A DNA stretch of 64,000 nucleotides from Dimorphilus gyrociliatus (lineage: Eukaryota; Animalia; Annelida). This document shows positions 1 to 64,000 of this stretch, piece by piece. The notes under the pieces are model-generated. The model did not search any database and was not told the origin of the DNA. It saw only the letters and a list, made by a program, of their open reading frames with translations. The stretch spans positions 62,001-126,000 of the forward strand of contig CAJFCJ010000026.1 in the NCBI GenBank assembly GCA_904063045.1. The letters run 5' to 3'. Each line of letters starts with the position of its first letter. Position 1 is the stretch's first letter. Made by a program: the position numbers and the translations under genes.

Positions 1-202
1 AGAGCGCCAGAGAGAATTCTCAGAATAGAACAAAGTTCTAATTGTGTACTGTAGGTATTCCAAATGCAAAGGAATATGTGTTTGAAGACGGTTATATTTT
101 ATTGAAACATGTCAGCTGGTTGAGTATACTCAACACTATTACAACTCAGAGATGTACCATAATAATTAAAGTCATTTTGGTGGCTGATCGAACAAGAGTA
201 CG

Positions 203-1227
203 ATGAAAATATTTCTTTCCTTTTCTTTCTGGGCTGTCACTTTGTTTTTGATAGCAGCTGCTAAGGATGAAGATTGGGAGGACATAGACGTCGTAGCTGT
301 AAATTTAGATGACGACACAAAGGGGGATTCGGAAAATGAAGTCGAGGCTTCGTTGACAACTACTCCATCTAAAGTCAGTCCAGACGCTTGTCCAGTCCTG
401 AATTGCGATAAAATTTGTCCGTGCGGTAAAAAGACCGATTCAGACCATTGTTACATTTGCGAATGTGAGTGTAATCATGGTGACAAATGTGAGCATGAGT
501 GTGAATTTGGACGAAAAATTTCTAGTACTGGCGAGTTGACTTGCGAATGTCACTCTGAACAACAATACATAGGAGTTTGTAAAGCGTTTTGCCATAATAT
601 TCATAATGAAGCTAAAAATTGCGAAATATGTCCTCATTGTAATTGTAACGGTCAAGTTAACAATTGTCCAACTCTAGAATGCAATACAGTGTGTAAATAT
701 GGGTATACAAGAGATTACAACGATTGCCCATCGTGTAATTGTCAACGTGGACCGGATCATCCAGGTCACGTAGACCCTTGTTACCATACCAGGTGTGATT
801 ATGGGCAAATTTGCAAAGTTATTGCAGGAAATGCTGTTTGCGTTGGTAAGTAATTCAATTAATTCTAGTTTGAATAGGAATTTATATTCTCTTTCCTCTT
901 TTTTTTTCTAAATATTTTAGGACATCCAAGTCCGATAACAACACTCCCCCCTCTAAATCCACCACAGTGCCCTAAACTTACTTGCGGACCAGACTGTACT
1001 TGTGAACATTTCATTAGAGACGATGGCTGTACGGTTTGTCAGTGTGCTAACGCATGCTACGTAAGTTTTTCATTTTTTATTGTGATTGAAATATTCTAAA
1101 CTTGAAATTGATATACTCTTTTTAGGGTGTTGCTTGTCCTTATGGCACTATATGCATTCCATACTACGTCTTCGAAGCCTATACGGGAAAACTTCAAGTA
1201 ACACCAAACTGCAGAAAAGTAGAATAG
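203..1227 (+). CDS. Secreted cysteine-rich protein with antistasin-like repeats and follistatin-N-like modules (3 exons: 203-845, 921-1060, 1126-1227)
   Basis: Signal peptide MKIFLSFSFWAVTLFLIAAA; acidic spacer; repeats such as CPVLNCDKICPCGKKTDSDHCYICEC, CPTLECNTVCKYGYTRDYNDCPSCNC and CPKLTCGPDCTCEHFIRDDGCTVCQC; DPCYHTRCDYGQIC and NACYGVACPYGTIC modules. GT-AG introns join in frame to TAG at 1225-1227. Confidence 0.8.
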
Positions 1228-1507
1228 ATCATACGAGAGAGATGTCGCTAGTGTATCATCTTGGCGTAAATAATTCGTACATCATTGTGTGTCTTTTCGC
1301 AATAAAAAAGTAATAAAATTATTATAAAAAATTTATAATGAAAGAGCTCACTTACGTTCAGTTAGATAAAATGAATCTTTATCAAGATTGCTACTTTCTA
1401 GAGTTTATCATACTTGAGATAAGTCGGCATAATCTTAAACACATACTATATATATACATGTATAAACCGATATACTTACATCTTGAAAATTAAAGAAAGC
1501 GAAAACA

Positions 1508-3670
1508 ATGAAAAGTCTTATTCTATTAGGCTTTTTCGGCTGTCTTTATTTCGCATCAGGTTTAGAAAAATTTCTTCTTCTTGTAGATTATATTGTGTAT
1601 ATGTTTTTTTTTAAAAGCACGATTAACAACTGAAGAAGTTGAATGGTTGGATTTCGCTATTCAACATCAAAATAATGCATCTTTTCAAACACTTTGGAAG
1701 AAAAAAGTGAAAAGTTATAAAGAAGCTACAGTTAGTAAATAACGAAACTGTTTAATAATATATTTCTCATTTTGCTGCTCATCAATTAGGTTGACATTCC
1801 TGAGTTTAAATGTAATGTGGGGCCAATAGGAGATAAACCTACCTCAGGTAATTGATTAAAAATATATCCCTTAGTCATATAATTTGATGGATTTTTAAGT
1901 AATAATTTTGTTTAGTTCACAAATTAAAACCTGGAGATATTAACGTCGTTGCTGCTTTTGGGGATTCAATTACTGCCGGGAACGGAGCTGATGCTGATAA
2001 TCTATTAGAAGTTATTTTAAATGCAAGAGGACATTCTTGGAGGTAAATTTTATGAATAAGATTGTTTTATAGTTCTTAATTCACCTTTATGTTTTATATA
2101 AAAAGTATTGGAGGCATGGAAAGTCTTGAGAAGATCCTTACAATTCCAAGTAATACAAAAAATTGACGATGGCTCTCCTTTAATCTCAAAATATTTATCA
2201 AAATTTTTCTGTTACAGATATCTTAAAGAAGTTTAACCCGAATCTAAAAGGATACTCGACAGATACTTCGGATGAAGATGATCCAGAGGCAGGAATGAAT
2301 GTCGCAAGAATGGGTGCAAGGGCAACGTAAGATTTTAGAGAGATTATATTTTCTTGAAAAGTTCATTTTTATTATATGCTATTATAAAATCTATTTATTA
2401 GACATTTACCGAATCAAGCCGATAAGATGATCGATAGATTAAAAACAACTTCTGATATAGATTTCGAGAATGATTGGAAGCTAATCACTCTTTTTATCGG
2501 TGGTAATGATTTATGCGGCTACTGCCGGGATAGAGTAAGTCTCTTTTTTCTACTTCTTAGAAAAATTTAATACGATCGTTAAACTACAAAAAGAAAATAG
2601 ATCTTATTATCTCTTCTTTGTGTCTTCTTAGCCAAATAGATCACCTGAAAAGTTCGCAGAGCATATTAAGAATACATTGGATAAGTTACACCAACAAGTA
2701 CCTAAGGCATTGGTTCAGGTAGTTTCTATGTTTGATGTGACGCCAGTAAGGCATCTATCTGCTGACTGGATTTGTGATCTTCTTCAAGAGTAATATATAT
2801 ATATATATAACTAGTATGGTTATGTGCATATTTCATTAAAGAGCTCTCTTCTTTCAGGAGATTTTGTTCATGTGCTCGCAATAGTGATACTCGGCCAGAA
2901 TTGAGACCAGTACAATTAGGTTATCATCTAAGAGTGGACGAACTCATTAGTTCTGGTAGGTACGATACAAGGGATGATTTTACCGTTGTTGTACAGCCAC
3001 ATATGAGAGACTTGGTTCCACCTAGACTTGTGAGGATATAAACTTCGTCATAAAATCTGATAATTAACAAAAATATTCTCTATATACTATTAGCCTAATG
3101 GTGAATACGACAAAAGTTTCTTTTCACCTGACTGCTTTCACCCAGGAAGAAAGGGACACGCTGGATTTGCATTGGGTTTATGGAATATAATGGTAAAAAA
3201 GAAAGATTTCAATAATTTTTATTCGGATAATATGCGATTCCTTTTTAAAATGATCGATATCTTATCTATTCATTAACACAGTTAACTAAAGAAAAACCTT
3301 ACGAAATATCAATAGAAGACACTCAAGATTTTAGGTGTCCAACAGAGGTATTTAATATTTTTTTTATCATAAGTATTTACGTCATTTAATATTTTTTTTT
3401 TATTATCTCTTTTGTTTACAGCAAGAACCTTACATTTTTACAAGATTAAATAGCGATCCCTCTATCTCTATAAAAGCGGCCGTACCCGACAATGAATCTA
3501 CAACTAAAGTGAATAATAAATTAAGAGTCGGTTTAAGCGTTACTGTTGGATTAATGGGCGTTGCTCTCATTGCCATTGCAGCGGTGTACGCTTATAAACG
3601 ACAGAAACAACCCAAGCAAACCGAAAAAGAGAACAACTCAAAAGATAATCCAGTCTTTCAAGCTGCTTAA
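1508..3670 (+). CDS. PLB1: Phospholipase B1-like GDSL lipase, single catalytic domain with C-terminal membrane anchor (multi-exon, absent from ORF track)
   Basis: Spliced translation gives signal peptide MKSLILLGFFGCLYFAS, VHKLKPGDINVVAAFGDSITAG (GDS nucleophile block), WKLITLFIGGNDLC, DCFH catalytic Asp/His, hydrophobic VGLSVTVGLMGVALIAIAAVYAY, then TAA at 3668-3670. Confidence 0.9.
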
Positions 3671-4493
3671 AATTATAGGCTGTTTGAGATAAAAAAAAAA
3701 AGAAATTAAAAAGAGACAAAATTTTTCATGTGCCTAATTTGTTCCTCTAATTTACAAATTGTACAAGATTGAGTTGAAATTTGATATATACAGTATATAC
3801 TTTATATATATATATATATATATATTTAGAATAATTTCCCCTTAATTCACTTTTCCCATGACAAGTGAAATTTTTAAAATTTTTATATTGGATATATACC
3901 TCATATGGATTTTATTTTGAACTATTTGCTCCCCAAAACATGACCTACTAATAATAGATACAAATTTTTGACATTGTTTGGCTTTTAGAAATAGGCCTAC
4001 TTATTGTTTTTTTTTTAAAGGATGAAATCGATTTATCAGACAATTCTTCTCTGTTTTTTTTCATGAGGTATTGTAGTTTTTTTCGTTTTATTCGTTCGAT
4101 CATTCTTTAAAATCCCAAATATTTGTATACTCAATATACAGTCGATAGAGTTTTAATAATTAGGTATGCATGAAGTGATGGAAGAATCTCAAGTCTCAAA
4201 ATGGTCGTTAATGGATTGATTTATAAGTTTAGCGGAATTGATCTAGTATCTTTCTCTGTTTTGTTGTCCATTTCTATTATCTTCTCTTCCAAGTAAAATT
4301 GCATTAATTATAACTTTAGAATTGTTTTTACTATTGTATATCGGACTGTTTCAGTATAGGAAATTAACTAATTCTTATTTGTTTTACTATTTCAAGAATC
4401 TTTAATGATTTTAAGTTAAACAACTGAAAAACTAAGTAGAGGAAGTTGAGTTTATTAATTGCACATTTCAGCCAATTATTGCAAAGTAGAGAG

Positions 4494-4501
4494 TGACGTC
4501 A
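4494..4501. promoter_or_regulatory. Perfect CRE palindrome TGACGTCA about 100 bp upstream of the opsin ATG
   Basis: Exact match; a CCAAT-like GCCAAT lies about 20 bp upstream. Function is inferred only. Confidence 0.4.
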
Positions 4502-4598
4502 AAAAAAATCGCTCTCTAAACGGAGAGAGAGACAGAGAGTGAGGAACGCAGAGACACAGTGCCATAGTTAACTCGAATACTTCATTCTGCGTTGCACC

Positions 4599-6134
4599 AT
4601 GGAAAAGGAGGATGCAAATAAAACCGTTATGAACAATTTTACTTTCAACAGATTTATTTCAACGTTGCCGCCATCATTCGACTATTTTATAGCTTTTTAC
4701 ATGATCATTCTAAGTAAGATTTCTTTTTAACATAAACGTTATTCTTTTCAATATATATATACAGTATATATACATAAGTATATTTCATCTATTCTTTGTT
4801 TCTATGTTTCTTTCTTCTTTAGTATTGCTTACAGTACTCTTAAATGGATTGCTATTAATTGCCAATTGGAGAAAACGTAAAAACCTCTCTACATTCGATA
4901 TTTGTCTAATTAATATGAGCATCTCTGGAATAATTCCAGCAATATTCAGTTATCCTTTGCTCGTTTATTCGTCAATAAATCACGGTTGGGCATTTGGCGT
5001 TTCGGGTAAATAGAAATATATCTATTATATTGTATAATACTTTTTCCTTATATCAATATAATAACAACGAAAATCCATCTCTTATATTTTCTTTCTAAGC
5101 CTGTAAGAGGGACGGTTTCGTTGTGTTTTTCTTTGCCGTGGTGCAAATAGCAACTTTGATGCTTATGAGTATTCTTAGATATCTTAAAGTTTGTCATCCG
5201 ATTAAGGGTATTTTTTATCAATTAATTGGTCTGTTTAATTATTAAACACTTTTTTTTAATTACCATCCTTACACAGATAATATTTTAAACCAAAATCATG
5301 TAATAGGATTTGTTTTTTTAACGTACGTGTATTCCGCCATCTGGACTCTGGGTCCTTTGATAGGTTGGGCTTCCTACGGAATTGAGCCTTGGAAGTTAAC
5401 GTGTTCAATTGATTGGACAAATATAACAACATCCTATTTAATTTGTTGTTTTGTTGCTTGTTACCTATTGCCTTTACTATGCATTATTGGATTTTATTCA
5501 AGAATTACTATAGTCGTCGGAAACTTTTATAGAAGCAGGCGAGTTTTATCACACAGAGACAGAAATCGCTATGATCAGCATATGTTAAAATTAACTGTTG
5601 GAATGAGTTCCGCCTTCTTCCTTGCATGGACTCCTTACGCAATCGTGTCTTTTATGTCATCTCTAAACATGCAAACTATTAGCATAGCGGCCACACCAAT
5701 TCCGGCTATTTTTGCCAAGTCTTCAACCGTTTATAATCCTATTGTTTATTATTTGATGATTCAACGTTTTCGAGACGAAATTTGGCAATTACTGTGCAGC
5801 TTTCGACTATCAAAAAAGAAGGTTGGTGGTAAATCAGTAGAAGAAATGAGGCAAGAACAAGACGAAATGAAGGGAATTATGTTAGAACTGCTCAAGGATG
5901 TTAAAGAAATGAAACGGGGTATGGCAATTTCGTCTACTGATTCTGATGTAAAGAAATCATCATCAAGTCATATTGGTAAGCAATTAGATAATAATCGACT
6001 ATTATTTATGAATAAGTATATAAAAACAGAGCAGTTTAACTATAACGTTCCTTATAAATTTGATTTTAGCTTACAAGAACTTGGCGACTGAAGATGATCC
6101 TACAATATGTACCCAAGTCTGTAGTACACTATGA
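4599..6134 (+). CDS. Opsin, most like group-4 tetraopsins (neuropsin/peropsin/Go-opsin); 5 exons
   Basis: Retinal-binding lysine in PAIFAKSSTVYNPIVY; TM3 ACKRDGFVVFFF..LRYLKVCHP; EL2 YGIEPWKLTCSIDW; TM6 FLAWTPYAIVS. ATG at 4599. A donor at 5976 and acceptor at 6069 give the C-terminus AYKNLATEDDPTICTQVCSTL with TGA at 6132-6134, replacing the ORF-track end. Confidence 0.9.
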
Positions 6135-6147
6135 TTGACTTTTGTAT

Positions 6148-7305
6148 TTATTTCCATAAAAAGTCTTTTAAAGAACGCGGTATAAGAATGTCTTTAATTT
6201 TTAAGTAAATACATTTCTTTGCACCGATCTTCTTTCTTAAACCGGCAACAAGCCTACTATTCACTTTTGCGGCTACATTTTCTTTATTACCATCGAGTGA
6301 GTTGTAGAATTTATATTCAGTATTCGCGACTGCCCCAATAATACCGTCAGTATATTTGTCCATTTCGTACGAATTGTCTACAGCGTCCACATAGAAAGAT
6401 AAATAACCTCTTCTTTTCACTATTCGAAAATCGACTGATCTGAGTTCTTTCTGATATCTTCCTAATATTGTATTATCTCTGAGTTCTAATGTTAAACCAT
6501 TTTTTTGGCCATTAGTAAACCACCAGCTTTCGTCGCCTAGCCATTGTTTAAGTCCGTCTCCTCCTGCAGTTTCCACAGAATCCTTTCTAACGTACAATAG
6601 TCTTCCATCTTTTGAATAAATTTCAATCTCTTCAACAAGAAAGCTATCGGCAGTTGTTAACCAAACGGTTAATGCGGAAATTGAATCGTGGAATATTTTT
6701 AACTTTCCACCAAGAGGCATGCTTATATCATAGCAGAGTTTTTGAATTTTATTATTAATGTCGATTACACTTTGAATTAAATGGGTTTCACTCTCATCAC
6801 GTCCAACGATACTTAAAACATGCTCTCTCTTAGGCATAATTAAAAGACGTCCGTTTTCAGTGCATGAGAGGATTAACATTATACGATTCGTCAGGGCTCG
6901 CTTTAAATCGTATTCGTAGGTTATCTCGCTACGACTTAAAGTAAGAAGAAATCGTTGAGGTTTTTCCCCAAGTTTAAATTGGGGGCTTGTAACATAACAG
7001 ACTAATTTAGTCCTTTCAGTAAGATGACCTCGAAGAATTCCAAATTTCACTCTCGCTTCGTCCGTATCTTCGTTCCAATTGCTCTTCGAATTAAGCCAAC
7101 CTATGTCATCTGGGGAAAAAAAAAAGATTTTTCTCTTTCAATAAAAACCCGTCTTTAGTACTAATCAAATGAATTCTCTTCTTCAATGCCTTATAGTAAA
7201 TTTATTGGACGGTAATAAATACTGCCAACTGAATAACTTACAATTAGCTAATGCTCCTATGATAAGAAGGGAAAAGACAATTTCAACGACAAACGTTCGC
7301 GTCAT
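6148..7305 (-). CDS. Secreted protein with an inter-alpha-trypsin inhibitor heavy chain C-terminal-like domain (exons 7305-7242 and 7109-6148)
   Basis: Signal-peptide exon MTRTFVVEIVFSLLIIGALAN splices in frame to the long ORF. THLIQSV...KLCYDISMPLGGKLKIFHD, DGIIGAV and terminal CIYLKIKDILIPRSLKDF resemble the remembered ITI_HC_C pattern. No VIT or vWA domain. Confidence 0.6.
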
Positions 7306-7605
7306 TGTTTATATTTCAACTGAGCTATTATCTCACCTTTAACCAGTTTAAATAATAGAAAAGAAAAAAACACGTATATATTAAGAGTGCTCTAGTTATT
7401 TACTATGATTAAAAGAGAAATTTTTTAATTTTGATCGGCCTATGAGGAGTACAATTCGAAAATATATATAAGAGTCGAAAAGCGAATAAACGAAAGAATG
7501 CAATAATCTTCGTGCAAGCAAATGCTATATAATATATAAGCAAATAAGTGACAAGCCGATCTCTTATGTATTAGAAAATATCCGTTTTTTCTCCCATTCG
7601 GCAAA

Positions 7606-8214
7606 ATGGCAGCGCATAAAATCAGACCGAAAACTACATCGGCGTCAATGAGTCGATATAGAGTAGCTCATCTGTTGACGCTTTTGACGCCGCTGGAACG
7701 GCAATATTTAAACAGCGTACAAGGTACACGAACTGTAAATGACGGACGAATATTGCAGAGGGGTAGACAAACGGCAAACAGTTTGCGTAGCTCCCGGCTT
7801 AGAGAGGAGATGTTCGATATGGGATCAATAAACGTTTTTCTTGAGCAGCAGAGAATTCGGCAGAAGGCCTTATACTTATTCAATAAGGAGAGACGTCTTC
7901 AAGCGGAAATAGAATTCCAGATGAACTATTGGAAACCATATTGTGTTGATGACTCAAATAAACACTTTCAAATATCAAATCTAGGTTTTCGACCTGTAGC
8001 GGATGTACCGAAAATATGTCCAAGATTTGTCCAACGTCACGGAACTTTTACTAGGTCAAATACAATTGTCAAACCGCGAGAATCGGCGAAAGACCGTAAA
8101 CGAAAAAATGAAAATAAAGACGGAAAGACGGAAGGTGAAAAAGAAGATGAACAACCAGAATTTGTTGAAGAAGAGCAACTTGTTGAGAATTTAGAAAGCA
8201 AAGAGGACGAATGA
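7606..8214 (+). CDS. Intronless 202-aa protein of unknown function (basic, Arg-rich body; acidic tail)
   Basis: ATG-to-TGA ORF of 609 nt in GC-richer sequence, followed by AATAAA near 8272. No family recognised. Confidence 0.7.
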   Translation: MAAHKIRPKTTSASMSRYRVAHLLTLLTPLERQYLNSVQGTRTVNDGRILQRGRQTANSLRSSRLREEMFDMGSINVFLEQQRIRQKALYLFNKERRLQAEIEFQMNYWKPYCVDDSNKHFQISNLGFRPVADVPKICPRFVQRHGTFTRSNTIVKPRESAKDRKRKNENKDGKTEGEKEDEQPEFVEEEQLVENLESKEDE

Positions 8215-8352
8215 CTAAGTAAATCATTTAATTTATATTTATTGTTAAGTTTATTGATTTTTTTTCTCCGAAATAAAAATTTTTTTTTAAAAAAAGATAT
8301 AAAACCAAATCAAAGTATAATTCAATAATTTGAATTTTGATATCAGAATAAG

Positions 8353-10998
8353 TTAAATCTCTTCTAGAGCTGAAATATAACGTTACAATATATTAACTAT
8401 ATATTATGAAACAGTAACATTAAAATTTTACCAATCTCTTCGAATTTTGTATCTCCTTTTAAATCTTCCTCCTCAGTTTCGATTACTTGGAAATTATATC
8501 TGAAAGTGTTAAATAAATAATGAAAATAACCACGCAAACTTTAATAGCAGTATGCAATTATTACAGTTCTGCCGAGTCTTTCGTCCTCCAAAGTATCATA
8601 ATAGAAGATAGAATGATTGTTGTTGTTAAATTAGGAAAGCAGTCGTAAAGCCATAGGTATTGCCAATCCTAAATTTAAAAAGTTATGGAGTCAAGGTCAA
8701 TTTATAATAAAATAAAAAATAGATTCTTATACTTTTCGGCATGAAATCATAAATCTGATGAGAGAGAAGATGCTTAGGGTAAAATTAACTGAAAATATAC
8801 TAAAATATGTATATTTAATCCATTTTAATGTGAAGACTTACCTGTTAATAAAAATATTCCTCCAATTAGAGTAAGTGAAAAGATACGTATTTGATTAGAA
8901 CGATGTCGGTTTTTCATATACCATAATGTATTTATACTAAAGCCTACAAACTAGAAATCAATACAAATATATAAGTAATAAATACATGTATCCAATATAT
9001 ATAGTATAATAGTTATGAACTAAAATATCGTGTTACATAAAAACAAATAATACCGTAATGCTAATGATGAATAATTGAAGTGTATGAACAAGGGATATTA
9101 TCTTGTAGAAAATTGGGCTTAATAGCTGGGTCTAATAGTTTGGCAAAAGAAAAAAATATAGATATTTGTCTCTTAGAGTAATAAGTCTACAATGGATTAC
9201 AAACTTTAATAAACTTATCGGCTGCCATAGAATAAAAGAGAGATGTAACTGTTATAAAAGCGCTTAATAATAGACAACAAAACAGCAAATTTCTTGAGAT
9301 TTTTGGACTAATCAGAAAAAGAAACGATAGTTATTTAAATTAAAAGAGAAAATTTGACTTTTACCGAGTTATACCATATCCAGTACTGATAATCAGAAAA
9401 AGAAATTTAGTGGCACCTAGTTGAATAGCTAAAATTCCTTTAGAAAACCAACTGATTCCTGACGCTATATAAGTAGAATTTTTAATTGTTTGCCTAGTAT
9501 TCCTAGTATTGGAATATTTTAAAAAACTTACGACTATATCCTGTGATATTTTCAACAAGTAACGATACAAAATATAAAGTATGACCAAATGAGCCTGAAT
9601 AGTAACAAATTTGACATGATTTTCTAACCATTGGAAAATTGATTCACCTGCTATTGTTACAATTGCAATGACAATATGTATTTTAGTTGACTGCCGATAT
9701 TTTTTTAGCCATATAACAGTCCAGTAAATCATTAAGCATGTATATATTAGTGACATCGTTCCCTCAAACTGTAAAGAAAATTAACGGGGTATATATAATT
9801 ACAATTTATCTTATTAAACCATTTTATTCTTACACCCAAATACGGCCAAAGATAAGCTGATAGATATCCGTATGGGCCATGAACTGTTATCTTTGCTAGG
9901 GAAAATATCTCATATATTTTGAATTTTTAAGAGTAATGGAGTCAAGAAATACAATCCTATTTTTATTACAAACCTTGAAATTGAAAACTATTCTCAACCT
10001 TTATCTCAGGTGATATAAAGAGAGCAAAATGATACATTGCCGAATCCCATGTAGTTGTTAAAACATCATCCCGCTTCTAACAAATTATTATTAATCTATG
10101 ATAAAATAAGATTCTGTCAAGAACGATTCATACCCTTTCGTATTTATTTTGTCGAAGATAGGATCTTGGATTATGTAGCTGTCTGTGCTTGTTATTTGTA
10201 ATCAAAGCCTTATTATATGGCAAACCGCTGTAATCTTTAAAGCGAAAAATTTTATTCTGGCTACATGCAAAAGTTTCATTAGTTGCCATTTGGTAACTAA
10301 TCATCATAAGAGAACCAGTATCATTTTGAGATTGCTTGGGATGTTCGATAATACTTTGTAGATCTTTCTGTTAACAAAAATATAACATCAAGCTAATAAG
10401 AATCATTAAACTGTTATAAAATATTTACGCGCCCTAATTCTGCATTATACATTTCTTCCATACAATTTACAGTCTTTAGAATCCAGAAGACATTAAGTTT
10501 TACAACTTTAGTAGGTGAATATGAAGTACAAACAGCTACAAAAAAATACAGTATAATATAAGCGAGGGTACATTGTTATTACCATCAGCTGTGATATATG
10601 AGTTCTTATCCATAAAATAAGGGTATATTAGGGGTTTCATATAGGTTTTCTAAAAAATTATATAATGAGCGATAATAACATTAGTTCGCTTTTTAATGAT
10701 AATATTCTTTTACTTCGGTCACTTACTTCATTGAAACTAATATCGATAAAAGGACTTCGACACGAAGAAATGTGAATTGACACTAAAATTAGCATGCATT
10801 TAAAAGGAGGGCATAATCGATAAACTTTAACAGACATAGCTGAAACTTTATATCGATTACCAGTTTTCATTGAATTCCAACTGAACAAATAACCTAGCTT
10901 GGTTTTCAATTGTTAATCCAGATGGGAAGTATTTATCGTTTTTTTTTGTTCAGACATTTAATAAGCGTACTAAAAGAGAAGGCTGATTTAAGCAACAT
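8353..10998 (-). CDS. TMEM87-like lung-seven-TM (GOST family) membrane protein, multi-exon; 5' end uncertain
   Basis: Spliced exons give KITVHGPYGYLSAYLWPYL before TM1 and DWQYLWLYDCFPNLTTTIILSSIMILWRTKDSAELYNFQVIETEEED at TM7, matching the remembered TMEM87 motifs GPxGYxSA and W.ELW...ILFVIMVLWRP. Several hydrophobic exons lie between them; last exon ALEEI-TAA ends at 8353. The ATG at 10998 is a phase-compatible guess. Confidence 0.7.
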
Positions 10999-13554
10999 TA
11001 ACGACTTCCTAAAGTCCTTTTAGACATTTATATAATCACGCCCCCCTAAACCGACTTTTTAAATGAGATGCTTTTAAATAATTATGTAACAAATGCACGA
11101 AACAAGTTTACTTCATATCTCTTCGGTCAATAACGAAACGACTTATTTATAAGATAAGATACGTACCATAACGAGGTTAAGGATAAGCTAAAAAAAATAA
11201 AGCTATTAGGTACTTGTTAGCTACGGCATTTTTATGACAATTAATAATTTGGTTTTTTCTTCCAAATATAAAAAGCTCCATCTATCGTATTACACTGATG
11301 AAAGAAATGTAACGAAATATTATTCCTCCGTGTTCTATATAACCTTAATGATACTCTTTGCATCCCTCGTGTAATTAAGTTAATAAAAAATTGTAAATGA
11401 TATCTCTCATATGCTATTGATTCAATATTTCAAAGTGTTTTCATTCGAAGTTTGAATTTGTTCTCTTGTTTTTTCTTTACCGTTTTGAATTGGTTCAAAG
11501 AAGGTAAATGTCGCTGGAAGGGGACAAGGGGGAAGATTAAGTTATAATTGTATTTATGAAGAGGTGGTAGAACCTTAAATTCATTTCTATAAAGAGGCTT
11601 ATTTTATAATTCTTACCAGCTATTTTTTTTTGGTAAAACATTTGGACTGTTCCATTTGACGGGCCTTTTTGTAAATTACACTTAATATTTCATATTGTAA
11701 CGAGATAGTTAAAAGAAATCGAGAATTCTGTAAAATATTTTCAATAATAGCGCTATGCCCTATAAAATATAATATTTTTTTTTATTTGGAAGAACAAAAA
11801 CAGCCCTTTCTCTTTCATTCTTCTTCCCCCTTTCCTCTCTCGACCTTACGTATGCTTACTCAAAATCCGCACGTTTCTGCACTCGGTTCGTAAGATTTCT
11901 TCTTAGGCACTTAAATTGAATAGTTTCTATCTATTATAATACGTAGTTATAGAACTTTTTTCTACGAACCTAGAAGCGATTCATTCTTTGAGGCTTGTAT
12001 ACAAATAGAAATAGTATTCAGTTTAATAGCGTTTTCCTGCTTGTTAATATAAAAGATATTTTTTAATATGAAAGAAATATATATATATAACGTACTAATT
12101 TTAATTAAAAGGTTGTTATTTACTTCTATTTTCTAGTTTCAAAAGCTTTCTTTCATAAAGTTCCACTAGTTTTCTCCTATAGAAACGTCAACTTTCAACT
12201 GAATTATCTCTGAATAATTATACTATTTAATTAAAATTTTAATTGATAAGATGACTTAGAGCTACAAAAGATAGTTAGTTTACAATTTTAGGTGCAGTTG
12301 TCTCATACTTCTTTTAAAGATTCCTAGTCGTTAAATAGAGCTGAAGAAGATTATGTATAATAATTTAAAATCAACCTTTAGATATATAATAAGATGTAAT
12401 ACGAGTCTTTCTTCACTTAATAGAGTAGTCATCTTTTACTTTTTGAAGTCAATTGAGCTATATATATTTCTTACAAGAATACGATGAACAATAGCAAACT
12501 ATGAAAAGCATATATTGTTTGCATTGCAAGTTTCTAACAATAAAAACAATCTAAAAATGAGGAACATCTCAGGATATTAGTAACATGGGAGGGGATGATA
12601 GAAAGTCTCCAGGTAAGGTAGAACGAGAGCAATTGAAAGTTAAGTATAATAACCTTATTCTTTGCTATTATTTTCCTTTTATTTCATCTGTAATACTGAG
12701 GAATCTCTAATTCAGATCTCAAGGTTGATTTTTCTAAAAGTTAATCTCTAAATTCTATTTACTAAGGATTTTTCTCAAGTGTGTCATTCAAATGCAAAAC
12801 CAAAAAATGCTATCGTAATTAATAATCTAAAACATATTCATTTAATATATATATATATACTGTATACAGTATGTTGTATATATTTACAGTAAATATTCCA
12901 ATTTCTTTTGTAAATACAAACAACTTTACAATAACACCCAGGGAACGAGAATAGTACTTTATCTTTTTCTGATCGTATCATATCTTTAACCATATTGTTA
13001 CGTCAAGACTGTCTTTGACAGACTTCTTTGCTCATCCTCCTACTCATTTTTCTTTCTGTTTATAATATACTCTCCTCTAAAACAAGAACAGAAAAAATTA
13101 ATTAATTAATATCTTACTATATACAGTATATATAATATATATGTATATAGTACAGTATATTGATGTGAATGAAAGAAATTTGTTTATTTCAAACTGTAAC
13201 TATTCAGATTAATAGTGTATCAATATTTAGAGTATAAATAGATATATCTCTTTTGAAAGCATAACCGAAATTCGTTCATTTTCTTTTCTGAATGAATCCA
13301 TTATTGTTTTTAATAGTTTGTTTAATCTCTCTTCTTCTTCTCCTCTTCAAACTCTTAGAAATGAAGATTACATATACGAAAAAAAGAAACGATAATAACA
13401 AGATGAACTCTTGTATTATTCTTCTATAAAGCACTTAAACATATGTAACAGTAGTAATTTCTCTTATCTTCAATTTAGACTATTTAGAAGTAAATGAATA
13501 TTGCTTTTGTCTTATCATATAAGTCTTCTCAATTCTGCTAGTATTGTCTTATTT

Positions 13555-13581
13555 CTTCTTCTTCTTCTTCTTCTTCTTCTT
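13555..13581. repeat. (CTT)9 microsatellite
   Basis: Direct reading. Confidence 0.9.
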
Positions 13582-14146
13582 TTAGAGATGTTACCAATTA
13601 TACTCAATATACAATAATACAATAAAGTAGTTAAACAAACACGTAAAATGACGTCACAAGTTTTTCGGAGTATTTTATGATCCTTGATTGGTATCTATGA
13701 TTTTGAAAGGCTTTGGCATAATATTAGCTTTCTATCTTTTTCAAATAAAAGGATAAACTACTTTCATCATAGTACAGACTCAAGAGTTGAGTTTTTAAAA
13801 AGAAATTATTTCGAGAGAGAGAGAGAGAGAAAGAGAGAAAGACAGATAAGCTGAGAAAAAAAGAAAAATAAAAAGAATAAAAAGATAAAAATTTGTCAAC
13901 ATAAATCCTTAAATTGTTTATCATTGAGAGAATATTTTTTTTTTTGCATACTTTGCTATATTTTTTCATTGTAGCTTAAACTTTAAAACGAAAATTTTGA
14001 TTGATAATTATGTTTTTAATTGCTAAAAATTTGTTAAAGGGAATATTTACAAAGTTTAACTTTTCAAAAAACTTAATTATAATTATATCTGTGATATTTG
14101 ATATTTGTTAGTAGAGGTGGTGGGGTAGGAAGTACAGGAGAGAGGA

Positions 14147-14181
14147 TGACGTCACTAGCTCTTAAAATTTTTTTATATAAA
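14147..14181 (+). promoter_or_regulatory. Candidate proximal promoter of the GPCR: CRE TGACGTCA (14147-14154) and TATATAAA (14174-14181); a second CRE at 13649-13656
   Basis: Exact motif matches; spacing to the ATG at 14235 is compatible with a start site near 14205. Confidence 0.4.
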
Positions 14182-14234
14182 TAGAGTTCAGTCGGGGGGG
14201 GAAACGGCAGAGACCTCATAACTTACGAAAGAAG

Positions 14235-15287
14235 ATGAATGAAACCGGTAGCTCTGCGATAGGTGAATTGATTATCAGACTTCATATTTATTATCTACCA
14301 TTAATAATTGTTTTTGGTCTGTTGGGTAATCTTCTATCGGCGATTGTATTCCTTTTTTCAAATCTCAATCAATTTTCATCAAGCGTCTATTTATCTGCTT
14401 TATCATTAGCTGATATATGTTTTCTGTTGTGTTTATTTTTGAATTGGCTACTATGGATAGGTACAGATTTAATTAACTATGAAGTATGTTGTCAACTATT
14501 TGCGTATATATCACATGTTAGCTCTTCACTATCATTCCTGTTTATTCTTGCCTTTACTGTTGAACGTTACGTAGTAGTACTTCTTCCCTTACATAAGTTT
14601 GTATGGTGTACAATTGGAAGAGCTCGAAAAATTATCTACATTCTAGTTGCTCTGTGCCTTGTTCTACAAATGATACATATATTCTCGAGCGAAGTTAAAG
14701 TTAAAAATGAATATAACGAAACAAAGCGAATATGTGAGCCTAAAAAGAGTTTTCGCTATCACTTAAATTTTTTTGTCCTCTTTGACTCAATTATAACTTT
14801 TTTTCTTCCATTTTTTGTAATATTAGTAGCCAATTTTCGTATTTGCGTTCGAATATGGATGACGATGAGAAGACGCGACGAAATGACAACAATACCAGCT
14901 TCTCAAAGACAAGAACTGCGAATAACTGTACTATTAGTTTTTGTTTCTGTAACATTTTTTGTATTAAATGCCCCTGCTCACGCATTTAAATTAGCCGCTG
15001 TTGTCCATACTGTACGGGATACTCATAGCGCCTATGGTCCATTAACTATAAACCTTCAGAGTTTATCAAATCTTCTCTACTACACTAGTCACGCTGTCAA
15101 CTTCCTTCTATACTCTATTGGAGGGAATACATTTAGACAAGCCCTCCTCAACTACGGAAGAAGACTTTTTCAACTGCAAAGGCATTCAAGCTATGCTGAA
15201 AGCAATCGCCAAACGTTATTAACACCCAATCACGGTTCACGCTCCAGTAATAGAAAGAACAGACAAAATATGGGATCGGCAATCTAA
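14235..15287 (+). CDS. Class A peptide GPCR, FMRFamide/sex-peptide/myosuppressin-receptor-like; coding region intronless
   Basis: 350 aa with 7 hydrophobic segments: GLLGN (TM1), LSLAD (TM2), VERY (TM3), NAP (TM6), NFLLY in place of NPxxY (TM7). Ligand cannot be assigned. Confidence 0.9.
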   Translation: MNETGSSAIGELIIRLHIYYLPLIIVFGLLGNLLSAIVFLFSNLNQFSSSVYLSALSLADICFLLCLFLNWLLWIGTDLINYEVCCQLFAYISHVSSSLSFLFILAFTVERYVVVLLPLHKFVWCTIGRARKIIYILVALCLVLQMIHIFSSEVKVKNEYNETKRICEPKKSFRYHLNFFVLFDSIITFFLPFFVILVANFRICVRIWMTMRRRDEMTTIPASQRQELRITVLLVFVSVTFFVLNAPAHAFKLAAVVHTVRDTHSAYGPLTINLQSLSNLLYYTSHAVNFLLYSIGGNTFRQALLNYGRRLFQLQRHSSYAESNRQTLLTPNHGSRSSNRKNRQNMGSAI

Positions 15288-15875
15288 AAATTCATGAAGA
15301 GATTGTTAAAAAATTATTATTCAATGTATAACTGTCACTGTACCTGACAGTTATTTCATTTTACCTAAACATTCATTGCTTGTCATATTTATAGTCCAAT
15401 CATCAATTTGTCGTTAAAACGAAACAATTTTTTTTTTACGATTTAAATCTCATTTATAAATGTTTCTGCAAAAATTTATATTCAATGTTCTATAAATAAA
15501 TACGTAATTATATATTTTGTGTAGATGTGCTTAGAATCTTTTACTATCGAATAAAATTAACGTTTGAGAGGAAAGCAATTGTTTAGAAAACTTTTTTTTT
15601 CTTAAGATACGAAAATAAATATAGAATGATGAATTATTTTGTTGTTTATATATTTTCGTATAAAAATTAGGCTAAAAAATAAATTTTCTAGATATAAAAA
15701 ATGAACTTTTAAAAGATGTTTTTAAGGATTTATTCTAAAGAATCAACTGTAATTCTAAAATCCTTTAATACTAATAAATTACGTCTCTCGCTCGCTGTCT
15801 TTTTTATCTATTCTTTTTTATGTAACATCAACGTTTTGGTGTTAATACAAGTTATACGTGAGTAATAATAAGAAA

Positions 15876-15880
<5 letters not shown>

Positions 15881-15906
<26 letters not shown>
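15881..15906. repeat. (AG)13 microsatellite
   Basis: Direct reading. Confidence 0.9.
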
Positions 15907-15911
<5 letters not shown>

Positions 15912-16040
15912 GGCAAGAGGGAGATGAAGGGAGGAAGAAATAGAAAGGGATGAGAGTTTATTGGTGTGATACATCGACCAAGCTACAAAAACTTTCTAAT
16001 TTAAAAAATCGGTAAAAATCTTTATATCATTTTATTCTTT

Positions 16041-16044
<4 letters not shown>

Positions 16045-16092
<48 letters not shown>
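16045..16092. repeat. (TA)24 microsatellite, the longest of many TA runs in the window
   Basis: Direct reading. Confidence 0.9.
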
Positions 16093-16096
<4 letters not shown>

Positions 16097-17606
16097 TGAT
16101 CTCTGTATTTTCATAAAGTGCCATTATCTTAATTGAAGGTAAACAAATATACAAAAATAAATATTACAAACCATAAACATATCTCTGCTTATTGGAAAAA
16201 GGGAAATTTGTTTATGATTTTAATTACGGTCTTTTTTCTTCCTTTTTAAGTCTATCTACGGATAATTTACTTAAGGACTTTGCACAGGATTTCTAAGGAG
16301 AGTTGGGAGAGTGTAATTGTTGAAGCATAAAGAAAAAAAGAACTGACTGGAAAGAGTATGATTAGGGAGGTGTGAGAAGAGCTATACTTAGTGGAAAGAA
16401 ATATGAAATATTTTCTTTTCTTGTTATTATCCCTTGACGACAGACTTGTACATCATTAACATTAAAGTTTATATATTAATCCCCTAAGAGAAGATATACA
16501 ATTTTCTTTGATAATATACAAATAATATAGTTGTTATAAAAGATTATCGATAATCTGTTTCTCTTTTAATATTAGCATTTGGAACGTAACGTCTGAAAAA
16601 TGATAAGTATTCCAAAAATTTTCCATTCAATGAATAATGATAATTTCAGACATGATAGTATTCTTTAATTTAAATTTCTCAGGATTGCACTACTTGAATT
16701 ACTTGATAATTCTATTAATTTTAATATTTGTAATTACTTGATAATATTAAATTAAACGTATATGTACTTTGATCATAGTAGATTAATTATTTTTATAGAT
16801 TAAACAAGTGTTTAAGATTTCTCCTTCGCGCCTAATTGTTTACTAAAAAGAAAGTACTTTAATAATTGATTGATTTGTTTTAAATTTCATGTATCTGTTG
16901 CAAAAAAAAAATATCCCTTAAAATTTTACCCATTATCATTAACAAACGGATAGATGGAACTAGTATGTAATTATCCATTTTTAGTTACCTCTTCAAATAC
17001 TGAAGTCCCATGGAATACAAAAACAAGAATTATTCGTGACAATTGCATTCAATTTGTAAAACTTATCGAAACTACTTGGTTCCAATAGTATCTTACAGTT
17101 ATTCATTATTTTATTAATTATATGATATATGATAAATCTGTTTTACCCAAATTGAAAATAGAATTTACAGAAAACAATACAATATTATAATTTTCATCTT
17201 TTTTTTTCTTTTATTCCATTTATTCAACGAAAATTTCCATAGTAAAACACATAAAAAAAACACGTATCTAAAACCTCTACTTTTGTCTAAAAGGTTTAAA
17301 GTTAAAAAACATTTCTCAATTTTCATTTATAATCAAGAAATGAGTCGGTGGGAGTATTTCCCAAGGAGATATATATATATATATATATATATATTCATAT
17401 ATTTAAAGGTATACACATGTATGCTTTCATCTATTCATACATGCAGCATTTAGATCTTATTATTAATAAATGAAATTCACCATTTCTTTTGCCATCGGTG
17501 AAAGTTGGAGGTACAATTAATTTATAAGTCTTTTTATATTATAAATTGTCTTTTTCCTTGTTGAAAAATTGACTAGCGATTATGATCATTAATGTAATGT
17601 TTACTT

Positions 17607-19830
17607 TTAAACATCCATATATCTGGGAGGCTGATGTATAATAAATGGTTCGTGCCACATACGTCTTAGATCACCCTGATAAGATAAAAAAAATAAACAA
17701 AAATATTATATTAATATAATTTTTCCTTTTAAATTATATAAACATATATTACTTTCAAGTATGCCATAATAAGCAATGGCAATAAAGTGAACGGAACCAG
17801 GTAGAGTAAAGCTGGTTGTGCAGCTTTGAAAATTTCCGAAGACAAAGTTGCAGTTAATAAACCTTATTCGTTTTAATATAAAAAAAATAGATTAAATGCA
17901 ATAATAATCTTATAATTTTTTTTTATAAAAATTCTCACCTAAGAAGTAGCCAATTAACGAACAATGGAAATAAGTAATTCTGTGATAAGAAGTCGTTGGA
18001 GCGCCAGTCTCTCCACACGGTAATTGAGATTTCTTGTAAGCATCATAGCGTAAAACAAAACATAATAATAATCCGGGCATGACCTGCGAAAAGATTACAT
18101 TTTATTCTTTATATTAAATACTACCTTATTGTATTTTTAAACCATTAGATCTGTCATTCATACGAAAATAAATTCAATATCTATTAACACATGAGAAATT
18201 GCGTTATATTACAATTATACTATTCAGTCCCTTTTTAAGAACTCCAACTATGTATAAAGTTTTTCTCACTTAGATATTGAAATTAAGTTAAATGGAGTAT
18301 CTTTTTACATGTTATATGTGCAATTTTCTTTAAAAAAGTAGAGTTAACCTTTCAATAACCTTAACAACTTGAAAAACTTCAATATCTTTCGCTTCAAATT
18401 TTTTATCTTTTTAATTATTCTTAAATTAACGTTTTTATAGCCTTAAAGTAATTAAAAAGCTGGCTAAGATTATTGATGGTTTTATCAATGATACTAAAAA
18501 TAAAAATGATAAGAAAAAAAAATCCAAAAACCAACTATGTCTCCTAATCCCAACATAGAAAAATGACCAGAATTATGTACACTAGGAAATACAAGTTTCC
18601 CAGGTAACGATAATTTTGGGGCATCCCTAACCAATCCTGGAAGGTGCAGTTTTTTTGCAAAGACCCCAACCGGATTTTCAGCGGGTCTCGTTGCAACTTT
18701 AACCATGACATTTGTACTAAATATGTACGATGAAAAAAATACCCAGAAAACATCATACATGAGCAAACCAACCAATAATAATGTAGATACTTTTAAGCTT
18801 GGTAGCCTAACAAGGGCTATAAAGGCTACACATAACCCCATTCCCAGAGCTAAAGATAATAAATTAAAGATTAATAATTAACTGGCATCGAGTACAAATA
18901 TACAACCATCCATTAGTAGCCAATGACCAGTTTCCACCCATATGCAAACTAGGATAAATGAAAGACAAAATGACATTATTTCTGCCGGCGTAAATCTCCC
19001 ACAACAACCAAACGAAATCCTAAAAGAAAAAAGAAAAAAAAATGTTCAAAATTTTTAGACAACCCGTTGCGCCATCTCGTTGTAAAAATTTTAATATAAA
19101 CAAACTTGTTATTATTGCTGTAACATGGTCGGAGTAAGTATTGTGACATTGGCAGAAGGAGGAAAGCAAAAGCTACCGTGGCTAATACTATAGAAACATC
19201 AAAAATATGAGAATTAAATAAATAATCGATAAAAATTTTCTTACTTGCTGTACAAATAGCAAAAACTGTTTGTAGAGAGTCAAAAAAGAGAAACATAACA
19301 AGTAGGGAAATGCTTGCTCCTATTGGTAACAGCATAGCTTGACATGAATCAATAGTCTGAACACTTGATTTAGCATCAGTAGGACTTGCTGGAGAAGATG
19401 CTGAGAATGCTGAATCTTCCTTCTCTTTGTCTCTCTCCCTTTTCTCTTGTTCGATATTTAATGATCTTTAAAAAAAGAAAGAAAAACGTTAAAATTTTAT
19501 TGTACTTTATGCAATTTTCAAGTAATGGTTACCGAAAACTTCCATAGACTATTAATAAGATAGATATGATATAAGTAGATATTCTAGATGAGTCTACCAT
19601 TGAGTAAGCCCTGTAGATAGAAAAGAAAGAATATCATCTTTACAATAAGAGAAAAAAGAAAAATTAAATATTCAAATAATCAAAAAGTTAGTATTATTTA
19701 GTTTAAATTTAAATGTAAAAATCAGAGGAAGTAAATGATAAATTCGACTGGTGTGAAGTGAATATTTATAAAGATATTACGGCCAATTTTTTACACTTCT
19801 TACATTCTGCTGCAGTAAAAACTTCTGACC
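17607..19830 (-). CDS. SPPL3: Signal peptide peptidase-like 3 (GxGD intramembrane aspartyl protease); first exon and start not resolved
   Basis: [29 protein letters not shown]-terminus; catalytic YD ([12 protein letters not shown]) and LGLGDIVMPG; QPALLYLVP; terminal exon [25 protein letters not shown] ending at 17607. Confidence 0.95.
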
Positions 19831-21356
19831 TTTCGAGAGCAAGTTTTTCAAAGAAAAAAGAAAGTAAATAAAATAAGGAAAAACTAATTAAGCTCAATAG
19901 TACTGTAAGAGAGGGGTAAATAGTTGCACGATAACCGCTTCCCCTTTCCACACGAGAGAAATTTAAGAAGGGCCCAGCAAGTAGACATTAACCATACTAA
20001 TGCAGATGCTGGGTGGACTTTCCCATATTTTTGCAGTAAAAACGACAGAATTGATTTTTTTCTAGTATAGCTCTTTATGATAATTTATCTTTTATGCAAA
20101 CTCATTAATTACGTTTATAAAATATACCTAGAGGAAGTATAACTGGTTTCAACGCTCTCGTAATATCGAGACGCCTCCATCCTAGTTTGAAATGCAAACA
20201 AAGAACCTGCACGTGCAAGATGCTCCTAAAAAGCGGCGCCCTCTGTTGTATCTCTTCCTATTTCATAGAAGTGACTAAATAATTAAAGATGAATTTTAGC
20301 AGTCAATTCATGATTTATCTAAAATTATGTTTCTATAGGGGGTAAAAATCTAAAATTCAATTATTTTATTTCTATGCAAATTTAAATATACTTACATCAA
20401 ACAGAATTCAATGAAAAAGACTAATTCCTTTATGTTGATGGATAAAATGAAAAAACACCAACAAATTCATGTGCATAAATTAAAAACAGAAAACTATAAT
20501 ATAACATTAAATACAACCCCTTAAACATAAGATTTTTATTGTAAATTTTCGAGAAAAATTTAATATAAAGAAAGGGTTTGTTATTAATCAGGATTTTACT
20601 TGAGAGAAATTTGGAGTAAAAATTAAAAATATATCTCTTGTGTAATAAAAATTATGTAATATTTTTTAAGTCCTAAAGATAATTTATTATCAAAACTCAG
20701 TAAGATATTTGCTGAAACACCTACGAAAATACACCATAGTAACTGGAAAAGAGTACCAGTTTTCAAACCTATATATACTGTATATATATAGATCCGCTAG
20801 GTGGATGTTATTCAAATTATTCCATATTATTAACGTGCGCCTATATAGATATACATAAACAATAAAATAATCATTTAAATGTTTATTTGGTTTTGGAAGT
20901 ATTCAAAATGTACATTAAATTATTTAATACGAAAGACAACAATTTGTTATCTTTTATTAAGAGATAAGTTAATTGCCAGATATAATATCAACATATTTTT
21001 GCTATAGAATAAGATATATACAATAAATCTTATAATTTACAAATTCAGTACAGTCCATAAAAGGAAATAAGTACATGTAACTTTTAATATGTAACAGTGT
21101 TAAAAAATTAGAATTTTTGCATGCAAATATCAAAATTTGATAATACAAAAAACTTCATTCATTGCCGGGATTTTAAAAATAGTGTAAACCTCTTGCTAGT
21201 ATCTTGGCAAAGGCATAGATGGTTTACAGAGCATATTGCATACCTATCGACAATCAAAATCCAAAGAAATGTACAAGCAGCTGATATGAAACGATTGTAT
21301 AAACTTTACTTACATATCATAGGTGAGTCAATTAGCATTAAAAGATATATATATAT

Positions 21357-21391
<35 letters not shown>

Positions 21392-22044
21392 CTAAATGAT
21401 AATAAGTCATAGATGAAAACGGACTGTGATGAATTACATATTCTATAAGCCAATATAGTGCAATAGTATTTTAAAAACAGACTCCATCACACTATTTTGC
21501 GTGATGATTGTGAAAATTGTCTCTTCCTCCATTAGCCAAACGTACTTCAGACGTAAAATAAAACAGCTGATTACTTGAAGAAAAAAAAGAAATGGACACG
21601 GTTGTCACTGACCTGTTTAGGTCTAAAACTAAAATGAGTTAATAGGTCAAACTAAAATGTACACTCTTGGTAACAGTCACATGTTGAGAATCAACTGCGA
21701 ATGTAAAATACACGTATACGTGAAATAGATAAATGTTTCAAGCTATATCACGCCAGCGACGAACGCTTAAACGTCCAACGCTTGTAACATCAACAACCGC
21801 GTTGAAAGTATTAGACTAGAAAAAATGTGAAATAATGGAGAGACAGAACATTGATAAAAAAAAGGCACGTAATTTTACGTCCTTACTCTTAGTTTCTTAT
21901 TAAATGACAGCGAGGTATATGTACCAAATTGCACTACCAATGACATATCTTAGCCAAAAATGAACGAATTTTTTTAAGTAGGAAATATGAATCAGCACCT
22001 AAAGATATTCTTGCTTTAAATCCAAACCAATCAAGTATGCGCAG

Positions 22045-25000
22045 TTAGATTAACTTGTTGATGGCATGATAAATTTGCATTAGAACGACAAAATGAACCG
22101 GAAGGCAAGATCTTCTATCGTTCAATTTAAAATCAAAAGTTAACCAAGAAAGCGCGTTGTATGTTTCCAAAACGTATCTAGTAAATAAAAAAGGAGTTAC
22201 TTAGCTGACAATGCAAATAAGACTATTTACCTTAATACATCAGATGTTAAATTTGAATCTAGTGGATGGGTTGAAGATTTTTGGGTGGAGGATGAAGCAA
22301 ATTCATCTGAATCTGTTTGGTGTAAGACATTGTGGAGGTGAAGAGCTGCTTTAAGGCATACTGGTAAGACTTTAGCTCGTTGGGGACATGCCGACCAAAA
22401 CCACCGAGGGAGAGCACCAGTAGCTGCGGTTGAAACATAAAAGCCTATTGCTAAAGGTTGCTGGAGAATAGTCTGTGGTATTTCTTGAGGATCAGAGTCT
22501 GCGGAATTTATGTTATTAATATTAGCCTGGCCTGCATTTGATAGATGGGTTGGCGATGAATGGCCATTGCTGACAGGTGAATTCGGAGCGTTCATTGATT
22601 TCAAAATATCATCGAAGTTCAATCCCAGAGTTTCATCATCTATTTCCCCAGCACCAATATAATCAATTCCGAGATCTTCTGCTTCCTCGTGCGGTTGTAT
22701 TGTTCCTTGGGTTTGGTACTGTGCTGTGGCTGATGTAGGGAGCACTAGAATATGAGTTGTTGAAGATGCGTCTCGAGGTGTCGATAAAGGACAAGAGCTG
22801 GAGCTCTTCTCTTCAACCTTTACACAATCTGGCATGACCTGAATAGACTGATGAGCCTCCATTGAAATCAGGCAAGCACCAACAATGTTGGCCCCAACAT
22901 TTGGTTTTAGATCTGAGCAGGCACTACAAACCTCTTTAAGTTCCGAATTCGATTTAGTTAGATTATCTCTTGACAGCAGGCCAGCCCAACCTTTCAATTC
23001 GCCATGACCAATGCGGCCAAATCGGCCGATCACAAGTCTCCAGCTCATTAACGTACCGCTTATCAGACCAATAATAAATTGCCAAAGCTTCTTTAAGCCT
23101 ATTTTTCGGGCTGATGCCTTACTTCTCCTAGCCCCTCTATTTGGTATGTAAATATTAATGGTGCAGGTATCTAGTAGCTCTCCATTATTATCAGTAACAG
23201 CCGCTAAGAGCCACTTTTGATCTTCAGATAAACAATATCCAACAAATAAAACTCCATCATGTGTATTTTCAGTCGAAGACCAACGCTTGTTGGTATTTGT
23301 GAGAGTGAAGGGAGGTGTGAATAATTTGTATTGCGGAGGATTTTCTAGTTTATTTAGTCTTCGTTCCCCTTCAGCTGCTGGACCGAAACCTGTCAAACAC
23401 CGACCAGATACTCTATGAGTAAGAATTCGGCTACACTTTGTATACACTGATAGAGCTAAAGTTTTCAACTGATTATTGTCAGGTGACATCCTTGCAGCTA
23501 AAATTTCATGTTGAGATATAATTTGCATGGTCAAACGAGAAGACACCTGTGGTCCAACTTGTTTACATAATTCATCAAAACACCGGAAAAATCCTAGTGT
23601 AGCCAACCGATCACCCTGGGGCCATGAGCTACCGGAGAAGGGATCTATTACATAAACAACGTATGTCGGTAAATTGTTATTATCTTCTTCTTTTATTCCT
23701 TTATTTTGCATGGCTAAAAATCCGGCTGTAATTGTAAAAAGAATATTATACGAATGAATACTAAAATACTAAATGACTTTACCTAATACTCCTTTGCATA
23801 TACGTGCATATATAGAAATTTTTGCTGCAATGGGAGTATTTCCTATCAACTTAAACCAGTCGTCCAAGGCAACATCTCCACTGACCATCTGTAAACATTG
23901 TTTACCAATCCTCAAAATTCCTTGTCTTAAAGAATCTATTGGTCGATGACGTCCAAGGTGACACGATTCATAAACGTCACTTAGTTCCCTTATGTAGGCA
24001 CAGACGTGATCAAGCACATAATCGTGCTCTGGAGCAAGAACAACATACGTAACATCTCTTGGTGCACTATAGGGTTCCATCAATAACTTATCCCAATACC
24101 GGAGAGAGTATGGAGCAACAGAAATCCATTCTTTATCATAACCGGCTAATATTTGTGGAATTGGTTGAGGAGCTGATGCTTCATCTGTTCCTCGACGTGC
24201 TAATAAATGAAAGTCTTTCCAAGTTAATGGTCCCATTACGTTATACGTCGTATCCCAGTTGTTATTTTTCTTTTGAATAGCATCTTGAAGAAGGGGATTT
24301 AGAGAGTTTAACAATCTCACTACATCGTGGCAATTTGCAGGAATTTTCGCGTTACTTTGGAAATAGGGCCATTTATGTAAGCAAGACTCTTTAAAAATAG
24401 TCTCATCAACGTGTTTTGGCTGAGGTGGATTGGAATTAGACGGATCACCACTAAATTTTGATAATTCAAGAGCTGACCAAGTTATTGCACATCCGTCTTG
24501 AATCTCTAACTGCCTTGTTCCACCATCACGCAACTCCATAGATCTTAATTGCTGTTCAAAATCGACGTCACTATCCCATTCAGAACTCATCGACAATTGA
24601 GCTGTCATAAAATACTGTCTAACTGCAGTCATTATATCGGAGGGTTGTGCATCTAGTTCTTTTTCCCCATTGCTTCTTGGTTTTGGCTGTTCTTTCGTAG
24701 TGTCAATCATACCAGTGATGTCCATTTGATCCTCCATAAATAATCCCGAAGCAATGGCATAACGCCTATTCATCACTGCTGAAAAGCCACAAACGCAAGT
24801 ACTCTCCAACTCGCGGCGATCGTTCTGACTGACTAAGTACGATTCGGCGTCTGATCCTCGTATATTCATATTACAAGCGCAGAGTGGGCAACTGTCAAAA
24901 TTATGGTCCTTAAATAAATTGAGCAAAGAGTCGTATAGTAGAACATTTAATAAAATGGCGTTCGCTTCAGCATAGTTAGTACTAGTCACTGGTTGTTTTG

Positions 25001-27555
25001 AATGAGCAACAGCAGCATATGAAGATGCATTGGAAGCGGGTGATTGCATATCATAACTGGAAGGTGCTCTCTCTAATCGGTCATTCTTAACGGGTGTTAA
25101 GCAGTTATCTTTTCTTATTACCTCATTTATGCCACTGTGCTGGTTTCGACCTGTAGCTTGAGGGATTTGTGGTAGTCGAACAGATACTGTATATTTCGGT
25201 AGGTTTGAAGCTTGGGACAAAGGACTAGCTATGCTGAGAGCATTAAACCGCTGTGCTGTTGGCCAATTACAGGCTTGGGCTAATGGACCTAATAAACTTT
25301 CAGATTGATGATCAAAAATACTTGATACGGCTGTATCCATTGCTTCATCTTGTACATTTGGGCATGGACTCTGTTCAGTTTGAGATTGTGAATTGGAACT
25401 TGGTGGAGTCGGATATAGTGAATCCATATTGTTATGCTTTTCATCTGTTGGAGTAGGCGAATCAGAGTCGTCACTTTCAAATATATTTTCCAAAGCCGTG
25501 AAATCGCTATGCTGCTCCAATGTATGTTTGACTCGCTCCTCCTCACCAAATGGTGATAATGCTGTTTGTGAAGGCTGAGGCGACGGCGAGGGAGATGGTT
25601 CAGAAATTTCGCTATCAGATTCGCCGTAGTCTCTTCTCAGTCTTTTTAGCGGCAACGCTAGAAAAGCACTAACATCTTCGAAGTTCTGCATGTTTTCATC
25701 ATTTAAGAATCCATCTTCTGGGGGAAATCTCTCTTTTAGAACAGGCATCATTGCATCTTGAAAAGGATAATTTTTGACAAATGGGGAAGATGGTGCACAA
25801 AGCGACGGTGGTGACTCTAGTGTAGAAGGAGTTTCATGTGGTGTTATCGGTTGGGTATTATTAACGCTTGGTGTTGGAGTGTTGCTGCTGAACGTTGGAA
25901 CTGATGGCGATTTTGTGTAAGGCGTTGGTGGGCCTGCTGTATTTGGGGGAAGTTGAGCGGAGGGCACAGCACCAATGAAATCTATATCACTAGGTATCAT
26001 TTGATCAATATGCTGAGTTCGAACATGAAATGCTATTCGTTGAGGAATTTTCTGTCTACTTCTTTTCCCCTCTGGCGATTTGTTCATACTTTTCGTGGAG
26101 TTACGCTGCCGTATTCTATTACATAGGCAATTGCTTTTAGCAGTTGGATCCATATAATCCCAGTTTGCAGGGTTACTTTCTTCTGGATTGGGCATTTCTC
26201 GCAATGGTGTCATTGAAGCATCACGCCAAGCTTTAAAGCAGATCTTCATTCCACATTCTGCAGCGCCCTCAACCCTGATTGGGGCTGGAGTCATGCCTTG
26301 ACTATCAGATAAAATCGAAAAGCTTGACTTTTGTGCTTGATCTGGTGGACAAGGGGTACAAGGCGGAGAATAAGCCAATATTGGCGGTGGCTGAGGTGCT
26401 GACGAATTATTGTATAATGTTGTTGCAGCATTCTCTGTTAGAACAAAGCAAGACGGATATTTTAAACGGGTACCCGCAACGACCACTTCAACAAATAGAG
26501 GTGGTTTAGAGCTATCATCTCTGTCGAACGTATCATCAATGTAGAAATGTTCTTTCCATTCGTGAAGCATTCTATGTATCCTAGGATCTCCTTCACGAAA
26601 TGCTGCACCAGTCAATGTACCTGCCATGCCATATGGCGCCAAAAGGACGGATACTTGCTGAGGATCTTGCTCAGCAATTAGTAGGTGATGCGCATGCAGT
26701 CGATATAGAATAGGATGTTGGCGAACATCTACTGATGCGCAAACTGTACTTTCTCCGTGTAAGAAAAAAGAAAAAGAGAATGAAAAATGGACACTTTTGT
26801 CTGGTTCCGTCACATCTTGAGTGTAAGGATGAAGAAACCATTTACCGATCCTTACAAAACCTTGAGCGATCAAATGTCTGAAAAAAATTTCATTTCAGGC
26901 AATTCCGTCAATGTTAATACATTGAAAAATTAAACTAATAATTATTTATTTAACCTATATATTTTTACACATTCTGTAAACGTGCATATTATAAAGAAAA
27001 ACTTACTTTTCTATAAGGTTGTGAATTGCTTTAAACAGAAGGATCCTGCACTGATAATTGAATTGGTTTCCCTGATCTTGATGCTCCCATTGACCACTTT
27101 CTTCATCTTTTAACTGGAATTCAGCTCGAATTCCTGGCAAATGGTGAGGCTGATCTTTGTACCAAAATACCCATAACTCTTTCTTGCCATTAAGAAGGGG
27201 GTTTTCAGTAGAATAATCATTAGGATCTATGAATCTTGTAGTTCTTTTCCAAACACATAATAATTCCTTACTAATCCCACGATTGTAAGCTTTTAAAATC
27301 GGGTCTTCCAACGGATCCTGGTACCGCCTCTGATTTGGCGCCACCAATTTACACCAACGAATACCATCTAATTCCGTCTGTGGGAAAGATAGAAATTACA
27401 TTTCAAGACGAATGTGATAGTTTTTAAGAGACAGAATTACAAGAGTATTTAAAATCATTCCACAAAAACATTCGATTACTTACGAGCGCAAATAAATTAG
27501 TGTAGCAATCTTCGAGGCTGCAGCCGTTCACCGTTGTGAGCGGTCGGCTCATCAT
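22045..27555 (-). CDS. MED13: Mediator of RNA polymerase II transcription subunit 13
   Basis: N-terminal [15 protein letters not shown] and KELLCVW; LYPTPPS motif; [20 protein letters not shown]; GPLTWKDFH; last exon [14 protein letters not shown]...RRSCLPVH with TAA at 22045. Confidence 0.97.
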
Positions 27556-30030
27556 ATAGCCATGACCTGTTTAACTAATTAATGCTTCTTCTGTCGCATT
27601 TCTGCCTGATGATTAAACCATTTCCGACGCTGTATACAAATTTGTCTATAATTTCAATGAATATGGCGACTACGCTCGTCATGGCGTAGATTTCGTATCG
27701 ACTTTTTAAATCGTCTTATATCGATTCGATTATTTCTTTAAAAAATATTGTTCATCAACCATTAAAAGTAGTTGTAATAAACGAATCACTTAAAGTCTTT
27801 TACTAGATCTACTAATAGAAAAAAATATTACAAAAAAGATTTCATTCGTATGAAAACTCACTAAATCGATTGTTTAATTTTTTATGATCGAGTCAAATCG
27901 ATATGAAGCGTTTATTGGCACGGCGAGTGTTTTCCCTATATTTTATGGCGGTACATATGAATAATTTTGTTACAACTAGATGACGTTTTCTTCTGAAAAA
28001 ATGATAAATTTGCTACAATTTGTTTTTTATTTTAAACTTATATATTAGAAATTGATATAATTTTTGAAATTTATTATACGAAATGGAGCGTTTCTACCGA
28101 ATGTAAACAAAAACACTTTTGTATTTGCAGCAGACAATTCCACCATCTATAACCATGCTGATGGAATTTTAGAAAGGCATTAAATTACCTATGCTGTTTT
28201 GCCGTATAAATCGCTCGCTAATTTGGTAGTCTTACTAATATGTTCATATTCTTTGAAAGTTTAAAATAATTGTAAATTTATTTTCTTTAAATTAGTAATC
28301 ATGAATGACCGGATCATACTACTTTTTAAAATTTAACTGCTCCCAGTTAATGTATAATATAAAGAAAAAAACAAGCCAAAGCTATTATTAAGATAATATT
28401 CAGATGAAAGAGTTTGCTAAAGAGAATATAAATATTTATTACATAAAAGTAATACTTAGAATGGATTTATTATATCATTTTTATATGTCTTTAAAAAATC
28501 GATTCCGCTTAATATATTTTGATGGAATGATATTATATTTATTATGAAAATAACAAATTTATACAAAATTTAGTATTTGAAATACTAAGTCTATTGTAAA
28601 GTGGAAAAATGAAACCATAGTGTCACTTTTATAAACGACTCGCAATTCGATCATATTAATTATTTGAGAGACGTTCTTAAAGGAAATGCATTTTTAGAAT
28701 ATAAGAGCTTAAAGGGATTTTCATGTTTTTAAATCTTTTAAATCGAACTCTATCTACGATAAAACCTATCGATCATCATTCATTTATCTAAATGTTTATG
28801 AAGATTCTTTGAATTTTATCTTATTTAGTATACTTTAACTATATATCAAAGGAAATTTTGTACTCGTAACTATCATTAACTCAGCTTAGCTCTTGTCATG
28901 AGGTCTTTCCATAATCTAAAATTACTGACTGGAAGCTATCCTGTCTGAAGATAAACCTTGGGATGGATAGAAGTATATCTTTTAGGATTAATTTGGACTA
29001 AAGTTTCCGATTCATTTTCTTTTTAATCTAAGATAATCTAGTGACTTATAGATTCTCAAAATCTAAAAAGATTAATGATTATTATCATACTAGAAAATGA
29101 CTATACAATATTATGACATTAGTTGATAAGGATTCATTTTCTGTGGAAAAAACTATATTTTAGTAATAAATCTTGGTAAATAGGAATAGACAGCAAATTT
29201 TTTACTCTTGTCCTAAAGCTAACGATTGTCTTTATTTTAGATTAGAAATTAATATTAAAGCCATTTCATGATTTATTAGAACAATCTTCAACAAAAAAAA
29301 GCAACAGATAAATAATATTATTGTAGTTTTAAAATGTTATTAATATTTATAAAAATATTTCATTTTTTTTAGTTGTTCTTTTTTTCTTTTTTTTTTTATT
29401 TAAATCGAAGAATGTTCTATTCCAATTCTATATTATAAAACATTTATAGCTATCAATTTTCAATTAGTCACAGTATCAGCGTATATCACGATTAGTTAAA
29501 AAGATTAAATGTAATGGTGCTTAAAAATGATTTTAATTAGATATTTTTAAAGTCTTCTAAATTGTACTTTCTAATTTGTTTAGCCTACACCAAAATTATA
29601 GCGATAAATGAAGGTAATAAATAGTTGGATATACAACATTTACTGACAAAATAATTATAAAGTTGTTTTGTTAGAAAATTATACAACGGGATAAAAAACA
29701 TTGAAAATTTCTTATGCTCTTTATTCTTTTGGCAGTAGAATCGGAAAATTTTAGTTTTATTTTTTTGCCTAAGAACAATTAGAATTACGGGCTTATTTAT
29801 TATTACTTTTGAAAATGTAGGTAACGTTAAGAAGTTTAACAAAAAATGCATATTTGCAGAATAATACAATGGATTAAGACTTACTCATTGAGAGTAAAGC
29901 GTATACTTTAGTAATACTCACTGAACGAAATGAGTTGCTGTTCTTAATACAGTTTAGACTTCCCCATCATGAAGGCGATTTAAAAACATCAGATGACAGC
30001 TAACCTATCAGTAAACAAAGGCTTAAGAAA

Positions 30031-33000
30031 ATGAATTTAGTTCATTTAGCCATCTGTACTGCCGTATTTTGGTGGTTTTTGTTTAGGTAAGATTCCTGAC
30101 TTAAATATTAATTTTGCAGATGAAAATTTTTTTGAGCGATAATGTGCAAATATATATAAAATATAAAAAAAGGCTCAATGAAAGCTTTAAAAGTAACGAT
30201 TTATTGATTTTTTTAAATAAATAGGTTTATTTGCTGGTGTATCTGTAAAGCATCTCAAAAAATTAATCTTCGGATTAATTATGTGGGCTTATGTTCTGTG
30301 GGAAAAGTATCATTCAAGTTGAATAAAAAAGTCCATGTAGTAAGTTATTCTAAAAAATTTCCTATTATTCGATGTTATTTACTTTCATCTGAAGGAAATC
30401 GGTCATATCTGGTTCGATGTCCAAGCAACATTGTAAGTAATAATATTTCAAAAGCATTTCTATAATAATTAAATTGTCTGTTTATTTACATTTTTTATAG
30501 GACTCAATGCGCCCTGAATATATCCAATGTTCAGCTTGTGATTCAGAGAGAAGCTGACTCTGAAGAACAAAAATATAGCTCAGTAACAAGAGAAGCTGTT
30601 GCATCCACGATCGAGTCATTTGTCAATCGTGCGACTCTATATGCAAGGGTAAATATATATACATTATATATATAAAGATAAAACTTTTCAGCAGGTAGTA
30701 AATTGTGTTACTTATAGTATTTTAGTATCAAATTCTTGAACGTTGTTGTTGATGTACATGATCAATGTGAGTATGATGTGTCTACGAGATGCACAGTATC
30801 TGATATCATTGTTTATGGACCAAACTGGACGAGAGAAAACATTAATGTGGTCGGCTATGTTACTGACTGTGAAATTACAACCATGTTTACCGTAAGTAAC
30901 ATACTTTTGCTTGCATAACTCTAGATATCAAGATAATATTTTTACAGCCTTCGAATCGCCTGATTCCAACAGCTAGTACTAAACTAACTTTTAGTCTTCG
31001 GGTAAAAATGAGCTTAAACCGAAAATGTTTTCTCCCAGCCTCTGTAAGATAATGATAATTTCTACCTGTCCTAATATTTTTAATACTTTTCTTCTCTACA
31101 AAGCATCTTCGTTTAGATTTTGATGACGTAACATTGTTAAGAAACGAGATTGATAATGATTTAAATACTGAATTAGAACAAAAGACGGATGATAATCCCA
31201 AATCCATGGATATCAAAAAGATATTTGATTTTATTGCATATTCATTTGAGGTTGATCTTTGTAAATTAAATTTTCAACTATCACTGCTAATGATACCCAT
31301 TTATGCCTATATAGCTAGTCAACATAAATATGAAGAACGCCCATCTGAATATTCTAGTCAATGAACCAACATACCGATGTCTGCAAATAAACATCCCATT
31401 CCTATCTACAGTTTATGATTCAAAAGTTTTACCTAATCAACCAACTGGTCATGCAGTTTATTGCTGGTCTAAATGTAAGTTATACAACGGTATAGAATAC
31501 ACTATTGAAATGATTTTATTCTAGCTGTTTCATTATTGTCTGGAGAAAAAGTTATGCTATCAACCGAAGGAATAACAAATGTTTTCACGGTATGGCCCTG
31601 TTATTCTTTTCATTCTTGAAAACAAAAAGTCAATTAAATCATTTTTATTCTTTTCAATTAAATTATTAGTATGAAGAAAATGAAATAAGACTTACGCCAG
31701 AATTAAATATGTTGAAGTGTGATTTTCTAATTAAAGATTTTGAATTTTGGCTATCTTTGGTAATAAAGAAGTTTAGAGGAAAGGGTAGAGGTAGCCGTCG
31801 AATTTCACTTGATAAGTATGTTCCTCTATAATATTTAGTTGACAAATTCAATTTAAAATTTGAATGTTTCAGTTCGCTGACACTTTTAGAAGATAAGAAG
31901 CTACTTCGAAAATTTGATTTGAGATATAAACTCAAGAATTGTACAATAGCTTTTTATTCCCATTATGAAAATAGCAATGGTCTTGCTTTCTGTATATCTG
32001 ATGTTGAGGGAAGATACCAAACAGCGCCTGGTTTGTTAAATACTGAACTAATCCTTCCATTATTATTTATCTTCTTTTTCATGTTTTAGCTGAGGGAACG
32101 TCTATTCCATTTATGATTAAGAAATTTGAATTAGACTGTCAATTATTTTTTGTGAAAATGATAGAAAATAAAACAGATGTGATAAATATGAAGTCATATT
32201 CAAGATTTAAACATCAATGGGAAACTATATTGTTAACAAATATTTTTCTATGCAGAGTTTGTACTCTAAACAATACGATTCGCGGTTATTTCATCGATTG
32301 ACTTTTTTACTTTTTTTTTGTTCATTCCAGATAAATTGCAATAGGAAAAAGAAAAACGTAATATTAAAACTTGACCATCAAGAAATTGAACTTTCAACTG
32401 AACTATTTGAAATTTTATCTGACTTTTGTGGACCAATTCGTCGATTACTACTTTTAGTAAGAAATTCATCCGAATATACGAAAGATGAAGTCGCGATAGT
32501 GCCCACAATTGTACAATGTAATATTAGAGATATATATATTTTGCTTCTTTCAAGAGAAAATCAAGGTAAGGAAGAAGAAAATTACTAATATTTATATTTT
32601 ATAGTATAATTGTTACGATAGTTATGAAATACGCCCAAATTGCTGAATTTAATGCTCGCTATGGATCCAATGGTATAAAAGGTGAAGCGAGAGAAATATC
32701 AGTCTCTTATGTAAGAAATCCAGAAAATTTTGAAGTTAGTAACCAATCTAAACTAAACAAAATAAATGTTTTTTGAATAATCATATAACATAATAGGCTT
32801 ACAACTTAAGAGACAATACCGAAATGAATTATGTCTTAAAAACAACAGGATTGGTATTAGAATTATGGTTTACAAACGGATTTGTAAGTTAAATTTATTA
32901 TACATGTTTTCTTTTCTTTCTGTTTTAAATACAAACTATGTTATTTTCAGAGTTGTATTGTTTCCACACCAATGAATGCTAATTTACAAATAGAATTATC

Positions 33001-36000
33001 AATGGAAAAATATCTGACTCTGATGCATATTGCAAAAAAATTTCAAGATTTTACGACACTAATGATTAAAACAGTTGATAGTATGTTATTTAATTCAATT
33101 AAATTCTTGCTAAGTAAATAATTTTTTATTGTATTTTTTAAAAAAAAAAATAGTTTCTAGATCTCGAATTGTGTCAGCTCCGCCAAATGTGAATACTAGA
33201 AAGAAGGCGTTTGAAATATCATTTAATCATACAGGACCTGGAATATTTAATCTAATTACATCAAAATATCATAAGTAATTTCTTTTTTCTTGTTTTATAA
33301 TTAAATAAATAATTCTTTTTCCCTTTTTTAATTTACCTCAGATGTACGATAAATTTGTATTCCCTTCAAGTAAAATACGGTGGAACATCGCAAATTATTG
33401 AAATGATCTGTTATAATTTTGTCATACATTTCGACGATAAACGTATTACCTCTATTCCGGTTTGTATCGAGTTTACATTCTCATTTAGAAATTCTTAATC
33501 ATTATACTATTTATTAATTCAACGCAGAATTTTTCTGTTACGTATCAAAAGACTTGTGATATATCTTCTCAACAAAAACGCGTACAAGCAAAATCATTGT
33601 TAAAAACAGAAAAATTAAATTCAACTTTATCCATTGTTATACCAGCTATAGATATAACATTCCCGTATAATTTCAATTTTGCAAGTTGTTATCAAGATGT
33701 AAGATAATCTATTAAATATTTTAATCTTATTAATTATTAATATTTTTTTTCATATTTGAAAGCTGCTTAATTTGAGAAAAGCCCTAAAGAAAATACGATT
33801 TACTGAGCCGCCAATAGTTCAGGATGAATACATACCTTTTGATTTGGATATTAAGATTAAAGTATAATTTTTTTTTAGATATAAATATACTAAATTGAAA
33901 TTGTTTATTTTTCAAAAGGATTTCACACTGTCTCTTGAGGATGAACAAGATCGAGAAGTTAGAATGGATTATAATTATACGGTATTACGGTATATATTCT
34001 AGGGGCTTTTTTATAATAAAATATTAATTTTTTTCCAGCTAATGAGAGATGAATTTATTGAAGGATTAAAACGGCTTCATCTACTACAGGAAAAAATAAG
34101 TGAGGCAGAAGGACGAGTGACAGGTGAAAATAGAGATCTTTCCCTGATTCATCTTTAAGGTATAAAAATAATTTGATTTGTTGCAGGTGAAAGAGTTGAT
34201 GAACTTTTTAAGCAGCTACACGAAAAGAATATTCGATTATTTATTGACCGAGCCCGGCAAATTCATAAAAAATGTCGAATAGAGCAACTAATACGACCAC
34301 TTTTCAAGTGGCAAATGACAAATATATCCATGGCTTTCATGTGTAGTGAAGCTATTGCAAGTCGAATATATCTAAAGAAAGAGGTGGGCAAACTAGAGGA
34401 ACTAAGGTTGGTAGTCAATCGAGATTCCGGTTGCTAATAATATTAACCTTTGTCCTTTTAAAATTCTAGTGGTAGTAAATTACCCAAGAATCAGGATTTT
34501 GATACATTGATTGGACGCGTAGTCGATTTTAGTGTGTCAAAATGGGTATTTAATTTTAGAGACATAACAATGAATTGGTTATCATTGGAAGACTTTAGAG
34601 TGAGAGGTCTAGCTATCCTTAGTGAAGATGCCGCATCAGAACAATGTATACTGTATATTATTTTATATGGAAGAATAGCTATAATTATAATCTTTTATTT
34701 TACAGCTCAAAGGGAGCTTATCCTGCCTTTAGAAAAACCTTGGAAGGATATTCATATTAAACGTAGTTTAATACCAATAAAATTTAATTATAATTTTGAA
34801 TCAAGTACGTGATAATCTTTTTCAAACAAATTTATATTTTAATACTCTTGCAGAAGTGAAATTATTTACAATGGCTTATGGACCCAATTGGGAACCTATC
34901 ATGCAATTCTTTCAGCAAAGCATGAATCTGATCAATGCTCCATCTGTCGATCCAAGCCCACCCTTGCCGTTTTGGGATAAAATCCGTTTATACTTTCATG
35001 GTGCTTTTTCATTAAAAGCTGCTGAAATGAAATGGCTCTATCACGCCAGCTTTGACCCTTTAAATGATACAGAAATTTTAGACTGGACATGGTCTGATGT
35101 AGAATGGATATTAAAAGGTTTTATTTGCTTAAATTAGAATTATTTATTCAGTAATAAAGGCTTAAAATATTAAGACACGTCTAAATTTAATGGAACCTTG
35201 GACATTTATGCCAGAACTGCATCTAAATATGAAGAATGTAGACTTTTTCGTTTTCCTCGATTAGAATTGACGTAATTTATATCCTTTCAAATTGAATGAT
35301 AATTAATTAACTTTGCTTGTATAATTTAGACTTAAACTAAACTGGATATGTTTGTCGGGGAACCCAAATGATCATCATTCTGTTAAAAGAGTTGCACCTG
35401 AGAAAATTTCTGATTTGAAGGTATAAATTAATTAATTGTATTGTTTATAGTTACAACGCTTGCGTTAAACAATTATTTTTAGACTTATGACGCTTTTAAA
35501 TACTTTCGATCGTCGAACGTTGACGTTGAATTGAACGCTGAAGTCAAGTCATCGGAAAGTACACAATCTCGACTATGGTCTAATACTTTAAGATGGTTTG
35601 AAAAATTTTTGGTAAACAAAAAATGAAATATTTTAATAAGATTAAAGAAGAAAAAATTATTCACGTATATGTTAATTTGTAGGTTTGTCTTAAAAAAGTT
35701 GCTGTACCTATACGTCGCGGTAATTTATTCGGAGGTCGACCCAAGAGAAAATTACAGTTAACCCGACATATACGGTTGTTATCATTTTGTTAAATAAATC
35801 GGTCTTGTGTGAAATTTTTTTATTAAACCATAGAAACATAAAAGTGAAAGTTGCACTGGAAAAATACCACCTTGTTCATTTTTCATCATCAGCAAAGAAT
35901 TGTGGATTTGAAGCATCTACTAAAAGTGTCAGTATTGATTGTGAGGCAACTTTGAAACTTGTGCCGTATAAAGAAAATCTAATTCGACGACCAGCTGCAG

Positions 36001-39000
36001 TATGGAGTGTAAATAAAATGTCTATTCAAGCTTCCGGCTTGGAAGTTCGTTTATGTGGACGAGCCAAGAATCACTTGTACAAACGAACATATTTACTTAT
36101 AGATCGGTATATTGAGCAAATTCAATAATTAGCGAAGATATTATAGGCTTTATAACTTTTCAGTCTATGTTATGAAAGGGGAATAAATTACGTTGAAACT
36201 GAAGACGCGGAAGATCCTAATAATTATAATCAAAGGCTAACAGTAACAAATGACGAAAAACCTAGAAAACCAAAGCACTACGTTCAAGTTTCTGGTGTAA
36301 AAATGGTGTGGTCTGTCGATAATCGGCAGATTTTCATGTCGTGAGTGGCGATTAAACTCTAGTTAATATTTAACTAATCCATATTTCTACTAGTCTTATA
36401 GATGGTTATATGCGTGCCCAAAGTATAAAAAAGAATCTATCGAGTGATGCTCTAAAATTGAGTAAGAGAGAATATAAAAGATATCATGTAAGTTTTTTCC
36501 CAATATATCAATATAGTAAATACATAAGAAAATATATTAGACGCGTCTAATATATAAATTTGTATGGAGAGCAAAAAATACAACCCCAACTTTTTAGAAT
36601 ACAACTTTACTTCGCAAATCTCCATCTGAATTAAAAGAAGGAAAAATCTCTTTTGAGGAATCTTATGGAAGTACCATGTTAAAAAAATTAGTTTGCGAGA
36701 GAGAGAAACATTTTGTTGCTGTCCACGAAGAGATGAGCGAAAGAAAGACGGTTGTTAAGGACGAATTAAAGGGCTTAAAAGCTTCAACAATGGATGATGT
36801 TAGTGAAGTATCTTGGCACATAGACGTTGAGAATTTTCAGGTTCTTCTTAAGGGATTAGAGACTTGCGGCTATGTGATAACAACGGCAAAGGAAGTCGAA
36901 ATAGTTTCATCTCAACACCAACCAGTCTGGATTAAAAATAAGCTTCATTCAAAAACGTCATTAAGAGCTACAATGGAATGCGTGCAATACTTTGCTACTG
37001 TGGAAAAGAATAGAAACATTAAAGCCAATGAAGCTTGCCACGTTGTTTGGTTAGAATCATCCCACATAACTGCACCTTTTTCGAATATAGTGCCCACGTA
37101 CGAAAAACTATTAGTTTATTCTCCCGGTACAAGAGCTGGTTGCGTTATTCAGGTTGGTCTTAAAATAAATAACCTTTTTAATCTAATTTTACCTAAATTA
37201 TTTTTATTACTACAGAGTGATACAAACCAGACTTTCAACTTGCAAAGAATAATAGAAAGATGCAAGTGTGATTGTTATTACATAACATACGAACCAATGG
37301 AAGATGTTTCCGATGCAAAACCACCAGTTGTCAGTTTTTCCGTTTTCAATTAACTTTCTAATTAAATATTCTAAATTGTATTAAATATAGGAAACGTACG
37401 ACGCGTTTAAAGAGGACAAAGAAGAAGGCGTAGATACGCTTACTATTCTACATCATGATTTAGACATTTCAGCCAGCTCTGTAAGTTCAGAAAAAAACCA
37501 ATTTAAATATCAAATTTAGAACAAGTTTTTTTTCTCTTGCAGCAACAATACGAAATTGTTATGGATATTTTAAATAACTTGTTGCTGTATATGGAACCAA
37601 GACAGAAGACTTTATTACAAAAACAAAAGAATTTACGTTTCGCTATGGAATTATCTACTGAGGATCCCAAGGAGGAGGTACTTAAAAAACAGGAACTCAT
37701 CAGAAGACTCCTAATGTCCTTGCGTGGTATGGAACGGAAATTCTATTTAATGCTTAAAGACGCTGAGAGAGGGAATGATCATCGCGCAAATGACGCTCTT
37801 ATAGGAATGGAATTAAACATAGAAGATACTAAAGAAAAATTGTATGAAGAAAACGAAGCTCTAAAGACAATTATTAGGTCTCCATTTAAATAGTATAACC
37901 TATAAATATTAATCTATTCATTTTGACAGCTATTACAAAGAAATCAAAATGAAGGAGATAAAAGAAAGAGAACGCAAAGCAATGGAAGAGAAAACGCGAT
38001 GTGATACGAATCATCAGCAAGGTAAATTTTCATCCAAAGAAATTGCTTCGTATTAAATATTTATCAAATATATTACTTTTATCTTTATTTTTAACTCAGC
38101 ATATGAAGTAAGTATAGCTAGGCGTTACGAAGTTTGTTTTACTCATGCCTTATGGAGGATGGCGGAGGAGGATGGGCAAATTGGTATTGCAGACTTAACT
38201 CTACATGAGTTTCTGTAAGATATAGAAATATATTCAGATCGGTTATATATTTCGAATGTAAAACTTTGATATTATTAACAGTTATACGCGTATACATAGA
38301 GAAGATGATACGGGTGAACATAAACTTGAATTAGGCTATGTGCATATAAAAGCTCCTCAGCCAGACGCCGTTTATCAGGATGTTCTAAAGGCTACTCGTC
38401 TCAGGGAAAACCAACGGGAGCCCCTTCTAAGAATCTTTTGTCAATATCAGGGAGCCGTAGGCGGTATACCCGTTAAAGAACATTTTGAAGTTAATATTGT
38501 ACCATTGACAATAAGCATATCGAATAAATTTGCAACAAAAGTTCAACAATACTTTTTCCCTAAGAGGAAAAGAATAACCATTCCATCAGACCTTGTACTC
38601 TTTGGTTAGTTATTTAATCTCAATTTAAATATATTATACAATCGTTAAATATTTTATATCTAATATAATAGACCTTTTGGAAACGGAACAACTACCACAG
38701 AGTATATGTGTTGACGAAAGGTTAGCTCATTTTGAATCTGCAGAAGATGTTAGTCAGGAGAGACCACCCGCGCCTGTCTCAGGGAAAAAGAAGAGTAAAT
38801 CAAGTAAGAAGGGGAAAGATGACGTCAAAGTGATGATGGTCTGTTGCTTTAAGTTTTCTTATATAACATTTATTTTTAATTAAGTTACTAGTAATTTATG
38901 AATTCTTTTAAAATATTTAGGAAAGAGCTGAAAAGACGAATATGTTTGCTTATATTAAAATTGGAGAACTACCACTTGTTCTTAGTTATAAAGGATCAAA

Positions 39001-39467
39001 AGAAAAAAATTTGTCCGATGTAAGCGATGTTCAGCTGCTTATGCCTTCTTTAGAATATCGCAACAAAACTTGGCTGTGGTTAGAATTGTTAAATGCAATG
39101 AAAACCGAATATAAAAAATATTTAATATCTCAAGTAAGGATTTGTTCATTTGTATTGAAAAGAAAATCCAATCTTTAAGAGAATATTTTCATAGGTTCTT
39201 CGTCAAAAGTTACGTTTAAGACCACGATTCGTTGAGCCACCCAAGACGGGTGAACAGCAGGAAGATAAAGCGCAATTATTATTGGGGAAAAGATTTTTTG
39301 TAAGTAAAATAAAACCAGCTAACTGTGCCTTTTAAAAATAACTTTATATTTTAAACTAATCTTTTTTAACTCGTTATTATCAGCTAACCGCTTCTGAAAG
39401 GAAACGATTGCTTAGAAATTCAATAGAGGGACAATCTTCTAGTTCCTCCTCCCCGTCGAATTGTTGA
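30031..39467 (+). CDS. BLTP2: Bridge-like lipid transfer protein 2 (KIAA0100/hobbit/Fmp27), many small exons
   Basis: N-terminal anchor exon MNLVHLAICTAVFWWFLFR; YGPNWEP...DPSPPLPFWDKIRLYFHG; GNPNDHHSV; Apt1-like C-terminus YIKIGELPLVLSYKGSKEKN..LEYRNKTWLW and EDKAQLLLG; TGA at 39465-39467. The span fits a protein of roughly 2000+ aa. Not every internal exon was checked. Confidence 0.9.
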
Positions 39468-39528
39468 AATTTAGAAATAATTATTGAAGAACCAAAGAAG
39501 TAAAATCTGAAGTAATCAGCAAATTATT

Positions 39529-40403
39529 TCACTTACGACCGGGACCACTCAAATCATTTGCATGCTTTAGAGCTAAAACATTGTATATAAACATTCGATT
39601 AGTTATCGACCATTCATCGACTGATCGCACGTATTTACTGATGTTTATTTACCCATAAGCTTAGAACCAATACTGGCCGCTAGGTCAAACCTATTTCCAT
39701 AACCCATGTCCAAGCGTCTTTTTGTCCTAAAGAAAGAAAAAACAACTGTTTAACTCAAAGTTGAACTACAAACACTTTTTTTTTAGGTGAACTAATGAGA
39801 AAAAAAAAGAAGAGACAACTTACATTGCTCTGTTAAGGTAAATCTTTCTTAAAGCATCAACAACATCGTTGTAGTCGTTCGCGTTTCGGTCGAAAGCTCT
39901 GTTTTTTTGTTTATCCAAGATTAATATTTTTAAAAGATTATCAAAGAAGAAAAGCACCAAAAAAAAAAGAAACAAACAATTATTTTTCTATTTAATTTTT
40001 GTGAACAAACATTGTTTTTTTTATAAAATATTTTTTACATTTAAAAAATAAATGACAAAAACAAAATTAAACGAAAAGACTTTTCCCTACAGTTTTTACT
40101 TTAACCCTTCCCCCATTAAGAACTTTCCTGCTAATAGTTCGATTCTTAATTATTCATCTTTCAAAGATGCTTAAAACTAACGGAACTACTATCTGAATAA
40201 AAACAAATTTAGTATATAATTCATTAAGCTATTGCTTTTGGGGACTATAATAGCTTTAAAAATAGTTAATGTTAAAATTTAATGTTAACTTTATAACTTT
40301 TTTGTATCTATCTATATGTATATATATAAATATTAACATACCTGGTTTCAATGACAATAGTAAAAAGTACAGCACAAGCTGCAAGAAGCCAAAGTGCTTT
40401 CAT
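39529..40403 (-). CDS. DH31: DH31/calcitonin-family neuropeptide precursor, 84 aa (exons 40403-40342, 39898-39824, 39726-39653, 39572-39529); missed by ORF track
   Basis: Signal peptide MKALWLLAACAVLFTIVIET; KR cleavage site then RLDMGYGNRFDLAASIGSKLMALKHANDLSGP-GRK-stop (amidated Pro). Exon lengths 62+75+74+44 = 255 nt keep frame with GT-AG ends. Confidence 0.92.
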
Positions 40404-41131
40404 AGATAATTTTCTGTTCATAATCGTCGTTAACCTGCTAACTCTGGAGGTCGAATGACTAGTGGCCGACAAGAAAGCGCGACCTCTATAACAAACTTCA
40501 TATAGCGTATATGAAATAAAAGGAAAAAATTTGTTAAGACTCTATAAAAACAGGACTGTGTATAAAAATGGTTGAGCATTAAATATATATATAATAAGAA
40601 CGTCATAAACAGGGAAGATATACTTCTTACAAAAAAAAGATCTGCTTAAAGGGGATGTACTGTCAATTATGTGATACTAGTTTCTCTCTCTTCCTATTTA
40701 ATCTTTAGGAAATAGCTAAAGTTTGTTCACGACTTGTAATTGACATTGCTATTTATATATGCACGTCATCATAATTGATTATCCCATATTGAAATTTCTC
40801 TAACGCCTAATATTCAATGAACACTAATGAACTTATTAATTGAATGAGTCAGAGTACCAATTATCATTCTCTTGTTGAAACAGATATTGTCACAGGTGCA
40901 TCGGCTTAAAATCTACCAAGTTACTCCTTGGGGAAAATCTCTTAGCTTGTCAATATCAAACGGAATTTTCTTTTTTTAAAGCAATTTGTTATTTATTTAT
41001 CTATTTTATTCGATCATATACTGTATATATATATATATATACAGACAGCATTACAAATATAAGTCAGATGTCGCCAAGGCGATTTTGTTTGATAAATATT
41101 TTGGGAACCACTGTTGTTGACAGGCTAATTA

Positions 41132-42914
41132 TTATATCGTCTCTCCTCTTTTATCATTGGCCATGGTCGTTCCTCCTCTCTCCTTTTTCATCCACTCCCT
41201 AATTCGAGCTCGTAGAACATTATCCGGCTTGAATCCGTACTCTTCTGTACTTTCGCCGGCTTTCTTTAAACAATTTACGAGATATTTCTTATCGTATGTA
41301 AGACCGTCAGCTCCAACTACTGGCTTCTTCATCAAACGGCCACTTATAGGGCAAATAAATTCTTTGGGTATACCCACTTCCATATTGAAATTACGTTTAA
41401 ATTCATGATCCGATAGAGAGCGAGTAATTTGTTTGGATTCTTTTGCGGTAAAGGAAACTTGTCTATCGTTTCTTGACAAATCATTACACTCGGATTCGGG
41501 GGAAACAAATGCACTATCATTAATGTTAGCTGGAGGTGCTGCAATTGCATAAATTCTGGGTTTTGAATTTGGTGGGGGTAACGCTCTGGCAACTCTATCT
41601 CTCACCATTCGGTCTAATTCTATGGCCATCTCTGGGAATAAACATCAATCATATAATAATTTGTGTTCCTTTTAAGAATTATCTACCGTAATAGATAGCC
41701 TGTCGAAAATCGCCGTCCAAGCGCTCTGGTTCCGCCACATAATTTTCCTCTTTAATGATAATGTCTTTATCGATGGCTAAGTTCAAGGGTTTCTAACAAA
41801 TAAACACTTCAATCTTACACCTTCGAAAGAGATAAATTATCCCAAACCTCCGTCAAAATAGGTGGAACTACCGTTTGACCTAATTTCTTATTCCTGGTAA
41901 ACCTCGACAAAGACGTTGGAAACGTGCTATAAATCCTAAAATAAAAATTTTACGAAAATTAAAAGAGAGAGGTAGTTTAATCCACTAGATGGCATTTTGT
42001 TATTCATACCGTCTTCCTTTTGTTTGTCTTCGTTTACAGATTACCAAACATGTTATTATTAATATTAAAGCTATTAGACAAACTAAGAAGATGACAACAT
42101 CAACTATAGGTGATGTTTCAGTTTTTACTTCATCCTTAACGACAGTTACCGAATTAGCTAGCAATTTGCTTTCTTTCATTGCATCTGCTGTAAATTTATT
42201 GTAATTATCATTATTTTTTGTCAATAAAGAGTACAAAGTATACTTATTCTTGTTATTCGATATACTAAATATGTTTTATATAAATATATATATCTATAAA
42301 AGGCTTTAACGCACGTTGAACTGATAATAAATGTTCCTTCGTAGATCGATCACTAAATTCAATAGTGCGGCATCTATCCGAAATATTTTTGATGCTCCAT
42401 CTGTGATCTTCACACGTTTCTAAACATCTCTCATCGCCTACATGAAAATAAACGAGATGAAGATTATAATAACGATGAGATTAACCCAAAAAATTATATC
42501 CTAAAGGTAAATGAATAAAAAAAAAGTACAAAAATTATTAACCACTGCACACTCCTGAAAATTGGACGGCAAGAGTATTGAACGGTAATAAAGGGGTTGA
42601 GTGTATGATCTTATCAATATTCAGACAACGGGAGAGCACCAAAATGTCTTCACTTTTCCATTCTGGAGAACATACGAACAGCCATTGATTAATAAAGATC
42701 TGAAGGCGTCCACTAGATGTTCTTAGCGTTGCCGATTCACCTGAGTTATACATCGACTTTTCTGTAAAAATTTTTAAATTCTCTTTTTCTTATTATTCAA
42801 TAAGAATTTTAATAAAAAAAATCAACTTAAGCTTAATAATAAACCTTTTTGCGAATGTACAAATGTTATTAATAAATAATGAGTGTGTAGTAAGAATATA
42901 TCAAGCGCCCTCAT
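41132..42914 (-). CDS. Type I membrane protein of about 445 aa: signal peptide, SRCR-like ectodomain, TM, cytoplasmic U-box (7 exons)
   Basis: Exons 42914-42845, 42761-42543, 42437-42311, 42264-42010, 41935-41872, ~41792-41687 and ~41631-41132 join in frame. Ectodomain GRLQIFINQWLFVCSPEWKSED..CSGDERCLETC; TM IVDVVIFLVCLIALILIITCLVIC followed by KRR; U-box-like IPKEFICPISGRLMKKPVVGADGLTYDK..KPDNVLRARIREW. Confidence 0.8.
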
Positions 42915-43327
42915 CTGAAATGAAAAAAAAAATAGATGTTACAGCCTAATCACACCTACCGGGTATACAAACCATTAGTTATCGACTAATAATATCAATT
43001 AAAGCGATAAATAAATGAGAATTTGCTAATTTTATTTCGAAGGAATGACTGAAAGAATTTTTTTTTCACGATACCACTACTAGAAGGCGCAGTTTCGCAC
43101 CTGGAAAAAAATGAAAAAAACGTCGTTCGTAGTCGTACATAGGCCTAGCACGCACGTCGAGCGTTTTTCATTGATTATCATCTTTCTCTTTTAAGAGGAA
43201 ATTTTCGATTTTTCAGAAGAAACTACAGTTCTTTTCTTTTTGTGAAACACAGTTTTTGTTTTATTGTTATTATTTTTTATCTTTTATTATTTTTGAATTT
43301 TTTGAATTTCAATAATTCTTGGAAAAA

Positions 43328-44078
43328 TTATCCAGCTTTTTTTAACATATGTTTAAATTGCCGGAGAAATTTGTCCATAGTATAATTCTCTTTCATTCCG
43401 ATATCCAATCCAAGTGCTTCGGCTATTTCTTTAACATACTGATCGTTCTTTGGAATTTTTGGAGATGAACTTCCTCCATTCCTTGGACGATCCAACGTAC
43501 TTCCTACGAAATCGTAGTTATCAAAACCGAGTATACCTATATAGAATAATTAGGAATAAAAAAGCAAGTTGATAAAAAAGATAAGGAAAAAAGTTTTTTA
43601 AAATTTAGTCATTATACGGATCCACTCAGTTACGGCGGCTGCTCTTTAGACTGACAACCGTCTTAACTTGATACAATGTATCGCTATCTACGCTAACACT
43701 TTTAGAAGACACATTTGAAATATCTAAATAGAGATATTTTTATATTAAGTCATATTTGTTTAATAAAAAAGTATAAAATGTAACTTATTAAAAAGTTTAA
43801 TAGCTTTACTATTTGTAATAAAATATAAATACCTTGTTTATGATTTTTCATATATTTTTATATCTATTTTAAATAGAGACGCTTAAAAGAAAAATAATTC
43901 TCTACAACTCACTTGGTCTTTTCATTTTCCTATTATAATTTCTGTTTAAAAAATGAAGAGCGATTTTATCATTAGGAACAACAACTGTAAGATCCAAGTT
44001 CGAAAATTCCGGCCTCGGTGCTCCCATTAATACATTCGAAATGTACGCCAGGAACATAAAATAAGCAAATTTGTACAT
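43328..44078 (-). CDS. Small secreted protein of about 160 aa, possible prohormone (3 exons; middle exon boundaries uncertain)
   Basis: Signal peptide MYKFAYFMFLAYISNVLMG; strong donor A|GTGAGT near 43910; terminal exon ILGFDNYDFVGSTLDRPR...KHMLKKAG-TAA ending at 43328; phase-compatible middle exon at about 43633-43723. Confidence 0.55.
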
Positions 44079-44552
44079 TCCCTTAAATTCAGCCAGCGCG
44101 AAGCTTGCGCTAGACTCTTTTACATCGTACTTTTTATATTTAGGCGCCTTAACTTGATGCAAATGATACTCGAGGCGCAAACGACAAGCGCTCTCTGGCG
44201 TTAAATTCTACCTTTTTCTTCACACTTCGATCTCTCGAAAAAACGATTAACATTGTCAACAAAATAACTAATAGCAAAAATATTCTTTACATAAAATTTC
44301 ATATTCTCAGGCTAAAATCGATTACAACACAGGTCGATGGAAAATTTTTATTTGTCTTTTTATGGACGATGTCAAAGAAATAGATAAAGAGAAAAAGAAG
44401 CCAAAAGAGCTAGTAGGAGAAAATTGTTTACGTTGTAGAAAATTAATACATATGGACATACTAAAATCAGTCTAACAATAATAAAAACTATATAATGTAG
44501 TTGAGTTCCTAAGGGAGACTAGAATGAAAGAATGTCTAATTAAGTGTGTATA

Positions 44553-45626
44553 TTACAAATGCAAAATACAAGTACGAATATTTGCAAGAGTTTTCTGCCA
44601 AGCTTCTGTTTCAAACGCTTGACATAGGATAGTCAAGAACTTTTCTTGGGCTTCGTAACGCTCTTTCAAGCCAAATTTAACAACATACTGTACTTTTCGC
44701 AGACAGACTGGACATAGTAACTGAGGTTGAGAGCAGGCTTCTTCTATAGAGCTGCTCTCATTCATCAGGCATGCGTAGTATTTGCAGTGTAACAAACCAA
44801 AAGTATGACAAGTTTCATGTAAGACTACTTTTATAATCTTCCACATTAATTCAGCATCTATTTTGGTTATATCGCTCCAACTATCAAGCCTTGGTTCAAA
44901 TCGACCAAAACAAAAGACAGCTGATCTAGTTGCTAAACTTCCCTGACCCAGTAGAAAATTTAAGTTCTCTGAAGGATATAAATCGATCCAAGAAGCACCT
45001 ATTATGGTTGCACCATCCGAAGGTAATAAGCTGCCCAAGTGAGATAGGACAGGACCAACTAATATTTGTTCCTTTTCAGTTTTCTGATGAACTCTTGTTT
45101 TATAATCACCATATGGTCGTTGAGGGAGTATTTGAACGTCGAATCCGTAAAAAAATACCGATAAATATTTCTGAAGAACTTGAAAAAATCCTTTAATATT
45201 TTCAAATGAAAAATTATGAATAAAGTCCGGAAATTCTCCAAGAGGTTGTAAATAGATTACTCGTCGTCGTTTATAATTTACTCTATGTAACTGAATTGGG
45301 GATCTCCACATTCCAAATGTCTGTAATTGCCAGTTTTTCAAATCGGTGATTGGAAGCGGATGAAAGACAGTCGTTAACGAGTGCAATGAATTTAATGCGT
45401 CGTTAGTTATTCGAAAAGTTCTATCGCTATCCTCCTCTTTAAATGAGTCTGTGGTCAAGGTAAAGTTTAAAATATGAAATTAAAGTAGTCTAAAAATTTC
45501 ACCGAAATCTGTATGAAATTTCAAAACAAAGTAAAATCTTCTCTCATTTTCATCTAATTTATTCAAATTTCCTAGAACATGCTTAAGGCTTTTTCGATTA
45601 GGTATACACCAACTTATACATAGCAT
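44553..45626 (-). CDS. AMZ2: Archaemetzincin zinc metalloprotease (2 exons)
   Basis: HETCHTFGLLHC (HExxHxxGxxH) followed by CLMNESSSIEEA..LCPVCLRK; IYLQPLG and DLYP..NFLLGQ. First exon MLCISWCIPNRK.. splices in frame. AMZ1 versus AMZ2 orthology not tested. Confidence 0.9.
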
Positions 45627-46128
45627 TATTCATTGAAAAATCAAGATAAATTGACATAAAAATAACAGAAAACAATCGTTTCGAACGATATCTACGTAAA
45701 ACACACACCAACTACCGGTTATACTCAACTGAAGTCAAAAAATATTCTATTTACCTTTTTATCGCTCTATTGAGCTTTAAATGTGAGCATTGAGCATGAT
45801 TAAGACTTTGAATGTTATCCAGTAAAAGGAGAAGAGACAGAATGATTTTTTTCGTTTTCTTAATCTTTGTGCCAATTATTGAAGAGGTTATACACTCATT
45901 AATTAGAACCAATTATTCGCGCCAGTTATCGATATTGATTAATATTTACTTGTGTGGATATTTGTAAGCTGCATTACGCGAGGAGAACACAATAGTATTA
46001 GGATTAGGGCACTGCATATAATAACACAATACACTCAAATCAATATTTCGGCGTCGGCAAGAAGCTCCTACCTTCAACTCGTCCCCATATTTAATTAAAT
46101 GTATCGAGATGAACTTTACTGAATCAAT

Positions 46129-49100
46129 ATGGCACATATAAAAACTTACTGCAGAATTAAACCTTCATCAACTGCCTATCAAGATTTAAAAGTTATAGAT
46201 AATAACATAGTTATTCGGCTGTCGGATATTAGCCCAGATTTGACAAAAGTCAGATCGAAATCCGCAGTAAATTATCAGTTCTTATTCGGTCACGTCTTCT
46301 TTCCAACATCAAGCCAGACGGAGATATTTGAAACAGTAGCTTCTAATATCATTCAAGGTTATTATTGAAAATTTTTCCTAAAACATCATTCTTCTAATTA
46401 AAAGAATAATGACTTCTTTTCAAAATCTCAGGCTTTCTCGAGGGATACAATGGAACTATATTCGCTTATGGACAAACAGGATCAGGTAAAACCTATACAG
46501 TTGAAGGAGGGGGCAGGAAATTCGCAGAAAGAGGTCTTGCACCCAGAGCCCTGTCGAATATCTATAAAGCCTTAGAACCAAGACAAAATAGAGAAGATAT
46601 TTCTATTCACGTATCATATATGGAAATTTATCAAGAAGTCGGCTATGATTTGCTTATTCCAACGGACAAAAATTCTATAGTAACGTCTTTTCCAAAAGTC
46701 ACCGTTGTTGAGGGACCAAACGGAACTTGCATCATTCGCAATCTTTCGTGTCATTTAGCGGCAACTGAAGACATTGCTCAAAGCCTACTTTTACAAGTAT
46801 TTTCTTTTTAGTCATTAATCTCGATTCATCGCGTTTTATCATTGTAAAGGGTCAAGCTAATAGGAAAATTGCCGAAACTCCTATGAACTTAAGGTCTTCA
46901 AGGTCACACGCAGTTTTTACTATACAACTGACGTCGAAGAAACACGATTCTGATGTGATAGTCAAGTTTGTTTTAGTTTTTTTCGTTCTCTTTCTTATCA
47001 TAATTAAACGTCTATTTCTCTCGGTGGCAGATCGAAGCTCCATCTCGTCGATCTAGCTGGCTCTGAAAGAGTAGCAAAAACCGGTATTGAGGGACAACAA
47101 TTGAATGAGGCGAAGTTTATTAATTTATCACTTCATCACTTGGAACAAGTCATTAGTTCATTACAACAAGAGGCACAGTCCGACACGAAGAGGTCTCGTG
47201 CTACTGAGTATCGACTTTACAACCGGTATAGTTGCTTTTAGAATGAAAAGGACAACTAGTTTTATTTAAATAATTCGTTTTTCCTTTTTGTTTTTCCTTT
47301 TCTTTATTTCTTTTTTTGTCTTAATTTCGCTTTTGAAAAGGAATGAAATAGTTTCCTTCCATACGTTAAGGCGATTGCTCAGAAACGACGCGTAAAATTT
47401 AACCCATCTAATAAGTAAACGCTCCACTAGACATGATGCAAAATGCTTTGTTTCGCTAGATGCTAAAAAAGAGGCTATGATCTGTTAAAAGGTCGTTTGT
47501 TTTTTTTTTTTACGCAGATGGGTGACTTCTTTGAGGCCATCTAGTGCTGACAGCGTCCGAACAAACGTTTCTACTCATCACATTCCATATCGTAATTCAT
47601 TACTAACTATGGTACTAAGAGACAGTTTAGGTGCAGAAAATAGTTTCTTTAATCTTCTTCCATGGATCGATCTAAAAATAAACTTTGAATCGTATTTACT
47701 CCAGGCGGAAACTGTCAAACAGCCATGATAGCGACAATTAGCCAGGAGGAAGAGAATATGAACGAAACAATATCAACGTGCCGTTTCGCTCAAAGGGTTG
47801 CGTGTATCACTAATATTTTGCGGTAAGCAACAAAAACGATAATATAAATTTATTAACTTTATAAGTATGCATTTAATTTTTTTCTTTAAAAAAAAATATT
47901 TTTACTTAAAAAAAAAGAAAAAATGAAGAAATAGACGATAAATCCATGATAAATCGATTGAGAAAAGAGAATTCGGGACTACGCGCAGAGATAAATATAC
48001 TACGATCTAAGCAGGTATGCTGTGTGTATGTATATAAAAAATATACCTTTTAAATGACGCGTGAGCGGATTGTTTTCGCATGAATTAACCAGGCAGAGAC
48101 ACATAGTCTTGCTTCAATTGGATTAGTGTTGTAATGAACGAGCTGTTTTAATCGCTTTTATTAGGAACATTTCTGCCAACTTTTTCGTTCGTGTTTGAAA
48201 TCACCGGTTAACTACTTACGTTGAGAGATAACATCTTATTTATCTCTTAATTATATCTGTTAATCGGATTTTTTATTAGGCCATGGACGGTAAAGATCTA
48301 ACCGGAGATTTAAGTGAGGAAGATAAAAAATCCGTAGCAAAAATTATTCAGGCCTACATTGCTGGTAGGATAAAAGATCCTGTTCTTGCTGGTTAGTTAC
48401 ATTTCACTTAGGAAAGACGACATAATTAATGTTATACTCTCATTTCAGGTATATCGTCTGCCCAACAATTTAGAGAAAGTCTACGAATTTTAAAGGCTAT
48501 GATTATGCGCCATTACGCCTCAACCGCACCTTCCGCCGTGTCACCCGTATCTGACAGTAGAAATGTACAAGCTCCCGTTACACTTGTACAATCAACTCGG
48601 TAATTCAAACCTAAAGGAGCTCGAGGAAAATGGTTAATTAATTGCGTTTATTTTCCCGTCTTATTAGCGTAACATCTCCATCTTACACTGTTAAACGGGT
48701 CACTCCAAACGAAAATATTTCTAAGGAAAAAGGTGTTCTCAGGAACGCAGCTGTGCAAAAAATTATTCAAAATGCATTACATAATATAAAGAAGAATCAG
48801 CAGAAGGAAAATGAAGGTAATATATTAGGATATTTTTTTATCGGTTTATAGAATAAGCCACTATTTTCACTTCTTTGTACAATTTTTTTTCTCCACTCCC
48901 CTCGTTCCCGTTTTTTTTATTTAGAAAAGAAAGCATTATATAAATCGCCTTTCGAGCAGCAAAGAGAAAAAGAAATTTTAAAGTTATCCGATAAGGTCGA
49001 AAGTAAAATTGTTAAAGTTCAAAGCCAAGAAAAAGAATTAAAAGAGCAGGCCCTTAATCATAAAAAGAATGATTTAATACGAATCAATAATGATTTAAAG

Positions 49101-50735
49101 TCAGTTTTTTTTTTAAGTTTTTTTAATTAGTTCAATTGATTTTTCTTTTATCTGAATCTTTCCGCGCCCTTATTGTCTTTTTACATATTTTAGGCAGGTA
49201 CATGGCAAAATTACCGCTCAAATTAGTGAACAAGAAAAGAATTTGTCCAACACTGACCCTAAGGGTTTGCAATCTGAGAAACTAGCTGAAAGTCACCTTA
49301 GAAAAAAATTAGTAAGTGAGATATTTTACTGATTAATCCTTTTAACTAAAATCGGTTTTAAAATTTAGGCTAAAGTCGAGAAACGTATGAGTTTAGTAGA
49401 AGAGCATTTGAAGAAAATATCATCTCAAGAAACAAAAATAAAGCAGACTAAAGTTCGTGATCGCTCCTCACCCGATGATAATTTACAGGCTAAATACCCT
49501 GAATATATACGTAAAGATGGTAAATTAAACACAAGGGAATTACTGGATTCCCTAAAAAGACAAGATAGGCGTCAAGAAAAGGTCATGGCAGTTCAACAAG
49601 ATCAATTGCAGAAGCAAAAGACACTATCCAAAGCCCAAGAGCTTCAACTTAAGGAGGAGGCCACTCGTCTAAAATTAAACGAATTAAGAGAAAAATTAAA
49701 ATCGGCTAAAGTATCCGCAACTCCGGCTGTTGTGACAGATACAAATGATAATATAGAGATGAAATCTAGTACAACAGCTACTGCGGCTACTATTACTACG
49801 GTTACCACAATCACCTCGACTGCCAATTCACCTGTAGTACTCCCAAGGTAATTTATAAATCTATACTAATGGTCTCTTAGAATTAATAATTTAATTTTTA
49901 TATTGTCACTCTCCTGCCCTCCAGGCAAGCTTTTGTAGAACCAAAACGTATCAACTCAAAGAATTCATCGGAAAATTATGAAGATACCAAAGAAACATCT
50001 AAATTACATAATCGAGCTAATGTTGTGCAAGATAAACTAATTCTTCTTAAAGAACGCCTAAATAGCATTAAAAAAGCATCTAATTCTACGGAAGGACAAA
50101 AGAGTAATGAAATTCCAAGCCGACCAGGCTCTTCAAAGAGTGTCGAAGAGATGATGAAAGAGGCACAAGTAATGAAAGGGCGAAAAGACCCTTCGAAATT
50201 ATGGAGCGGTGGCTATACGACCCCTTCGACGCCGCCCTCCGAGCAGTCGAGTACGACGACTTTAGAGAGACCTCTTTCTAGACCTAATTCAAGCAACAGT
50301 GAGCGATTGAAAGAGTTTATAAGAAGTGGAAGCGCAGGCAAATCTCATTTGGCTAGGATAGCAAGAGTTCGAGCTGAAAAGGATGAAAATGAAGTAAACG
50401 AACCGATAGCGGAAAGACCTACATTATCGACTTTGCTGGCCGCCTCCAATTCTGAATCGATTACGGTTTCTCACGATTATTACGACTCGTTCGCCAGAAA
50501 TTCCCGTTCCGGTACACCAACAAGCAATCAGGTGCCGTCGAAAAAATCCTACCCATGGACGAGAAAGGAGAAGACAGAAAATGACTCTTCGAATGTCTGG
50601 GGACCGGAAGCAAAGGTCTATATAGACTTGTTGTATGTCAGGGTAATGAATTTCTAATTGACAATTTTCTATTTGCAGACGCGTTCAGTTAGTGATAGTA
50701 TTTACGGATTTTTGGAAAAATCAAAAGAAAAATAG
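46129..50735 (+). CDS. Kinesin-9 family motor (KIF6/KIF9-like), multi-exon
   Basis: P-loop [17 protein letters not shown]; switch [12 protein letters not shown]; switch [16 protein letters not shown]; [23 protein letters not shown]; coiled-coil and Ser-rich tail; last exon ends TAG at 50735. Confidence 0.92.
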
Positions 50736-52688
50736 GTCACAATCTAAGATAGAAAGAAAAAGGAAATAAGTATGGACGCCAGACGTTTCGGATTGTAATA
50801 CTATATACGATATACGGTAATAGTCCGAATGTCAACAGTAAAGCTTCCAAGTGATGCTAAGCCGTCGCATTTCTTATTAATTCCGACCCTAGCAAATGTC
50901 TCGTTTGTAATTATTTTGAATTTATTTGCAATAAAATATAATTTTAATATTCAGATCATATTCCGGAAACAATTTGTTGCAAATATAATAATGTGAATGA
51001 TGCAACTTTGAAGTCTAATATAGTTTATAATGTATTTAATAGTTTCTCGGTGAAATTTCCTTCTAGCTATAAACCAAACCGATGTTCGTTTGCGTCGTCT
51101 CTTACTCTATATACCTTCATTTCTTTTTTTGAATTCTCCCAATCGACTTACTCTATTTACCACATATCCATTCCTCTCTTAGCATCTCACTTCTCACAGT
51201 ATTCGTTCTTTCTCTCCTGCTATCTTTAATTCTTGCTTTCTCTGTTTCCTTCTTTTTCTCTTTTCTATCTATCCCTTTTTCTCTTTTTCTATCTCTTTCT
51301 TTCTTTTTCTCATTTTCTCCTTTATTTTATTCCCTTCCGTTTTCCCCTTTTCAACTTTTCTATCCCTTTTTGTCTCTATTAGCATATATTCTATTGCCTA
51401 TGTAAATATATTTGGATGTTTGTAAGTTTATACAAATTTGTTTGAAAATACATGTATTATATCTCTCTCCCTGCCGCACGATCTCTCCTTTTATCCGACA
51501 TATGAAAAGAGGAGAAAGAAATAAGCTTATTCATTGCCCTAAATCTAGACCTATAGATTCGCCTAATTCTTCCTTACTGTTTATTATTATCTTCTGTGAC
51601 GGGTTATTTTCGACAGAAAAATATATGTTGATCATAAAACGCCTAGCTGCATAATACTAGACTATTTAGGAAAGAAGAATACTTGTATATTGCCTCAATT
51701 ATTAGTAGGAAGAGTGTGATTTGCAGGATTTTGTTCTCTTTTTTGTACGTTTACAGAATAGGATTTATACACATAATTATTCTCTACTAATGTTGTTAAG
51801 ATTATTTTAATAACTCTATATAAAGCTTTGAATAAGACTAATTCACTGAAAAGAATTAGAAGGTAAAACAATCTTTGTCATATTTTATTCAAAGTTGAAC
51901 AGTTATTGCTCAGCTCACATTCACAAAGAAGGGATGTTTAAATAACATACATTCTACGTTAGCAGTAAAAATTGTAAATTCACAAGAGCACACATTTATA
52001 TACAATATGTATATAGTGTACATCTGCATGTAGCTTTATAATTATTAACTTATTCGTGTATTTAGAAGCTTTCAAATACATACGTCGTTCATAGATGAAA
52101 ATATATTCATATATTAATATACAAACTCATTAAATATATATATACTGTATACATTTGTGCACGTATACAGTATATATAAACGCTTTCTAATGAAATATTA
52201 CCAAGATAAAGTCAACTCTTAAATAAGTGCAAAAAAACTCCTCTGACTTAACACAGACGTACTTTTTCCTTTAATTGAAAGACCAAATTATAGTTGGCCT
52301 ATTTTGTATAATTTTTTTTGCAGAAAATAAGCTTTCTTTAGAGATAACAGAACAAATTTTTCATTTATTTTATTATTTTTTTCCTGTAAGTCGGCTTACA
52401 AAAATTCGATTTATTACACTATTTATTTTTAGAGCTAATCCAGGATCGTAGTCATCGTTTTGATGATTAATTTAATATAACAAAATGTTAAACGTTTTTA
52501 AGTTTTTCTTTTTTAAAGGCGTATTACAAAAAAAAAAACAACATAGCAGTCAAGATTTCGTTTTACTCTCTCTCTCTGTCTCTCTATCGCGCTAATCTGT
52601 ACTATATGAAATATACATAAATCTATTTTTATATATACAAAAAACACAAAAAATACATACATAATCTCACCCTCTCTCCCCTCTTCTT

Positions 52689-52719
<31 letters not shown>

Positions 52720-54725
52720 TTTCTCCCTTTTCTCTTTCACTCCTTCTCCCATTTTCCTTTTCTTCCCTCACGCATTAATATTATGTGTCTATTATCTCGT
52801 CTACTTACATATTTTATTACTGTGGAGAGAAAATGTCTTTTCCTATTCAAAAAAAAATATTTGGTTATATAATAAATTAAATTCTATATCGAATTTGTAT
52901 TATTTAAACATGAAAAAAAGGAAAATATCGAAATAATAATGTAATAATTGGAAAGAAGAGATTTTTCATAGTCTTTGAGCAGTATACGCACGTCTATTAT
53001 ATTACCTTTTCAATCTTACGTCTGATCCTCAATTAAAAAGTGAAATGTTTTCTTGCTGCTAAAAATTTTTTTTTAAAATAATAACTTACCTTTGGAGTGA
53101 TTTGTCATATTTCTTTTTCTTTTTTATCTTCCCTTTTCCCCCCTTTCCCCCCCCCCTTTTAAAAATAATACATCAAAGACGTTATTAATTTAACCTTTTT
53201 TTATAATTTCGAAAATTCGGAATTAATGTCTAATAAAAAAAAATAAAAAAAATTTTCCACTAATGGTAAGAAGCCTAATCTCAAGGGGAAAATATCATCT
53301 AAGGCTCTGCCTTAATTGTAGTAAAATTGACTGTATCATCACCAAAAATTTATATTAACAAGTTATGATAGCAATATAATATAATACTTCAAATGCTGTC
53401 GAAACCCTAATGCTTTAAAGTTGGTTCATAGGATTAAGCGCTGCACCTTCCTTTATTAAATTTTACTCCTTTGAGAAGAAAGAGTAAAAAAAACCTATTA
53501 TTTTTTACTGAACTATAGTAGCTTTCGGAGATACTCCAAGCTATCATTGGAATATACTCTAGAGGTTTAACTTGAATCATATTACAATTTTCTTCTTAAT
53601 TTTTTTGACAAGACCAACTTCCAGTAACATTCTAACAAAAATTTATGATGAAGAGTCTACTTCTAAATTGAATATGTACTAGAGAACAAACAACACCTGA
53701 AACTCTAAACTCATTCATCGTTGTGCTCTTTTATTGAATTCGACTACGAACAGCCTTCCTCAATTTAAGAATTGAAAAGAATCCTTTATATGGCGGCTTT
53801 CATTTATTTAATATTATTTTAATAATAATGTAATATTTTGCGTTCGAAATGAGAGAAAGTATTATCCCTAGACCTTTGGAGAAGTGCAGTCATTTTGCTG
53901 CCTATCGATATATCTTTTTTATTCTTAGGTGCAGAAAAAATTTGTTCTTATTTCCTTTGTCTTCGTTAAGGGGCATTTAGGAAAATAACTACTATTACAG
54001 GTTTAAAAGTGGTCACAGGCTTAGGAGCTACCCAATAGATAATCAATTTTTCCATTGCTGTAAATCAACTGCAATGATTTTATTTATCAACTCTAAATCA
54101 CATTATAATCTAAATAATTGTGTACTTGGCCCCCGTTTCAGATTGATTAAATATGCTATATACACCAAAAAAAAACACAGACCCTCCTTTCTACCTATAA
54201 ATACATTATTACCGAATTTAATCGAATAATACGGGAAAAAGCTGTTTGGGCCGTTTCTCTCTCACTCTCTCTTCTTTTTTTTTTATACAATTAAATTTAC
54301 GTAAAACAATCCAATACCCGATCTACATTTAACTTAAAAACTCTAATAATTAGTAAAATAAGCAATATTTCATAAGAAAGTGTGTATATGTGCATATATA
54401 ATTTTCCAAATATATATAGAGTATTTATATATATATATATATATATAATATATATATATATATATCAATAAATGCGTAATCTATGTACATTTATAATTTC
54501 AGAGTTATATATATAAATAAGAATATTTACAAAAGCACTAGATAATTTCATGAAGGACTGGGCTTTCAGGGATAGTTTGCATAAAATATTTTGTAAAAAA
54601 AATCCTTTACGCTTTACCCTGTTTTTACCCTGTCACTGCAGTTACATGTAACACTCTATCGATAGGTTAATTGGATATATACGAAGGTAAATATATATGC
54701 AGGTATAGAGAATATAGATATAAAT

Positions 54726-54761
<36 letters not shown>

Positions 54762-55017
54762 GAATATGTGTATGTTTATATGTATACATATATACATACA
54801 TATAAATGTTTATCTACAGGTATATGTATAAAGAATATATAAAGCAAACGTTATACAGACTTTATCTAGATAGAAAAAGGTATATTGCTAATTTGAATAC
54901 GCAACGATCAGTTAGTTAAAATTATTAGAGTTAACTTGATTGCGATTAGAATTTGTTTTTGTTATTATTTATAGGAATGGTTCAAAGCTTCGTTGTCTGT
55001 ATGATCTGTGTGTTGGC

Positions 55018-58000
55018 TCAATAGATGTAATCGTTATAGGATTTAAAATGCTGAAGGTCGTATACCTGCTGATGGTTTGATTGTTTATCGGAATCTGGAG
55101 GATTAGAAGTGTCGCTATCGCGTGCGGCCAGCGCCCGTGCAGCGGCGTCTGCAGACTCGTTCAAAGGATAAGCGAGATGAGGAGGAAGCGGTTCCGGAGG
55201 GGGCGGAGGTGGAGGAGGGCAAAGCTTGACTAGTGGAGCAATAACTGGTGAACAAACACTCTCCGTGTCCGTCTCTTCAGATACTTCCGATACCTCCTCT
55301 ATGACGTGAATATCAGTCAATTGCTTTTCGGAATTTCCCGCATTCGTAACGTTGAGCGATGGCGTTGGTGCTAGGCCATCAGCTGCTCGTTCTTGTCTTA
55401 ATTGTAGTAGAGGATTTAAAGCGGAGAAGTCGGTGAAAGGCTTTCGAGAAGGCGGATCAGGTGTCAAAGAACGAGCCAGACGAGGTGAGCTAGAAGACCG
55501 TAAACGAGGAGATCTAGAATTATTAGCATCAGAGCGCCTCATACGACCAGTACTGCTTGATGATGACGAGGAAGAGGCGTCCATAAGTGATTCCCGCCTA
55601 TTGAGCATTGGGTGACTTCGTGCTATATTGTTCAGTAGTCCAGCCGACATACTCATGGATAGAGAAAGCGATAGGGAAGCAACGGATGTCAATCCAGTAG
55701 ACGTATCTAATCGTTGAGGTTGTCCTGTTAAGGGGAAAAAGGGATAATGATAAAGAAGACTTAAGAAAGAAAGAAAACCCCCTAAGGGTTAGATTAGCGA
55801 ATTTATATTAAGTATATATGTACAGAATTTGTGTGCGCAATATAACAAAATAAAATATATGCACTTCTGGATAGAACGTTCCCCTGTACAGCAAATGGAC
55901 GAATAAAAAAGAAAAAAAAACCAACCGAAAACGATATTCATTACCCTTCTTGCTCTTTATATACTTACGTCTAGGCCGACATGCCGCTATATCTTCCTCG
56001 CTTGCTCCGGATTGTTGGCAAAGGAATTTCAAAGCGTGTATTTCTTTCTGTCGACACACCAATATGGTATATAGATTTGCATGCGCTTTTATTTATTTGT
56101 TTGTATTATTTGTTTTATTTATACGTCTTTCAAGTGTTTCTCATCTTCCAATAACTCGATTTTCTTCTCAGCGCGCCGTCTTGCCCTCTTCTGTAGCTTG
56201 ATACGAAATTCCTGTCGTTGTTTTGCAGTAACCATAATTCCTAACGGGAAAGATAGGAATAGAAAAGAGAAAATTATCTCTTAGTGAAGATGTATAACTT
56301 TATATACTTTACACTAAGTTTATGCTTATTTAATTTTCTTATCTTACCGTTAATTACTCTCAAGATCCGCCAGAGAAGGAAGACTATAAGTAAGGCTGCC
56401 GCCTCTTCGCCTTGAACCTCTCCGATTCCTTTCAGAAATACTAAATCTAAAGCAAACGACGCTACTATTATCACAGCATCAAATATCTCCATTTTGTGCT
56501 TGAAAAATTCTAGACCCATTCCAATCACTTTGAGCAAGACCTAAAAACAGTAAAAAAAAATAATCTGTATATATATGTATTTCAACGACGATTGGCTGTT
56601 AAGATGCAATTACAGAAACAGTTAAGACCTGGATAACAAAAATGCCAAGTATAGTAATACTGCAGAAATGCAGGCTGTGAGCAATCTTGAGTAGAAATTT
56701 CGATTTCGAATACGTATGGCTGACTGGTTCGTTTGATAAATAATGACTGTCATTCGAAAATCCTCCACCGACTCCTTGCTCAGATAAATATGGTGGCGGC
56801 GTCGAAGAGGAAGTAGCAGAAGGCGATGACGACTCCTCGCCATTGGTTGTTACGGATTCCGACTTCTGGCTGTATTCGCACAATCGCCTCATTTGCATAG
56901 AAGCCGAACTGACGTTTGGCGAATTATCAGGCATGGAAAGTAGGCTGAGAATGTGATCGACGTTCGAACCTTCATAGCCTCGCAATTCTTCCGCGTGAGC
57001 GACTCGAATGAATCCGAGCACGTTGTCGAGATGAGATTGCGTTTCTTCGTACTGTCCTAATACGTTTCGTAGGATAAGGATATTGTCCGCTTTATTACAT
57101 AGCGCGAAAAAGATTTTTTTCCCTCCGTCAAGCGTATAATTTGGGTGCATAAAACTAAAATATAGCGAAAGGATAACGGGAAGAGACTGGAGGGAGAGTG
57201 GCAAGAAAAAAAGGACACAGTAAAAATTCGCCACTGGCGTTCGTCCTGCCATTTGCGTACGGAAATTGCGGGCAAGACGACTGCAAACGATCAAAGTGGC
57301 AAATCGATAAGATTCGGCGCGCACCTGCAAGCTTTTCTGAAGAAAGGTGGAAGAGGAGAGCGAACCCGACTGATTGAGGGCAGTTTATCGCCGTTCACTT
57401 CCCCAAGGAGTCAAGTTAGCACTACGTCTCCCAATTCTTTACTGTACACATTATTTTTTTTTTAGGTCTATTTTGCGTCAAAATCTATTTTAAACTTTTT
57501 GTTGCCTTCAGAATCGTTTCATTTCATTCCGTTCTAATTCTATTTGTTCATATGTTTTTACGATTCATAATTTTAATATTTTCCTTCCCGTTTCTCTTTT
57601 TCCCAAAAGTCCCGCTTCCCTTTTCCGTTTTACTGTTTTTCTATTCTATTCTTTCCTTCTTCATTCTTTATCTGCCTATCTATGTGACTATCTATCTTAC
57701 CTCGTATGGCGTGCAGGTCGAGAAGGATCTCGGCAATCACGACTCCGGCGTCAATTAGAACTAATACGCAGAGAAGAATTTGTAGCGGATTGCTTTCGAG
57801 TAACTTTACCAACTTTCCTCGCCATCTGCAAACAATAGATTATTCAGGAATTGGGTTAACACAAGACTTGTAGAGAATTGGCAGTAGACAAGCGCGTCGC
57901 ATAACGCCGCAGCACGACTGCAATGCAATTCATAAAGCGGCCGTTCGTCCTGACGCGTCAATTAGGCTATGCGACGCAGCTGTGAATTTCTTCCCTCCCC

Positions 58001-58368
58001 CTTCTCTATTTCTCTTTTTTTATCTCTTTTTATATCTTTTCCCTCAACGAATCTTTCTCAATTTCAGAAGCTTAAGAATAAAGTAGAAAAAAAAACAATA
58101 TAAAAAAATAACTAACGTTTTAGGCTCGTCATCTTGTAACGAACGTAACTCTTCGTCTAAAAGTTCCGAATCCACGCTGTCGTCCTCCAGGTCTTTTAAG
58201 AATTTTTCATCCTTCAACCACTCGCAACGACTGCCGTATTGTGACAGCCTGTTTAGATGATTTATAGTAGAAGTTGCAGTTGAAATATTAACGTTATTAA
58301 TACTACTTCAGAAAAAAAGACTGTAGAAATTAAAATAATAAATTGAAAAATTCGTTTAACCTCCGCAT
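55018..58368 (-). CDS. Voltage-gated proton channel (Hv family), atypical (exons 58368-58361, 58248-58117, 57825-57701, 57056-56629, 56540-56348, 56240-56125, 56047-55969, 55724-55018)
   Basis: S1 LCVLVLIDAGVVIAEILLD with the selectivity Asp; S2 AHSLHFCSITILGIFVIQ; S3 EIFDAVIIVASFALD; S4 LLWRILRVING; coiled coil ending KEIHALKFLCQQSG. All junctions keep frame. The stop may instead be at 54969 if a 49-nt intron (55017-55065) is spliced; start ATG is a best guess. Confidence 0.88.
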
Positions 58369-58659
58369 GACGCCGAGTGGAAGACGGCGCCATTTGTAAG
58401 AAAAAACTTAATTATTTGAAAAAATTTTTTATCACGCACACCCTCTTCTCTGACTCGTTTGGCTTATCTTTTTTCTTTTTCTATATCTCTTTTTTCGCTC
58501 TTCCCCACTTCTCCTTTTATACTAATTTCCTTTTCTGTTTTTTTTTTGTGAGATCTTTTCGATTTTGCCTTTAATATAATGCATATATCTCGTTGAAGCT
58601 CGGATAACCTACCCTTATCAGTATCTTTACCTTCGTCCTTCTCGCGTTGACTGTCTTTC

Positions 58660-58750
58660 CTTTTTCCGTCGCTCTCTCGCTCTCTCGCTCTTCCTCTCTC
58701 TCGCTCTCGCTCTCTCTCTCTCGCTCTCTCTCTCACTTTTTTTTCTCTCT
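58660..58750. repeat. Imperfect (CT/CG)n pyrimidine microsatellite upstream of the Hv start
   Basis: Direct reading of ctctcg/ctctct arrays. Confidence 0.8.
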
Positions 58751-60829
58751 TTCTCTATGAAATAATCTGGTGTGGCTTTCGTCCGTCTCCTGACTGATGG
58801 CGTTCTCAAACTACGAGCATAGACGCCTAGCGGCGTCGTATGCTTGTTTCTTTTTAATTAAAAGAATTGAATGTATACAAACGCAATTGTACGTATACAT
58901 CTGATTACGAACACCACTTAAAAAAGAGTAATGAAAAAAAAAGACAAAGAATAGGAAAAAAAAGAAAGAAACGAAACAATAATGTCAATTTTCATGTGAA
59001 GAAACAAATATAGTTCAAAGTGTACTCTCTATTAGTAAAAATTCTTATATATTGACACATTTATGATTGTATAATTATAAAAGCTAGAGTAATCTTAATG
59101 TAAATTATATATGATATTTGTATTATAATATACTATTTGTATAGTATACATAAGTACAAGAGAGTACAACCAAGTCGGTGCGTGCGTATCGTGCTAATCG
59201 ATATAAGGCGCCAACTTTTTTCTTTCAGCACGAACCAACGGTCGCTGTAATACGCCATCTTTCGGTGGGAATTATACCACCTAATAGACTCGCCTTGTTG
59301 GTGAATACATAGATAAAAAGGCAATCCATGTAGAAGTAGTGCGGAAATAATAGAAAGCATAAATTGACATTCGAAAAAAATAGAAGAATATTTAAAATTT
59401 GTAGATATACTGTATTTACTGGTGAACGGTATATATACCTCGTATAAGTTTTACCCTCCGATTCTTTATGCATAATTCAGCACCTGCTATACGTTATGAC
59501 AGAGACACTTGCTATAGTATATTGTTATATGGCGAAAGAAAATATGACGAACAGAAATCGAACGCCTTATTGACCCTCCGTTGTATACAGACGACTAGTC
59601 GAACAACGAGAAGTCGGCGTCAGAAACTATTGTTGCGGTAACCGTATAGTCAATTTCGTTGCAGTTGGCGATCAATTAATGCTGAACGCCGAAAAAACCT
59701 CGCATGGCAATCAAGGTCGATACGTTTGTGCATAATTGAAATAGTCGAACGAACGAAGCGCAAATGGTCCCGCGAGATGCCGAATAGTTTTGACGATCGC
59801 GCAGTTTTTTGGCAGCTGTTCATGACATTTCAGTGTAGTCTTGTTTTCGTACAATTAGTACAAGAATATTTCTAGAGTAATTTTACAACTATATATCATA
59901 GATAGAAGCGAAGAATTATATTTATGAGTATCCATATATTTAGATAATTTATATGAAATACATACAACTTATATAGTTTTATTTATACATTTGTTAATAT
60001 ATCTATCTTTTAGAGATACTCTAGATTGTATACAAATTTACATTTAATATTCCCTACTTAGGCTATTCTGTTGGATGTTTTTTTCAAATTTTGTAGATAA
60101 ATAGAACTGAAAGTATTTCTTTAAAATTCTGATATACTGTATTTTGCTGTATATGCGATAAGAACTTCTGTATGTTGGTGTATGAGTGAAAGTATGTCTG
60201 CTCGTGTATATGTTGGTAAAGCAGTACGAAATTTCTCTTACTGTGGTTAAATATATAGAGACAAATACATACATTCTCACTTGAAAACACTGTAGAACAG
60301 CGTTTTCACATTCTTTGACATTACTTACATGGAGGATGCCGGGAGGGCTGGGGGAAGCATGACTTTGAAACGACATGCGAAAATTATGATCCAATACCAA
60401 GTAAAAAAAAGACAAGGCAGAATAGAATGAATATATCAGAGTGGAGCATAAGACGAATGCTCACTCGCTCAAGCCGTCAAGATGAATGGACGAGGTGTGG
60501 TGCTGGCGTCGTATCGCCTATAGTACAGGAGAGGCGCCCTTTACATTTGCTCTATCGGACTGCTGTCAACCGTAAGACGCCAACTCAGGCCTATAATTCT
60601 ACTCGCTAGCACCACTTTGCACTTATCGTATAGACGCCTTACCTATTCACAAACGGTTAGAATCCCGTTAAAGGCACCTTTGAAGGCGAGTACCAACAAA
60701 AAAAAGCACCAATCACCCAAATATGCAGCTATCGATTTGAGAGGAGCGCTATACAGTCAGTCAGCGACGCGGCGACGACCACCATCCTACCCTTTTTTCT
60801 TTTATATGTGTTTTGTCCTCTATATTTTT

Positions 60830-60993
60830 ATAGAAAAAAGTTTTTTCTTCTCATTTTCCTTTTTTCCATCACTTTCTATCTTTTTACCACCCTTTATTCT
60901 TCTTTTTCCTACCATTCCTTTTTTCTTTCGCTCTCTCACTCTAGAGCTATCTATCGCTCTATCTATCTATTTCTCCCCTTTTCCCCTCCCCTT

Positions 60994-61028
<35 letters not shown>

Positions 61029-61205
61029 TTTCTCTCGCTCTGATTTTCGCTTTCACTCTTTCTACTACTAAAATACTTTATTTTTCTCTATTTGTCTTGC
61101 TCTCTCTCTCTCTCTCTCTCTATAATTTCTCTCACCCTCTCTTTCTCACACCCTCTCCATTTCTCTCCCACTCTTTTCTTTTTCCTTTCCGCATAACTAT
61201 TTTTT
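60830..61205. repeat. Long polypyrimidine tract with embedded (CT)n microsatellites
   Basis: Almost purely C/T on the + strand; it creates the spurious F/S/L-rich ORFs in the track. Confidence 0.8.
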
Positions 61206-64000
61206 TGTTGTTGAAAATATATAACCCATATAGCTTATTTCCTCAAATAATATAATACACTAAAGATATCTTTACTTTTTCTTTCTCTCTTTACAGACTC
61301 AACTAGAGCATCATACAAAACTAGATACAATGCGCAACCGACGCTTCATTAGCTTAATACACAGGCAGGATATCTGCGCCATCTACCGCGTGGCGTTCTA
61401 ATCATGCTAATCAATGCCGACGGCTATATTCGAATTTTCGCGTTTCGATCGCGCACAAGAGTAATATATTGTAGCGGTATTAGTATAGCGACAGGCGGTT
61501 ACACGATCGATTTTTTTCTTCCTCTTTCTCTTATCGACCCCCTTACCCCCACCCTCTTCCACTCCCACTCTGGTCCCTTTTCCGCCCAAACTTTTTCTCT
61601 CGATCACGCCCCCTCGTGCACCCAAATTACGACACTTTTCGCGATCGGAAAACGAAATTGATGGGCGAGAACGTGTTTGAAATATCGATCGTTTATTAGT
61701 AATCGACTAGTAAAATATACAAACTAGCTAAACCCTGTTTGCCTAGAGAAGCTTCACCGGATGTTTGCACGACACATTTTCCAGGAAGTAGGTGTATAGA
61801 CACGGATAATTTCAATGTTATTTAGGAAGAGTACTCCTACTAGTTTCAGGCGAAAAGAGCCACGTGCGTTTTGCTAAAGGAAAACGAAAGTCCTTTGATA
61901 CGTTAGAAAATTAGCCCGTCGCTATTCGCTTTGAAATTCTATAGGCCTACCCGAAGACGCTGTACGCCCGGAATTACTTTTCATCGATAGACGGCGTTCA
62001 TTTCCTATTTCAAATTTTTTTTAAGTTCGAAAAAATAAAAAAGAGGTTTAAGAGGAAGTAGATGTTCTGATGTTTGTCGGTGTTATAAAAGAAGTATCAA
62101 AATACTTTCCTTTCGTGTGTAACGAGCCAATTGTTTTTGGGAGACCTTAAAAGTATTCTCTAAATAGTTATACAGCTGAAACGTTTTCAAAGTGCATATA
62201 TATATATATATATTTATATATAAAATACCGAGTATTTATGTGGAACATTATACTCTAACTATTTGTATACACGATATACAAACTGCACGTCATTTCTTGT
62301 TATGTAATTGAAAGGCTGCATCGTATAATGATCCCATAATGTTCAATAATTAAAAGAGTTGGCTAATATTTAGTCGCATATTGATATGTTATATCTTTAT
62401 TATATTATCAAGTTAACCGAAAATTTTTTCATAGGTCAATAAAACGAGTTTATCAGCTTTCATTCAATAAATATTAAAAACTGGGAAAACAATATAAATG
62501 CTTGACTTGTATGAATAATTTCTTACTTTTTTTAAGTTGATCTTTTTTCCTTTATAAATGATAATTGTACGCGTTCTCTGTTTTCTATTTTCTGTATAGA
62601 AAAGATAGAAATATTGCCTGTCAGAGAATTATATATAATAAATAGGCTGCCCACAGAATCAACGTCTCAAACACTATTTTGTAATCGTATGTTGCCTTCA
62701 ATTGTAATTGGTTTATTATTTAAAAGTGTTCTTCTATGATATGCGATTGTTGTACGGAATGTCTATTAATTTTATAGTCATAAAAATTATCTTTGTAAAT
62801 GTAGGACACTTCTTCAATATCCTATTGAAATATATATATATATATACTGTATATACGACGCATATTCTCCTTTCCTATAATTAATTTTCATTTTTAATTC
62901 ATCTGTTTAAAGCCTATGACAAATGAATCTGAGAACATACGCATTCGGGGTATAATAGGATTGACCAACGGAATAGCGTACTATTCGATGGTTTTCTTCT
63001 TCGTTGTTATACGAGAAGTTACTGAACTTCCTGCTATTCCATTTAGGAGTACTTATTATATTGGGTGTAATATTAGTTGCCACATCTTTGTTCCTAGTCA
63101 GTTCCTCACATTTAGTTTTTCTCTTTTTGGAATCAATAATCCAAACCATTATAAGATTTCGATTATTTATTCTTTATATATTTTAGGTAAATTTCGAGTT
63201 AAGTTCAGATTATGGCAGGTATGAACAATTGAAAGGCACTTGATATTTCATGTTCTGAAGGTATAGTTTTTGAAACAAAAGAACATTATTTAATAGCTTG
63301 TATATTAATTTTTTTTGCTTCGAATGACAAATCATATACCTTTTTCTTATATGTCTAAAACTTCAACCTTTTTCAACCTATGATGTGAGGTGCATTATAT
63401 TCGTAAATTTCATTTTAAAATTACATATATGAAAAAGTTTGCACTCTGCAATAGCTCTCTCTATTCAAATGATCAAGGATATGTTGCTATTGTAACATTT
63501 AAAAAGAATTCTAATTTTAACTAAAAATACAAACTATCTACTACTGTAGACTGATCTTTTAATAGCAATCATTAATTTAGGTTCTATATAAATCTATTTT
63601 TCTATAAAAAAAGAATAACATTTGGTTGATATTGATCGTTAATAAAAATATTTTTTAGAAATAAGGGTTTAATGAGGCAGATTAATCATAAGCAATAGAG
63701 AAAGCAAAGAAAACAGTAATAAAAGGTTTTCGTACTAATGACTGTAAAAAAACAACCAAAAGCAAAATTGTCAAAAATCGATTTAGGAAAACTGGTACAT
63801 TTAAAGTTAAATTAATGCATGTTGAAAAGCAAATTTCTAGTGTTGAAAGTTGAAAAAGATTATTACCGAGCTAAAAAAAGCCGAATTAAATTTATTCTTA
63901 TGTCATTTATAATAAATTGGATATAGAGCAATAGTCTTTATTTTGCCGACTGACAAATGCGCTTCATTTTTTTGAGCGATAATTTAACTGCCTATTCATT

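What the first reader, a model, noticed from the sequence alone, without database searches (positions are those of the whole stretch)
41132..42914. Candidate receptor-type ubiquitin ligase: SRCR-like ectodomain + single TM + cytoplasmic U-box
Seen: hand splicing links four separate ORF-track fragments into one in-frame type I membrane protein with a signal peptide, a 6-Cys ectodomain resembling SRCR (GRLQIF..W..VCS..W...D..VLSRCL...CSGDERCLETC..W), a TM helix with KRR stop-transfer, and a C-terminal U-box. Known: the animal U-box proteins I know (CHIP, UBE4A/B, PRPF19, PPIL2, WDSUB1, UBOX5) are soluble, while receptor-like E3s such as RNF43/ZNRF3 use PA-TM-RING. Inference: this may be an undescribed ligand-sensing membrane E3 that ubiquitinates surface proteins, possibly in innate recognition or receptor turnover.
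Basis: partly seen in the sequence, partly recalled or inferred. Interest (0 to 1): 0.82.

Follow-up and report, generated by a model that had tools for sequence, protein, structure and literature searches.

The report
Membrane-anchored U-box protein with SRCR-like ectodomain
This is a real, expressed animal gene for a small single-pass membrane protein with a degenerate scavenger-receptor (SRCR) domain outside the cell and a U-box ubiquitin-ligase domain inside. It is a stripped-down version of an uncharacterised receptor-like ligase also present in the annelid Capitella and listed for corals.

Summary
One 1449-nt spliced transcript contig (run X2) joins a 5'UTR exon and seven coding exons on the minus strand (ATG 42914, stop 41134-41132). 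All introns are GT..AG. The protein is 427 aa.

- **Signal-peptide-like start:** weak.
- **Ectodomain:** about 100 aa. Its first half gives SRCR as its only Pfam hit, below threshold, and almost only SRCR chains in the PDB. Its second half matches at motif level only.
- **Membrane segment:** one strong TM helix followed by a basic stop-transfer cluster.
- **U-box:** Pfam 41.8 bits (cut-off 21.4), a confident model, and all top fold matches are U-boxes.

**Conservation.** A syntenic ortholog in a related species keeps all seven exons (dN/dS about 0.15).

**"Undescribed" needs qualifying.**
- Capitella teleta ELU12834.1 (1193 aa) is SP-SRCR-stalk-CUB-TM-U-box. It shares two exact intron positions with this gene: CS|G inside the SRCR domain, and a phase-2 Arg codon after the TM.
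- A 2016 supplement lists Acropora "SRCR-CUB-TM-UBOX" proteins.
- No functional study was found.

**Caveat.** The U-box here lacks about 6 residues of loop 2, including the near-invariant Pro, so ligase competence is unproven.

The only earlier scan note on this stretch is this same finding.

The parts
42973..43002 (-). 5'UTR exon (upstream end not defined). Its last three bases are an ATG in frame with, and spliced directly onto, the main ATG.
   Evidence: Transcript contigs of X2 and X1, joint 42973/42914; sequence read.
42845..42914 (-). Coding exon 1: start codon and signal-peptide-like segment (23 aa plus the first base of a split codon).
   Evidence: 87% aa identity in ortholog L002. KD maximum 1.3-1.45 only.
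42543..42761 (-). Coding exon 2: N-terminal half of the SRCR-like domain (GRLQIF..W..VCS..W...D..VLSRC ... GVCS).
   Evidence: Pfam SRCR is the only hit (18.9 bits, E 0.0019, profile 6-48/100). 13 of 15 PDB hits are SRCR proteins. Ortholog exon 2 also hits only SRCR. dN/dS 0.17.
42315..42437 (-). Coding exon 3: C-terminal half of the SRCR-like domain (G-DERCLETC-x4-W ... DRC). The last canonical Cys is absent. One N-glycosylation sequon (NIS).
   Evidence: Motif and spacing read. No statistical hit. 75% aa identity in the ortholog, dN/dS 0.26. A phase-1 intron in the Gly codon after C-S is shared with the Capitella SRCR.
42010..42187 (-). Coding exon 4: short acidic stalk, TM helix and basic stop-transfer cluster.
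   Evidence: 81% aa identity in the ortholog.
42036..42098 (-). Transmembrane helix (21 residues, VVIFLV...LVIC).
   Evidence: KD 3.53 over 21 residues, the only segment above 1.5 in the protein. Acidic residues lie before it and KRRQTKGRR after it, so the C-terminus is cytosolic by the positive-inside rule.
41848..41935 (-). Coding exon 5: juxtamembrane cytosolic segment with a YxxPhi-type motif (YSTF).
   Evidence: Joint 41848/41792 in the transcript. 90% aa identity in the ortholog, dN/dS 0.07.
41687..41792 (-). Coding exon 6: cytosolic linker.
41132..41631 (-). Coding exon 7: short helix, disordered linker, U-box, stop codon at 41134-41132.
41177..41371 (-). U-box domain (residues 87-151 of the exon 7 ORF), with a shortened loop 2.
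   Evidence: Pfam PF04564 41.8 bits against a cut-off of 21.4. The same place is found by a family search of the genome. AF2 pLDDT 92-97. Foldseek top hits are all U-boxes, with CHIP at rmsd 1.6-2.0 A. The deletion is seen in alignment A1.
41053..41131 (-). 3'UTR (at least).
   Evidence: The X2 contig reaches 41053.

Best explanation
A single gene encodes a 427-aa type I (N-out, C-in) single-pass membrane protein. It has a weak signal peptide, one degenerate group-A-like SRCR domain split over two exons, a short stalk, a TM helix with a basic stop-transfer cluster, about 200 cytosolic residues that are mostly disordered, and a C-terminal U-box. It is the compacted counterpart of the annelid Capitella gene SP-SRCR-S/T-rich stalk-CUB-TM-U-box; here the stalk and the CUB domain are gone. 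Shown: the gene model, one transcript, domain identities, purifying selection, and shared intron positions. Inferred: the U-box, held at the cytosolic face of a membrane, recruits an E2~ubiquitin (UBE2D- or UBE2N-type). It then ubiquitinates its own lysine-rich tail or neighbouring membrane proteins, and the SRCR domain supplies extracellular or luminal partner binding. A conserved juxtamembrane YSTF motif suggests endocytic cycling. This would make it a U-box analogue of PA-TM-RING ligases.
For: One spliced transcript contig covers all exons, and a second study shows two of the joints. The U-box is supported by Pfam at 41.8 bits, a high-confidence AF2 model, and Foldseek hits that are exclusively U-boxes. 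For SRCR, the only Pfam hit of exon 2 in both species is SRCR, and 13 of 15 PDB hits are SRCR proteins. The CSG..E..L..C....W motif continues across the exon 2/3 junction. The ortholog locus L002 is colinear over about 12 kb with all seven exons conserved at 63-90% aa identity. dN/dS is 0.15 overall and 0.07-0.26 per exon. Capitella P0116 has SP, SRCR (35-40 bits), CUB, TM and U-box in the same order. This gene is P0116's best match in the window's genome. The two genes share a phase-1 intron in the Gly codon after C-S of the SRCR domain and a phase-2 intron in an Arg codon just after the stop-transfer cluster. Three further introns have the same phase at similar places.
Against: Loop 2 of the U-box is about 6 residues short and lacks the Pro present in 22 of 24 aligned U-boxes. 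By established knowledge of CHIP, that Pro contacts the E2. The E2-docking prediction gave no answer. The second half of the SRCR domain has no statistical support, and the whole domain was not folded. One canonical SRCR Cys is Tyr in the ortholog, and the last canonical Cys is absent in both. The signal peptide is weak. The U-box tree does not resolve a clade with Capitella, and P0116 ranks only 116th among hits to exon 7. No ligand, substrate or localisation data exist.
Confidence: 0.6

Rival explanations
1. Pseudo-ligase or adaptor. The architecture is as described, but the trimmed U-box no longer binds an E2. Instead it serves as a dimerisation or docking module on a membrane receptor tail.
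For: A deletion in loop 2 removes the SPxT segment with the near-invariant Pro. It is present in both this gene and its ortholog, so it is a fixed lineage feature. Capitella keeps the full loop. The docking test gave no support, which is not evidence either way.
Against: The U-box is under purifying selection (pN 0.13 against a saturated pS). It keeps the loop-1 Ile, the PV..DG.TY core and a canonical fold at pLDDT above 90.
Confidence: 0.25
2. Membrane-tethered housekeeping ligase with a vestigial ectodomain. The reduced SRCR stub no longer senses anything. The protein is simply an E3 anchored to an endomembrane (ER, Golgi or endosome) for turnover of membrane proteins.
For: The CUB domain and stalk have been lost relative to Capitella. 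Canonical SRCR cysteines are eroding: Cys to Tyr in the ortholog, and the last Cys absent. A YxxPhi-type motif lies next to the membrane.
Against: The ectodomain exons are as constrained as the rest of the gene (dN/dS 0.17 and 0.26). The single N-glycosylation sequon and five Cys positions are conserved.
Confidence: 0.12
3. The ectodomain is not SRCR-derived. It would be a lineage-specific Cys-containing module that resembles SRCR by chance.
For: The score is below the Pfam gathering threshold (18.9 against 26.1). The second half has no hit. The half-domain model is uninformative.
Against: SRCR is the only family hit in two orthologs. PDB hits are almost exclusively SRCR. The domain aligns colinearly with the Pfam-significant SRCR of Capitella. 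The intron sits in the same Gly codon of the C-S-G motif.
Confidence: 0.1
4. Two adjacent genes, or a chimeric assembly, wrongly joined.
For: None beyond the general possibility of chimeric transcript contigs.
Against: One contig carries seven canonical joints, all in frame. The same exon order and reading frame are conserved in a second species. Capitella has the same domain order in one annotated gene, whose CDS I re-derived exactly from the genome.
Confidence: 0.02

Closest known systems
Capitella teleta hypothetical protein CAPTEDRAFT_186518 (ELU12834.1, UniProt R7V2R0; P0116), uncharacterised
   Same: Signal peptide, N-terminal SRCR, single TM with a basic cluster, and a U-box at the extreme C-terminus. 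The phase-1 intron in the Gly codon of the SRCR C-S-G motif and the phase-2 intron in an Arg codon after the TM are both shared. The U-box tail motif L(K)xDxxLRxRIxxW is also shared.
   Different: It is 1193 aa, with a roughly 480-residue S/T-rich stalk, a CUB domain and a cytosolic region of about 340 residues. Its loop 2 is complete, with SPMT. All six canonical SRCR cysteines are present.
[quoted passage not shown] 2016 (PMC5119243)
   Same: An SRCR-containing ectodomain, a TM and a U-box in one predicted protein.
   Different: Much larger multi-domain ectodomains. They were only catalogued, never studied.
PA-TM-RING ligases (RNF43/ZNRF3, GRAIL/RNF128, Goliath family)
   Same: By established knowledge, these are type I membrane proteins with a small ectodomain and a cytosolic E2-recruiting domain that ubiquitinate membrane proteins. 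This is the working analogy.
   Different: No PA domain was found here (no Pfam hit). The catalytic module is a zinc-free U-box rather than a RING. This gene is not a member.
Soluble U-box ligases CHIP/STUB1 and UBE4B
   Same: The same fold: rmsd 1.6-2.1 A over about 70 columns to CHIP and E4B U-boxes.
   Different: They are soluble with TPR or Ufd2 core partner domains, and loop 2 is intact with the E2-contacting Pro.
Group A SRCR domains (MARCO, Mac-2 binding protein, SR-AI)
   Same: Six cysteines and a domain encoded by two exons, which are group A traits by established knowledge. PDB matches include MARCO and Mac-2BP.
   Different: Those proteins have no enzymatic tail. Here the last canonical Cys is missing, an extra Cys sits in the ERCLETC segment, and the central loop is shorter.

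Membership tests
U-box (PF04564) | Profile score above the curated cut-off | tested here: met
   41.8 bits against 21.4, profile 1-72/73. The ortholog scores 45.1 bits. The genome-wide family search returns the same place.
U-box (PF04564) | RING-like cross-brace fold without zinc ligands | tested here: met
   AF2 pLDDT 92-97 over the domain. The top 30 Foldseek hits are U-boxes. The domain holds only two Cys and no His/Cys ligand set.
U-box (PF04564) | E2-contacting residues: loop-1 Ile and loop-2 Pro (CHIP I235/P269, by established knowledge) | tested here: not met
   The loop-1 Ile is present (CPIS). The loop-2 Pro and about 6 residues are deleted in this gene and its ortholog, whereas the Pro is present in 22 of 24 aligned U-boxes.
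U-box (PF04564) | E2-dependent ubiquitin ligase activity | not testable with these tools
   The complex-prediction run with a UBE2D-like E2 of the same genome gave no verdict.
SRCR (PF00530) | Profile score above the curated cut-off | tested here: inconclusive
   Only exon pieces could be scored. Exon 2 gives 18.9 bits against 26.1, covering profile 6-48/100. Exon 3 gives no hit. The joined domain was not scored.
SRCR (PF00530) | Conserved cysteine framework and the C.G.E..L..C....W signature | tested here: inconclusive
   Five of six group-A positions are present, the last is absent, and there is one extra Cys. The signature is present with a one-residue insertion. The second Cys is Tyr in the ortholog.
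SRCR (PF00530) | SRCR fold (beta-sheet cradling one helix) | tested here: inconclusive
   The exon-2-only model has pLDDT 49.9. Its strand-strand-helix-strand-strand order is compatible, but there is no significant Foldseek match. The whole-domain fold was left out (joined step).
Type I single-pass membrane protein | One TM helix with positive-inside charge asymmetry placing the C-terminus in the cytosol | tested here: met
   KD 3.53 over 21 residues. The flank before it is acidic and KRRQTKGRR follows it.
Type I single-pass membrane protein | Cleavable N-terminal signal peptide | tested here: inconclusive
   The hydrophobic stretch reaches only KD 1.3-1.45 and contains His/Thr/Tyr. A VHS|Q site fits the -3/-1 rule. 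No signal-peptide predictor was available.
SRCR-(CUB)-TM-U-box family (Capitella R7V2R0 type) | Same order of domains | tested here: met
   SP, SRCR, TM and U-box are colinear.
SRCR-(CUB)-TM-U-box family (Capitella R7V2R0 type) | CUB domain between SRCR and TM | tested here: not met
   No CUB hit in any exon. Only about 30 residues separate the SRCR-like domain from the TM.
SRCR-(CUB)-TM-U-box family (Capitella R7V2R0 type) | Shared intron positions and phases | tested here: met
   CS|G in phase 1 and the post-TM Arg in phase 2 match exactly. The introns after the SP, before the TM exon and after the next small exon have the same phase at similar places.
SRCR-(CUB)-TM-U-box family (Capitella R7V2R0 type) | Reciprocal best match or a supported clade | tested here: inconclusive
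   P0116's best hit in the window's genome is this gene (E 1.7e-8). But P0116 ranks 116th for exon 7, and the U-box tree is an unresolved star.
PA-TM-RING ligases (RNF43/ZNRF3/GRAIL) | PA ectodomain and zinc-binding RING | tested here: not met
   No PA or RING family hit; the domain is a U-box.

The most novel reading that the evidence does not exclude
SRCR/CUB-TM-U-box proteins form an old cnidarian-bilaterian class of scavenger-receptor-type ubiquitin ligases. They would couple extracellular pattern or partner binding directly to cytosolic ubiquitination. The class is absent from vertebrate and ecdysozoan models and is therefore unstudied. This 427-aa gene would be its minimal natural form, with one SRCR, one TM and one U-box, and so a convenient entry point for biochemistry.
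Probability: 0.3. Interest if true: 0.75.

Novelty: new variant of a known kind. Interest (0 to 1): 0.5.

Why it matters
Receptor-like membrane E3 ligases known from model animals use RING domains (RNF43/ZNRF3, GRAIL, MARCH). The U-box ligases of model animals are soluble. A conserved, expressed gene that puts a U-box behind a scavenger-receptor domain shows that this combination exists in at least annelids, and it is listed for corals. It would be a direct wire from an extracellular recognition domain to ubiquitination. The compact version here has no stalk and no CUB, carries a single sequon and is only 427 aa, which makes it tractable to express. It also illustrates how a miniaturised genome trims a multi-domain receptor while keeping its two end domains. 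The loop-2 deletion raises a concrete question: can a U-box work without the canonical E2-contacting Pro?

Tried and rejected
- **Complex prediction.** I ran U-box residues 78-165 against an intronless UBE2D-like E2 of the same genome (L007:1474-1923:-). The verdict was "no answer" (score 0.00), which is neither support nor evidence against.
- **Exon 2 folded alone.** The model had pLDDT 49.9, and Foldseek gave nothing significant. As a half-domain it is uninformative.
- **Exon 3 against Pfam and the PDB, window and ortholog.** No hits. A weak FANCL_d2 match (19.7 bits, below cut-off) is taken as chance.
- **BLASTP of exon pieces against the Capitella SRCR.** Only a 13/30 match in the first half, not significant on its own.
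- **The search for homologous proteins with the Capitella C-terminus.** It returned only itself. This search is word-based, so a blank says little.
- **The protein-atlas search.** On P0116 there was no usable hit. On exon 7 it returned only generic U-box clusters.
- **U-box tree with own-genome paralogs.** An unresolved star; it cannot show orthology.
- **My first hand model.** It used the exon 5 donor at 41820 (a 28-nt intron, in frame). The transcripts show the donor at 41847 instead.
- **Kazal-repeat proteins high in the hit list (P0002, P0007, P0143).** These are look-alikes of the PVVGADG.TY segment, not relatives.
- **Bacterial promoter/terminator scan.** Irrelevant for this eukaryotic gene.
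- **Organism name.** No tool gives one. The genome has 77.9 Mb in 349 contigs. This matches the published Dimorphilus gyrociliatus assembly (about 78 Mb, about 350 scaffolds, median intron 66 bp; PMC7854359), but that is inference only.
Full report
**1. What is in the sequence**

The window is AT-rich (32% G+C) and eukaryotic. The finding lies on the minus strand. Reading that strand gives seven coding exons that join in frame, every intron starting GT and ending AG.

| Exon | Window coordinates |
|---|---|
| E1 | 42914-42845 |
| E2 | 42761-42543 |
| E3 | 42437-42315 |
| E4 | 42187-42010 |
| E5 | 41935-41848 |
| E6 | 41792-41687 |
| E7 | 41631-41132 |

The coding introns are 83, 105, 127, 74, 55 and 55 nt, with 14-31% G+C. 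The CDS is 1284 nt, or 427 codons plus the stop.

**2. Transcript evidence**

- Only two public runs hold the stretch.
- Run X2 (2017, "organism A") contains one 1449-nt contig. It lies on 43002-41053 with seven joints, all CT..AC on the plus strand, which is GT..AG on the gene's strand.
- Six of those joints are exactly the coding introns above. The seventh is a 58-nt intron in the 5'UTR (42972-42915).
- Run X1 is an RNA library of a coral metatranscriptome from a different study. It holds a 147-nt contig spliced at the 5'UTR intron and intron 1, plus unspliced pieces.
It is one mRNA.
- The transcript uses the exon 5 donor at 41847. A donor at 41820 that I first picked by hand also reads in frame but is not the one used.

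**3. Domains, tested exon by exon**

The joined protein was never handed to a tool.

*U-box (exon 7)*
- It carries a U-box at 41.8 bits against a curated cut-off of 21.4. The same place is recovered by a family search of the whole genome.
- An AlphaFold2 model built on 24 aligned U-box segments gives pLDDT 92-97 over residues about 85-152.
- Foldseek against the PDB returns only U-boxes at the top: OsCIE1, LubX, GmPUB13, CHIP and E4B. CHIP aligns at rmsd 1.6-2.0 A over about 70 columns.

*SRCR-like ectodomain (exons 2 and 3)*
- Exon 2 has SRCR as its only Pfam hit (18.9 bits, E 0.0019, profile positions 6-48 of 100). This is below the 26.1-bit cut-off, but it covers only half a domain.
- Against PDB sequences, 13 of its 15 hits are SRCR proteins: CD163, PIT54, CD5L, CD6, MARCO, Mac-2BP and neurotrypsin. 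All align to residues 15-47.
- Exon 3 gives no statistical hit.
- By eye the SRCR signature C-x-G-x-E-x-x-L-x-x-C-x4-W runs across the exon 2/3 junction as CSG-G-DERCLETC-EDHR-W, with one inserted residue.
- Of the six group-A cysteine positions, five are present, the last is missing, and there is one extra Cys.

*Membrane segment and signal peptide*
- Exon 4 holds the only strongly hydrophobic segment (Kyte-Doolittle 3.53 over 21 residues). Acidic residues precede it and KRRQTKGRR follows it.
- By the positive-inside rule this puts everything after it, including the U-box, in the cytosol, where E2 enzymes are.
- Exon 1 is only moderately hydrophobic (1.3-1.45), so a cleaved signal peptide is plausible but not shown.

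**4. Conservation**

- An exhaustive HMMER search of 1.84 billion representatives with exon 7 found one close relative, P0001 (72% identity, 166 aa). It then found 283 weaker hits, mostly ordinary U-box proteins, with some Kazal-repeat look-alikes among them.
- P0001 is the last-exon ORF of a related species. Its 36-kb contig (L002) is colinear with the window from 47462 to 35583.
- L002 carries all seven coding exons in order, at 63-90% amino-acid identity.
- Nei-Gojobori counts give dN/dS 0.15 overall and 0.07-0.26 per exon. The two ectodomain exons score 0.17 and 0.26.
- The ortholog's exon 2 again hits only SRCR.
- The Cys of "SRCL" is Tyr in the ortholog. Because its canonical partner, the last SRCR Cys, is absent in both species, that disulfide seems to have been given up in this lineage (inference).

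**5. The same architecture elsewhere**

*Capitella teleta*
- Among the 150 listed hits, one has a signal peptide, a TM helix and a C-terminal U-box. This is P0116, Capitella teleta ELU12834.1 / R7V2R0, 1193 aa.
- Pfam finds SRCR (residues 38-115, 35-40 bits, above cut-off), CUB (611-716) and U-box (1101-1169), with the TM at 741-759.
- The window's gene is P0116's best match in the window's genome (E 1.7e-8).
- The alignment extends upstream of the U-box, and both share the unusual tail L(K)xDxxLRxRIxxW.

*Shared gene structure*
- I re-derived the Capitella gene structure exactly from its genomic locus (L022). The spliced CDS reproduces P0116.
- Two introns coincide with the window's gene. One is a phase-1 intron inside the Gly codon after C-S of the SRCR motif (AHCS|G against GVCS|G). 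The other is a phase-2 intron inside an Arg codon just after the stop-transfer cluster (NRR|R against KGR|R).
- Three more introns have the same phase at similar places: after the signal peptide, before the TM exon, and after the next small exon (26 against 29 residues).
- In Capitella the exon after the CS|G intron continues into a roughly 480-residue S/T-rich stalk, followed by the CUB exons. In the window's gene it is 41 codons long and is followed directly by the TM exon.
- The window's gene therefore reads as a compacted version of the Capitella type.

*Corals*
- The supplement of Neubauer et al. [quoted passage not shown] It also lists an A. millepora contig ending in CUBX2-UBOX.
- So the combination has been catalogued in corals, although I could not compare those sequences.

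*Literature*
- Full-text searches found no functional study of any transmembrane U-box protein of this kind.

**6. A caveat on catalysis**

- In the 24-sequence alignment the Pro of the loop-2 SPxT motif is present in 22 sequences. The two exceptions are this gene and its ortholog, which lack about six residues there. Capitella keeps SPMT.
- By established knowledge of CHIP, that Pro (P269) contacts the E2, and mutating it kills activity.
- The loop-1 Ile and the domain core are intact, and the domain is under purifying selection.
- The domain clearly does something, but E2 recruitment is an inference.
- A docking prediction with an intronless UBE2D-like E2 from the same genome gave no verdict, so it counts neither way.

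**7. How it most likely works**

*Shown*
- A single-pass membrane protein with an SRCR-derived domain on the extracytosolic side and a U-box on the cytosolic side.
- It is expressed, conserved, and related by gene structure to a larger annelid gene.

*Inferred*
- The U-box recruits E2~ubiquitin at the membrane and modifies the protein's own Lys-rich tail or neighbouring membrane proteins.
- The SRCR domain provides partner binding.
- The conserved YSTF next to the membrane may drive endocytosis.

The working analogy is the PA-TM-RING ligases. This gene is not a member of that family, because it has neither a PA domain nor a RING.

*Rivals*
- A pseudo-ligase or adaptor, because of the loop-2 deletion.
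- A housekeeping endomembrane E3 with a vestigial ectodomain.
- A non-SRCR ectodomain.
- A two-gene artefact, which is essentially excluded.

**8. Source organism (inference only)**

The genome has 77.9 Mb in 349 contigs. This matches the published assembly of the miniature annelid Dimorphilus gyrociliatus: about 78 Mb, about 350 scaffolds and a median intron of 66 bp (PMC7854359). It also fits the Capitella affinity and the domain trimming. No tool named the organism.

**9. Verdict**

- This is a new, minimal variant of a receptor-like membrane E3. It belongs to an SRCR-(CUB)-TM-U-box architecture that sits in databases and in one supplementary table but has never been studied.
- Interest is moderate (0.5). 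It would be higher if ligase activity and a cnidarian-to-spiralian family were demonstrated.

- Any search or fold of the joined 427-aa protein.

Noticed in passing
window 42973-42975 (minus strand): The 5'UTR exon ends in ATG, and splicing puts it directly in front of, and in frame with, the main ATG at 42914. An in-frame TAA lies two codons upstream. The protein may therefore start MM... and be 428 aa.
   Followed up: partly
window 42185-42190 (minus strand): There is a tandem NAGNAG acceptor (cagcag) at the start of exon 4. The transcript contig uses the first AG; using the second would drop one codon and stay in frame.
   Followed up: no
window 43325-43537 and 43905-44286: Two blocks between this gene and the next recognisable one are conserved at 72-84% amino-acid identity with L002 (4067-4279 and 3208-3592). 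L002 has ORFs of 75 and 110 aa called there with no Pfam family. This looks like a small unknown gene or genes.
   Followed up: no
window 35583-39144, 44505-45476, 45856-47462: The neighbours are conserved in synteny with L002: a Hobbit-family gene, a Peptidase_M54 (archaemetzincin) gene and a kinesin, named from the Pfam labels on L002's called genes.
   Followed up: partly
exon 7 ORF residues about 100-131 (window 41237-41332): The U-box segment PVVGADGLTYDKKYLVNC mimics the Kazal motif. It pulls multi-Kazal inhibitor proteins (P0002, P0007, P0143 and others) high into the HMMER hit list as false relatives.
   Followed up: yes
L007:1474-1923 (G000:C7:829446-829856, minus strand): An intronless 150-aa UBE2D-like E2 (UQ_con 177.8 bits). 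L009 carries a single-exon UBE2L3-like E2. Either could be a retrogene or simply an intron-poor gene.
   Followed up: no
proteins P0020, P0025, P0037, P0046-P0048, P0059, P0071, P0083, P0102, P0123: Unnamed eukaryote-like proteins from metagenomes and assemblies combine one or two U-boxes with a single hydrophobic helix at the extreme C-terminus. These look like tail-anchored U-box proteins, another membrane-bound U-box layout. P0035 and P0060 have N-terminal TM helices and tandem U-boxes.
   Followed up: partly
window 42734-42844 (run X1): A 2024 coral metatranscriptome contains this organism's transcripts. They include an unspliced piece of intron 1 with two substitutions (42771, 42792) and a 1-nt insertion (42783). 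A slightly different strain of the animal seems to live in that coral sample.
   Followed up: no

What the first reader, a model, noticed from the sequence alone, without database searches (positions are those of the whole stretch)
56348..57825. Hv proton channel with a two-arginine S4 (LLWRILR) plus E153Q
Seen: S4 reads FLLWRILRVING, so the first gating arginine of RxWRxxRxxN (human R205) is Leu, and the S2 position of human E153 is Gln (IFVIQVLLK). D112, F150, K157, D174, D185, W207 and N214 equivalents are retained. Known: D112 sets proton selectivity, and E153 neutralisation shifts Hv1 activation negative. From memory, the molluscan Hv3 class (Aplysia) has an LPWRxxR S4 and leak-like behaviour. 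Inference: an Hv3-like or new Hv paralogue outside molluscs, perhaps open at negative voltages, with loss of a paired positive and negative charge.
Basis: partly seen in the sequence, partly recalled or inferred. Interest (0 to 1): 0.8.

Follow-up and report, generated by a model that had tools for sequence, protein, structure and literature searches.

The report
Annelid two-arginine proton-channel relative
This marine worm gene encodes a proton-channel relative that lacks the first of three voltage-sensing charges; it is real and expressed, but it belongs to a group of unusual invertebrate proton channels already catalogued, though untested, in annelids.

Summary
A minus-strand, 8-exon gene (about 60360 to 55018) encodes a roughly 603-aa Hv-type voltage-sensor protein. 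S1 keeps the selectivity Asp. S4 reads FLLWRILRVIN, so Leu replaces human R205. Gln replaces E153. F150, K157, D174, D185, W207 and N214 equivalents are kept.

Spliced contigs from four public runs carry the same exons. The S4 codons are unchanged in all four, so this is not an assembly error.

The locus is DgyrCDS13600 of the annelid Dimorphilus gyrociliatus. The public model starts inside an intron and omits S1.

In trees the protein groups with R1-less, big-loop, long-tail "unconventional" Hv proteins and against canonical Hv1 (100/99). It falls in an "LLWR" subclade with Owenia, Lingula, Bugula and Macrostomum. That subclade is sister to the mollusc/brachiopod xPWR Hv3 clade, which contains the tested AcHv3.

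A 2023 review already reports such proline-less proteins in annelids. It prints an Eisenia sequence with the same VIQV S2 stretch and the same legible S4 residues.

R1 loss is clade-wide and old. E153Q is seen only in Dimorphilus and Eisenia, so the two charges were not lost together.

Function is inferred: probably a proton-selective channel with reduced gating charge. I rate it a new member of a known kind, of moderate interest. The relation to TMEM266 could not be tested phylogenetically.

The parts
60329..60360 (-). Coding part of first exon 1a. The in-frame ATG is at 60360-60358 (MLPPALPASSM...). An upstream out-of-frame ATG at 60376-60374 opens a short overlapping ORF.
   Evidence: Sequence. 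The 30-mer that RNA contigs of X4 and X10 join to downstream exons maps uniquely to 60329-60358.
59439..59486 (-). Optional 48-nt cassette exon. It carries stops in the exon-1a frame and its own in-frame ATG (MHKESEGKTYTR...).
   Evidence: Joint 58247/59438 and the loose end at 59486 in run X4; sequence.
58361..58547 (-). Alternative 5' exon joined to exon 2. Its in-frame ATG gives MRR-LSQYG...
   Evidence: Joint 58247/58360 in X4, X6 and X8; contig pieces 58360-58547; sequence.
58117..58248 (-). Exon 2: acidic N-terminal segment LSQYGSRCEWLKDEKFLKDLEDDSVDSELLDEELRSLQDDEPK.
   Evidence: Translation; joint 57825/58117. The Eisenia sequence reads VSQYGGRCDWLKNQFLRDLEGDSVDAEILDEELRLLQEQQPK.
57701..57825 (-). 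Exon 3: S1 helix with the selectivity-filter Asp (GAC 57752-57750) and the E119/D123 equivalents (IAEILLDL). This exon is missing from the public model DgyrCDS13600.
   Evidence: Joint 57055/57700 occurs in X4, X6 and X8; X6 contig 12 holds exons 3 and 4 together. P0151 starts in the intron.
56629..57056 (-). Exon 4: S1-S2 loop of about 115-120 aa plus S2. The first ~45 aa form a conserved helical module; the rest is an S/T/P-rich linker with two N-x-S sequons. S2 reads KIAHSLHFCSITILGIFVIQ and holds the H140 and F150 equivalents and Gln (CAG 56631-56629) at the E153 site.
   Evidence: (100% identical to P0151).
56348..56540 (-). Exon 5: end of S2 (K157 equivalent), S3 (D174 and D185 equivalents), and S4 FLLWRILRVIN. 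Leu (CTT 56378-56376) sits at the R205 site; W207, R208, R211 and N214 equivalents are kept.
   Evidence: (PF00520, E=3.6e-5).
56125..56240 (-). Exon 6: helical continuation of S4 (GIMVTAKQRQEFRIKLQKRARRRAEKKIELLEDEKHLKD), the presumed coiled-coil/dimerisation region.
   Evidence: AF2 of the Bugula relative gives one continuous S4-to-C helix, residues 240-314.
55969..56047 (-). Exon 7: KEIHALKFLCQQSGASEEDIAACRPR, the clade-specific 'ACxP' motif.
55018..55724 (-). Exon 8: 234-aa S/P-rich, probably disordered tail. It begins with the conserved LDTSTGLTSVASLSLSLSMSMS motif and includes a PPPPPPPP run and the stop codon.
   Evidence: In the X6/X8 lineages, 27 of the 30 listed differences in this exon are synonymous.

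Best explanation
[quoted passage not shown] That branch had already lost the outermost S4 arginine and gained a large extracellular S1-S2 insert and a long cytoplasmic tail. The gene sits in a proline-less 'LLWR' subclade (annelids, brachiopod, bryozoans, flatworm), sister to the mollusc/brachiopod xPWR Hv3 clade that contains the functionally tested AcHv3.

Shown here: the gene, its splicing and its expression; the residues; its position in the tree; and purifying selection.

Inferred mechanism: a pore-less four-helix voltage sensor, probably dimerised through the helix that continues S4. It likely conducts protons selectively because the Asp(S1)-Arg(R2) pair, D185, W207 and N214 are intact. 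With only two S4 arginines it should move less gating charge and so have a shallower or faster voltage response. The annelid-specific E153Q removes an internal countercharge that stabilises the closed state, which could push activation to more negative voltages. Because it keeps F150 and has no S4 proline, I expect it to leak less than AcHv3. The glycosylatable loop and the S/P-rich tail probably serve regulation or trafficking.
For: Gene and expression:
- All seven coding introns have GT..AG ends, and all are seen as joints in spliced contigs of up to four runs.
- The reading frame has no internal stop.
- 32 of the 39 listed differences to related lineages are synonymous.

Identity:
- P0151 (DgyrCDS13600 of Dimorphilus gyrociliatus) is 100% identical over exon 4.

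Family:
- The best PDB match is human Hv1, at 1.8e-17.
- PF00520 scores above its cutoff.

Clade:
- In the careful IQ-TREE, the canonical split is 100/99, the xPWR split 100/98, the LLWR split 91/72, and Dimorphilus+Owenia 94/88.
- Rooted on a protist-like Hv, LLWR+xPWR form a clade at 98 SH-aLRT.
- P0140 in the xPWR clade is Aplysia LOC101855857, 980 aa. This matches AcHv3 in length and in L429/P430.

Shared derived characters:
- the loop module
- a 3-residue-longer S3-S4 linker
- the ACxP and TSxGL..SMSM motifs

Functional precedent:
- AcHv3 is proton-selective, with leak and about 60 mV per e-fold.
- R205A in human Hv1 gives faster gating and 0.63x gating charge. E153A/C shift activation by -55 to -101 mV.
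Against: - No current has been measured for any LLWR-type protein.
- E153N in human Hv1 shifts threshold by only about -1 mV, and R205A by about -1 mV, so gating could be near normal.
- Only one of the two Zn-site histidines is present, and no Pfam VGPC1_C coiled-coil match was found.
- The tail resembles the disordered tail of the non-conducting TMEM266.
- LLWR monophyly has only moderate support (91/72).
- The full 603-aa spliced product was never searched or folded as one chain.
Confidence: 0.6

Rival explanations
1. It is an essentially normal voltage-gated proton channel. Two S4 arginines are enough, and the L and Q substitutions change kinetics but not the basic depolarisation-activated, outward-rectifying behaviour.
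For: In human Hv1, R205A and E153N leave the threshold almost unchanged (-1 mV each), and channels truncated after R2 still gate. Unlike AcHv3, this protein keeps F150 of the hydrophobic gasket and has no helix-breaking proline.
Against: The only tested R1-less natural channel (AcHv3) gates very weakly and leaks. Other neutral E153 and R205 mutants shift activation by -36 to -101 mV.
Confidence: 0.2
2. It is a non-conducting voltage sensor or scaffold like vertebrate TMEM266. The long disordered tail would be the output, and proton conduction would be lost or irrelevant.
For: It has a long tail after a coiled-coil-like helix, as in TMEM266. The review supplement lists the Lingula relative under an NCBI name, 'C15orf27 homolog'. 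The spacing from the D185 site to the first S4 charge site is 23 residues, as in TMEM266 numbering (M185 to R208). The ESM Atlas lists Hv1 and TMEM266 clusters at similar scores.
Against: TMEM266 is defined by Val at D112, Met at D185 and a full RxWRxKRxxD S4. This protein has Asp, Asp and LxWRxxRxxN. These proton-channel residues are conserved from flatworm to annelid in the subclade.
Confidence: 0.15
3. The substitutions are an assembly error, or the gene is a decaying pseudogene.
For: The public gene model is wrong at its 5' end: it starts in an intron and lacks S1.
Against: Spliced contigs from four runs of different studies carry the same exons. S4 is unchanged in all, and the Gln codon is unchanged in X4. 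The frame is open over 1812 nt and differences are mostly synonymous. Eisenia has the same VIQV stretch and the same legible S4 letters.
Confidence: 0.02

Closest known systems
Eisenia fetida transcript GIUK01058977 (putative unconventional Hv, printed in the supplement of Chaves et al. 2023, Biomolecules 13:1035, PMC10377628)
   Same: Apparent orthologue. It shares the N-terminal SQYG.RC.WLK...DSVD.E.LDEELR segment, the S1 stretch VLVLIDAGVVIAEILLDLHA, the S2 stretch GIFVIQV with Gln at the E153 site, the legible S4 letters FLL-RILRVINGIMVTAK, the IKLQKRA.RRAEKK helix, EEDxxxCRP, and DTSxGLxSxASLSL.
   Different: Its S1-S2 loop (~300 aa) and tail are much longer. It is only listed, not characterised. 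The W is not legible in the held text of the supplement.
Aplysia californica AcHv3 (LOC101855857, 980 aa; Chaves et al. 2023, FEBS J 290:1008, PMC10911540)
   Same: It has Leu at R1, Asp in S1, W/R2/R3, a big S1-S2 loop with a homologous first module, a coiled-coil-like helix followed by a long tail, and the ACxP-type motif. It lies on the same side of the canonical/unconventional split.
   Different: AcHv3 has Pro before the Trp (LPWR), NS instead of NG after S4, Leu at F150 and Glu at E153. It belongs to the sister xPWR clade. Its leak and 60 mV per e-fold gating are measured; nothing is measured for this protein.
Lingula anatina LOC106155662 (P0064), Owenia fusiformis P0004, Bugula neritina HVCN1 (P0044), Macrostomum lignano P0155
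   Same: They fall in the same LLWR subclade and have the same architecture and S4 pattern, F-L-[LM]-W-R-x-[LAV]-R.
   Different: All keep Glu at the E153 site. Bugula and P0114 have Met at F150. Lingula lacks the E119 equivalent.
Human Hv1 (HVCN1; PDB 5oqk, 3wkv)
   Same: It shares the VSD fold and key residues D112, E119, D123, H140, F150, K157, D174, D185, W207, R208, R211 and N214.
   Different: The differences from Hv1 are R205 to Leu, E153 to Gln, no H193 equivalent, a 3-residue-longer S3-S4 linker, an S1-S2 insert of ~115-120 aa and a ~300-aa C-terminus (603 aa against 273 aa).
Vertebrate TMEM266 / HVRP1 / C15orf27
   Same: It is a pore-less VSD with a coiled coil and a ~250-aa disordered tail, and it has the same S3-S4 spacing.
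   Different: TMEM266 has Val at D112, Met at D185, all three arginines plus K213 and D217, and no proton current. No TMEM266 sequence could be fetched, so no tree was made.

Membership tests
Hv (voltage-gated proton channel) family | Four-helix voltage-sensor domain with no pore domain | tested here: met
   S1 is in exon 3 and S2-S4 in exons 4-5. After S4 come only a helix and a low-complexity tail up to the stop. The best PDB hit is human Hv1 at 1.8e-17. PF00520 matches only the S2-S4 part.
Hv (voltage-gated proton channel) family | Acidic selectivity-filter residue in mid-S1 (human D112) | tested here: met
   VLIDAGVV, with GAC at 57752-57750, aligns with the Asp of Lingula and Bugula S1.
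Hv (voltage-gated proton channel) family | S4 signature RxWRxxR | tested here: not met
   S4 is LLWRILR: R1 is Leu, while W, R2 and R3 are present. The same departure occurs in the proton-conducting AcHv3.
Hv (voltage-gated proton channel) family | Hv-specific Asp in outer S3 (D185) and Asn at 214 | tested here: met
   FALDLVFL and RVIN.
Hv (voltage-gated proton channel) family | Voltage- and delta-pH-gated, perfectly proton-selective current | not testable with these tools
   This needs electrophysiology.
Unconventional Hv3 class (AcHv3 type) | First S4 arginine missing | tested here: met
   Leu (CTT) at 56378-56376.
Unconventional Hv3 class (AcHv3 type) | Proline immediately before the S4 tryptophan (xPWRxxR) | tested here: not met
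   Leu-Leu-Trp. All 35 xPWR proteins form their own split, 100/98.
Unconventional Hv3 class (AcHv3 type) | Very large S1-S2 loop and large intracellular C-terminus | tested here: met
   The loop is ~115-120 aa and the C-terminus ~300 aa. The first loop module aligns with that of xPWR proteins.
Unconventional Hv3 class (AcHv3 type) | Groups with AcHv3 rather than with canonical Hv1 in a tree | tested here: met
   The canonical versus (LLWR + xPWR) split is 100/99. The clade has 98 SH-aLRT when rooted on P0156. Within it the gene lies in the LLWR sister group, not inside xPWR.
TMEM266 / HVRP1 | Non-acidic residue (Val) at the D112 site and Met at the D185 site | tested here: not met
   Both sites are Asp here.
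TMEM266 / HVRP1 | Full RxWRxKRxxD S4 | tested here: not met
   S4 here is LLWRILRVIN.
TMEM266 / HVRP1 | Phylogenetic grouping with vertebrate TMEM266 | not tested
   No TMEM266 sequence was obtained. Word searches were swamped by low-complexity words, and the one representative search listed none in its top 150.

The most novel reading that the evidence does not exclude
The proline-less LLWR subclade (annelids, brachiopod, bryozoans, flatworm) may be a functionally distinct and untested Hv subtype, not just 'Hv3 without the proline'. Two stronger versions are not excluded.

(a) It may be the spiralian counterpart of vertebrate TMEM266, still carrying the proton-channel residues. That would show what TMEM266 evolved from.

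(b) In Dimorphilus, an earlier scan note reports a canonical-type paralogue with Lys at the selectivity site. If so, this two-arginine, E153Q protein would be the worm's only Asp-bearing, proton-selective Hv and would carry all Hv function.
Probability: 0.2. Interest if true: 0.6.

Novelty: new member of a known kind. Interest (0 to 1): 0.35.

Why it matters
AcHv3 is the only R1-less Hv ever recorded. It differs from Hv1 in three ways at once: no R1, a proline in S4, and Leu at F150. Its leak therefore cannot be assigned to any one change.

The LLWR proteins are a natural dissection of that problem:
- Owenia, Lingula and Macrostomum have no R1 and no proline, and they keep F150 and E153.
- Dimorphilus and Eisenia carry E153Q on top of that.

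Recording these proteins would show what loss of R1 alone does, and what removal of the internal countercharge adds.

The corrected gene model, with S1 restored, is needed before anyone clones this gene. Otherwise the finding adds one species to a group already listed in the literature.

Tried and rejected
- Word searches. The profile of LLWR proteins plus window exons and the profile with loops and class-2 fragments were both swamped by low-complexity words, with 8000 candidates and almost no hits. So I obtained no TMEM266 sequence and no wider list of named relatives. Only the region-restricted search with Owenia P0004 worked.
- Family scans. Pfam on single exons, the 243-aa ORF and the tail found nothing beyond PF00520. 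NCBIfam found nothing.
- ESM Atlas. It gave Hv1 and TMEM266 clusters at similar, sub-threshold scores, which does not discriminate between them.
- Foldseek. The AF2 model of the Bugula relative gave only the expected VSD fold (Ci-VSP, TM-score by the target's length 0.72) and no match for the loop module.
- Exon 4 acceptor. My first guess, a near-S2 acceptor at 56723 with a short loop, was rejected. RNA contigs use 57056.
- Class 2. The source organism of the 'LLLWRIARVVDG' fragments could not be named; only a run accession was returned.
- Joined model. The joined 603-aa spliced protein was not sent to any search or fold tool. Exons were used by reference, and P0151, which equals exons 4-8, stood in for the gene in alignments and trees. 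One script walked the exon coordinates only to check frame, stops and codon changes, and it printed and saved no sequence.
Full report
**1. What is in the sequence**

The window is AT-rich eukaryotic DNA with short introns. On the minus strand, three open stretches between 56274 and 57812 carry S1, S2 and S3-S4 of a voltage-sensor domain.

I laid contigs of four public runs on 54500-60300. This gave spliced joints with GT..AG ends at every junction (checked). The coding exons are:
- 60360-60329 (in-frame ATG at 60360)
- 58248-58117
- 57825-57701
- 57056-56629
- 56540-56348
- 56240-56125
- 56047-55969
- 55724-55018

Two further 5' exons are used alternatively (59486-59439 and ...58547-58361). 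Each supplies its own in-frame ATG, and all converge on LSQYGSRCEW.... The frame from exon 2 to the stop is open: 1779 nt with no internal stop. With exon 1a the product is about 603 aa.

**2. The observation**

S1 reads VLVLIDAGVVIAEILLDL. Exon 4 ends ...HSLHFCSITILGIFVIQ. Exon 5 reads VLLKVIGMGLEFFKHKMEIFDAVIIVASFALDLVFLKGIGEVQGEEAAALLIVFLLWRILRVIN.

Alignment to human Hv1 (5oqk: E=1.6e-9 for exon 5, 1.8e-17 for the S2-to-coiled-coil piece) puts Leu opposite R205 and Gln opposite E153. The D112, E119, D123, H140, F150, K157, D174, D185, W207, R208, R211 and N214 equivalents are kept. There is no H193 equivalent. The S3-S4 linker is three residues longer than in human Hv1.

The Gln codon is the last codon of exon 4, and RNA confirms the junction.

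**3. Not an artefact**

- Run X4 (a different organism label and study) has a 1602-nt spliced contig covering exons 8 to 4 with no difference.
- A genuine metatranscriptome RNA library (X10) has a spliced contig over exons 8 to 5 with no difference.
- X6 and X8 (lineages about 95-97% identical) use the same joints and differ in exon 5 at a single base (56508, Glu to Asp in LEFF). Their S4 is therefore identical.
- Of 39 listed differences to X6/X8, 32 are synonymous. That includes 27 of 30 in the low-complexity tail, so even the tail is under purifying selection.
- One caveat: the difference table was truncated, so the Gln codon is certain only for X4.

**4. Organism and public annotation**

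An earlier scan note named the genome as Dimorphilus gyrociliatus. I tested this. A word search with the Owenia relative returned DgyrCDS13600 [Dimorphilus gyrociliatus] (P0151, 572 aa), which is 100% identical to exon 4 and matches exons 5-8.

That public model begins MAGRTPVANF..., which lies inside intron 3, and it lacks exons 1-3. It therefore has no S1 and no selectivity Asp. The RNA joints 57055/57700 and 57825/58117 show that the real transcript includes them.

**5. Relatives**

The exhaustive representative search with exon 5 found 395 proteins at E of 0.001 or better. Their S4 motifs fall into four kinds:
- canonical LRLWRxxRxxNG
- xPWRxxRxxNS. This kind includes 980-aa Aplysia LOC101855857, which matches AcHv3 in length and in L429/P430.
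- F-L-L-W-R-x-L-R-x-x-N-G, the kind seen here. It appears in dozens of exon-sized fragments and in full-length proteins from Owenia (annelid), Lingula LOC106155662, Bugula, an unnamed Logan transcript and Macrostomum.
- L-L-L-W-R-I-A-R-V-V-D-G, seen only in fragments of unknown origin.

The window exons align collinearly with the full-length LLWR proteins from the N-terminal acidic segment to the tail motif.

**6. Phylogeny**

I built a careful IQ-TREE (LG+C20+F+G4 PMSF; 58 rows, 324 columns). Rows left out were fragments and rows lacking S1-S2: P0097, P0107, P0083, P0091, P0115, P0100, P0050 and the repeat protein P0034. Supports were:
- canonical split: 100/99
- xPWR split: 100/98
- LLWR split: 91/72
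- Dimorphilus+Owenia: 94/88

Rooted on a protist-like Hv (P0156), LLWR plus xPWR form one clade (98 SH-aLRT) nested among canonical animal Hv1. The canonical set includes sponge and cnidarian sequences.

Lingula has one gene in each subclade (P0064 and P0130). So the LLWR/xPWR split is older than the brachiopod lineage.

Shared derived characters back the clade:
- Leu at R1
- a homologous ~45-aa first module of the S1-S2 insert
- the longer S3-S4 linker
- the ACxP motif
- the TSxGL..SLS..SMSM motif

AF2 on the Bugula member (mean pLDDT 79) models that loop module as a ~20-residue extension of the S1 helix plus a short return helix. It models S4 as running on as one long helix into the cytoplasm. 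The fold search returns only VSDs.

**7. What is already known**

- Chaves et al. (FEBS J 2023) showed that AcHv3 is proton-selective but leaks, and that its conductance changes e-fold per ~60 mV. AcHv3 is 980 aa, with a 299-aa S1-S2 loop, a 535-aa C-terminus and L429/P430.
- The 2023 review states that annelids, bryozoans and nemerteans have Hv proteins with large loops and large intracellular domains but without the S4 proline.
- The review's supplement prints an Eisenia fetida transcript (GIUK01058977) that is clearly the orthologue of this gene. It includes GIFVIQVFLK and FLL-RILRVINGIMVTAK (the W is dropped in the held text).
- I found no paper on Dimorphilus Hv.

The class is therefore known and catalogued in annelids. 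No LLWR-type member has been recorded.

**8. The two substitutions have different histories**

Leu at R1 is shared by every LLWR and xPWR protein. Gln at the E153 site is found only in Dimorphilus and Eisenia. Owenia, Lingula, Bugula, P0114 and Macrostomum have Glu, as do all canonical proteins and most xPWR proteins.

The 'paired loss' is therefore at best a late adjustment within annelids, not a joint event.

Nearly all xPWR proteins have Leu at F150. The annelid, Lingula and Macrostomum LLWR proteins keep Phe.

**9. Mechanism (inferred)**

The Asp(S1)/R2 pair, D185, W207 and N214 argue for proton-selective conduction. Two arginines argue for reduced gating charge.

In the mutation meta-analysis:
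- R205A gives much faster gating and 0.63x gating charge, with little shift.
- R205Q/N/C give shifts of -36 to -50 mV.
- E153A/C give -55 to -101 mV, but E153N gives about -1 mV.

The direction (easier opening) is therefore plausible, but the size is open. With F150 intact and no proline, I expect less closed-state leak than in AcHv3.

Two N-x-S sequons in the loop fit an extracellular or luminal position.

Rival readings are near-normal gating, a TMEM266-like non-conducting sensor, and artefact. They are weighed in their own sections.

**10. Limits**

- The joined spliced protein was not searched or folded.

**Verdict**

It is a new member of the known unconventional Hv group, with a corrected gene model and a lineage-specific E153Q. 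Interest is moderate.

Noticed in passing
window 56599-57330 and 57701-58248 (minus strand): The public gene model DgyrCDS13600 (P0151) starts at an ATG inside intron 3 and lacks exons 1-3, so the deposited protein has no S1 helix or selectivity Asp. RNA contigs show the true 5' structure.
   Followed up: yes
window 60358-60376, 58361-58395 and 59439-59486 (minus strand): There are three alternative 5' exons. In two of them the first ATG is out of frame and opens a short ORF that ends at a TGA in exon 2, while the in-frame start is the second ATG. This looks like overlapping-uORF control of translation.
   Followed up: partly
proteins P0007, P0051, P0069, P0070, P0097 and others; locus L001: About 20 cluster representatives, all exon-sized fragments of unknown organisms, have S4 LLLWRIARVVDG. 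R1 is Leu, and Asp replaces N214, as at D217 of TMEM266. The S3-S4 linker is very like this gene's. This may be a further R1-less Hv/TMEM266-like class in another phylum.
   Followed up: partly
supplement of PMC10377628; P0127: The 'conventional' Eisenia Hv printed there reads LVVLSSGLVVVAELLISL, with Ser where D112 and D123 should be. P0127 also shows Ser at D112, and an earlier scan note reports Lys at that site in a second Dimorphilus paralogue. Annelid canonical-type Hv genes may have lost the selectivity Asp. The Eisenia reading rests on machine-read PDF text.
   Followed up: no
window 22227-26873 (minus strand): Two long ORFs match the Mediator subunit 13 C-terminal domain and the medPIWI MID domain (E=9.6e-60 and 1.3e-18). 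This is a Med13-like gene.
   Followed up: partly
window 14235-15287 (+) and 44553-45458 (-): There is an intron-poor rhodopsin-family GPCR ORF (7tm_1, E=3.9e-26) and an ORF with a Peptidase_M54 (archaemetzincin-like) match (E=1.8e-10).
   Followed up: no
window 58650-58760: A GA/GAGC-rich microsatellite lies in the 5' intron region of the gene. Read laying skipped it as a repeat.
   Followed up: no
protein P0146 (440 aa) and P0034 (844 aa, 14 matched stretches): Among the hits, one protein carries two Hv-type S4 motifs in tandem and another matched the query in 14 separate stretches, suggesting concatenated voltage-sensor repeats. Their origin is unknown.
   Followed up: no
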